DNA of 64,000 bases from Pseudovirgaria hyperparasitica (lineage: Eukaryota). Shown one piece after another: positions 1 to 64,000 of this stretch. The stretch lies in assembly GCA_010093815.1 (NCBI GenBank), contig ML996565.1; one strand, written 5' to 3'. Position 1 is the stretch's first letter, and each line of letters starts with the position of its first letter. The notes beneath the pieces are model-generated. The model searched no databases, had not been told where the DNA came from, and saw only the letters and a list, made by a program, of their open reading frames with translations. Position numbers and translations under genes: made by a program.

Positions 1-2540
1 GAGCGCCCCTCGGTGCATCTGTAGATTGCCTGCCGGCTGGTGCTTGCTGTGGAGGCAGCGGAGGGATAGCTCGAGCAGCAGAAGGGACCGGAGGAGGGGC
101 CGCAGGGGGTAGAATAGGTGACCTGATCGGTCCTTCATCTGCGGTAGTGCTATCATCTATACTCGACTCTCTAACATGGGATCCAAGAGCTTCTTTGTGC
201 GTCGCACCAGAAGCTATGTCTGTGTCGTAGTCTCCTTCATACTCGGTTTCTTCTTCTAACTCATCGTCTATCGACACTCGTTGCGAAATACTGTCTATAG
301 TTGGCTGCCGGCTTGGTGGTGCTGCAGTAGGCGGAGGAGGTGGTGGAGGCCTGGCTTGAGCTGGGGGAGACATTGGGGGGCTCATCACTGGAACAGGAGG
401 AGGAATACGGCTTGATCTCTTCTCAGCAGGTGACGATGTTCCACCGGTGGTAACATAGTCGGATCCCATAGTCGAGGTTCGCCGTGGTACGGACGGGCTT
501 CTGGGACCTGAGTGGTCGGAGGCAGGAACTGGAGGAGGAGGCCCGCGAGCTGAAAGCTCGATTGACCTTCGTGGCATCTCATCGTCCGACTCTGAACCGG
601 ACGTCGGCGATCTAAACGGCACCGGTGCTGGTGGCACGGGTCTTTCGGTAGGCACTGGGGGTGCAACTCTCTCTGACATAGACACCGGCCGTTCTATACG
701 AGTCAGCAAACGATACTTGTATCCTGATGCAATGGAAGATGTCGAGTTCTCTTGTGAACCTACTGCGGAACCTAATGAACAAGAATGTCTCTCCTGGTCT
801 GCCCAGTTCGAGGCTGGTTTTTGAGCAGGGAGGACGACAAAATCTCGCCGAACAGGTGTCCACAGGGGTCCGTCTGACAGCCAAACTACGAGATGTGGGC
901 GACTTACGGCTTGGTATCGGCGGTGGGGCACCTCGTTGGGCTGATGGAGATGCTGGCTCGACATCTTCGATGTCGGGCACATCCTCTGGTTCTCGATTGC
1001 TGACGGCAGATTTTCTGCTTTGGTCTTCCTTTACAACATTAAGTTGTGTATCTTCGGACTCGGGGCTCCGGACAGTCGACATCCCTGGGATGGGTATCAT
1101 TGGTAAACGCGGAGCCCTCTCGTAGTCATCTGGAGCAGATTGCTCTGGTACTGGCGCTGTCTTCTTCTTCTTTGGTGGAATGCCCCCTGACGGAAGGCCG
1201 CCACCGAACATTCCTGCCATACCCATTCCTCCACTCATCTTTGCCATACGTTCGCGGAGTTCTAGCTTACGTCGTGTTTCTGCATCAATCTCGTCGTCTT
1301 CTTCTTCGCTAGCACCCTCATCCTCTTCTTCGATGTCCTTGTGGGTGTGGACCGTTGAAAGGGGGGTTTGGGGTATACGCCGTGAAGTATCTTCATTGTC
1401 ATCGACACTGGTGGATTCACCTTCGGCCTCTTCAGTCGTTTCTCCGGCAGCGGACTGATCAGCGTCATTTGTATCGCTAAGAAGCTCCCTTGCCGGCTGG
1501 GGTATTTCTGATACATTAAGTCCATGTGATATTTTACGTGGGGGAGCAGTCCTAGGAACATCTATAGATCCTCTATTGGATCCATCAGGGCTAGCTACTT
1601 TATCTAGCTCGTTGTTCTCATCAGCAGCTGCATCCTGAATCTCCGATTCGGTTCGTTTCTTGCTCGGTCGCTTCGGTTTGTCTTTCTGTGTCGCTTCGGC
1701 TCGTTTTGCCTGTTCGGCCTGCTGTTTTTGAAGGAGAGCGATCCTTTCTTTTAGACTTGTAGGTTTAGGTGCGTCATCTCCCTGAGCTTCTTCTGTAGTT
1801 GCAGCTAGACCAGCTTTTTCGGCGGCCTCAAGGTCCTGAGCTTGACGTTCAGCTATCTCCGGGTCTTCTTCTCGGCGATAGACCTTCTGAGGTGGGGGCT
1901 CGCGTGGTGCAGTCGGAACATAAGCATTCCTGCTGGGAGGGGGCGCGACGAATGGCTTTTTGACGAAGCCCGCACCTGCTTTGCTCCCGCTGGGTTTGAA
2001 AGGTGCGACAGGTGCCGCAGCCGGCTTATTGAATGCTGCGATCCGATCTTTGAAAGAACTGGATTTCTCAGCCACTGGCGGAGGGGCTTTCGATATCGAG
2101 GTATTTGGTACAGGCTTGGGCGCAGGACTTGGTTCTGGAGCTGGTTTCGGCGGGGGGTTTGTCTTTGCCGGCTCCTCTGGCGCAGCCTTGGAGATTTCAG
2201 CCTGACGAACAGTCGCTGGCTCGACACGTCTCTCCTGAATAGGCTCCTCTGCCTCTGACAATGGAGCGGACACGGGAGGTAGCGCCTGTGTCGCAACTGC
2301 ATCTAAGGGTTTATGACGCGAGGCTCTGTTGGGTCTTGGTGGAGGTTCAGGTTCGTACTTCTCTACAAAATTCTTTGGGAAAAGACCTTCCTTCTTAGCC
2401 CCCGTAGAATCTTCTTTGTATTCGCCAATGTACCAATCATCGTCCTCTTCCTCTGTCACCGTTATGATCTGGCCGGCCGGGAAACTCAGGTCATCGTCGT
2501 GAGGGGACGCATAATCATAGAGAGCCTTGACTCGAAACAT
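1..2540 (-). CDS. BBC1: SH3-domain, proline-rich actin-patch protein (Bbc1/Mti1 myosin-tail-interacting family); 3' end runs off the left edge of the window
   Basis: N-terminal SH3 domain (FRVKALYDY..DDLSF..DWYIGE..EGLFPKNFV) followed by SFKDRIAAFN, SLKERIALLQ and LRERMAKMSGGMGM segments. Intron 694-907 (GTAAGT...GCTGAC...TAG) rejoins a Pro-rich frame (QRPVSMSERVAPPVP...). ATG at 2540. Confidence 0.8.
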
Positions 2541-2989
2541 AGTGCTCAGTAGAACAGGCGTTAGTCGGGATGGCTGGCTGTTGTAGAAGGCTGACAGTTG
2601 CGGCGAAGTGCGGAGGTGCAATTAGTACTCGCGGGGCAAGCAATGGTGTATCGCCCATTCAGCAGACGCACGACAGCCTGAGGCAGCGAGCAGGCGATTG
2701 ACGGGCAGGAATGCAGAGAAAACAATCGCTTGATACAGCGGCCATACACGTTCGGAGGAAACGGAATGAGTAAGGTTCGGCCTGGAGGGGGGAGGGTGGT
2801 AGTTGATGTTTGGCATAGTCTTCGTGAGTCGTCACCTTTCCAACTCCCGTTACGGACTAGCGTCATTAGCCCCAACCCACTACATCCCCGATGATCAGCC
2901 ATAAGATGATGATATCCATGGATCTTTTCAATTGCTCCGGCTAAGGTATTGTTCGATTCTTCCGCTACAGTTCTGCCGCCGCGCTCGAT

Positions 2990-3871
2990 ATGCTACCAAA
3001 GACTGTCCCAAAGTCGATTTTGAAGAAAACCAAGAGCAAACCACCGGCAACACCCAGTGAACATGTCCCACCAGAGAAAGCTACCTCCTCTGATCCAGTA
3101 AAGGATCGCCATCTAGCAACCGCATTGCACCATGCTAAGCTGATACAGCAGCAAAAAGATACAGAGAAACTAATCCTAGATGCATCACTTGCCCTCCTCG
3201 AGCTACCCAGCTCACCGAATGCTGATGCCGCCATGCCCGCCGCACATGATGTGCGCGCCTTCAAGGAGCATGTTGCACTGCTGAGGCCACAAGACTATAG
3301 TGACCTGATCGAAGAGCGCAACGCGTCACGACTTTGCGGTTATGCTCTATGTCCCCGACCCAACAAGGAGCTGAAAGGCGATGCCAAATTCAAGCTCGTG
3401 GTTTCGAAAGAGGCGGGATTGAAATCAATTCCAAAAAAGGAACTCGAGCGGTGGTGCTCTACAGACTGTGCCCGTAGAGCTCTCTATGTCAAAGTTCAAC
3501 TTCTTGAGGAACCAGGCGGGATTTTGTTATCTGGCCGGAGTGCGGACATTGACTTACTGGCAGAAGACATACCATCCACCCTCATAACTTTGCCATTGCG
3601 GCCCAAAGTGATGGATAGCTGCACTCACTCACATAAAAATGACACAGAGGCAGCATCGACTCGACATGATATCCATAAGGATGTGGATAACGCATCAAGC
3701 GAACTACTCACCTCTCGCGTTGTCGAAAAGCGTGTCATCAAGGCTGTGTCCGCACCGTCACTCGAACATGATGGCCAGAACCACTCAGTCATTGAAGGCT
3801 ATACCCCCGCAGATCGTTTTTTAGACAAGCAAGAACAAGGAACTGAGGAAGACCATGATTGGGACGATTGA
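2990..3871 (+). CDS. RTR1: RNA polymerase II CTD phosphatase, Rtr1/RPAP2 family
   Basis: Intronless 293-aa ORF with DYSDLIEERN..LCGYALC...WCSTDC zinc-finger signature. Confidence 0.85.
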   Translation: MLPKTVPKSILKKTKSKPPATPSEHVPPEKATSSDPVKDRHLATALHHAKLIQQQKDTEKLILDASLALLELPSSPNADAAMPAAHDVRAFKEHVALLRPQDYSDLIEERNASRLCGYALCPRPNKELKGDAKFKLVVSKEAGLKSIPKKELERWCSTDCARRALYVKVQLLEEPGGILLSGRSADIDLLAEDIPSTLITLPLRPKVMDSCTHSHKNDTEAASTRHDIHKDVDNASSELLTSRVVEKRVIKAVSAPSLEHDGQNHSVIEGYTPADRFLDKQEQGTEEDHDWDD

Positions 3872-4450
3872 ACATGAATTCTGGGTTCGAGGAGGAATCT
3901 ATACAGATCTTGGTGAGGGCGAACGCTACATCATTCTCCACTGAATGTAGAATGCCTGAACGCAAGTTTCTGATCGACTTGTGAGAGCTTCATACTATGC
4001 TCCCTCGGGACCATGACTTCTATCGTGGACGATAAGGATATATCAACGGAGGGATGTGTACGACCAGGATCGGTCATGCGCACCTTCACAAACCAAGATG
4101 AAACCTTTGATCTTGGCAACTTGGAGTGTCGTGTGTACCCCTATGTTGGTCTGTACGCCAGTCATTGCGACACACGCAGACATGCAACAGTGCGTGATAC
4201 ACAGACGTCCTGTATTCAAGGAAGAATATGTAGTACCGTCCAAAAAATGATTGTCACCATTCGAACGCCTGTGCAAAGAATATTTTCCAGTGATCTGGTT
4301 GTGTTTTGTAATGCTACAGCTGGTACCGATCACGTGATGACGCTTAACTGCAGATGTTTGCCCTTCGAACAGCTTGGGCCAGCCCAACTTCATTCCCTTT
4401 TGTTCTTCATGTCGCTACTTCAACCCAGCTCAAGCGCAACCCTCTGCGCG

Positions 4451-5743
4451 ATGCAGAGGGTACAGCAGCACAGCAGTCGCAAAGCTTCCTCACCCACTGC
4501 ACAACTGCTTCGCTCCTCGCGCCTCTTCTCGATACCAGAGCCACTCCCGAAACCTTCAACGTTCAAGGCCAATGGAAGAGGATCTCCAAATGCTACGCTG
4601 CCGTATCCGGTATATCAAGCCATTGAGGCACCTCTTTCCTCCGCCTCCCGGGGTGATTATGGACTGAAGCGACCCCTACCTCTACGCAAACTTCGTCGGA
4701 CCAGCTCTCCTGTCGTTCGACTCGTTGAATTGGATGCAATTGAAGATGTAACTGATTATGAGCTCGCCTCAGATCACGTTCAGACCCTACATAAGTTGCA
4801 AGAGTTAGGATTGTCAATTTCCAATGGCCAGCGATCTGGGACTTTCCACAGCTACAGCTCAAGCAAAAGAGCGACGGATTTGAATGCATTTGACGACCTT
4901 GTGGATGCATCGCACACTCCAATTCTCAAGGAGGAAGACTTCAGGAAATATCTACACAAAATCTTTGCGGCGAGACATCTAGTCATGCGACAGAAACGCG
5001 CCTTGGAAGGCGACGCTCAAGAGGTAGAATTCACCGAGAAAGATTTCCAAGCTGGCCTTAAGAAACTGTGCGAGGAATTCCAAAAACAGGGTAAAAAGTC
5101 TCGGTTAGCAAGATACGTGAAAGAGTTCTTGTCAACACAAGTCCCAGAATTGCTTGGCGATGAAATGCGCGCCGAACGCACCACGCATGCATCCGCAGGT
5201 ATTTCATATCTTCGAACCCACAAGTACCTCGAAAATCACCCCACTCTGGGGCCTCTCGAGCATCGAACTCCTGTAGAGGCTAGAATTCTTCGAAATGCTA
5301 ATATGCCGGGATGGGCTACATCATCTAGGGCGGCAACTCTTGGTATCGCCGGTGTAGCAATTCCTCGAGCTTCGGGCGAGAGCCAATTCAGGGGCCCGAA
5401 CAGCAATACCTTCGATCCTACTGTTCAAGGCGGTCAGAAAGTTCTTGTGCATCCCACTCGTATGGGCATTAGGCCGGATGGAAAGATAACGATGAACTGC
5501 GACCAGGCAGATCCTGCTGCAGAAATCATAAGAGAGGGTAGACTACCGCCACCAAAGAAAGCGGCCTCAAACACGCATCGAGACAGTGGAGCGAGAATGC
5601 CAAACCTGGATATGCTATCGACACCACGACCCCCGACACGACAGGAGCCATCGGGACAACAGGTTGGGTTGGATTATGGGCTGGGAGCTACAAGCAGCCG
5701 CCCCCCGACTTCGAAATCTGATCCGTTTCCCGATGTGGATTGA
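4451..5743 (+). CDS. MRP51: Mitochondrial small-subunit ribosomal protein bS1m (Mrp51)
   Basis: LLRSSRLFS..P..YP.YQAI..P.SS.SRGDYGLKRPLP motif and H.SAGISYLRT. Basic, Ser-rich presequence from ATG 4451; the ORF part 4013-4450 is probably not translated. Confidence 0.8.
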   Translation: MQRVQQHSSRKASSPTAQLLRSSRLFSIPEPLPKPSTFKANGRGSPNATLPYPVYQAIEAPLSSASRGDYGLKRPLPLRKLRRTSSPVVRLVELDAIEDVTDYELASDHVQTLHKLQELGLSISNGQRSGTFHSYSSSKRATDLNAFDDLVDASHTPILKEEDFRKYLHKIFAARHLVMRQKRALEGDAQEVEFTEKDFQAGLKKLCEEFQKQGKKSRLARYVKEFLSTQVPELLGDEMRAERTTHASAGISYLRTHKYLENHPTLGPLEHRTPVEARILRNANMPGWATSSRAATLGIAGVAIPRASGESQFRGPNSNTFDPTVQGGQKVLVHPTRMGIRPDGKITMNCDQADPAAEIIREGRLPPPKKAASNTHRDSGARMPNLDMLSTPRPPTRQEPSGQQVGLDYGLGATSSRPPTSKSDPFPDVD

Positions 5744-8241
5744 TCATTGATCTCAGGGGAGCATGCATCCAGAGCGGAGAAGGTAGCATAAAACGATGCT
5801 TCCGTCACGTTTGTATATTATCTATAGAGCGGGGAACACGCTGAATTGTCAATAATAAATTCATGTCTAGGGCCCACGAATGCCCAAAGTCGAAGATAGC
5901 ATCCGCTTTACATGGTGAAGAAACAAGAATGTTATGTATATTGATGATGGCCAACGACAGCAGACAGCCGTATGCCAGTGCCTTCTGCTGTTCCCCAAGT
6001 CCCTGTGAGTAGAACTTGAAGTTTAAAGGTCCCTAAAGGATATGAAGTGGCTGAGGCATTTTCTAACTCGTACAACAAATGCGGGACAGCTTCTCTTTCG
6101 CCCTGAGATCGAGACATCCAGCAGTATGAGGTAGGCAGAAGCAGGCAGGTTTGCATAGAGAAGTCGCGGACAGTATAATTCTTAGCCAGCCTCCTCGATG
6201 TACCGTCTTTCTCCTTACCTGTACGACTCTTCATTCAGCTAATGCCACTCTCAGGTCTTGCTCTCTTAATGTATCCTTGTCATTCCTCGCAGACGAATGG
6301 TGTTGATGGAAACGTGCAATGTGTCATTCGATTGTAGGTATGAAGGCTGGGCTCGTGGATATGCTGGACGGAGCTATGTGAGCAACATCTGCAGTGGCTA
6401 GGTCAAATCCAAACAGAAAGGGAGAAAAAATGCTGCGTGCCACTCGTCTTGAGACACACTATCTATCAGTCTTGACTGATAGATCAGCTCGTGATCATAA
6501 AAGCGAGTCCAACAACGCTCGTGCTCTTCACGGCTCGGTTGTTCTGAGAATGTCTGCTGTCAGCATCGAACAAAAGGTGAGTCTTCAAGGCAAAAGCGTT
6601 CATACCATGGCCAATTGGCCAAGTAAGTAGCTTAGCTTCCCTCAAATGTTGAATCCTGATCAGCGACACCATTATCACCGGGTTGGAGCCAACAATATAG
6701 TGAAATGCTGGTGCTGTCTTCAGTCAATACCATACATGTGATGGCAATCAGTTAGCAAGTAGGTTTGAAATGATCAACTGATAAAGTTATGGAGCTTGTG
6801 AGCCTGTGACACATATACTATTCTATGCAAGAAGCTAATGGTGGAAGTCAGCTCATAGTACCACTGTAGCTGTTCAGATTGATCTGAGATGTACCGCTCA
6901 TCAGGCAAGGCTGGGTCTAGTCATGGAGCGGGGCCTTCATCTTGATTCACTGTCGCCAAGGAGCACGATGACTTTCGACTTTGTTTTAACTGGTTCACGA
7001 AAGTTCCAACTGATTAGCATCACAAGCAGCCAGGCCAGTCCAGTTCAGTCCCAGTAGTCAACAAGAAAGTGGGAGGTTTTAAAATTTGCCCTCTTGGCAA
7101 TGAGATACTAGACCCACGAACTCGCAACCCCTAGGTCGCTCTCGGCTTCTATCTTCTATTAGTAGTTTGACTGGTACGAAAGACCGTCACTGCCGTGACA
7201 AAGTCTTTGGACTGCTCCGGTGTTTTGCTGACCGATTTTATGATCTTCAAAGGTATGTCTTTTGCAGGATCTGACAGTGCAACAAGGGCTGCTGTGTTCT
7301 CCGTGCAGATTACGAGGGCAACACACACTGACCGTGCCGTCGCCCGCTGTGGAGTCCAGCACCTGGGGCTTTGGGTATCCACGATCGGAAGATCCTGAAG
7401 CCGTAACAACACGGCGTCCATCACTGGAAATCTACCATCAGCAGTTATTTTCAGGAGGTCTTGTCCAATGACAGCCAGTCTAATTACCCCAGCTGTCTAG
7501 CTCTCTCTAGCTCTCAGTTTGCGAGCCGTGTGAAATGACCAATGATAATAGCTCCAATTACTCCTGGAGCTAGGATGAACGCGGGAAGGCAAAGGATCAT
7601 CCATCCGCAAAAGGAAAAGTATAACATCTCGCGCCCAACTGTCCAACTTGAACTGCGGGGCGGTAGGGAAGGTCACCGAGCGCTTTGGGCGTACCTCGAT
7701 CCTGGTGGAGCAGCCGATTTAGACCGGAACGCTGGTCTCCCGAACATTTGAAGGTATATCATGGGGAAAAATGGTGGTGGTGCCAACGGTCCTTGACAAA
7801 TTGCTGTACTGTGATTGGCCATACGCACACGGAAGCTTGGCTCCCGACCCTCTAGAATGCACTTGAGGTCATCTTAGTTCTATAATCAACCACGCGAGGA
7901 ACGGGGAAACCTTGGTCTAACCGCTTTCGGCTCACGATGTCGACGTCGGCCTACCACAGCTTCGTCCTGCTGCTTAGCTGCTTGTTAATCCTCCCTGCGT
8001 CGGAGATCCAAACATACACTTAGCTCGATGCGGCAGCGATACTTTTGAACGGATGTAGTGTTTACCATTCGATGGAGCGCGAGCTTGCTGCTCATACCAG
8101 GCTACCAAGGGGCGTTTCACTCAAGTTGCTGTTATAAGATCCAGAGCCGTGCCGCCCATCTGATCGTAAGCTCTATCAACGCATTCTTCTCCAGACACAC
8201 TCGTATCCACGATCTATATTCCTTTAATCCATTTCATCATC

Positions 8242-9198
8242 ATGCGTTTCTCTACTCTCGCTATGGCCGCGGCCGCTGCCAGTGGTGTCGTCGCCCAGGA
8301 GGACACCTCCCTCTGCGGCAAGTACACCACCGCGCTCTTGATGAACAACACTGCCGAGAACCAATACATGCTTCTCCAATTGCTCGTCAACCGTGTCGTC
8401 ACTGGTGCCACCCAGGAGCAGGTCAGCAATGGATCTGCTGTCCCCGGTATCCTCGCCCCTGGCAACGTCAACGGCACCGACGTGAACCTCCTACCTTACT
8501 TCGATGGTTCTCTCGCCTCGACCAACCGCAATGGCGAAGCAGTCTCCGTCAACTTCCTTGCTGACGGTGGTGCTACACCATTGACGGCTTCTCCTCCCAA
8601 GCCTGCCAACAGCACCGACTCTCCCCAATAGTAAGTCTTGATCGAACAGAAATGAATTCCAAGGATCTCTGCTTATCATCCGACCAGCTACCTCCTTACC
8701 CACCTCTACTCCTTCTTCGGTGCCCTCCTTCAATGCCAGGTCGGCTCCGACGGCTTCCCAGCCTACGAGGGCAACCCGTCCATGGCCAAGGTGCACATGT
8801 TTATGGCCCTGACCAACGCCGAGAACACCTACTTCATCCAACAGGTGGGCGCTGCAGCCGTCTCCTTTGGCGTGACAATGGACGATGTCAGCACCGTCGC
8901 TGAGGCTCTCGTCTCCACCTTCAACTATCGCTGCTCCCCGGCTGCCAAGATCGTCGGTGATATGGAGGAGCTCCAGTCCATCTGCCAGGCTGAGGACTGC
9001 CCTCTCTCGCCCAACGCCAACTGCGACGCCTACCCCAACAGCGGTGCCGTCTCCTCGCCCACTCCTACTCCTTCCGGCTCCGCTGCTATGACCCCGACTG
9101 GCGGCAGCTCGCCTACCAACACCGGCGCTGCCAGCACTCTTACCTACTCCGCTGGTGCCGGTGTTGCCGGTCTCATCGCTGCCATCTTCGCCTTGTAA
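8242..9198 (+). CDS. Secreted, probably GPI-anchored protein with a truncated-haemoglobin-like domain (exons 8242-8630, 8688-9198)
   Basis: Signal peptide MRFSTLAMAAAAASGVVA; intron 8631-8687 (GTAAGT...CAG) joins the two ORFs in frame; 6 Cys; Ser/Thr/Pro stalk; hydrophobic C-terminus (AGAGVAGLIAAIFAL); strong C-ending codon bias. Confidence 0.85.
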
Positions 9199-10940
9199 GC
9201 ATGGAATTGAGATGAAATCGGACTGGAGTTGTGTGAGTGTTGTTGTCGTGTTGAGTGGAGAATAAAATTTTGTAATTAATACCCCCCCTTTTGCACCGAG
9301 CAACAGGCTCGTGAGCATAGAGATAGTATAGTCAATTGACGATGCGTCTCAATTACGATGTTCCACTGCGCAGTGATATCTTATGTCCTTGTTCGCATGC
9401 CATGCTCTTTCGTGCGACCATCCTACTACACTTGCAAACTTACTACTAATATGCCTAAATGCACATACTAACACCTCTAATATCTCCAGCCTGTATCATC
9501 CCATATCCACAAAAACACCCCGCAAACCATCTCATTCAATCCTACCTCGCGCACGCATGCACGCACGCGACGCCACAGCACAACGTAGAACAACATCTCG
9601 GCACAGTCTCGCAATCTCCTCTCTCACACTCTCTATGACGCTCACATCCCGTCCCATTGCGGCACAGCCATCGTCCCGCGACTCAAGGTGCAGCCAGCCT
9701 GGCCCGCGGAGGCCCAAAGGCGCATTTTGTAGTTTGTACCTAGCTAAGGACGGACCGCTCTGGACTGTACCCGGCCTGGACTATACATACTGGGCTGTAC
9801 CGGACTGCGGTCTGGGCACGGTGTGATGTATACATGGCGAAAGAAAGGGGTCGTCGAGGGGGCAGAGTAGAGGCGTGAGTGACGTTATGGTGAGCAGTAG
9901 ACGGAGATGAATGAGGAGGTTATTCGGGGGTCTGGAGCTGCAGAAGGACGGCATGTGGAGAAATGTGGAGCTTGGAGGGCATGGAAGGGCTAGTGTGAAA
10001 TGGGTTAGGCTAAGTGCGTGTTTGAGACTTTCAGGTCCACGACGAAGGAGAGCACGACAAAGCAAGCTGACCTCAGCACATCAATCACTCACTCCATCAA
10101 GAAAAAAAAAAACTGAAACCCCCCCAGAAAACAAATATCGCACCTCACACACCTCGCTAAGAACGAAAAGAAAGATAGTAACCCCTCCCCTTGCATTCCC
10201 TCATCCGCTCGCTTGTCTGACGATGTCGCGAAACACGGACAGTTCAGCTATCGATATGTCACCGCCGCAGACGTGCTGGTTAGAAACCCCCCCCTCTGCG
10301 CCAAGATAGCCGATTGCATGCGCTATGGTAGTTATTATGGCACGCTGCGATCTTGCTTGGATCCTGGCGCGTGGTGTGATTTGACTTGGTACTGGCTTGC
10401 TACTGATTAGGTGAGTGACTAAGTGGAATGCATGAATGACGCAAAGCCGTGCGTGCGTGCTCTGGTGATGTTTGTGGTTGAGTGATGATAGTGGTAATTA
10501 GTGGTGGTGGTGTTGACACGCACTGATTGCCCGAGGCCCCCATTCACACTCGAACGGGGCGGGACGAAACGAAACGATGCCAGGACCCGAACCCCTGAAA
10601 GTAAACACGCATACATCAGCCGATATCCGTTGGCGAAAAGGACGATTTGCCGGGGTGAGTGAGTTGTGTTTGTCTTTTCTGTCTATAACAGATATAGATA
10701 TATGTTTTGCCTATGGCGGTGTAGTATATGCAAAGGAGTAAAAAAGGGGTTTATAAGTGATTGGAGTGGCATATATGTAGTAAGCTGTTCTTCATTACGC
10801 GTGTCATACGGAGTATATCATCGAGCCGCGTTCTTTGCATCCCGTCATTACATCCTCTCCATGGCTATCCGTCAATCCATCTATCACCACCCCCTATACT
10901 CTACCCCTTATTCCACCCCCCTATATTCCATCCCCTCCTT

Positions 10941-12476
10941 CTACCCCCTCCCCGCATCCCAACAATTCCCTCCTCCCCCGGAACTCAACCCCACCTCCTT
11001 CATCTTCATCTGCGCCTCCATCTCCAGCCCCTCCCCCGCATCCCCCTCATCCGTAGCCCTCCCCAACGGCTCAAACTCAATCGTAAACGAGGTCCGCTTA
11101 TGTATCAGCACCAGATCCGACGCCGTACTGCCTGATCTCCGATACGCTGGCTTCATACCCATGCCAACCAACGGCTTAATCCCGGATAGAGGCTTGAGCG
11201 TCATGCGGCTGAGGCGCGAGGGTGTGGCGTCGCGGGGTGGAGGAGGGGGGTCGAAGGGGGAATGTTCGTCGGTTGTTTTAGTGGAGATTGGAGCAGGGGG
11301 TGTTGGGATGTTGGTCTGGGGTGGGGCGAAGAGGCCGGATTGGTGCAGGGTGGCGAGGATGGGGTTTGTGAAGGGGATGCAGGTGGAGAGGATGGAAGTT
11401 GCGATTTGGAGGGAGGTGGCGATTGTGGGTGCTCTGGGGAAGGAAGGGGGTGGGGAGGGTGCGTGGAGGGTGTAGATTAGGCGGGTTATTATGCTGGGGA
11501 GGGTGCTGGGTTGGCGTTAGCTGTGTGTTTCTGTGTGTGTGGATGGCAAGGGAGGGAGAAAGGAGGGAAAGGGGTGTAGACTGACAGAGCACGCAGCCCG
11601 AACGCAGCGAGCGTCAAGATGCGTTTATCCAGCGGGACACGCAGGTCATGGAGGAGGTATACCGGCAGAGCCGCGACGCATACATCGAGAAGGGCGTCTG
11701 CGCCGGCAAAGAAGCTCCAGAATCCGGCCTGTGATGGCGTGGTTAGTACATATACATACACATACATATCTTGTCGTCTGCCACCACCACGAACGAATGT
11801 ATGGACGAGTCCTCGCACTCACCACATCAATACACCGTCCCCCACTCCTATCCCACGGCCGCGGAAGTCCACACTGAAAAGCCAGCACGATAACAGCCGC
11901 AAGCGTAAACGCGCAGTTAGCGCACACAAGCACGAGCGTAACGAGACGGCGGCGCGAAAAACGAGTGCGTACGCGGAGATATTCGAGGATGCTGAGGCGC
12001 GCGAGGCCCAGACATGCAGCGTAGAGGATCTCGTTTGCGTATGTTGCCTGTTTGCACACACGATACACCGGTCAGCCTCTTCCTTTTTCCACACACATAT
12101 CCATCCATCCACCTCGCACTCCCATAGATAGATGAACGCAAACACACCTTCTCATAACCACCCACCCACACCCCATCTATCCCAGCACTCTCCTCAACCC
12201 GCGCATGCAACACAACGCAGTACACAATCGCACACGCCTAAGGTAACACAACCGTTAGCCCCTTTCTATCACCACCACAACCTCAAAAACCTCCTATTCG
12301 AAACTCACCATCGACCCCCCAATCAAAACATCATCCCGCTGCAACCGGCCCGTATGAATCATCTTCCGCGCCAACTTGACCGTCACAGCCATAAAGGCAA
12401 TAAGCACAACAGTCCAGGTCAGGACCTCAGCGAGGGCGCTGCGAGGAGCGGGTGGATTATCGTGCGGCGGCGCCAT
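10941..12476 (-). CDS. PTH11-like (rhodopsin-domain) integral membrane protein without CFEM domain, 5 exons
   Basis: Spliced product carries family motifs LQRDDVLI, YANEILY..CLGLARLSIL, AFQCGLPRPWD..GRCID, D.LLD..VAALPVYLL.DL.V, IITRLIY and SILSTCIPF. Splice donors at 12308, ~12147, ~11821 and 11585. Confidence 0.75.
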
Positions 12477-24352: not shown

Positions 24353-25660
24353 GGTGTAGTTAGTATTAAGAAGATATGTTAGACGGGCAGATGGTACGTA
24401 AATATATAACATAGAAGTAGAAAATAACATTTAGAGCTAAATGCCTAATTCCATACGGATAAGGTTAGGTTCGGCTCGCCATAGTGAGATAGGATTAGAT
24501 AGAGTCCGTATATCATCTAAAATAGAGGCAGAGCAAGAGAGAGAGGGATGAGATGACAGCAACATGGCACACAAATCGGCGTGAGCGTCACATAGGAAGA
24601 TTCCCCTTTATGCCACACGATGGTTTCGCCCAGGTAGCTCAACGACCTGGATGTTTACTCTAGAAGCATGCATTCATGCTGTTCCACAAAACCGAAAATA
24701 GAGCCTCAGGGGTATATGAAAGAAGCCTGCCGGGAAGGTAGCTAATATGCATGGCACACACCTCGCGACCTTCCGCGGCAAATATATTGCGCGTTTGCCG
24801 GCCGGATAAGAACGGATTTGGAAGCATGTTTCATGCTATTTTGAGTATGGAAATTGAATGCTACGTATATATATATATAATAGGGCTTGGGCCAGGTCAA
24901 CGGAAACGTCCGGGGCGACTAACGATGGGACCTCTATGATACACTCTTTCGCTGCTCTCGAGTGCCTCGAGGGCACTATGTCCGTGTCGCTGGCATTAAT
25001 GAGGACAATACTACGACGACTATGGACATGTGGCACTGGACCGGCGTAAGAGGTGTGATCTACTGGAGCGGCCACCAGCAGCTGTTGGCAACTGTTCGAG
25101 TAGGAAGGGGTTGTTGCTTCGTGTAGAAGCCTACATTCTACTCTGGGCTAGCAGTAACTTGCCCCTTTATATGGAATTATTCATGTGTAATTCATGTATA
25201 GTTTTCGGTGTGGTTCTTCACGTGAGAAACAGACGTCAAGCATGTTTGAAATCATGAATGGGCATGTCCGCTAAAATAACACGCGAATGAGCGGTATAAG
25301 CCTGCTGTGTGACCAGAGAGTCACCTTGTGGTTTGTCAGTAATGAGGCCGATGGTCTACGGTTCGTATGTTCTACGCGTGATTTTGTACTTTTGTTCAAA
25401 GCAGTGGACCTGATGCTACGCCGTTGTCGTCACAGAGTGCATGAGTCGCTTTTGAGTCAATACGAAGAGAGGGGAAGAAAAAGGATGATGGCAATCAAGC
25501 CTCGCCCACAGTCAAACTGCAGGCTCAGCGACACCTTGAGGGGATGACAACTCTTTATTCGCCTATTTGAAAGCTCCAGTGACAACAATAGTCTCTGATG
25601 TAAACCCAACCGTTATAGTCATCACATGCAATCCGTCCCAACCATACGAAAGAACACCTT

Positions 25661-26263
25661 TTACTGGCCTGGGCGGCGGTCGTTGAAGCGGCGGGGTCCG
25701 CGTTCGGTCTGTTGTTGCTGCGATACGGCAACGACGTTGACGGGGATAGAGTCGAACTGTGCACCGTGATTAGCAGGTCGAAGGCGACACTATAGAACAC
25801 CGGAAACTTACGCCCATGCTCTTGAGGAGGTCCTTTGTCTCCTGGTCAACATCAAGTTGACCGCTCTCGCTGTTTTGCGTGAAGTCAAGCGCGGAGATCT
25901 CTGGCACGTATTGATCCTTTCGCTCACGCTCCTCTTCTTGCAGCTTGAAGGAGATACCACGGACCGGTCCTCGCTGAATACGCTTCATTAAATGTGTGGT
26001 GTAGCCAGCGATCTGATGGTCTCATTAGAAAATTTTCGGTCTTCTGAATTGCAAAGCGGCGAACCTTGTTGCGCAGACGCTTGCTGGCAATGATAGCGAT
26101 CTCATCGCAAATCCTCTTGTTAGTCTCAAAGTCGAGGGAGAGCTTTGGGTAGTATCGCTCGATGATGACCTTGGCGGACTTCTTCACGGTCTGTACAATT
26201 GGTTAAAATTGATATCTCTCATGAAGCACGAGTCTGGCATACCTTGGTACGAACGCGACCCAT
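25661..26263 (-). CDS. RPS17: 40S ribosomal protein S17 (eS17), 4 exons
   Basis: [87 protein letters not shown]...|FDSIPVNVV...GQ*. Confidence 0.97.
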
Positions 26264-29200
26264 TTTGGCGGTGTTATCGAGGTTGTCGGAATTGTGGTAG
26301 CTGACGATACTACTGAGGTTTGCAGATTCCGTGTGTGTAGTGCGCTGCCAAGCATTAGGCGAGAGCTCAGCGTGTCACGTGTACACCTTCTTCCTCTCTT
26401 GTGGGAGTTCAGGCTTCAAAAGGTCCGGTAACACTAGTCAGATGACTAGGACTAGTCATTTTGGCTGAGTGGTTACGACACTCTCAACAGCGCTGTCTAT
26501 CTGTCAGTGATCAATATACAATATACAATATACCACGTTTCGGCGAGTACCACTATCGGCTAGTCTTCTGGCTTGCTTTACAACTAAAGCATCGCGTCGC
26601 TGCATGCTAGATTCGCCTTATGAAATTGCAATCTGTGAGCATGTTGTTCAATTTATCTGTGCGAGCAACATACCCCGAACTCTGTACTACTCCAAGGATT
26701 CGCCCGACTTGAGGAGGTCAAGCAGTGCCGGTGATAGGGTCGCAGCGCTACAAAGCTGCCAAACCTGCACGAGTGAAAAGCACCCCCCAACTTGGATGGA
26801 ACTGCCCATCCGCTCATACCTAAATTCCACGTCTACAAGATACTCACATCTATGACAGTCCTGGTCGCAAGCGATCGTCGGATTCCAGCTCACATTTTTA
26901 TGCATCACAGCATTCCAAGGAGTCACTGAGATGAGGTACAGCATCGCGATCTGCGAGACATGACCGGATCTATCCCAGCCTGTGGCACCTGGCTTGGGTA
27001 TATCTGACGAAGCGTAAATTGGATCAATAGAACTGATATTTCATAGATGCAATCTTTAAGTAACGATTCGCAGCTCTTGTTTATTTGCAATTAGCAGACG
27101 TCCTTGGACATTGTCGCCAAGTCGCGTCTTTCGGACATGTTTCCCCATTTGTCGACGAGACGCTCGACGGCCGCGAGTGCCATCCAGTGGTTGCCAGTAC
27201 ATCAGACCTTGGTAAAAAGAGGAAAGGTTTAATGCTCCAGGGTTAGACGAAGCACCTTGCATAACTATGACAGTCAGAAACACCTCTTCGAACTTTGCAC
27301 ATGAGGCCAGGCTCGTTGCGGCGTGCAAAGAACACTTCAGCCTGCACGACCCCATGTATGTGACTAGGAACAGCTAGTTGTTCCGTGGGTTCGGAATGGC
27401 TTTCTGCCCAGCCCTGCTCAAGACTTCAAATCATCCACCTGGATCGAACGTAGGAACAGGATGTCCGGACTTCCTCATGACCACACTGTATCAGGAACAC
27501 GCCGCTGGCATTCTTGAGCCGAGACAAGACAGCCAGGTGACGAGGCTAATCATCGCTGCCGATGTAGACTGTTTACGCCCCTGAGGCACTGAGGTAGAGC
27601 CGCCTTCCCAGCAGGGCTGCAGCTATTCCCCAAAACCGTCCTGGCGGCGTGATACGGCTTTCGCTTAGACGGTAGTGACCTTCCACGCTGTTTCTAGAAG
27701 CTCATCAAGACTACGGGAGACAAACCCTTGACCCATGCCACTCATCAGGCTTGGAAGTGGATGCTATGGGTGACAGAGCCGCATTTAGTATCCCTTGCAA
27801 GTTGAGATCCGGGGACAAGCTCTAGGAAGGCGAAGGTGAAATTCGACGTTCAGAGGATATCTCAGCAAGATGATAACAAAGCCCTCTCGTGAAACGAGGT
27901 CGAGATGGAACTATGAAACGCTGTTCATAGGGCGGCACATCATAACATCGCCCGCGGTAGTCGTTCATATCACGGCCCCAAGGCTATTTGCGTACCGTGT
28001 TCGTATCAGAGCCTCGTCATTAGAGGTCCGAGACACTCATTGACGCAGAGTTGTCCACAAAAGATACACATTGACCAGCCTTAACATGAAGGCTTCACGA
28101 CAATTTCACTAGCTTACAACATTGAACATGTCACCATGCGGGTCCTAAGGCACATGGCTCGTCCACACCAGGAGCAGATGGGGCAAGACCGCGTTACGAA
28201 TTGCCACGCACAGAGTGTCTGCTGGGTCGTGCATGTCGTAGAGCTTCGACACCTCGAAACAGCTAATTATACAGAAGATAAGAAAAACACAGGACAGTGA
28301 TGAGTGTGATGAGGCAGACTTCGCCACATGGATTTGCGCGCGCAATTAAGACTCCCTCCAATTAGTCAAGGGATCAAACGCTTCAGCTGTCAGCCTGCTG
28401 CGTGGCGTGGCACAATATGTTTGCTTGGTGGATACAACATGCATGCGCCATGACACGGGACATGGCCCGATACATGAAGTGGTGGAAGGCCTTTGGGTTG
28501 CTGTTGATCGGCCTAAAGCAAACGAGATATCAGTATCCCGAGCCGCAGACGAGGCAGTAGTGTGAAAGCCATCACCGAGATGCTAATACTACCTTAAGCC
28601 AAGTCTCGCTTTGAAGATAATACTTCCATCGCATCTAGAAAGGCTGGGCAGGTGGCACGTCTCGGCGTAGGATTGGGAGCACAGGTGGGGGCGTTTGGTG
28701 GTAGCCCGGGCCAGTCGCAACGTGATTGCGCTCCTATCAGCCACTCCAGTCACTCGTCACTCAACTCCACTCACCTTACATCAACATCAGACCCTTCTTC
28801 GCGGCACTGCATCTCTGCGCTTTTCCGACGTCGCGCGTCCCGAAGGCACATGGACAGGGGGCAGGGAACCAGACTGAGATGGGCCTCCCTAACTTCCCAA
28901 ACGTATCCACCCGCTCTGCTTGGCCTGATAACTGCGGTTGCCGTGTATGGTTGTGCCCTCGCAGCCAACATCAGCCAATGCCATGGCTCATTAGCAGCGA
29001 TTCCTCCAACAGGGCTGGCCTGCTCTTTTCCAGGGCAATATAAGTGGACCAGAGAGGCTGATCGGTTTGCCGCCACGGCTGGTGGAATTCTCATCAGAGC
29101 AAGCTTGAGAGTTTCGTAAGGTCCTCTCGAAAGCATGAAAGTCTGGCTTGATCAGGCAAGCGGGATGATGATAGAGAGAAGACTGAGAATGGGTAATGGA

Positions 29201-29856
29201 ACGACGAGCAAACGAGCAAACGAGCCACCCCGGACAATGAAAGCTGGGCGACGCGACTAGGCTATCTTGAGGCTCCGCCCAGACACGGCCAAGGCAGATA
29301 CAGGAAGCCGTGATTCGACAGATGTCCTATGTTGCGCTGCTAACGGGCCTTCCAAGACTCCTAAGACACTCCAGATACGACCACACTGTCGTCGAGCCGG
29401 CTCCACAGCGCCAGTGCTTGTCTTCCTAGCGCGCGAACGACATCACCTACTGCCATCTCGTCCGAGCCATTCAATACTCCTCGCTGGGGCCGACGGTTGG
29501 ATCTAGGTTCTTGGCTTCATCCCACACGGCCAGTCGACGCCCAGCTGCCTATTACGACTTCTAGTAGGTCTTGACACGGACCCTTTGATGCAAGTCGCGT
29601 GCCGATAACGAGTTGTGGGGTGGAACACTCTTTGGCCCTTCGATTCGATAGGAATATAATAATGCACCCCATCGCCCTTCCACAGCATGCGTCCAACTGA
29701 AGATCCGTTTGTTGCAGTTGGCTGTTGGGCCCTTTACCGTGTTCCTCCTCGCAGGTAGCATTTTACCTGGCTTCGGTACCTTTCACCTACCTCTATTCCA
29801 CCCTCAAACACTCAATACGTCCTCTCCGGACAAGCTATAGGGTCACACACGCCACC

Positions 29857-31621
29857 ATGAGCAAAGACATCGAGAAGACGAGCGCTGAAATAGCCCCGTC
29901 ACCAACATATGAGTATGGATCCTCGGATGAACCTAAAGGCACCGCTTGGGGAAACTTCAGAGATAGTTTCAAGCGCCAGCCTGGTGTGTCGACAGCAGAT
30001 GGACCAGAAGATCCAGCCCAGCTCTCCCGCCGTCTGAAGGGCCGCCACCTCCAGATGATTGCCATTGGAGGCTCGATTGGTACAGGTCTCTTCATCGGTT
30101 CGGGTTCCGCTCTCGCAAAGGGTGGTCCCGCGTCACTCGTTCTCGCCTTCGGTCTCATTGGAATCATGTTGTACTGTACCGTCCATGCACTGGGCGAGAT
30201 GGCCGTCATGTACCCTGTCTCTGGTTCTTTCGCTACCTTCTCGAGCCGATTCATTGATCCTGCGTGGGGTTTCGCCATGGGTTGGAATTATGCGATGCAG
30301 TGGCTCATTGTGCTCCCGCTCGAAATCATTGCGGCGGCCATCACATTAACCTACTGGGAAGGTGCGAGAGATGTCAACTCTGCTGCTTGGTCCACCATCT
30401 TCTTCGTGTTGATTGTTGCAATCAACTTGTTCGGAGTCAAGGGCTACGGTGAAGCAGAGTTTGTCTTCTCGCTCATCAAAGTTATTGCTGTCATCGGTTT
30501 CATGTAAGATTTTTGAATTGGAGCATTGACACTGTCGCTAATCTTCTTGCAGCATCCTCGGCATATGCATCAACGTCGGCGCCAGCCCGACCGGCGAAGT
30601 TATTGGTGACAAGTACTGGAGCGACCCGGGCGCGTTCAATAATGGGTTCAAGGGGCTTTGCAGTGTCTTCGTTACTGCGGCGTTCGCATTCGCAGGTACC
30701 GAACTCGTCGGTCTAGCCGCCGCGGAGACCCAAAACCCCAGAAGGATGCTTCCTACAGCGATCAAGCAGGTGTTCTGGAGAATTACTCTCTTCTACATTG
30801 TCTCGCTTGTAATTGTTGGCTGCCTGGTCCCCTACACCGAACCTGAACTTCTTAATGGATCCAGCAGCGTCGACATCACAGCATCACCCTTCGTTATTGC
30901 CATCTCGAACGCTTCGATCCCTGTCCTCCCATCGATATTCAACGTTGTTATCATGATTGCCGTGCTTTCGGTGGGCAACTCGTCCATCTACGGATCGTCG
31001 CGTGTGCTAGCTGGTATGGCTGAGCGCGGACAGGCGCCCAAGATACTTGCCTATATTGATCGCTCTGGTCGGCCCCTTGTGTCTATCCTCGTCGCGTCTG
31101 CGTTTGGACTTCTGTACCTGATTGTCGCAGCCGGTGATCAGGCTCGTAGCGACGCGTTCAACTGGATGCTTGCACTTTCTGGTCTATCGTCCATTTTCAC
31201 GTGGGGATCCATCTGTCTTGCGCACATCCGATTCAGGTCTGCGTGGAAGAAGCAGGGACACAGTCTCGACGAGCTCGCATTCAGGAGTCAGCCTGGTGTT
31301 ATTGGCTCTTGGGTAGGATTTATCTTCAACTGCCTCGTCCTGATCGCGCAGTTCTGGACTGGATTTGCTCCGGTTGGCTACGGCGAGCTCACTGCCAACG
31401 AACGAGTCATCAGCTTCTTCCAGGCATATCTCAGCGCACCCATCATCGTCGTGACGTACGTGGTGTACAAGATCATCTACAAGACACCGATCATGCGATC
31501 GCATACAATCGATCTCCAGACCGGACGTCGCGAGCTCGACCTGCAACACCTGATTGAGGAGGAGCAGGCGGAGAAGCGGGCATGGCCTATGTGGAAGAAG
31601 GTGTACAAGTTCTTTTGCTAG
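29857..31621 (+). CDS. Amino-acid permease, YAT/APC family (Gap1-like); intron 30504-30552
   Basis: RRLKGRHLQMIAIGGSIGTGLFIGSG, FAFAGTELVGLAAAET.NP, SPFVIAI, SVGNSSIYGSSR; C-terminal FFC. Confidence 0.93.
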
Positions 31622-32889
31622 ACGAAAAGTCGCGCTGGGGAGTTTACGATACCACGGGAAGGCAGGCGTTGCGTTGTGTTGCGTAGCATACCCTTTTGAA
31701 TGAAGTCTGATGTTTTGACAAGTAGCATTTGCATGGATAGAAGCACGTCTAATAATGATATGGTTCCATGTACTCCATCCAATCCACGTCGATGCTGAGC
31801 ACCCGCGGACCAGCCCAGTGAATGATTAATTACTGCCCGTCTGTGCTTTCAGCCAATTATCAACAGAACGCGCTGATTTAGGTCTAGCGTGACGGCGATC
31901 GCCATGGTGGCCACAACAATACCGCTTGCCACTAGCGGACGAGGACTAATGCACCCCGCAAAATCCGTCGAAGCCATACGTGCAGAGATCGGATGGGTCT
32001 ATCAGTACTACTATTGTATTGTTGCAGTGTCGACCTCTGTGACACAGAATGGCAGTATTAGCAGCATATTAATTTCCGGTGGTGGTGGTGGTGGTGTTGG
32101 TAGTGGTGAAGAGTCAGGCAAGTATCAGGCAGCTGGACGGAGAGAAAGAAGCCTCGGCTGGAGCAGGAGTGATAATCGGATCAAGGACTAGGTAATTAAA
32201 AGGAGGCGGTAATGAAGATTCAGATGATGGAATGACTATCTAGATCCAGATGAACGACGCGACTCATATTACGTTAATTGCTTGCTTGTGCTATTAAGTT
32301 AATACTACTGACTGACACTCTATCGCGACCTCGGCAAAATGCTCACATGGCCTGGCGAGGGTTGCCGACGATGACTTCTTATGATGAGACTGCTGCTTCT
32401 CGCACTTCTTTGTATCTCTATTGTATTAGTATATACTATTCTATATACACCTTCTGGCTATCCACAACCTGTCTACAACCGATTACCTACGTCGTCGTCC
32501 CTATTACATACAGCACACAAGGATCTGGCCAATACAGCGCCGCCCGTTTCTAAGCTGCCCACCCACGCCTGAGTGTGTGTCAACTACCAACGTTCAACCC
32601 CGCCCCCAGCTTGTCATTCCATTTTCCCCCCGCAGCAGCAGCAGCCAACAACGGCCCTGAGCGTGTGTTGTTCTATTATCATTAGTTGGTGTATACAGAT
32701 ATCTGTCTAAATTTCCTATTTACGATCTGATATCTAGAAGGTCCGCGTCGCAGACAGAGTATATAGAGTCTTGGTGTCGGCGACTCTTTTTGCCAGCACA
32801 CACGCATCAGTCCTCAACTTTGGACACAGCATCAATCTCATCCACAGACGTCGTCCTCGAGCCGACGCAAAGGAGTAAGCCATTGAATT

Positions 32890-32896
32890 TGAGTCA
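32890..32896 (+). promoter_or_regulatory. Gcn4/CpcA (AP-1-type) site TGAGTCA upstream of AAT2
   Basis: Perfect TGASTCA about 245 bp before the first AAT2 ATG; plausible for an amino-acid metabolism gene but only a 7-mer. Confidence 0.45.
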
Positions 32897-33138
32897 TTTT
32901 GTCCCTTGACCCCTGGCTGCCCAACCGGTGCAAGCCATTCTTACAGCTATTCTTACGGGAATAGTCAGTTGAAACGGTCGCTGAGTTGACGTAATTAGCT
33001 CTGCAGCGTGCAGCTCAACTGCAGGAACCACTCCACTGCTCAAACTGTCTTCAGGAATTCATACCTCAGGCCACGAGAGCTGCTAAGAGCGGTGAACAGA
33101 GCTCCCCGAAGTTCCAGCTGTGCCAATATTCCCAAGCC

Positions 33139-34601
33139 ATGTCTTCTTCCTCTTCTTCCTCATCCCAATCACTCCAATCTTCACACCAACGACTCGGTCA
33201 ATTATCCAGTCATCTCTCAAACAAGATGGCCTCCGCATTCACCGCAGATATCGTTCCCCAAGCTCCAGAGGACCCGCTCTTCGGTCTGATGGCTGCTTAC
33301 CGCAAGGACACGTTTGCGCAGAAGGTCGATCTGGGCATTGGTGCTTACCGTGATGATAATGCTAAGCCCTGGGTGTTGCCAGTAGTAAAGAAGGTCAGTC
33401 TGCTCTTTTACCATGCCTGGCTTCTATCCGTCGTCGTCACGGAGCCCTTGCTAATGTCAAGCCAGGCCGACAAAATCATTGCTGACGATCCGGACCTCAA
33501 CCACGAATACCTTCCTATTGCTGGTCTCCAACAGTTCACAAGTGCCTCTCAGAGGCTAAGTCTCGGTGCAGACAGCCCAGCGATCAAAGAAGGACGAGTA
33601 AGGCCATTGTGCATCGTACTATTACTACAACAACTGAAAATAATCGTCCACAGGTTGCATCACTCCAGACCATTTCAGGCACTGGTGCTGTCCACCTCGG
33701 CGCCCTCTTCCTCTCCAAATTCTACAAGTACTCTGGTCAGACACCTACCGGATACTTTTCGAATCCAACATGGGCTAATCATGGCCAAATCTTCGACACC
33801 GCCCGTCTCTCACACAAGACATATCGCTACTTCTCGCCAACGACAAAGGGTCTCGACTTCGAGGGCATGATGTCTGACATTAAGGCTACCCCAGAAGGAA
33901 GCATCATTCTGCTTCATGCCTGTGCACATAACCCCACTGGTGTTGATCCAACACAAGAGCAATGGAAACAGATCGCACAAGTCATGGCGCAGAGGCGGCA
34001 ATTCCCCTTCTTCGACACTGCATACCAAGGCTTTGCATCTGGCGACTTGAACAAAGACGCTTGGGCCATCCGCTATTTCATTGCACAGGGCTTCGAGCTT
34101 TGCATCGCACAGTCATACGCCAAGAACTTTGGTCTCTATGGTGAGCGCGCTGGCTGCTTCCACTTCGTGACAGCCCCCGGATCCGATGCACAGAGCACAA
34201 TTACTCGCATCGCCTCCCAGCTGGCCATCCTGCAGAGATCTGAGATCTCGAACCCGCCCGCGTATGGCGCACGCATTGCGTCGTTGGTGCTCAACACTCC
34301 AGAGCTCTTTGCCGAGTGGGAGGCTAATCTGCGGACCATGAGTGGACGCATCATCGAAATGCGCACCCAGCTTCGCGCCAAGCTCGAGCAGCTCGGCACG
34401 CCAGGCACGTGGAACCACATCACCGACCAGATCGGCATGTTTAGCTTCACAGGTCTATCAGAAAAACAGGTGCTGAAGATCCGGGAAGACGCACATGTCT
34501 ATATGACGAAGAACGGGCGTATCAGCATGGCCGGCCTAAATTCGCATAACATTGACTATTTTGCAAAGGCCGTCGACAAGGTCGTCAGAGAGACTCAGTA
34601 G
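33139..34601 (+). CDS. AAT2: Aspartate aminotransferase, cytosolic type, with a PTS2-bearing N-terminal extension (second ATG 33226; introns 33394-33465, 33598-33653)
   Basis: PQAPEDPLFGL, KVDLGIGAYRD, QTISGTGA, HACAHNPTGVDP, FDTAYQGFASG, PLP-lysine motif QSYAKNFGLYGERAG. Confidence 0.96.
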
Positions 34602-35007
34602 TTCAACGCTATGATCAGATGTGACAGACGGGGAGGTAAAGCGTCTGGCTTGAATTTTTGTACAATTAATCAAAGACACAAAAAGTTGCGGCGGCTCTTG
34701 GGAGGTTTCAGGAGGGGCTGTAGAGGGTCCAGGCATTGGAGTTTGCGCATAGAGGGTGCTCGAGCATATCATACACGTATACACACACGCATCCGCTTTC
34801 TCTGCTCATAGTGTGGTTTTTTCTTCTTCTTCAACGAAGGCAGGATGTATACCTGGTGGATGGTGGATTGTCGTGATTGGGAGAGATGAAGCCTACGGCG
34901 CGATTCTTTGATCTTCTCCTCGCATTCAGTTCTATCCCATACAGAGGAAGAACCTAGTAGGGTGTGTTATGTAATGTTAAGGGGGGGTGGTTTGAGCGTT
35001 GTTTTGC

Positions 35008-36387
35008 TCATCCGAATATCGACGCTGCTGCTGTTGCTGCCGCCTGTTGCTGCTGCTGCTGCTGGTCTGGTGCTGTACTACGATTACTATGATGCGCAGA
35101 TGCTGGTGCCACAGCGGTCTGCTCGTGAGACGTGTCGTCTTGAAGGCCCCCTATCCCGTCGCACGTCGTACGCTTCTCATCATCCACATCCACATCCACA
35201 TCCACACCAAGCCCCCTCAGTCCCACCCTCCTCTCCTCCTCCTCCTTCTTCTTCTCCTCCTCCTCCTCCGCCCTCTCCCGCACCACAGCCTCCACCCTCC
35301 TCCTCTCCATGCCCCTCACCCACTCCAGATCCCGCAAATGCTGATCCGCAGGCCAATACCGCCACTGCCGCGCCTCCGCCTTCCACGCCCGATTCGGCAA
35401 ATACGCCTGCAGCGAGTAATACCGATCGCGCTCATAGGGGAACTCAAACGACGGCCTGCCCGGCCGCGCACAGAACGCATCCGTGCCAGCCGCGACATCG
35501 GCCTCGCACAGCCCGTACGGCGGACGCAGTGCGGCGCCGCGCTCGCGGATCATGAAGATTATGGTCGCGAGGTGGCGCTGCAGGATGAGCGCGTAGAGGA
35601 GCGGGGATGAGAGTGCGGCGCGCACGAGGCGCGCGTTTGCGGCGACGAGGGTCTTGTTCCATGAGGGATTCGTGCCGCGCGGGAGTAAGGGGGGGATGTT
35701 GGTGAGGTGGGAGTGGGTGCGCCAGTGGGCGAGGTCGACGAGGGTGCAGAGGTTGTTCCAGGCGAGGATGCAGGTTGTGCAGCTGCAGATGAGGCGCGGG
35801 TTGTAGTGCTCGATGTGGGGGAAGGTGGTTTTGTGGAGGTCGAGGGTGCCGGATGCGTCGCGGGCGAGGAGGACGGCGTGGAGGGTTGGGTCGACTCGGG
35901 CGAGGAGGACGGGGCGTGGGAAGCATTTTGTGAGGATCGGGTAGCGGGTTTCGAGGATTTGGCGCGCGAGGCTGGAGGCGTGGTGGGTGGTGAGGGCGTG
36001 GGCGTGTTTGGAGACGCGCGTGTAGGTTAGGATGTCGGATGGGAGGAGGTGGGTGAGGATGGCGCAGAGGATCTCGGGGGGTAGGGTTTGGAGATTGGGT
36101 TTTGCGGCTGCTTTTTGCGATTTTTGGGATTGTTTCTTGTGCAGGCGTGCTAGTTTTTTGGAGTGTAGTGTTAGGGGTTTGGTCGTGTCGTTTAGAGGCT
36201 CGTCGTTGTCGTCGTTGTCGTCGTTGTCGTCGTTGTCGTCGTTGTCGTCGTTGTCGTCGTTGTCGTCGTTGTCGTTGTCGTCGTTGTCGTCGTTGTCGTC
36301 GTTGTTGTCGTCCTCGATGACCGTTTTCCGTGCTCTTCGCGACTGTTTTGTCTTCAGTGTGTCTCTGGATACGGGTGGCGGGTTCAT
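35008..36387 (-). CDS. F-box domain protein with N-terminal (DDN)n tract and low-complexity C-terminus
   Basis: LQTLPPEILCAILTHLLPSDILTYTRVSK F-box; CSCTTC motif; FEFPYERDRYYSLQAYLPNR. Confidence 0.8.
   Translation of the reverse strand: MNPPPVSRDTLKTKQSRRARKTVIEDDNNDDNDDNDDNDNDDNDDNDDNDDNDDNDDNDDNDEPLNDTTKPLTLHSKKLARLHKKQSQKSQKAAAKPNLQTLPPEILCAILTHLLPSDILTYTRVSKHAHALTTHHASSLARQILETRYPILTKCFPRPVLLARVDPTLHAVLLARDASGTLDLHKTTFPHIEHYNPRLICSCTTCILAWNNLCTLVDLAHWRTHSHLTNIPPLLPRGTNPSWNKTLVAANARLVRAALSSPLLYALILQRHLATIIFMIRERGAALRPPYGLCEADVAAGTDAFCARPGRPSFEFPYERDRYYSLQAYLPNRAWKAEARQWRYWPADQHLRDLEWVRGMERRRVEAVVRERAEEEEEKKKEEEERRVGLRGLGVDVDVDVDDEKRTTCDGIGGLQDDTSHEQTAVAPASAHHSNRSTAPDQQQQQQQAAATAAASIFG
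36201..36312 (-). repeat. 9-bp coding repeat (GACGACAAC)n encoding (DDN)n
   Basis: gtcgtcgtt repeated about 11-12 times on the + strand. Confidence 0.9.
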
Positions 36388-36659
36388 TGTTCTTTGACTC
36401 TACCACTGCGAAGTGGAAGTGTGGAGTAGAAGATGCAATTCACGCTGAGTTTTTTAAGTATGAGAGCGTGGACATTTCCTATGGCGGTGTTGAAGTTGAG
36501 GGACCGCTTCAGCTAGGCTGACGTCATCACGTACTTAGCCGCTTGATTGTATCTTTGAGGTCTCAAATTCTGATACATATTGTCCACATTTCTACCACAT
36601 AGGGCTATGCAAGAGAGTATGTCTTCTGGACCAAACGGTGCGAGTGAGAGTGATGCAAC

Positions 36660-37052
36660 TCAGTCCTTGCGCAAAGCGTCTCTTGACTCCCACCACGGCG
36701 TTCCCTCTGCTTCATCATCACCACCCTCTTCCACCACGCCTCTATTCGTCCACCAACCATGAATCCAGCGTGCATACGTATACGTTTCTGCAGTTCCAAC
36801 GACCGAGAGCGCAGCGATGAGAAAGTATTTTGTGCCTCTCGTTGCGCCCAAATCCTCTAGGCTGAACTTTGGCTGGTTTGTGCTGCCTTGTCCAGGGCTG
36901 GACGGGTTTGCTTGTGCCAATGTATTGCACCAAGTCGTTGCGAATGACGAAACCTGGAGTTTGGAATGCACATGACAACGTAGATTTGCTCGTGCTAAGT
37001 GCAGCTTGGTCGGAGACTGTGCCGAGAAGTGTCTAGCAAAAAGATTTGACAT
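36660..37052 (-). CDS. Small hypothetical protein, putative mitochondrial, one TM helix
   Basis: Arg/Ser-rich, acid-free N-terminus (MSNLFARHFSAQ...), PKFSLEDLGA then hydrophobic FLIAALSVVGTAE. Confidence 0.55.
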   Translation of the reverse strand: MSNLFARHFSAQSPTKLHLARANLRCHVHSKLQVSSFATTWCNTLAQANPSSPGQGSTNQPKFSLEDLGATRGTKYFLIAALSVVGTAETYTYARWIHGWWTNRGVVEEGGDDEAEGTPWWESRDALRKD

Positions 37053-37262
37053 GGCGGAGAATTGACAAAATGGATATATGGTTAACAGCACCAACTCAGC
37101 TCGAGTGGTCGCGAGCTATATAGCGAATATATGTATGTACTCTCGCAAAGTCTACCAAAATGACACATATCTTACAGTCATACTTTCATTTCCGCGTATA
37201 AGTTCTTGGCAAGTTCGCACGAGACTTTTGGCCCCCCTTTCGATCATTATATTCCGTTCTAA

Positions 37263-37878
37263 TTACCTTACACTCCCCATCTCACTGATATTATTAGACG
37301 GCAATTCTCTGCTTGGTGGAACCCCGCTGACTTCTGAGACTGGTGCTGAGTACCTATTGTGCTGATAAGTGGGCGGATAGTCATCCTGTGGTGTTGCCTT
37401 ATAGCTGTAGCCGGTGTATTGAGTTCCCTGCGGCATTGGCGAGTTGTTGGCTCCATCAATGAAGGTTGCCGGTTTCGATGCCTCGAAAGCTGGCTGGTAC
37501 TGGTCGGCAGCTCTTCTCCTACGGCGGCGTTGGATGAAACAGCATGCTACCGTGGCCAGGAATAGTGGGATTCCCACACCCAGCCCTACTGCCAGACCGA
37601 TGATGACCTTTCTTGTTGTATCGACGGTCTTCTTGGCAGAGTTATAGTTTCTGGTGAAGTCGCTGTCCGCCGACGCGCTGTCAACGCTGGACTAAGACGA
37701 AGGGAAGGAGAAGGAGGTGAATGTTGTTTGTCTAGGTCGGATCCGGCTGGGTTCTGAATGCACAGCATCGGCGCCTATCATCACTCGTGGAGTCGCCAGG
37801 CATGTTTGGACTAAGAAGAGCAGGAAGAATACTGTATAGAGTGTGCTGGACAGAGAGAAGCGTGTAAAGAGACTCATT
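37263..37878 (-). pseudogene. Signal-peptide plus single-TM protein gene interrupted by an in-frame TAG at 37692-37694
   Basis: MSLF...TVFFLLFLVQTCLA-TPR...RPRQTTFTSFSFPSS*SSVDSAS...KVIIGLAVGLGVGIPLFLATVACCFIQRRRRRR...VSEVSG...ISEMGSVR, all in one frame. Confidence 0.6.
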
Positions 37879-38803
37879 TTGAAAGCGAGTATCGTTGAGG
37901 TGAGCATTATTACCGGTCGAAGGATATAGACACCTTTATAGATTATAAACTACCATGGCGAAGTCTAGTCCTGGTGAGATTGTTACATTCTAGCGCACGC
38001 TATGTTCACGTGTCAAGCCAATTATAACTCTTGCGAGGCCGAATGTAGTTTAACATTTGGAGTCGTGGCTGTGAAGACTGGCAGAGATCATCGACCCACT
38101 ACGTCATTTGCCTGTATACATCGATACTGAAATAGTCCAGGGTGTGGCTGAGTGGAAAGATGCCGAGCAAGTCGACGGGCGATGCAGTAAAAATTGCATG
38201 ATTGGACGAGAATGATATAATCAGATGGAGAGGAAGGACGGCCAACCCGAAAGCGAGATGATGTTTTGGCCCCCATCTACAACATCACCCTCTTCTACCT
38301 CGATTAGGCAAGTCTTAGTCTTGGCAGCTTCGGTAGCTATTTGGCCTAAGGCAGACACAGCCCAGCCTCCGAGGTACGTCTGCCACAGATAATTATCTGC
38401 TACCGGTCGCGTATCATCAGTTCCCCTATCCACTCCATCATTCTGCAACGCATGTTTGAGAGATGTGGCCTTATAACGATTGCCTGAAACCATCCATTCC
38501 GTGGTAGAGCATCACGTTGGTCTGTCTACGACTGCCGAACATATCCATTTAAGCTCCTGTCTTCTCTCCAACAGACTTGGCCGCGACGTGGAATCCTTCC
38601 CAAACCTGTCATGCGACCATGCGCAAATATTGCACAGTGTATGAACGAGAGACATGGCTGAGTATGTCACTCGATGGGGCGGCCCTCGTTGCTGTTGGGA
38701 TAGAAGAGAAGCAGTCATTCCATCAGATTCTTGATTCGTGTCCGCAGGTCGTTCTTTATATATCAAAGTCATTCTTCACATGTTATCATTCCAAGCCAGA
38801 ACC

Positions 38804-39391
38804 ATGAGACTTGCAATCGTCTTAACCGCTCTGGCCATCACCGTGGCCGCCATTCCTGCTCCTCGGCGAGGTCGTCCTCTTCTGTTCAATGACTTCGGAA
38901 CTACTGCTCCTCCACAGAATACACCGCCCGTGGGTGTAGATAATCCACAGAACGGTGTAGACGCCCAGGATACAAACAACGATGCGAATGCCCAAAACGC
39001 AGCCGCGAACGACCAGCAGCCCCCTAAAAACAACAACAATGGAGGAGGCACAATCGATCTGGCACTCATCCCGGACTTCGGCATAACCGCCGGAAATCCG
39101 CTTCCTGGTACCAGCGACTGCATCGGCTCAGTGCCCGGTGTGCCCATACCGTGCACATGTCCACCCTCAAAAGAAGCCTTCGCCGCCAAGTTACAGGAGT
39201 TTTTGGCCGCGGGCCAGACGCCCGCCGGCGCGGCGGTCAGCTTTCCGGCAGGGAATAGTAAACAGGACCAGATTGTCAGAATTGATACGGCACTGGTAAC
39301 GCTGCAGAGTTTTACCGGGCAGCCTGGAGTGGGATGTCCGGCGAGCAGTACGACGCTGTTGGAGCAGAAAAGAGCTTTGCAGCAGGGGTGA
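38804..39391 (+). CDS. Small secreted Cys-containing protein
   Basis: Signal peptide MRLAIVLTALAITVAA, dibasic RR site, Asn/Gln linker, then domain IPDFG..DC..IPCTCPP...TLQ..G..GVGCPASSTT; TATA-like TATATA at ~38757. Confidence 0.8.
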   Translation: MRLAIVLTALAITVAAIPAPRRGRPLLFNDFGTTAPPQNTPPVGVDNPQNGVDAQDTNNDANAQNAAANDQQPPKNNNNGGGTIDLALIPDFGITAGNPLPGTSDCIGSVPGVPIPCTCPPSKEAFAAKLQEFLAAGQTPAGAAVSFPAGNSKQDQIVRIDTALVTLQSFTGQPGVGCPASSTTLLEQKRALQQG

Positions 39392-39509
39392 AGGTTGAAT
39401 AGTCTCTATGGACATTAAGAACCTTTAGATTGTCTAGTGGATTGGGGTGAGGCTTATTGGCGCTACGATATATCCTTTTGTCATGATGGTTTCTGATATT
39501 CTATGCCTT

Positions 39510-41416
39510 CTACTTTTCCCCTTGTTCGTTATCCTCTTTTTCTTTCTGTTCTATCCGTAGGCGTCTTGCTTCTCTCCATTGTGGTCCAAACTTCGGTAGC
39601 AGCAATAAAATCGGGCTTGTGGCAAACAGCACAAGCGAAACAAATGTAAAACACCACCCTCGTCCCATCTTCTCTATCATCTCAATGATAATGGCTGCAC
39701 CACCCGCGCCGACAAGGCATCGTACCAGATTATTAGCTGCCGTGGCAGTCGCTGGACTCTGCGGATACAGATCAATCAACAACACACTCATCACATTGAA
39801 CGCCCCCGTCTGACACATGCCCATCAGGAACTGCAACACCAATGAGATTGCAAGATGCGCTTCTACTTGGAGCACCCAGCCGTATACCAAGAACATCGTG
39901 TTACCAACGATGAATAATGGCCATGCGACTTGTATGCGGGTACGCTCGATTGGGAAATTCTTAAGGTCGTCGCCGCGTTTACGGTCGATTGGGAATCCAA
40001 TTTTGGCGGCTATGCGCCGATAATTACAGTCCATGGCGCGGCCACTTATAAGCGGGGCGATGAGGGAGCCCATGCCGTACGGGAGGAAGCAGAGGCCGAT
40101 CTGGAGGTTGTCGAAGCCATAGATGGTCTCGAAGAGATATGGCGTGGAGCCTGTGGCTGTTAGCCTCGCAAGTACGTTTGTTAGGGTAATAGGACAGCAG
40201 GATATTCCGGTGATTGATTAGAGAAGGAAGACATGGCCGGAACTTGATCGAACAGTAAATTTCTAAACAATAAGGTGCCGACTTACCGACGATACAGTAG
40301 CATGATGTGTATATCAAAGAGTTCACGATCAAAAGCATGCAGACATCCTTCTCTACGATAACTTTAAGCGTGTTCAGGGGATTTGGCCAACGCAGCTTCC
40401 GTTTGCTAGCGAGACGAGCTTGCGCCTGGCGTAGAGTCTCTCGTGATGTAGTTCGTTCAAGTTCGTTTGTGTCTCTGGCCACCCTGCGAACTTGAAGATA
40501 GTTCAAGAGAGACATGTTCCAACCCTGTGGAGGAATGCTACCGTTGCCTACAACGTTATGTGCTGTCTCCGGAAATGTTATAAGGAAGGGAATGAGGTAG
40601 GCTCCAGCAAGGATGATGAGAAAAAAGAAGATCCAACGCCAACCAAGATATTGAGCAAAGATACCACCTAGAACAGGTCCGAGAGCCGGAGCGATCATTG
40701 GTCCACTGGTCACCCAGCCCATCCAAACACCACGTTCTGCGCTGGTTGCAATGTCTGCTACGACACCGCTCCCCATGGCAATGGTTCCGCTCGAGCCAGT
40801 ACTTTGGAGACATCGAAGGACCAGAAGAGCCGCAAATGAATTCTGAAGGGCCAAGCCTATGTTGGCACCTATGTATATAATGAAACCAAGCACTAAGTGA
40901 GTCAGTAACTTGAAAGTCCTCAGGGTTGATTTAATGCAGACCGTAAGCAGGACGTCTTCCGGCACTATCAGCGAGATCTCCAAATATAGTCGGTGCCAGC
41001 CCCTGGAATATCATGTATGTAGTGAGTGTGAGATTTATCAGAGCAGCCGAAACCTTGTAGTCCTCGGTAAGCGTATTCAGCGCTGGAAAATATATATTGG
41101 CCGATAGTGGCGAGAATAAACCGGCGAGAGCTGTCATGAAAACAATGAATTGTTTCTGCCCAAGAGTGAACACTGAGTATATTGGTGCTTCTGATCGTAC
41201 TGACGGGGCGGCTTCGATGTCAGCGCCATGTTCTTCTTTGTCGGAGCTCGCAGCTTGGTCCTGAAGGCTCGTGGTTGAGGAAGGCGATGAACTTGATATG
41301 TCTAACTCCTTTGACTTCTCTCCGATTGATCTTTCTGTGTTAATCATGGCGATCACGCCATTTGGCGCCACTGGCAAAGCTTTTGCCATCTCAGCGTCAT
41401 TGACATGGAGAGTCAT
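39510..41416 (-). CDS. MFS drug:H+ antiporter (DHA1, Qdr-like); introns 40893-40941, 40151-40286
   Basis: FSPLSANIYFPAL, GDLADSAGRRP, LRCLQSTGSSG, GPVLGG..WRWIF..FPET, ATAANNLVRC. Confidence 0.9.
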
Positions 41417-42020
41417 GATTTTCCACTGTATTTTGCTAGAATATCAAGCATGAAGAAACCAGAGGGAGTAAGAAACGGGTTTATGAAATGTCGAAAAAGG
41501 GTTTCCACCCTGCATGCACATGATGATGACTTGCGGTAGCCTGATGAGAACGGACTGTTATCTGTGCAATGTCGTCTAACCGTTTAAGAGGCATTCTCCA
41601 CTGCGGTAGGTAAGGCCACCATCGAAAAATTGGTGAAGCATCTCCACTACCTCGTTTCCGTACCGGTAAAGGGCCGTGGTAAGGTGGTGATCAACAGGGG
41701 CGAATGGCATGTCCGAAAGTGAGTCACGTAGTAAAAGATATATTAAGTTCAGATCCAATGTAGAAAGGTAGCCACGAAACGGCACAAAAGCCGATCATAA
41801 ATTAAAGTTCAATGCGGGGTCAGGATCAGGGTTGTATAAATGGAGGTCAGCGGAACCGGAATGTCTTGTTATGCTATGTACCATGAACTATCATCTATGA
41901 ATGGATAAATGATCAGCCACACGTGGCGCTCCTCAAGTGTGGCTGAATCCGTGCTGTCAACTTTCCACTCCGATGTCATTGCGCCCACACACACCATGCC
42001 AAACACATGAACTCTCCAGT

Positions 42021-43203
42021 ATGGACCTTGTGCCCCAATTCAATGAGCTCCTCGTCAAACACAACAGCAAGCCCATTGAACTCTATGTATTCAAGCTGCG
42101 CAATGTCGACGCCTTCCTTCAGGAGGCATATACCATAGTACGTCACACAGAACCCGCCCAAGTAGGGACCTGATATACTCAACGTCACCAGAACAAACGC
42201 ATATCAGAGCTCACAACCTATCTCCGCTCCATACGCCAAGCCTACCTCTCTGTTCAGCCTCCATCCCGCCGCAAACAAGTCTTAAGCACTCAGAGCAATG
42301 ATGCAGACCGACGGCACCTCACCGACGCCCAACGCGCCTCCATAGACGCCGACGCAAAGCAACTGCTCCGCGAGCTCAACACCGCCGTTAGCAATCTCTC
42401 CGAGGCCGAATCTGTGCGTCAATCCACAGACTCTGCGGTCGCAATCAAGAAGCGTGCTCGACAAGGTCTCGGAGCACTGGGACGATGGGCGGCGGGAGGG
42501 GCCGTTACCGCGAAGAGTCCTGCGGAGCTCGAGATCGAGGCGAAAGCCAACACGATAAAGATGCATCGCGAGAGTGTGATTTGGTATCTTCAAAGAAAAC
42601 TGGAGGCGTGTGGGCGGTTGCAGGGCGAGATGATGGACATTCGCATCACACGGGAGGTGGAGAAGAGCAAAAGCGCTTTGTACAAGGCACGGGGCGGTAT
42701 GGCCATGCAGGAAGACACTTCTCCCATCAATGGCTTCGGAGAGACGAAGGAATATAGCACCAATTATCTTGCCTCGAAAGCTGCGCTGGATGATGACCAG
42801 CGGCAAGAGCTCGAGCAACAGTTAAGTCCAGAGCAACTGCAGCTATTCGCACAAGAAAACCAAGACATGCTGAAGCACTATGAGGATACATTAGACCAAG
42901 TCAGGTAAGCCCAATGGCTCCCATTATCCCCCCCCAAGCACCAGTACTCATACCCCCCCTAGAACCGCCGAGAAGTCCCTCCTCGAAATATCCGAACTGC
43001 AAAGCACACTCGTCGGCAACCTCGCCATGCAACAAGAGCACATCGACCTCCTCATCCAAGACTCCCACCAAACAGAAGAAAACATAGGTGGCGGCAACAA
43101 AGAGCTGAAGCGAGCAGCGGAAAGGAAAAGCACAGCGCAGATGGTATTCTATGGGACCATGGCATTCTGCGCCACACTTGTCGTATGGGATCTCCTGATA
43201 TGA
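42021..43203 (+). CDS. UFE1: ER t-SNARE Ufe1 / syntaxin-18 (introns ~42138-42191, ~42904-42963)
   Basis: FLQEAY..I..L..YLRSIR.AYL; HRESVIWYL; QLFAQEN..ML; AEKSLLEISELQ; GGNKELKRA; C-terminal TM ending WDLLI. Confidence 0.85.
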
Positions 43204-44233
43204 CCCCATCCATACACAATGGACTGGGTGCCACATTCACATTCGCACATTCACAGCACAAAAATACATATGTCAGCCATCCTCTCCTTCCTCTACGAGC
43301 CGTGATTGCGTGCTTTTCGGCATTTCCGACCTCACGCCGCAGAGCTACATGCCACATGTTCTCAAGCCCGTAGCCTTAACCCCCCTCCTTTCATCACTCG
43401 TCGTCAAATACCGATTTCCCAAGTACCTCTCTCCGAATCCCACCTCCTGAAAGCCCGCACGTAAATTACATATACAGCTTCTCCGCTGCCGTCATACTCT
43501 AATGATATCTGCGATGAACATCATCCGACTCTGTTCTTCCTGCTCTTCCTACCCGGCCTTCTCCCCGTTCCCGCTTTTTTATAATTTCCTTACTTGCACT
43601 CAACACTAACACCAGCCCTAGCTTGCTGAAGTTGCCTGCAATCATCTGCATAGTCGCGTCGGGCTGTTGGGTGGAGGAGTGGTGACCGATGGAATTTGTA
43701 GTCGAGGTCGAGTACTGGAGTAGAGATGGAGAGTAGACGTGCGACTATGTAGGGAAGGGCAGACGACTCCATACGTATATATATACACGCAACCTACAGC
43801 GAAAATTGGATTGTGAGATATAGTGAGTAGCGTTCAAGGGGCGTCTAGGATAGCACGCGAAGAAAGTGCACAGGATTCTGTCTAGTGACTCGGGAGATAG
43901 ATCGCTTTGCTATCAATCAGTGCTTTGCTATATAGAATTACAAAAGGATTTTAGTGTGCGTGTAATTGAAGCAGCCGGGTAATGGTAAGGGTCATGATAC
44001 CACAAGATCGCAAGCGCCTCCGCGGAAATGCCGATCCGAAACTCCTGGCAGATTAAGAGAAACAATTTTCTTTTCGGACTCTTGTACAGAGATTATGACA
44101 ATCAGTCATACTATGTGATGTGATATATTAGCCTTTGTGACGACATCTTGGTCCCGATCGAACGCGGTATCAGCCGTTTTGAAGATCGGTAGACTATTAT
44201 GCTGTCGCTGTGCTAATCCGCAAGAATCTTTCT

Positions 44234-45890
44234 TCAGACTTCGTTATGGGTTGGGGCGGCTTGTGCGGCGATGTGTCCGTCATCGTCCGAGTCGCTCGTG
44301 CGTTGGTTGTAGACGCTCTTCCGTGTCTTCAGATTTGCGTTCGCCTTGGTCATGAGTGCCTCACGTATCTCTTCTTTTGACCTAGTCGACCAAGTGCTCG
44401 AGCCCTTGTCGCTCAGAGGCCATAATATCAGGTTGTCGATGGCACCAATGAAGTCAACCGGCTTTGGAGGTGGTGCAGCCGTGATGATGTCGATATCTTC
44501 TGCGATCTCGTTGCAGAAGTCGTCGAGGGGTAAGTCGTTCACATCGCTACCGAATGGATTCTCGATCTCACGACCAATCATGGCGAGACCGAGGATGATG
44601 TACGCCGAGAAAATGCATCCAGGAATTGTAACCCACTTAAGTTTGGCCCAGAGTTGGAATGGCAAACATAGAACGTACACCCATGTAACTGCAGCTTTGT
44701 TAGACCAGTTGAGGGATAGAGACGGGATAACTTACTCTGTGAGATGCAAATATTGTAAGCCAGAGGCATGGGAGTATTGAGGACACGTTCACAGCCCGTC
44801 ATCACCTCATTCATGGCGACAATACTGTTGATTACAATGGTCTGGTGGCCAGGAACCGGCAGTGTTCCGTTCTCGATCAGGGATTCGTTGTAAGCAGTCA
44901 AATATTTAAGGACCTCTAGTGGTAAGTTGCCGATCGGCTTCTTCGCATTTGCACGCTTGATATACTTGCGTGGGTTGGACTCAGCGAAAGAGATACCCAG
45001 GTATTCACCAGTGGCCTTCCATGGGGTCTTCTGTTTGGGCATAGGTATGGTTTCTTCGGCCGCTTTAGCGAATGAATCGATGTATCCAACCAGACCTCGT
45101 AGATCCTCATGGTGAATGCCAGGCTCGAACCGCAGCTTGTGCTTCAGAGAGACGGCGAATGCATTGATAAGATTCAGCGCAGTTCTACGAGTCTGTCAGG
45201 ATCCAGGTGTGCGAGAGTTGACTACCAGAAGGAATCAATTGACTTACAGCTTGCCAAGAAGATCCTGCTTTCCTTCCTCGCCCGGGCGTTCTTTCCCATT
45301 TACCCAGTAGACACGAGAAAGGTTCTGTGCAGTGAACTGGAGCTGAGCCCAGTATTTGCGACCTTCAGTGAAACGCTCATACGCAGTTGACGAACGGAAA
45401 GATAGCCCCAAACCAACAACGAAACCGAGCACTGTCAAAAGCAAAGAGTCCACGGTGACTGGTTGAAACGTCAGCTCGTCTCCGGAGGATTTCTCGAACT
45501 GAGTTACGTACGTGGGTAAACATAGTGACTAATGAGGGTAATGGCGGTCGACCATCCAGCAATGAAGGTCAGCGGTAGAATCATCTTTGGCAAGATGCTG
45601 CCATGTAGACGCATGAAAAATGGCCACTTCGAGTGCTTGGATACATCTCTCGGCCCAACAAAGTAGTCGTCCAAATCGATGCTATTCGTCTTCCGTCTGC
45701 GGTTGACATGATGAGCCTGCCACGACATTGGTGACATAGGAGGAGCGAAGCCGGTATGACTCTTTCTTGGGATCTCGGCTGAAACTGGAGACAAGTTGTT
45801 CTTCTCGTGCGTGTCGAGACCTTCAATGGTCTGCTTGCCAACGGTGGAAGTAACGCTACCGTCGATGCTGTCCATCGTATGGGAGGTCAT
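44234..45890 (-). CDS. Bestrophin-like / UPF0187 (YneE) anion-channel family protein, multi-exon
   Basis: LTVLGFVVGLGLSFRSSTAYERF.EGRKYW, CERVLNTPMPLAY, GREIENPFGSDVNDLPLD. Confidence 0.9.
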
Positions 45891-46975
45891 TGTGGACTGA
45901 AGAGTAGCTAAAGAGCGCGGCTAGAAAAAGGCAAAGGCAGGAAAAGCGAGAGTGTGAAGATGGACAAAGAAGCAGGGCCGCCGGCGACCTGTGATGAACC
46001 GTGGAGACAGGGAAGAGAAGCAGGAGGAGGTGAAGAGAAAGAAGATGCAAAAGATGAATTCTCGGGTTCCAACGTTAATATCCTTCCATTGACCTCTCAT
46101 TCTGATCAAACAAAGCCGACGGCGCCACCAGCTGGCCCTAGCGCAACGTGTGCGCCGTCTGCCGTACTTGGCTGCCTCCTGGGGCGCCCCTTCCTCCGCC
46201 AATTACAAGCTGCGTGCCTCCCCAAACAGGCGAAGCTCCCGCTCGGCCACACGATTCTCTCCTGTAGAATTACGCGATGGCATCAAGGGGAAAAAACTAA
46301 AATGCGCCTCTTCCCGTTCCTCCTAGGGCGCGCGTCAAACCAGATGCATGATGCATATGCGTCTTGTTGTCTCGCTCTGGTTAATCATCACTAATATCCC
46401 GTCCTCCTTGCTTCTCCAACATGTCGGTGTTTCATCTTGCTTATACGTGCCTTTCCCAAATACCAGGGTCGTCCCTACGTGGGACAGCCTCACCTCCATC
46501 TTCGCGTCTGTTCCGATTCCCAACATGCAAAGTCGGGACCGCTTGCTTTCGGACCTTCTCCTATACTTGGCTGCATTCTGACTCCAACAACTAATTGGCG
46601 CTCGTCGCGCTTTGAGTGACCTCCTAACGCCAGTGGATGAGGGGTCGGCAAATTCTGCTCCCTCAGTAATGCATATTGTTCTATTTTGAAATTGTTGGTG
46701 GCCCCCAGGGTACCCACAAGAACAACACATCTAGTCTGCGCAGCCTTTTGTTTAGTTGCCACATGGTACACATACTAATTTCTCAACGGGTATAAAATTC
46801 GTATCAATCTACTATCGTCAAGTTGTGCACGAACGAGACGGGTATTGAATGGTAGAGACGACATGGCCGGCCGCAACTGCAGTCTTTCCAACCGTATCGT
46901 ACTACTCTGACGCCTATACGTAGCCCCACCATCCATTGTGGTGTCAAGTGACAAGCGAAAAACATTACTTTTCTT

Positions 46976-49122
46976 CTACCTGCGTTGCGTCTTGCCCATA
47001 CCACGCTTGCCGGCCAACTAGATATGAAGTTAGCATTTTCATCGCGGTACGAGGCCATGGCCGTGGGACTCACAAGATGCTTGGGTCTCGATTCTGGCAC
47101 GTGCCTATCGGCCTCTCCCTGCCGGGCCATGCGGTTCATCTTCCTCTGACTCAACTTCTGCAGACGATCCGCCATCTCCTTCGCATGTGGATTTCTCACG
47201 CCACCCGTGACACCATCATCTCTGCGATTGGTACTCTGGCTACGGCCACGGCTCTTTGCACGCTGGCTTGCGGTCCGCGGTGTGTCAATGTCCATGGCAT
47301 CCGTGTCTGCTACACTGCGACCACGTGCAACGCTGCGGCCCCGAGACTGTGCGCGTGCACGAGTAGAGATGGCGTCAGTATCGAGTCCAATCTCTGCAAA
47401 GTGCGATTGCATCTTGCTAAGTGGTTTCTTGACTGCATGTCGAGGTAAGGCTGCCCTGCCCTTCATATTCTTCTTCAAGCGAGCATCGTTGCGGATGAGC
47501 TGGCGTTTGGTCCGGATTGCCTCGGCCTTCTCCGCGATCTCAACATCGGAAGCATCCTCGAGAGAGTCAGACTCGTCATAGTAACCCTCAGCTTCGAGGC
47601 GCTCTTCTTCCGCTTCGAGATCGGCAAGCTTCGAGTCGATGTCTGGATCAATAAAGTCATATACATTTTGACCATTGACAACCTCGGGAATCTTGTCGTT
47701 CTTCCAGTCATCATCCTCAAGAAGATAGTTCTTCTTGAGATTGATGTTGTACACACCAGCACCACCTTCTTCTTCTTCGATATCTCGCTCGAGTTTGCGT
47801 CTGTTGGGGTCTTCCTTGTCATACTTGACACGATTCTTGACAGCGTCGGGGATGTACACTTCTCTGACAATGCCACCCATAGGCTGGGCGACGTGAATGC
47901 GACGAAGAAGTTCACCAAGACGCCCAGTGGGCTCACCAGAATTGTTTGTACCTGCCTTGAGCTTCTCAGAATTGCGAATGGCAAGAAGACGGTCACAAGC
48001 TGCGTTGCGAACGTTCATAAGGCCCTCGGTAGTGGTGCAGGATAGCTGCAGAATCTCTACCTCCCCAGATTTTTGCATTCCCTGAAGTCTTTCTTGAGTC
48101 TCGGCATCCAGATCCTCAGGTTTCATCAGATCGATCTTGTTAATGACGACAAAGACTAATTTATTTGCGAACAGCGGTTTTATCGAGTTGAAGAGATCGA
48201 TTTGTGCAGACACTGAATATCCACATTGCTCGGAAAGGTCCATGAAATAGAGAATAGCAGATCGTAAGTGCGCAATGGCAGTGATGGACTGCATTTCGAT
48301 GGTATTCATCTCCTCGAGTGGGTGGTCCAGAATACCGGGTGTGTCAATAGCCTGAAACCGCAGCATCTTGTAGTCAAAATGACCTACGAACAGGCTCTTT
48401 GTCGTGAATGCATACGGTTGTACATCCACATCAGCTCTCGAGATCCCCTTCAAGAAGCTTGATTTGCCGACATTTGGGTATCCACAAATTAGCAATGTGC
48501 GCGTGTTCGGATCGATAGACGGCAGACGTCCAAGATGCTGCCTCACTTGTTCGAGATAGAGGAGAGGATCTTTCAGGCGTTTGCAAATGGTTGCCATGCG
48601 GCCAAGCGCGGCCCGCTTAAGCTGCTTGCATTGGAACAGGTGCTGTCCATACTTGAGCAGCCGCACATAATCTCTTGCCACAGTCTCAATTAGGTGCTTC
48701 GCAGTGGACAGTTGACCAAGAGCGATTCGAAAATGATCAGCGTCGTAGAGAGTGTTTAGAAGGTCCTTGTCTGTGTTTTCCGTGTGAGTAATCTCTCCGA
48801 ATCATTGTAATTATTACTGGGTCTGACGTACGGAAAGGGTGAATATCTTGGAGGCGGGGAAACCCATCGAGAATGGCTGTGAGCTTTTCCGTAAAGGTCT
48901 CCGCGGTATATTTGACCTTTCTAGTGTAGAACGCTATTGGAGGCATCAGTACTGTAGCCTGCACCTTTTCCTCATAACATTTTCAACCATACCTCGAATT
49001 CTGGTAATCGCGAACCCGGAGCGGATCTGTGTCGGCAAGCGACGCTGGGTCCGACTCAGGACAATATCGAGAAACTCCTGTGATGTCGGCACAGGAGCAA
49101 TGTCCTTCCACGTTGTCTTCAT
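46976..49122 (-). CDS. NOG1: Nucleolar GTP-binding protein 1 (60S biogenesis), multi-exon
   Basis: [57 protein letters not shown]; final exon [13 protein letters not shown]. Confidence 0.96.
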
Positions 49123-49339
49123 CTCGCAAACTCGACGGGGTAGGATTCCTGAGGGCGGCGGTTGGCGGTGTGGAAAGAAGCTGCCGGTGGTTTTTCAAAC
49201 GAGGTCCTATCGATACCGAAAAAAAGTTCTGGCTAGCGTCGAAATCTTGGCAGAGCTGCCACCAGAAGTGAGCATCCCACCACAGGATGAAGTATTCTGT
49301 TTCTCTCGTAAACCATTTACTATACGGTTCTGCGACAAG

Positions 49340-50035
49340 ATGGCTCTTGCAGACCACAAAGCCACCTTTATCCAATCCGCCCTTTCCGCAAATGCCCTTT
49401 CTTTTGGCACTTTCACCCTCAAATCTGGTCGCACATCTCCTTACTTCTTCAACGCCGGCCTCTTTCATCGAGCCTCCCTCTTCCGCTCGATAAGCCTCGC
49501 CTACGCAAACACCCTCGCCTCGCATACTCCAGCGCTCGACTTTGATGTCCTGTTCGGTCCCGCATACAAGGGCATTCCGCTTGCCGCAAGTGTCCTCGAC
49601 AAACTCGCCGGGCTAGACGAGAAGCGGTATGGTGATGTGAGTTACAGTTTCAACCGCAAGGAGGCCAAAGACCACGGCGAGGGCGGCACGATCGTTGGTG
49701 CAGGGCTCAAGGGCAAGAGAGTTGTCATAATTGACGATGTTATCACGGCTGGCACAGCAATTCGCGAGGCGATTGAGATTATCAAAGCGCAAGGGGGCAC
49801 ATTAGTCGGAATTATCGTAGCTTTCGACCGGCAGGAGAAGACACCGGCGAAGGAGGGTGAGGATGAGGTGGCGCCGAGAGGGAGTGCGATTGGGGAGCTC
49901 AGTAGGGCGTATGAGATACCGGTATTGAGTATTTTGAATCTCGATGATGTGGTGCAGTACTTAAAGACGCTTGGGACACCAGAGGATTTGAAACGGCTGG
50001 AGGAATATCGCGAAAGGTACAGGGCTACTGATTGA
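49340..50035 (+). CDS. URA5: Orotate phosphoribosyltransferase
   Basis: [55 protein letters not shown]; true ATG at 49340. Confidence 0.97.
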
Positions 50036-50620
50036 GTAAAAGAAGAAAGAGCGGGTGAAAGACGTACTTTGCGTCTGACTCAGACACAAAATATTTCGTC
50101 GGATAAGTCTATGATCACGACTGCGGTTGCTGGAGCGAGAACAGGGGGATGACATAGATCATAAATGTGTTGAATAAGGTCAAGACCCAGGACACCAGTT
50201 TGTATTGAATGAGAGCGGATTTCACATGTCTCATAGGCCCTTCGAAGGGCTGAATGAGAATAAGTCGATGGTCGAAAAGTTGGAAGAAGTTATCCAACGG
50301 TTCGGTAGTCTTCAGGTAATACGATCCTGGTTGACTCTTAGCCATAGGAGCCTGAGCTCAACGAGTCAAAGATAGTAAATCTCTAGTGTTGATACAAAGC
50401 ATAGGTCATCTATACATGAGAGGAGGGGAGAGCTATAGCCGAGTAACGGCTGGAGTATAGCAAAGCAAATGCGCCGCGCTCCTGACCAAAATGCATCCGA
50501 CAGCTTGACTATGCATACTGAACAACCATGGTTCGGCAAGTACGTGTATCCTAGATAGTCTTATGAAACCATGTGCGTCCTCTGTGTATCCTTCTTTCAT
50601 GTCCATTCGACGCTGGGCGA

Positions 50621-51402
50621 TTACTCTTCATTGTCAAAAAAAGTCTTCCGAGTCAACGCCCATGCACCAGCAATGCTTGCGACAATGCCACCGGAAATCA
50701 GCATTGGCTTGAGGCCTCGGGTACTCTTGAAAACCATTCCACTGAGGCCCCCTGCAACGATGCTGTTCGCCGCGTCATGGCGTCCGCGTGCATATCCTAT
50801 CGTGGAGTTGATACCTGATTAATTGTCAGTACCAGGTAAAGAGGCTGGTTGTAAGTCTATTCTTCGTCCAACTCACCATTGTAGACCATAGCAATCACGC
50901 CGGCGGAGTTTCCCAGAAAAGGACCCCGTCTCGTTACTGCGTTGAGTACGTAATTCATTCTTAGGCGTGGCGTTGCTGTGACCGGACTTCGATTCCATCC
51001 TTCTGCCAAGCCCCACGCACCACCGACTGTGAGTGCTGAGAGATATGTGACGCCGGTTCCGTAGCATAGATCATCACTCCATCCTCGAGATGGCAGCGCG
51101 CTACGCGAGCCGGGCAAGTCTGAGAGAACGGAGTCTTCAAGTGTCAAATAGTCTAGAGTATCTTGGTTGACATTGGCGAGAGGATGCAATGAAGCGGCGT
51201 CAAACATGAAGCTTGTTGTAGGTGCGGAGATGGTGTCAGACGTGAAGGGGGAAGCGGATGAGGAAGAGGCGTTATCGTCGAAGGTTGAGGTGGGAGTGGT
51301 CTGCGTTGTCGGAGAGGTGGACTTCCGCCCAGTGAGAGTATCCCATCTATAACTGGTTAGGCACGAGCGTTTGGCATAATGATTAGATGCCTACATCGTC
51401 AT
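50621..51402 (-). CDS. TIM23: Mitochondrial inner-membrane translocase subunit Tim23, 3 exons
   Basis: MTIWDTLTGRK; LHPLA; PSRGWSDDLCYGTG..YL; LNAVTRRGPFLGNSAG; GGLSGMVFKSTRG. Confidence 0.93.
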
Positions 51403-52290
51403 GTTGGATGTGGTATGCGACTATAGGAGAGGGGATGTTGAGGATATCAATCGCGGAAAGGTTGGAAGGAGCGAGATCTAGAGCGGCATCCACAAAGTGT
51501 TGCAAGGAAGAAGGTAATAGATAACAGCGCGACGAATGAAAGAGGATGAAAGCGCGCGTCAAGGGGGAAGTCTTCTCATCCGGACAGTAATTCAATCAGC
51601 CAGACGATGAGTTTTTAGAATCATTGACAAGGATTAGGTTTTTCCGAGGTGGAAGCGTGTAAGGCACAAGTGGTCGACATAAGGCACGCGATATATCAGG
51701 CATCAAGGCGTCAGGTCGAGTCCCTCATCCAAGCTAGTACCAGTAATTATCGAGGCTCCATAGAATCCATTAGTACTGATGACTACCTTGGTAATACTAA
51801 TTAACTCATCAACCTAGTAACCTAACAGTTCCGGCTCCAATAGCGCACACGAATTATATTCGACCTCAATTTTAAATTGGAAGGCGAAAGTGTGGCGCTA
51901 CAGCAAAGACGCGTTCTGAGAGCAATGAGGACATGCTGAATGTTGAAGGCTTTCGACGATATTACAGGCCACAACTATCACAAAGTCGGAGGCTTCGTTG
52001 ATATTAGCAACTTAAGCGATATTAATTACTTCCTATGGCCTTGCACGAATCGAATCCGTCATTGTAGCTACGATTCTGACGTATTCGATAAGGTAGGCCT
52101 CGATCCTGGTCTGTGCTCTTCAGGACTGCAGGGAACCATGCCAAGCTCAAGCCACCCGGCCGATCAGATCTCGCGCAAACCTACAGTAGAACAAAAACTC
52201 CCCTTCCTTTGCAAACACCTTTGCGATCAACCTCATTCTTCACGTCGCGCCGTCTGCTCGCCTCCAATTGTGTCTACTACATCGCTCAAT

Positions 52291-54307
52291 ATGGCTGCAC
52301 AACGCGGTGAAGCTGCGGACTACTATAGCAATACTGGATCTGAATATGTGAACGGCCAGCAAGGATACCCACCACAACAGGGTTACCCACCAACTGAGGA
52401 GCAGAAGTCCCAGCAACAACCCCCACAGTACGGTTACCAACCGCCGCCGAATGGAGAGAAGCAGACCTTCGAGCAAGCTTTCAAACTAGATAAGCCAAAA
52501 TGGAACGACGTGTGGGCAGGTATTCTTGTACGTCGATGATGCATTCTGATTTGCGACCACCAAACTCTGTACTTACACCTTTCGCGCAGTTCATCGTTGT
52601 ATTTCTTGGCTATACAGCTGTCAGTGGAATTGCGCTTCATGGTTACTGTAAGTAGCTATGCTCTGTATATTACGTCAATGTACTAACTGTCATCCTGTAG
52701 CAAGCAATAGCGCACGTACTGGAAATGGAATTTACGGCGCATCTAGTCTCGCTCTCGATAACAACACTATTATTCTATTCGCTTTTGTTCTCGCAGTCGC
52801 CATTGTTCTTAGCTATGGCTATGTCTGGCTGGCCCGAATGTTCACTAAGCAGTTCATATGGGTGACGGGCATCCTCAACATTGTCTTCGCATTTGTCACT
52901 GCCATCTATATGCTCTCCCGGAAATACTACTCAGGAGGAATTGTGTTTCTTATATTTGCCGTATTCGCAGCCTTCTGTTTCTGGACGTGGATTAAGCGCA
53001 TTCCATTTTCCGTACTCATGCTGCAAACGGCCATCGACGTGTCCAAGAACTTCGGGCATGTTTATCTAGTGAGTTTTCTCGCGGGCTTGCTAGCTACTGC
53101 CTTTGGAGCTTGGTATTCAGTCACTTTGGTTGCCATATACGTCCATTATGAGCCGGGAAATAACCCAGCCTGCAACACTGGAGCTGGTGGTGGCTGTAGC
53201 AGTGGCAAGGTGATCGGCCTGATCGTATTTGTCACATTCGCAATGTACTGGATTAGTGAAACACTCAAGAATCTGACCCATGTCACGTAGGTCGTTGGAA
53301 TGCACATGAAAATAGACGCTGCTAACACGATATTAGGATCTCAGGTGTTTACGGGTCGTGGTACTTTTGCCAAAATAACTTTCCCAAAGGTGCCACTCGG
53401 GGAGCATTGAAACGCTCATTAACTTATAGCTTCGGTAGCATTAGCTTTGGTAGCTTGATTGTTGCAATCATCAACTTCCTTCGCCAGCTCTGCTCAGTTG
53501 CTCGCCAACAAGAAGCAGCCCAGGGCGATATGGTAAGTTCCGCCCATTCCTGATTGTCATATCGTGAATCATCACCAGACTGAGCGCGAGCTGACGAATA
53601 TCGCCAGGTTGCGAGTATATGTTTCTGTGTCCTCGGTTGCCTTATTGGGATCCTCGACTGGGCGGTCTCATTTCTCAACCGATATGCCTTCTCACATATT
53701 GCACTCTACGGTAAAGCGTACATTCCCGCTGCAAAGGACACCTGGACGTAAGTGGATATTTCGTTGTTCAACCATCACCATCAAGCTTTCACATCTAAAT
53801 AACAGGGCGATTCTGCCCGTCACCTGGGCAATTACAAAGCATACTCTATACGAGAAAATAGCTACATATACCAGCCACTAACACTGTATCAGCATGATCA
53901 AACAGCGCGGCATTGACGCACTTGTCAACGAATGTCTCATTGGACCTGTTCTGACCATGGGCGCAACCTTTATTGCTTACGCATGCGCCCTCTTAGCGTA
54001 CCTGTACGTGGTTTTCACGGACCCAGCATACAACAAAGACGGAGGCTTCACTCCAGTCATCGTTGCGTTCGCATTCCTTGTTGGGCTGCAAATTGCCAAC
54101 ATATTTACGACGCCTCTTTCGAGTGGCATCGACACGATATTCGTTGCCTGTGCTTGGGATCCTGAGGTTCTGATGCGCGATCATCCGGATATGTATGCGG
54201 TACGTCGTCCAAGCTCTAGAACTCCTGCCACCCAGTGACATAGCTGATATTACCTGCAGAGAATGGTTTCAGTATATCCACAGGTACAACAAGCTATTCA
54301 TGCCTGA
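52291..54307 (+). CDS. PNS1: Choline-transporter-like protein Pns1 (CTL family), multi-exon
   Basis: FEQAFKLDKPKWNDVWAG, RIPFS..L, ISGVYGSWYF, SFGSISFGSL, FLNRYAFSHIALYGK.YI.AAK.TW, SGIDTIFV. Confidence 0.9.
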
Positions 54308-54499
54308 ACCCGTTTTGCGGAGCCGAGATGTGACACGGACAGAGCAGGATTATCATGAACATGTTGCGTTACACGCTAGAGATCCACTTCCATCCTCATG
54401 ATAATACTAATTTGAGGTTGGCTAGTACTATTTCTCAAGTGACATCGTTTTTGGTTATGCCTCACTTGGAGTTCGTTTCTGACTCACCTGAGGTTCGTT

Positions 54500-54800
54500 G
54501 GGTAGTAGTAATGGTCTATGTTTTATAACTATATAAATTACCTATTGAAATCTAATATACTTTAATACTATATTCTAGAGATATATAGGTATTATAATAG
54601 CTAGGTCTAAATACTCTGTACTTCTCTCTATCTAATCTAAATCTCTTAATTCACACTCTAAATTTAATTAGTACTATTCGCGACGATTAGGTTATTAGTC
54701 GACCAGCTAAAGGTAGGACGGACTATAGGTAAGCTAAAAAAACGAATTCTTGATAAGCTGTATTCTAACATGTTTCGACACTCTAGCATGTTTCAATGTA
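54500..54800. other. AT/TpA-rich patch (possible RIP signature); similar sequence at ~55840-56650
   Basis: Dense TA/TAG/CTA dinucleotides flanking the secreted-protein gene. Confidence 0.5.
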
Positions 54801-55019
54801 GTGACATATTCTGGTGTAGTGACATACTCGTGAGACAATTACCTCATTAGAGCCAAACTAGGGTTCCCAGTTCCTCTCACGCCATACTTATTCTAGTAAT
54901 TTCGCTCCACAAAAGTCGCTCGAATAGTATATATGTGTATGAGCTATGAATACTTCAAACTCTGGGCTTGGCATGATATGACACTGTAGGTCACTCAGGG
55001 AAAAAGTGCAATCTGCTGT

Positions 55020-55250
55020 CGAGTCCAAACCATTATAAACCCCAATCTATTAACGAGTCCAATCCATTATCGATTCCAATCTATTATAGAGTCCATTCAT
55101 TATCGAGTCCAATCCATTATCGAGTCCAAGCCATTATCGCGTCCATTCATTATCGAGTCCATTCATTATCGAGTCCAATCCATTATTACCTCTACTCCAT
55201 CATCGAGTTCCATCTACTATCGATCGAAATCTATTAGCGAGTCAAACCCA
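55020..55250 (+). repeat. Degenerate 16-17 bp minisatellite, consensus CGAGTCCAATCCATTAT, about 13 copies
   Basis: Units such as cgagtccaatccattat, cgagtccattcattat and cgagtccaagccattat read consecutively. Confidence 0.9.
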
Positions 55251-55287
55251 GGTTCGAGCGACCGATCGCGAACTTCGAACCTCTACC

Positions 55288-55839
55288 ATGCATTTCTCTC
55301 ACGCTCTTATCACTATAGTAGCTAGCACCTGCGTAGTTAGCGCCTATCCTGGTCTTCACGAAAACACTGTCGTCGCCGTTGAGGGCCGTGGCATAGACGA
55401 TACAGCCACGGGACCACGCTATAGCCCTCTCGTCGTGAACGGCGACGAACTACACACGTCCAAAGACATTGAAACAGGAAAAGTCGTATGCACCACGAAT
55501 CTCCACGATGTTGACAAGGGCGGGAATCTACAGAGTGCCAAAGACCAACAAATCCAATGGGTCGAGCAAGGAAGAGGTAGCACCGAAATAGAGTTTAATA
55601 TTGGGAGGACTACTATGGAAGTAGGACAGGCTGGAGATTTGATTAGTTATGTCACAAACAGGGGTGGCAAGCAAACTGCCCATGTGGATGATATTAGGTG
55701 GATGCATTTTTATATTGACAGAGACTGTACTTCAAAGGGCCAGGTGGGCTATTACTGGGTACCCAAGTGGAAGGTTTGGTACGGCTGGGGCTACTTAGAA
55801 CGACAACCATTCTTTGGGGTTCCTGCTAATCATTTTTAG
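55288..55839 (+). CDS. Small secreted effector-like protein, 183 aa
   Basis: Signal peptide MHFSHALITIVASTCVVSA, pro-region ending EGR, intronless, C-terminal IDRDC...GYYWVPKWKVWYG. Confidence 0.75.
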   Translation: MHFSHALITIVASTCVVSAYPGLHENTVVAVEGRGIDDTATGPRYSPLVVNGDELHTSKDIETGKVVCTTNLHDVDKGGNLQSAKDQQIQWVEQGRGSTEIEFNIGRTTMEVGQAGDLISYVTNRGGKQTAHVDDIRWMHFYIDRDCTSKGQVGYYWVPKWKVWYGWGYLERQPFFGVPANHF

Positions 55840-57500
55840 TATCGTCTATACATGTGCTCGAAAACCTAGGTATAAGCTATAGTATTGTAACAATTTCTAG
55901 CTGAAATACTATGTAGAGTACTCTTTATATGTATTTATACTCCCTTTTCCCCCCTTAGTTCTTGGTCTATCGGTCGTGTCCTCAAGAGCACGCTCTAGAG
56001 AATGTATAACGCGCGTGTGATAGAACTACGGTTTTTTCTTTACGAAGGGTGTTGTCTAGGATGCAACTAAGCACCCGGCTTACATTCCAGAGATTACGCA
56101 GTGGATATCTACCAGCGTAGGTTCACAAGCTTTGAGTAAGTAACCCTTCTTGGGTGAATAGTGTTAGGAAGCTACAATTCGGTGACGCTTGTGATGTTGA
56201 GAAGTCCGACAAGGCAGTATTGGTAGATATACTAATTCTCTTTGTAAAGGAAAAATATAGCGAACAAAGGAATGTTAGGAAGCGAGGGGTTCAGCTAAGG
56301 TAATAATATTGGTTGCCAGTGAGTATATACAGCTCGATAGAGGCTAGATACTTCACTCTAAGGTAATGCCATAGTATGGGTCTTAGAATGGGACGTACCC
56401 CTTAGTATCTTTATCAACGGTATTAAACTTGATTATCGGTGTCTCCCTAGCTTGCTCAGCGGTATAGTGAGTTTGTCTTCGGTTGATATAATTGGTAGCT
56501 GATGTTATCGCACTGTCTGGATGACAGTACTAACTATTGAATGAAGTTGTTGTATTAGAGAAAGAGTTGAGTCTCTAGGAGACAGTTTAAGTACAAAGTG
56601 CTAAGTGCTAGCGTTCCATATGAGAGTAGTTCCTTCCACACTAACAGTACTTCTCGGCTGATGATGATATTGCGATATCTGCGACAATCAATCTTGACGT
56701 ACAATAATGATACTCAGCACGATCAACTAACATTCATGCGCCTGGACTAATCCTGGAGAACTCCAGCGGTGTTCATGTCCTTACGGCGCGATATTTGGTA
56801 GGACTTTCCAGCCAATGGGCTGCTGAGTCATGAATGGGCCAACCTACCTCTTAGGTAATAAAGGGACATTCAAATTCAGGACTTTGCATTCGGATCATGT
56901 ATCTTAGGCATCCGTACATGCGCGCGCATCTACTGTCCCGTCAACTCGCGGCCTCTGTGCCAGCATCATGCGAGGGTACCGACCCTTCATTGGCGATCAT
57001 GCCGTATCTCTACTGGCGCGGCGGATACGAATCCATGCAACCTCCATATGAAGCTGGAGTACGCCACTGATGCTCGTCAGGATTGAATGAAGGGAGGGGT
57101 AGTTTTTCGTGCCGCCGGGCTTGTCGCCTCTTTCACTGCATCAAGACTGGGCCGATCCCACCTTCCAAGGTTCCAAGGTTGTATTTACCAACAAAATTTC
57201 ACCCCAAACAAACCTTTGCCCCTGTTACTCGAAACCTTCACTTCATCTGCTGTGAGTATCTTAAACCCAAACCAACACCTCCTTGTCCCATCAAAACGTT
57301 ATATCCAACCAATTCGTTGACTGACAGGGGCGTGCATAGCTTTCCAGCCCCTCCCTCCCCGCCGCACATACACGTCACCCCCACTCGTCCTGCATTGTAC
57401 AGGCTAGACAGCTTATTTCACTCACCGCTTTTACCCTATAAATTCGTCAACGATCCTGAGAGCCCCTCAGTCTTCAGACACCTTCTCATACTCCCTCACA

Positions 57501-58740
57501 ATGTCTTACACAAAGAAAGCTGTGCACTTTGGTGGTGGTGCCATCGGACGTGGCTTCGTTGCCGAGTGAGAACCAACCAAGCTCATTACTTGTGGGAACA
57601 CCATTGACAAGATCGTTCAGGTTTTTACACAACTCCGGCTATGAAGTCACTTTCGTTGATGTCGACCGTAAACTCGTGGACAACCTCAACAAGATTCCAT
57701 CATATGTGATTACCGAAATTGGAGATGATGGCGAGAGGCAATTCACCATTGACCACTACAAAGCTCTCCATGGCATAGATGATTTCGCCACGGTTGTGAA
57801 AGCGATCGCCGAGGCTGATGTTGTCACCTGTGCTGTCGGGCCCACCATTCTGCCACGCATCTCGAAACCTGTGGCTGAGGCCATTGCAGTACGAGAACTC
57901 GATTACCCCCTCGCTGTCATTGCTTGCGAGAATGCTATCAACGCCACAGATAACTGGCGTGGGTTCATCGAAGGGCATGTAAAAGCAGAATATCTCAAGG
58001 ACGGAAAGATTCCATCGGACTCATCGAAGGCTCGCTTCGCCAACAGTGCCGTCGACCGCATTGTCCCCAAGCAACCTGAGGGCTTCGTCTTGGATGTTAA
58101 GATCGAGAAGTTTTATGAATGGTGCGTCGAGGAAGTGCCATTCGAGAACGGTGGAAAGAAACCCGAGATCAAGGGAGTCCACTTCGTCAAGGACCTACAA
58201 CCTTATATTGAGCGCAAGCTGTTCACCGTCAATACCTCTCATGCTACTGCTGCATACTATGGATACAACGCAGGTATTGGCCTCATCCATGAAGTCCTTG
58301 CCGACAAGAAGATCCATGATACCATTCGTGCAGTCGTGAAGGAGACCGCTCACCTGATCTCCAACAAGCACAAGATCGACACAAAGGAGCAGAACGACTA
58401 CGTTGAGGCTATCATCAAGCGGATATCCAACCCGGCTCTTGAGGACAAAGTTCTACGTGTCGGTCGTGCTCCTCTGCGTAAGCTGAGCCGAAAAGAGCGG
58501 TTTATTAACCCTGCTGCTCACCTTGTTGAGATGGGTGAGAAGGTTGACAACCTCCTCGGAGCCATCGAGATGGGTTTCCGCTTCCAGAATGTCGAGGATG
58601 ACGAGGAATCTGTCGAGCTAGCTAAGATCTTGAAGGAGAACAGCGCTGAAGATGTGGTCACCAAGGTCTGTGGACTCAAGAAGGATCATGGTCTATACCC
58701 TCAAGTCGTGGCGGTTGTCAAGAAAGTACAGGCCTCATAA
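57501..58740 (+). CDS. mpdA: Mannitol-1-phosphate 5-dehydrogenase (intron 57566-57620)
   Basis: KKAVHFGGGAIGRGFVAE, TCAVGP, IACEN, FANSAVDRIVP, PYIERKLFTVNTSHA, RVGRAPLRKLS..ERF. Confidence 0.95.
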
Positions 58741-59815
58741 AGGTCACGCCTTTGAGGATCTCATGCAGACGGTTAATGATCTGATAAACCCCAACCATAG
58801 ATGGTGGGATTGGTAGATCATTAGCTCTCGTGCCTTAGAACCATTTATATTATCTGCATAAATATCTGCTCGAACAAATCAATTCCTGTTGGCAGATGAA
58901 TGGCCAGAGTTTTTTTGACTCCCATCGTTTCTCTTCGTACGGAGCTGTGCCTTACCTTTGGCTTCATTACAAGCACTTTCATGACTTATTGCTTACACTG
59001 CTTCTTCCTCCTACGTCCCGTCGGATCCCTAGCATTCTAATATCATTATGTCCAATATAGTCTCACATAGCCTATTTTTCTTGAAGGATACAATTTGGCA
59101 CGGCTTCCAGAGAGCTTTTACGGCTTTCCGTATGAAAATACACCCATGACCATCGAATTGGAGCAAGTAACAGGTAGTCAAAAACATCTGGAAGCGATCC
59201 CAGAATCCCCTGAGAGGAGGCATTCGTCTCACCACCGTTGGAAGAACTCCTGAGTGGTGTAATCTACTAAACGTACAATGCCATCCTCTGCAATCGTGAC
59301 AAGGCCTGCGTCTTTTGGATACTGTGTCCCTCAACGTCGTGCATCTTGTCTTCCGGTAAGAGCATGGCACAGCTCTGCCACGTGTAACAGTCTCTGTAGC
59401 ATACGTAGTACAACACGATGGGCATCTGTGAGCTGTCGATTGACTATTATTTAGATGGTTTGTATCGATTCTATCCCGTGTATCGCTGTTGATATGATTA
59501 TATAAGGCAAAGATGGTTTTCTTTTCTCGATTTACGAAGCTTTCTAATAATAGCCTGAACAAGCTTCTGCTATAGCTTGCTTGTACACACGTTGTAACCC
59601 TAGGGGTATATCAGTGCCGGATTTGTTCTAGGGGCTAGTATGAAGAGCGAAAGCGAGCGTAGAACTATAGAAGAGAGATCGAAATGCTACTAAACTACGT
59701 GTCGAGTCAAGGCATATAGATGTGAAAAGATCCTATTAAGGCTAACGCGAGGACCCCATAAAACAGTCCTGACCTCGCAGCAATGCGCCGATATCGTATA
59801 CACATATGTATAGCC

Positions 59816-60573
59816 TCACGAAAGTTGCGACGCCAGCGCAGTAACCTGATCCAGCAGATCCGCGCTCTCCCCAGCGGCATTCTTTGTTACCTTCCCCAAC
59901 AGATGCTCCACCGTCTGTCCGGGGTCTGAGATTGCCTCGCCCTGCGCTGTCTTGATCCGGGCAACTTGGAAAGCAAGAAAGAACTTGGGTACTTTGATGG
60001 CTAAGCTGCCCCCTTCGCTTCGAATTCCTGCTTCGGTAGCGAGGTAGACGTTGAGTTTGTCTTGGAAGGTAGCCAGGGACGTCGATGCTAGAGGGTCAGA
60101 TGTGGCGAATTCGCTGAGGGCGAACTGGAGCGGGGATTGAGAGGATGCGGAGAAGTCTATGGAAGAGAAAGTGGTGCTGCCGGATGTTACGTCTGGTACG
60201 TTGCCGATCGTTGTCACGTCGGCAGAGCAGGTTATGGTTGAGGCGAGGGAGGTGGCGACGTCAGCTACTTCGGCGGGAAGAGTAGTGGTGCCAACGAGGA
60301 AGCAGGCTGATTGACGGGTTTGGAAGGAGAAAGGTGCTACGATTCGTCATATTAGATATTGTAGCTTGCTAACGATTAAGAAGTTGACATGTCCATATGA
60401 TAACCACTACTAGGACATCGAATTTGCGACGCGGTGGCTAGGGAGAAGTGCCAAAGTGTTGTCGTTAGGCTAATGCCCTGTAACCGGACAAGGACAAGAA
60501 GAAACCTACTTGCGTCGACGACATATGCCGCTGTGAAAGCCAGGATCAGGAAAGCCTCGTTGATGGAGTACAT
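59816..60573 (-). CDS. Small secreted hypothetical protein (intron 60337-60509)
   Basis: Signal peptide exon MYSINEAFLILAFTAAYVVDA; GTAGGT...CTAAT...TAG intron; exon 2 TRQSACFLVG...ITC...YLATEAGIRS...IKVPKFFLAFQVARI. Confidence 0.75.
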
Positions 60574-61404
60574 GGTTACTGGCGTTTGACTTCGTTGGTA
60601 TAGGAATATAAGATGTGATATAGACTTGGAACAAGAAATGTAGTGACAGTGGTAGTTGATATTAGACAGAGCAAGTAGCGGACATAGGAGATCTTATAGC
60701 TTAGCTGTGGCATAGTACTGACACCTCTATGCTGGTTGTAGATAATTTCACCTGTAGCCGAACTGTTTGACAAAGGCAGGGGACAGCGAGGCCTTGTATC
60801 AGACTATCACATATAAATGGAATGAATAGTCAGCACCCAAGTAGCTCTTGACCTGATCTTCGGCATCTCTGGAATAGGAAAAAGAGCATATATGTTGAAT
60901 CGTTCGATTTCGCAATGAAGGTTAGATCGAAGCAGCCTGAATTGTAACTATTGCGTCAAGAAAAGTGGTGATACGAGGAACCAAGTCATTTTCTCTATAA
61001 CCGCTCGCGTAGATTGGGGGTTGTATCAAGCCGTTCTTGAAACAATCCCTAACGTTTGACATGCCTGTGCCTGTCGGTTAGAGCCTTAGCGACAAGAGTA
61101 TCTAGGCAGGTTAGACGATTTCATTTGGAGAAGGAGCTTGATATGTCAGATCACGTATATCGTAACGGCAGACGGTACATGATTTGGATGACGGAAATAT
61201 AGAGAGAAGAGGTTATCTGGTCTAAGGATTTGGTTTAGCGCTGGTGGACTTATGACAGGGCTGTGCACGGTCCCTTATATTCAATTCTTGGCAAACAACA
61301 CGCATCATCGGTTCTTTACGCGCCACTTCATACATTGTCCGGCCAGGAACCTCTCCGCCGCTCAACAAGCTCACTATCTTCCACAACAGAAGTGCTTGAT
61401 AAGT

Positions 61405-64000: not shown

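Follow-up and report, generated by a model that had tools for sequence, protein, structure and literature searches.

The window analysed here, a stretch of 64,000 nucleotides from contig ML996565.1 of Pseudovirgaria hyperparasitica, carries a two-exon gene whose spliced product of 299 amino acids shows 100% identity from end to end with P0003, the 'hypothetical protein EJ05DRAFT_534560 [Pseudovirgaria hyperparasitica]' (Table 1). The exon junction at 8630/8688 was confirmed by this protein and by a contig of X1, a public run of unrecorded library kind; this contig joins position 8630 to position 8688 and skips 57 nt with GT..AG ends. A second X1 contig retains the intron over 8601-8717. The spliced gene for a secreted protein that had been described in a sequence-only reading of this DNA is thus real. 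All five peptide strings quoted in that reading are found in the spliced product, and the codons of Phe87, His135 and His166 begin, as it had placed them, at 8500, 8701 and 8794. The six Cys that it had counted are present (residues 25, 146, 212, 229, 234 and 242) and are invariant in relatives, each being kept in at least 97% of the family domains. His occurs only twice in the whole protein, as His135 and His166.

A tblastn search with P0003 detected no second copy of the gene in the window, the next best match (E 0.019) being the antisense of the gene itself. The neighbouring open reading frames encode an SH3 protein, Rtr1/RPAP2 and the mitochondrial ribosomal protein Mrp51, the others having no family, and these neighbours provide no functional link.

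Table 1. Positions in the window of the gene, its exons and the regions of its product.
Feature	Positions	Strand	Content or basis
Coding region	8242..9198	+	two exons, 299 codons and stop; product matches P0003
Exon 1	8242..8630	+	codons 1-129 and first two bases of codon 130; ATG at 8242
Intron	8631..8687	+	57 nt, GTAAGT...CAG, in-frame stops inside
Exon 2	8688..9198	+	from last base of codon 130; stop at 9196-9198
Signal-peptide-like N-terminus, residues 1-18	8242..8295	+	hydropathy and conservation
Predicted helices A (residues 24-33) and B (residues 38-54)	8311..8403	+	AF2, pLDDT 86-92; conservation
Insertion 1, residues 55-80	8404..8481	+	invariant V-x-G-I-L motif and beta hairpin; AF2 and conservation
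C/CD motif VNLLPYFDG, residues 81-89	8482..8508	+	candidate Phe CD1, Phe87 (8500-8502)
Insertion 2, residues 90-127	8509..8622	+	two beta strands and conserved N-F-L-D-G-G-x-A motif; AF2 and conservation
E helix, residues 128-143, intron-split	8623..8727	+	His135 (8701-8703) at E10; AF2 and hhalign
Pre-F loop and short F helix, residues 144-166	8728..8796	+	Cys146; His166 (8794-8796) at F8; AF2 helix 162-166
G helix (residues 173-189) and H helix (residues 194-208)	8815..8922	+	AF2, alignments; F-G-V motif at 190-192
Cys-rich C-terminal domain extension, residues 209-245	8923..9033	+	Cys212, 229, 234, 242; pLDDT 88-93
Ser/Thr/Pro-rich stalk, residues 246-275	9034..9123	+	composition; pLDDT drop
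GPI-attachment-type signal, residues 276-299	9124..9195	+	hydropathy heuristics; conserved tail type

Predicted surface architecture and domain layout

The protein has the order of parts of a fungal GPI-type surface protein, with GPI attachment predicted from the sequence of its C-terminus. Residues 3-18 are hydrophobic, and the dipeptide Ala18-Gln19, which is at least 90% conserved, suggests that the mature protein begins at Gln19 after a putative cleavage between these two residues. At the other end, residues 247-285 consist to 85% of Ser, Thr, Pro, Ala and Gly; in this stalk, the length of which differs among family members, the pLDDT of the AF2 model lies in the 70s and then falls below 50 from residue 263 on. 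The C-terminus follows with small residues (G-A-A, a candidate omega site), a short spacer and a hydrophobic tail, beyond which there is no residue. As judged by hydropathy heuristics, a hydrophobic C-terminal tail is present in 59 of the 60 aligned relatives and a crude test for an N-terminal signal is passed by 54 of them, and in some relatives a transmembrane segment takes the place of the GPI-type tail. Together with four N-x-S/T sequons and the six invariant Cys, these features support the earlier proposal that the protein is secreted and tethered. In a secreted protein, such invariance of all six Cys fits disulfides.

Between the signal and the stalk, helix A holds the invariant Cys25 and Tyr28, and the conserved positions of predicted helix B (residues 38-54) are aliphatic residues and Asn50, with no conserved Tyr or Trp in the family alignment. 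Two loop insertions, which the sequence-only reading had also recognized, are present on the evidence of AF2 and conservation. Insertion 1 has no counterpart in the group I truncated haemoglobin chains of 116-128 residues, the match to which spans model residues 14-231. The helical register of the E helix places Leu132 at E7, Leu136 at E11, Phe139 at E14 and Phe140 at E15, and the pre-F motif Y156-x-G-x-x-S-M-x-x-V-H ends in His166; Phe179 is G8 by register.

Probable kinship with group I truncated haemoglobins

The AF2 model (pLDDT 78.3, pTM 0.76; 83-95 in the core) has a predicted 2-on-2 sandwich, with helices B/E over G/H, a pre-F loop and a one-turn F helix. In a Foldseek-independent search of 48,161 solved chains, 12 chains reached Z of at least 8 and all are globins; at least nine of them carry truncated haemoglobin in their titles, and the top ranks go to group I chains. 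Structural alignment with VIA-align gave Z 12.5 for 1s56_A (125 residues, rmsd 3.7), Z 11.8 for 3aq8_A (117/117 residues, rmsd 1.8 A) and Z 11.3 for 1dlw (116/116 residues, rmsd 2.0 A), the structural alignments starting at model residues 14-23. By group, Z reached 11-12.5 with group I, against about 10.2 with group II and 8.7 with group III. In Foldseek, group I truncated haemoglobins occupied 10 of the 11 best rows, with weak E-values of 0.13-0.8. The AlphaFold and Foldseek check that had been proposed for this protein thus returned a predicted 2/2 globin fold in which whole group I chains are covered.

Profile comparison points in the same direction for one half of the domain. When the family was aligned by hhalign with 12 cyanobacterial group I globins, the probability was 84.7% (E 6.7e-6); it rose to 93.5% (E 2.3e-7) for the C-terminal half only and to 94.2% (E 1.2e-7, score 50.2) for a family alignment of 223 rows, while 21 controls (one reversed and 20 column-shuffled) gave scores of at most 17.0 and probabilities of at most 0.9%. 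The cyanobacterial GlbN-type globins were 10 open reading frames from cyanobacterial genomes found by a 16S primer scan. Against group II, the probability was only 0.3-0.4%. In line with the earlier reading, the nearest relatives appear to be the group I truncated haemoglobins, and by both profile and structure the family is closest to group I among the 2/2 globins. The profiles of group I and group II match each other at 98.8%; at sequence level our family lies at a far greater distance from group I than group II does, and for this reason we treat it as a separate clade. N-terminal slices of the protein (20-60, 20-95, 20-130 and 78-100) compared with group I by hhalign gave probabilities of at most 0.2%, and the half comprising the A/B helices and CD is assigned as globin from the predicted model.

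Pfam gave a divided answer to the search for PF01152 (Bac_globin) that had been proposed. A scan of the whole protein found no Pfam match, exon 2 alone scored 11.9 bits against PF01152 where the cut-off is 21, and a sub-threshold match to this family appeared in one of the 60 aligned relatives; in contrast, the multi-domain relatives P0124, P0125 and P0126 scored above the 21-bit cut-off (35.7, 33.3 and 24.4 bits), and the matches of these three to the query have E-values of 5.9e-132 to 1.6e-93. A phmmer search of solved structures returned nothing for exon 2 and nothing for the diatom relative P0124, and in a profile search of PDB sequences the Tetrahymena globin (E 0.1) ranked under a phage tail protein (E 0.026). 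A CFEM domain was considered and rejected, since none was found in Pfam scans of P0003-P0005 and 60 relatives and the protein has six Cys where CFEM has eight. Taken together, we regard homology to the 2/2 globins combined with surface tethering as highly probable.

At 50% identity, the family comprises at least 698 clusters. Its members are spread widely through Pezizomycotina, where they are found in major plant pathogens, in biocontrol Trichoderma and in lichen fungi, and the family extends to a basidiomycete and a diatom. Among 28 longer relatives, Pfam found no informative fused domain, the single match being TM-juxtamembrane. Truncated haemoglobins are normally intracellular. Our literature search found no report of a fungal truncated globin that is secreted or GPI-anchored, and the main texts were also without five orthologue locus tags. 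In the available part of a 2012 census of 165 fungal genomes, truncated (T) globins are placed in one chytrid and one blastocladiomycete only, with none in Ascomycota or Basidiomycota (PMC3287990).

The putative haem site and possible functions

Both hhalign and an HMM alignment to the Tetrahymena globin place His166 at the proximal F8 position and His135 at the E10 His of cyanobacterial group I globins, in agreement with the sequence-only reading. His166 is kept in 270 of 274 family domains and His135 in 252 of 263, with Lys in its place in six; the conservation of both His that had been proposed as a check is therefore observed. The Lys at E10 belongs to one clade, occurring in all five repeats of P0163 and in P0268, and the diatom protein keeps both His in all four of its domains. 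Also highly conserved are Phe87 (245/247), Met169 (270/273) and Phe179 (265/269), and E7 and E11 are invariant Leu. Phe87 is a candidate for Phe CD1 from its motif and conservation, its register with F36 of the cyanobacterial globin appearing only in a non-significant hhalign alignment. A Tyr at B10 is typical of truncated globins, though not universal, and Gly-Gly hinges are typical at their AB and EF corners. Here, helix B has no conserved Tyr at all, the AB corner reads N-N-T (residues 35-37) in place of a Gly-Gly hinge, and the EF corner has only Gly141, plus a Gly at 145 in most relatives. The claim that all landmarks of the group are present thus stood for F8 and E10; it did not stand for Tyr B10 and the AB hinge, which are absent, or for the A/B half, which has no detectable sequence similarity to group I, and CD1 is a candidate from motif and conservation.

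On this basis, the best explanation overall, which we consider reasonably likely, is a surface glycoprotein in which a diverged group I 2/2 globin ectodomain is displayed on a GPI-type tether. The ectodomain, about 225 residues long, would follow a signal peptide and be followed by a Ser/Thr stalk and a GPI-type anchor signal. It would be a very diverged homologue of group I 2/2 haemoglobin that retains the core helices (B, E, G and H) along with the pre-F loop and an F helix of one turn, and that has added to this core the two conserved insertions (55-80 and 90-127) and the Cys-rich extension, probably with three disulfides. One haem b would be held by His166 at F8, and we think this attachment probable. 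His135 at E10 may serve as the sixth iron ligand, as in cyanobacterial GlbN. Because the E10 residue of other group I globins touches the haem propionate and not the iron, His135 need not be a ligand, and we place bis-His ligation just short of an even chance. The remaining distal side would be apolar, with Leu occupying both E7 and E11, Phe occupying G8 and Tyr B10 missing. The pocket could be occluded by the insertion of 38 residues that precedes the E helix. The outcome would be a low-spin hexacoordinate haem that resists loss, suited to electron transfer or to the scavenging of NO or peroxide at the wall rather than to O2 storage. We advance this redox or scavenging role tentatively, as somewhat more plausible than haem capture.

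Haem capture would retain the same fold and haem site but make the protein a receptor or relay that is tethered to the wall and handles haem so that the cell can acquire iron, a function comparable to that of the GPI-anchored CFEM proteins of yeasts or the tandem NEAT-domain receptors of Gram-positive bacteria. In favour of capture, the domain is tethered by a stalk, and relatives have tandem arrays of two to five domains, an arrangement common in surface haem receptors. Bis-His hemophores such as HmuY are known; the large insertions and the three disulfides that are probably present could stabilize an apo form; and the family extends to a diatom, a member of a group that lives under iron limitation. 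However, identities of 49-61% across fungal classes of very different lifestyles, lichen fungi included, do not suggest that the haem comes from a host, and no iron-uptake gene lies nearby. The evidence at hand does not separate capture from a redox role, and we consider capture rather unlikely. Less likely again is the loss of haem binding from a retained globin fold, which would leave a structural or adhesive wall glycoprotein or one that holds another ligand or a metal through the two His. Non-haem globin-fold domains do exist, chains of the stressosome and phycobilisome being among the distant structural matches, and the sequence similarity to haem globins is very low. Against such a loss, the near-invariant positions are the haem contacts of truncated globins (F8 His, E10 His, the Phe at candidate CD1, E14/E15 and G8), and this invariance lies in a Y-x-G-x-x-M-x-x-x-H context in a protein with no further His.

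Two other readings concern the chemistry of the haem itself. In one, the protein would be a pentacoordinate globin performing extracellular NO dioxygenation as proposed for bacterial trHbN, with His135 at the propionate or at the tunnel gate; Lys or Arg at E10 does contact the propionates in several group I globins. The polar distal network for O2/NO chemistry, formed by Tyr B10 and Gln at E7/E11, is nevertheless missing, as Leu is invariant at both E7 and E11 and no Tyr is conserved in helix B; no reductase partner is evident outside the cell, and the His (Lys in one clade) sits at the position that supplies the iron ligand in GlbN and THB1. Although the top structural matches are trHbN chains, and HbN is placed at the cell envelope with an NO dioxygenase role in the available part of its description (PMC5219038), we judge this reading improbable. 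Much weaker still is the case for a haem-thiolate haloperoxidase or chloroperoxidase with a Cys ligand, for instance Cys234 of the conserved E-D-C-P motif. Family members bear the annotation hypothetical or haloperoxidase, the latter name being carried automatically by several relatives in UniRef and by the Atlas cluster, and the conserved Cys234-Pro235 dipeptide resembles the P-C-P motif of chloroperoxidase-type enzymes. Yet PF01328 (Peroxidase_2) is absent among matches at E up to 10 for 60 relatives and for P0003-P0005, globins fill the 50 best of 48,161 chains with no chloroperoxidase or peroxygenase among them, and the six invariant Cys fit disulfides. The automatic labels 'haloperoxidase' and 'chloroperoxidase' are therefore unsupported, with neither a PF01328 match nor such a structure among the matches listed; the annotation of family members as haloperoxidases is probably wrong, and we give the reading almost no credence.

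The surface glycoprotein with a diverged globin ectodomain, which we prefer, would bring a relative of truncated haemoglobin, a type thought to be missing from higher fungi, to the fungal surface. If haem is bound, fungi display a globin outside the cell, which bears on the handling of NO, peroxide, oxygen and haem iron at the wall and the host interface, and the range of the globin fold is widened to a secreted, insertion-bearing and presumably disulfide-bonded form. More speculatively, and with a probability that we set low, the family may be a clade of eukaryotic 2/2 globins that is ancient, extracellular and so far unrecognised, with members in Ascomycota, Basidiomycota and diatoms: a disulfide-locked, glycosylated bis-His module, displayed by GPI or transmembrane tethers and sometimes in arrays of four to five domains, that would act as an outward electron relay or as an NO/peroxide sink re-reduced by plasma-membrane reductases. 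If true, this would give the globin fold a new job and a new location, and would supply a missing redox component of the wall.

Comparison with known systems

The predicted fold superposes on whole chains of group I trHbN, as represented by Tetrahymena, Paramecium, Shewanella and mycobacterial PDB chains. Common to both are the E-to-H profile match, the Y-x-G-x-x-M-x-x-x-H motif with F8 His, the aromatic residues at E14/E15 and the candidate Phe CD1. In contrast to group I, the fungal domain has about double the length and carries both conserved insertions as well as the Cys-rich extension; the protein is predicted to be secreted, glycosylated at four sequons and GPI- or TM-tethered, with six invariant Cys; and it is without Tyr B10 or the AB hinge, has Leu at E7/E11 and Phe at G8, and falls under the Pfam threshold. 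With the haloperoxidases and chloroperoxidases, it has in common only the automatic name and the C-P dipeptide.

Bacterial HbN differs from the fungal protein in having no signal peptide, stalk or GPI architecture, and its distal site is polar. The group I kinship, surface site and glycosylation predicted for the fungal protein have parallels in HbN, the available part of its description reporting a glycosylated group I globin at the membrane or wall (PMC5219038). The model matches Chlamydomonas THB1 at Z 10.4, with 6cii and 4xdi among the matches. In THB1, Lys E10 is the distal ligand, and a Lys E10 is also found in one clade of the family. Unlike the fungal protein, THB1 is intracellular and tied to nitrate reductase in the part of the source available (PMC6779911).

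Cyanobacterial GlbN is hexacoordinate, with His E10-Fe-His F8 and a covalent haem-His link, and both His are aligned in the fungal protein, with a shared spacing of H-x3-F...L-G...Y-x-G-x-x-M-x-x-x-H. Unlike GlbN, the fungal protein lacks Gln at E7/E11 and would be extracellular and disulfide-rich. The fungal CFEM GPI proteins consist of a signal peptide, a Cys-rich haem-binding domain, a Ser/Thr stalk and a GPI anchor. They share this architecture, and possibly a haem-handling role, with the fungal globin relative, which has an unrelated fold.

Gene structure and surface signals

The spliced product of the gene (Table) comprises 299 residues and is identical to P0003, the database entry 'hypothetical protein EJ05DRAFT_534560 [Pseudovirgaria hyperparasitica]' from this dothideomycete. 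The public sequencing run X1 (library kind unrecorded) contains a contig in which 8688 directly follows 8630, with exactly 57 nt missing and GT..AG ends, and a second contig that is unspliced across the intron; the joined contig is compatible with a spliced transcript but does not by itself prove that the library derived from RNA. All of the peptide strings given by the sequence-only reading are present in the product, and the codons of Phe87, His135 and His166 begin, as it had placed them, at 8500, 8701 and 8794. Possible promoter and polyadenylation signals are TATAAG at 8133-8138 (+), which precedes the ATG by 104 nt, and AATAAA at 9261-9266 (+), some 65 nt past the stop. The 285-codon open frame antisense to the gene (8491-9348, minus strand) is most likely no gene, because it is rich in Gly, Arg and Ala and mirrors the sense gene's codon bias.

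Table. Parts of the globin gene and its upstream neighbours
Feature	Position	Strand	Basis or remark
SH3-domain protein	612-2621	-	upstream neighbour of the globin gene, housekeeping
Rtr1/RPAP2 family protein	2945-3871	+	upstream neighbour, housekeeping
Mitochondrial ribosomal protein Mrp51	3974-5743	+	upstream neighbour, housekeeping
ATG	8242	+	reading of the window sequence
Exon 1	8242-8630, then GTAAGT donor	+	open frame
Intron	57 nt, CAG acceptor up to 8687	+	sequence; stops in frame
Exon 2	8688 to stop at 9196-9198	+	open frame resumes

On good grounds, we infer that the product is secreted and GPI-anchored, as had been proposed. Residues 3-18 are hydrophobic, Ala18-Gln19 is kept in at least 90% of relatives, Ser, Thr, Pro, Ala and Gly make up 85% of residues 247-285, and the small residues G-A-A (276-278) precede the hydrophobic tail VAGLIAAIFAL. 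Such a tail ends 59 of the 60 aligned relatives, the exception (P0019) having a different C-terminus; some other relatives carry a transmembrane segment in its place. The protein contains four N-x-S/T sequons, only two histidines (135 and 166) and the six cysteines counted earlier, each of which is kept in 97.7-99.6% of family domains. Unrelated to this gene, a 390-aa ORF at 18251-19423 (minus strand) encodes a protein with one transmembrane segment, a short tail on the cytoplasmic side and a stretch rich in Gly, Ser and Thr; its transmembrane segment weakly matches the ErbB1 transmembrane-juxtamembrane model (E 7e-4, below the cut-off), and this model also picks up transmembrane-anchored members of the globin family, probably only as a generic match.

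Predicted fold and globin homology

The AlphaFold2 model, built with a 60-sequence family alignment, reached pLDDT 78.3 and pTM 0.76, with 83-95 in the core and low confidence only in the signal peptide and residues 263-299. Helices are predicted at 24-33, 38-54, 84-87, 128-143, 162-166, 173-189 and 194-208, and beta hairpins between residues 74 and 104. Foldseek returned nothing at E <= 0.001, and of its 11 best rows 10 were group I truncated haemoglobins, at E 0.13-0.8 over some 80 columns. VIA-align, run on 131 candidates from Foldseek, matched the model to 1s56_A (Z 12.5, 125 residues, rmsd 3.7), 3aq8_A (Z 11.8, 117/117 residues, rmsd 1.8) and 1dlw (Z 11.3, 116/116 residues, rmsd 2.0), with group II at about Z 10.2 and group III at Z 8.8. 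In an independent search of 48,161 representative chains, all 12 chains with Z >= 8 were globins, at least nine of them titled truncated haemoglobin, and 3/3 globins came next, at Z <= 7. Helical models may reach Z 13 from arrangement alone, but here entire target chains are aligned at low rmsd and a single family heads the ranking. The Foldseek E values themselves are weak; the predicted model agrees with the 2/2 fold first suggested from sequence. The match covers model residues 14-231, against targets of 116-128 residues; the roughly 65-100 surplus residues in this span correspond to insertions at 55-80 and 90-127, and a Cys-rich stretch (209-245) prolongs the domain past both. Because the insertions (V-x-G-I-L; N-F-L-D-G-G-x-A) are conserved to the same degree as the core, they count as functional parts rather than loops.

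Direct sequence evidence for membership of the 2/2 globins is weak. Pfam gave no match to the whole protein; with exon 2 alone, PF01152 (Bac_globin) scored 11.9 bits (E 0.27), below the cut-off of 21, and among 60 relatives it appeared in one, sub-threshold. The family profile found a Tetrahymena group 1 globin among PDB sequences at E 0.1, ranked under a phage tail protein (E 0.026). The multi-domain relatives P0124 (35.7 bits), P0125 (33.3) and P0126 (24.4) exceed the PF01152 cut-off, and their E values against the query run from 5.9e-132 to 1.6e-93; the globin homology of the query therefore follows by transitivity.

For profile comparison, PF01152 genes from bacterial genomes were assembled into alignments of 12 cyanobacterial group I and 8 group II globins. 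Against group I, hhalign gave a probability of 84.7% (E 6.7e-6) for the 60-sequence alignment, 93.5% (E 2.3e-7) for residues 120-215 and 94.2% (score 50.2, E 1.2e-7) for a 223-row family alignment, compared with 0.3-0.4% (E 0.14-0.18) against group II. The positive control, group I against group II, gave 98.8% (E 8.2e-17), and scrambled group I alignments (1 reversed, 20 column-shuffled) scored at most 17.0, with probabilities of at most 0.9%. This signal is confined to the E-to-H half, as slices over the CD region and over helices A and B reached at most 0.2% against group I; of the group I landmarks claimed throughout the protein, those from E to H are borne out at profile level, and Phe87 is a candidate Phe CD1.

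Relatives in UniRef bear the automatic label 'haloperoxidase', and the Atlas cluster of the family is automatically named 'putative Cloroperoxidase'. PF01328 (Peroxidase_2) was found in 0 of 60 relatives at E up to 10, and no haloperoxidase structure was listed among the best 50 of the 48,161 chains. These results do not support the label; it probably arose from a profile that matches only weakly, perhaps at the conserved E-D-C-P stretch.

The proposed haem site and its possible roles

His166 falls on the proximal His F8, in the context Y-x-G-x-x-M-x-x-x-H, in the HMM alignment to the Tetrahymena globin and in hhalign to group I, and likewise in the non-significant group II alignment. In hhalign, His135 pairs with the His in Q-R-R-H-Q-x-A-F, a motif of the cyanobacterial globins, and by the known numbering of these globins this His is E10; both positions are those originally proposed. 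The helical register puts Leu132 at E7, Leu136 at E11, Phe/Tyr139 at E14, Phe140 at E15 and Phe179 at G8 (F8 + 13). Among 299 domain matches in 270 fetched family proteins, the best-scoring ones, a sample that favours closer relatives, His166 is kept in 270/274 and His135 in 252/263, which upholds the expected conservation of the pair; Phe87 (245/247), Met169 (270/273), Phe179 (265/269) and Phe140 (260/267) behave similarly. The rare losses of His166 occur in fragments or a degenerate second domain, and the diatom protein P0124 keeps both histidines in all four domains. His135 is replaced by Lys in six cases, Asn in three, and Leu and Ser in one each. Five of the six Lys cases are the repeats of one 1221-aa metagenome protein (P0163), each of which matches only the E-to-H half and the Cys-rich extension and also has Val instead of Tyr156.

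The analysis shows the homology, the conservation of the His pair (F8 and E10) and the signals for surface tethering, and it predicts a globin fold. We propose that one haem b would be bound by His166, with His135 as putative sixth iron ligand and an apolar remainder of the distal side, so that a stalked, glycosylated domain locked by disulfides would hold a low-spin bis-His haem. E10 His is the distal iron ligand in GlbN, and because Lys E10 binds iron in Chlamydomonas THB1, the replacement of His by Lys agrees with a role as ligand. Counting against such a role for His135 is the contact that E10 makes with a haem propionate in other group I globins. Pentacoordinate NO chemistry seems improbable, and loss of haem binding, to be set beside the near-invariance of His166, is unlikely, if somewhat less so. 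Our tentative preference is a role at the wall, in electron transfer or in the scavenging of small reactive species, for which the proposed bis-His site would be better suited than for storing O2 or for NO dioxygenation of the classical kind. Capture or relay of haem is a doubtful but nearly as likely role: in P0124-P0126 and P0127, the last three from metagenomes or without organism name, the fungal-type domain is repeated in tandem, with 2-4 copies that share 43-48% identity with the query, and such arrays resemble surface haem receptors. Neither the neighbouring genes in the window nor the domain fusions in relatives discriminate among these roles.

Distribution and relation to known globins

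A word-indexed search with the query found 235 relatives, and an exhaustive search found 698 clusters (50% identity) at E <= 0.001, 383 of them at E <= 1e-10. Named members come from Dothideomycetes, Sordariomycetes, Leotiomycetes and several lichen-forming lineages, together with one basidiomycete (Tilletiaria) and one diatom (Nitzschia inconspicua). The diatom protein (937 aa, four domains) is encoded on a 3.1-Mb contig, and its array may stem from gene transfer between diatoms and fungi or from an older origin. The other 59 sequences of the family alignment are 49-61% identical to the query, which is high for secreted proteins across fungal classes. Main-text literature searches on secreted truncated globins in fungi, on extracellular haem proteins resembling globins, on the automatic label and on the locus tags of five orthologues found no paper on the family. 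The fold assignment is not wholly new, as the depositor had named the diatom relative 'bacterial-like globin'; what appears undescribed in the literature searched is the form itself, which is secreted, anchored, rich in Cys and furnished with insertions, and its breadth in fungi. A 2012 census of fungal globins (PMC3287990) found T globins in no fungi other than one chytrid and one blastocladiomycete; a truncated-globin relative is now placed in most Pezizomycotina, and outside the cell.

In contrast to ordinary truncated globins, the query lacks Tyr B10, as its predicted helix B is without a conserved Tyr, has N-N-T where the AB Gly-Gly hinge is expected, and carries Leu instead of Gln at E7 and E11 and Phe at G8. 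By hhalign, the distance of the family from group I far exceeds that between groups I and II. Because of these differences and the insertions, we treat the family as a diverged clade of its own within the 2/2 globin superfamily, with group I as its nearest neighbour; the original description as a group I truncated haemoglobin survives as regards this proximity but not as regards membership.

Two cyanobacterial group I truncated globins of 149 aa (L144:1492-1938 and L145:1492-1938, both minus strand) have a signal-peptide-like start ending in a lipobox-like L-L-x-G-C and lack the E7 Gln and E10 His found in the cytoplasmic globins aligned next to them. Both may be truncated globins that bacteria export and anchor by a lipid, and possibly a parallel to the surface form of fungi. 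A review passage (PMC5219038) reports a bacterial group I globin that is glycosylated and located at the envelope; therefore, a surface location is not without precedent.

Follow-up and report, generated by a model that had tools for sequence, protein, structure and literature searches.

The gene for mannitol-1-phosphate 5-dehydrogenase (Mpd) found in the window, i.e., the whole 64,000-nucleotide stretch of Pseudovirgaria hyperparasitica DNA analysed here (contig ML996565.1), is followed directly behind its stop codon by four in-frame codons that close in a peroxisomal PTS1 tripeptide. Judging from the sequence, it is marginally probable that this arrangement provides a working, low-level read-through isoform of the enzyme in peroxisomes. 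For the Mpd family, dual targeting appears well supported by sequence, while the evidence for the window gene itself is moderate, with the cases of the Aureobasidium-like fungi and of one orthologue with a terminal intron (L018) being stronger.

The identity of the gene was assigned by a domain search, in which both PF01232 and PF08125 scored above their cut-offs, and by a search of the PDB, in which the nearest solved structures are the bacterial M1PDH 3h2z and 5jnm, with a much closer match to M1PDH (E 3e-56) than to mannitol 2-dehydrogenase (E 6e-09). The alignment with the M1PDH structure stops at the residues KK of the KKVQAS end, shortly ahead of the tail. The coding sequence starts with the ATG at 57501, encodes a product of 394 aa and is present in a single copy, with one match in the genome (G000), and the 55-nt intron is absent from the contigs of runs X1, X2 and X3, having been spliced out in all three. 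Named Mpd orthologues from the Dothideomycetes share 63-70% identity with the window protein, which stands on a long branch (0.71 versus a median of 0.096) in a quick tree where its placement is uncertain. The features of the gene and of its 3' region are collected in Table 1.

Table 1. Features of the Mpd gene and of the region behind its stop codon, in window positions.
Feature	Position	Strand	Basis
Mpd exon 1, from the ATG, with the glycine-rich beginning of the NAD-binding domain	57501..57565	+	same as start of P0001
GT..AG intron, 55 nt	57566..57620	+	skipped in X1, X2 and X3 contigs
Mpd exon 2, coding part, ending in KKVQAS and the stop TAA	57621..58740	+	translation, domains, structure match
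First stop and its +4 base, TAA-A, a tight context	58738..58741	+	sequence; ranking from PMC4615788 (available portion)
Four-codon in-frame tail R-S-R-L	58741..58752	+	translation; SRL is a canonical PTS1 tripeptide
Second stop TGA, which makes SRL C-terminal	58753..58755	+	sequence, translation
Predicted 3' UTR stem-loop, core stem about 58771-58826	58756..58842	+	folding, z -2.26

A public protein labelled Pseudovirgaria hyperparasitica (P0001, 291 aa) is identical to the window Mpd over its first 288 residues, and corresponds to Mpd minus a 77-nt GC..AG stretch (window 58419-58495), the loss of which puts the remainder out of frame and truncates the C-terminal domain. Given that a short direct repeat is common to both ends of this stretch, and that the joint is absent from the contigs, this public gene model is probably wrong.

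The in-frame PTS1 that a preliminary description of this DNA had placed after the Mpd stop is present as described. Positions 58720-58755 read AAG AAA GTA CAG GCC TCA TAA AGG TCA CGC CTT TGA, which translates as KKVQAS*RSRL*, so that the in-frame extension ends, at the next stop, in a PTS1 tripeptide. Papers are cited here by their PMC numbers, and the statements made about them refer to the portions of each source that were available. The SRL end matches both the pattern published by Stiebler 2014 (PMC4207609) and the Histoplasma motif (PMC13343957).

The chance background of such tails was taken from the window together with 400 kb of G000 (464 kb in all), which were read in all six frames and contain 35,957 stop-to-stop segments. 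Canonical PTS1 ends, defined as [SAC][KRH][LM], close 112 of these segments (0.31%), the looser x[KR]L closes 385 (1.07%), and the wider pattern published by Stiebler 2014 (PMC4207609) closes 294 (0.82%). Behind the 147 ORFs of at least 250 codons, a canonical PTS1 was found once, this being Mpd itself, and the Stiebler pattern three times, Mpd included; the share of TAA among these long ORFs is 36/147. At the canonical rate, a genome of 10,000 genes, which is an assumed figure, would be expected to hold some 30 such tails by chance, and the single Mpd tail is therefore not decisive alone.

Given this, the RSRL codons may simply belong to a 3' UTR of the usual kind, in which two stops happen to stand in tandem, behind an enzyme that is cytosolic only, an explanation that is regarded as fairly unlikely. 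It is favoured by the background rate itself, by the two further long ORFs of the 147 that fit the Stiebler pattern, by the tight stop context and the want of any positional likeness to the orthologue tails, and by the frequent occurrence of tandem stops behind highly expressed genes (PMC4615788). On the other hand, the match falls on an enzyme whose orthologues possess PTS1-like tails that appear to be selected, which makes the Mpd tail more than a chance case. A rough estimate, built on assumed inputs (2/31 lineages with read-through tails, 0.3 canonical and 0.15 TAA, versus 0.31% x 36/147), would come to about 4 to 1 for a non-chance origin.

If the tail is used, the route to it must be considered, and here the caveat that a TAA-A stop would be read through at a low level stands, given that UAA leaks less than the other stops and A is a poor +4 base (PMC4615788); the leaky UGA-CU(A) context is not that of the window Mpd. 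Basal read-through amounts to 0.01-0.1% in mammalian cells, and UAA is decoded in yeast as Gln, Tyr or Lys (both from PMC4615788), while in Ustilago the replacement of UGA by UAA decreased read-through (PMC4207609). The tail lies within the mature transcript, as one X2 contig without the intron spans positions 57340 to beyond 59400; the run is not recorded as RNA, but the skipping of the intron implies a transcript origin. The same contig, of 3,666 bases, extends past 59400, far 3' of the Mpd stop, which may reflect a long 3' UTR or a merger with a neighbouring transcript.

Alternative splicing, which had also been put forward as a means of producing such isoforms, found no support in the window gene. 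The X2 and X3 contigs cross the stop without any joint and without altered letters of the kind left by editing, in so far as contigs, which drop rare forms, would retain them, while those of X1 do not extend to the 3' end. Splicing onto the AAG acceptor at 58740-58742 could draw on eight in-phase GT/GC donors within the last 400 nt, each of which would delete 41-124 residues, and the only intron near the stop that is supported by a branch point yields no PTS1; no intron giving an in-frame PTS1 with the enzyme undamaged was found for the window Mpd. The use of an AAG acceptor in the event predicted for the PGK gene of G000, and the terminal intron that switches the tail in L018, lend this route some plausibility, but the conversion of TAA into a sense codon by RNA editing takes two A-to-I edits, and neither splicing nor editing is considered anything other than highly improbable here. 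Given the harmful donors and the joint-free, unchanged contigs, ribosomal read-through of UAA-A remains as the route to the tail.

The stem-loop predicted directly behind the second stop (z -2.3 to -2.5 overall) is equalled in stability by 4 of 200 shuffles, and is a weak candidate for a stimulator of this read-through. An equally strong fold occurs in 3 of 146 other post-stop stretches, and a similar one in 1 of 11 orthologue loci, with none at the GAPDH gene of G000. In Drosophila, structures are commoner after TAA/TAG read-through stops, as noted by Stiebler 2014 (PMC4207609).

The comparison with other fungi was based on a metagenome scan that returned 50 orthologue loci, 48 of which reach the stop (L031 and L044 end earlier). 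After the removal of seven loci identical around the stop and of four near-identical ones dropped by hand (L007, L017, L025 and L045), 37 distinct loci were retained, with L007 and L025 being taken back in for the test of codon conservation. Tails of the x[KR]L type were found in frame at 8 of the 37 loci, versus 0/37 and 0/36 in the other two frames, and the Stiebler pattern at 7/37, versus 1/37 and 0/36; a canonical [SAC][KRH][LM] read-through tail was found at none of the 37, and 28 present no signal. The eight positive loci form two clades in a quick tree, i.e., two independent events, and two events in approximately 31 lineages correspond to p 0.04 for x[KR]L and p 0.027 for the Stiebler pattern. 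The expectation that relatives would share a PTS1-like extension is borne out for Mpd as an enzyme family, in these two clades, with 28 loci lacking one.

The first clade comprises five Pleosporales loci, placed among proteins of Plenodomus, Ampelomyces, Paraphoma and the Phaeosphaeriaceae, in which TGA-AT is followed by six codons closing in GKL, VKL or EKL. Over the last six codons and the stop of six Pleosporales loci, the invariant columns number 5, 4 and 0 of 7 at codon positions 1, 2 and 3, respectively (p 0.007); the tail stop codon varies, with all three stops being used, and the 21 bases past it are without any gap-free invariant column. The second clade includes three Aureobasidium-like loci (L019, L024 and L027), matching A. 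melanogenum at 95%, which have TGA-CTA, a context known to be leaky, and a basic tail of 16-17 residues closing in ERL. Four Aureobasidium-like loci have 7, 7 and 1 invariant columns of 7 at the three codon positions (p 0.0001), and one carries an in-frame 3-nt insertion. Judging from the sequence, the post-stop tails of both clades are read-through tails under selection. No orthologue read-through clade uses TAA, and the window tail differs from the orthologue tails in both length and sequence, which means that it is not their conserved element. The nearest orthologues found are approximately 70% identical to the window Mpd.

These same patterns can be read in terms of a vestige, in which an ancestral leaky stop preceded a working tail and later became TAA, leaving the tail near silent and undecayed. 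The gain and loss of signals is frequent in this family, with the 28 loci without a signal, one locus (L002) that lies inside the clade with Pleosporales-type tails and has TAG in place of TGA and no tail, and near-miss tails at L005 and L015, and the long branch of the window protein may mean relaxed constraint. On the other hand, the window tail has remained intact, no other canonical tail was seen in the family, the loss of function would have to be recent for 15 silent nt to persist in a lineage without close relatives, and the GAPDH of G000 keeps SKL behind a stop other than TGA. A vestige is considered unlikely overall. The near-miss tails consist of TRM followed by Tyr (L005), TRL followed by Glu (L015), and SSL followed by Gly and a stop (L043), all of which are possibly decayed signals.

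Besides these read-through tails, a terminal intron of 71 nt is present at the locus L018, which gives an SSL end when retained and a DSK end when removed. Both products are present in the protein collection, where the whole of P0393 (388 aa) coincides exactly with the beginning of P0209 (396 aa, SSL). No canonical PTS1 product emerged when the remaining distinct orthologue loci were scanned for splice forms. A donor-like site near the end of L046 was discarded, given that no clear tail switch could be recognized there. At L026, a splice donor overlaps the Mpd stop, and the removal of the 58-nt intron alters the last residue only.

The C-terminal ends of the orthologue proteins were also surveyed. 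Leu is the last residue in 49 of the 119 closest orthologue proteins, as SSL (35), ASL (11), SAL, AAL or PSL (one each), while the 120 proteins nearest to an Aureobasidium query include three SKL, two SSL, one TKL and one PSL end, with the published PTS1 pattern at the end of six of them. The distant control, made up of 150 representatives at 50% identity, mostly about 30-45% identical and taken as largely bacterial, has three canonical tripeptide ends and no [SA][SA]L. The SKL ends of P0176, P0185 and P0186, which are proteins without names, were set aside, as 3/120 is not above the 3/150 of this control. The tripeptide SSL falls inside the Stiebler 2014 pattern, whereas EKL, ASL and QKL fall outside it (PMC4207609), and SSL, ASL, SAL, PSL and TKL are established PTS1 tripeptides of plants (PMC9542071). 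The SSL-type ends may be either fixed weak signals or the product of intron-retained gene models.

Enzymes known for cryptic PTS1 signals carry them in this same genome as well, as seen in the GAPDH, PGK and MDH of G000. In total, a peroxisomal signal was found in four of the eight other central-metabolism genes examined (GAPDH, PGK, MDH and GPD), and no PTS1 signal was found in TPI, a TPI-like gene, RPE and the other MDH. For example, GAPDH (L052, G000:C13), which is a known read-through target in fungi (PMC3798809), has a TAG-G stop followed by a 14-residue in-frame tail closing in SKL, and no 3' structure was found there; this indicates that a tail in G000 makes use of a stop outside the TGA-CT type. 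An alternative 49-nt intron that uses an AAG acceptor and leads to ARL is predicted for PGK (L053), and a choice between two 3' splice sites, of which the one lying 4 nt further on would lead to QKL, for MDH (L100, G000:C12), while GPD (L101, G000:C10) has an overt ASL end in a glycine-rich tail. The 3' region of this GPD gene holds an array of a 10-nt unit. A Pex13 gene was also found in G000.

In the TPI gene (L056, G000:C1), TGA-ATA is followed by a 15-residue tail closing in SVL. The TGA-AT context, found behind 3 of the 147 long ORFs, is common to this gene and to the Pleosporales Mpd loci L004, L006, L008, L009 and L011, and is possibly a second read-through context. The TPI-like gene (L054, G000:C1:2117034-2117759) lies approximately 16 kb before the window, and its match is stop-free and has no PTS1.

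Mpd catalyses the NADH-dependent reduction of fructose-6-phosphate to mannitol-1-phosphate, and the mannitol metabolism of fungi has been treated as cytosolic, with its purpose under debate. In the mechanism proposed here, most of the product would be cytosolic, and a few ribosomes, probably no more than 0.1%, would insert an amino acid at the UAA (Gln, Tyr or Lys, if as in yeast) and add RSRL. The SRL-ended protein would then be bound by Pex5 and enter the peroxisomes, where the conversion of fructose-6-phosphate and NADH into mannitol-1-phosphate would regenerate the NAD+ needed for beta-oxidation. The pair of sugar phosphates would act as a redox shuttle in addition to those based on malate and glycerol-3-phosphate. 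Other Dothideomycetes would meet the same demand on this enzyme by reading through TGA-CTA or TGA-AT, by retaining a terminal intron, or with a weak end of the SSL type.

The amounts involved may be small. A read-through of about 1% gives the peroxisomes a cytosol-like enzyme concentration, because they make up 1-2% of the cell (PMC4207609), and at 0.1% the peroxisomal Mpd would reach roughly one tenth of its cytosolic concentration. Peroxisomes need NADH-dependent dehydrogenases for their NAD+, and GAPDH, GPD and MDH overlap there in fungi, with the NADH dehydrogenases being typical dual-located enzymes (PMC9549241). The peroxisomal membrane bars molecules larger than about 600 Da (PMC9265785), and both sugar phosphates are smaller than this. 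Mpd is not enriched in the Histoplasma peroxisome lists in the available part of the supplements of PMC13343957, from which GAPDH and PGK are absent too.

The wider proposal is a tentative one, which is regarded as possible rather than probable. It holds that the Dothideomycetes have an undescribed peroxisomal NADH shuttle based on fructose-6-phosphate and mannitol-1-phosphate, to which Mpd is targeted by at least four interchangeable devices, namely TGA-CTA read-through, TGA-AT read-through in a context that the published motif does not cover, retention of a terminal intron, and a weak overt end, with the UAA-A stop of the window gene possibly being aided by the stem-loop. If this is true, the mannitol pathway would gain a compartmental redox role, in which a peroxisomal pool of Mpd ties mannitol metabolism to NAD+ regeneration for the breakdown of fatty acids, the cell would have an additional redox shuttle, and the phenotypes of mpd deletions would be read differently. 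Mpd would also join the list of cryptically targeted enzymes, and the conserved TGA-AT tails suggest a read-through context that lies outside the TGA-CT screens.

Peroxisomal isoforms of fungal enzymes derived from read-through were reportedly described by Freitag in 2012. In the literature searched, no paper on a peroxisomal Mpd and no description of a fructose-6-phosphate/mannitol-1-phosphate peroxisomal shuttle was found, and the supplements of Freitag 2012 and Notzel 2016 may list Mpd. The word "mannitol" is absent from the available portions of PMC4207609 and its supplements, PMC9549241, PMC3798809, PMC9133605, PMC7491326 and PMC13343957, and the supplements are also without "mpd". The device itself, a cryptic PTS1, is known, and Mpd as its carrier is new within the literature searched.

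The closest parallels are the fungal read-through forms of PGK, TPI, GAPDH, Rpe1 and Art1 (PMC3798809; Stiebler 2014, PMC4207609), in which an in-frame PTS1 likewise lies between two stops. These isoforms also belong to cytosolic enzymes of the central metabolism, for each of which the mechanism varies by species, but they have a TGA-CT core motif, whereas the window Mpd has TAA-A and is known from its sequence alone (PMC4207609, PMC3798809). In mammals, LDHBx and MDH1x are likewise NAD-dependent dehydrogenases with a low-level read-through PTS1, for which peroxisomal NAD+ regeneration has been proposed (PMC4207609, PMC4359377); they differ from Mpd in having UGA-CUA and deep conservation, in contrast with its tight stop and patchy distribution.

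A further parallel is the alternative splicing of MDH in Aspergillus fumigatus, Yarrowia and Lipomyces, in which the choice of a terminal intron switches on the PTS1 of a redox enzyme (PMC7491326). This layout matches that of the MDH of G000 and of the Mpd orthologue L018, while the window Mpd is without a usable terminal intron. Finally, the Gpd1 and Mdh3 shuttles of yeast (PMC9549241) offer the nearest likeness as a model, given that a small, phosphorylated substrate pair there exports reducing equivalents, in the manner that is proposed here for the two sugar phosphates of Mpd.
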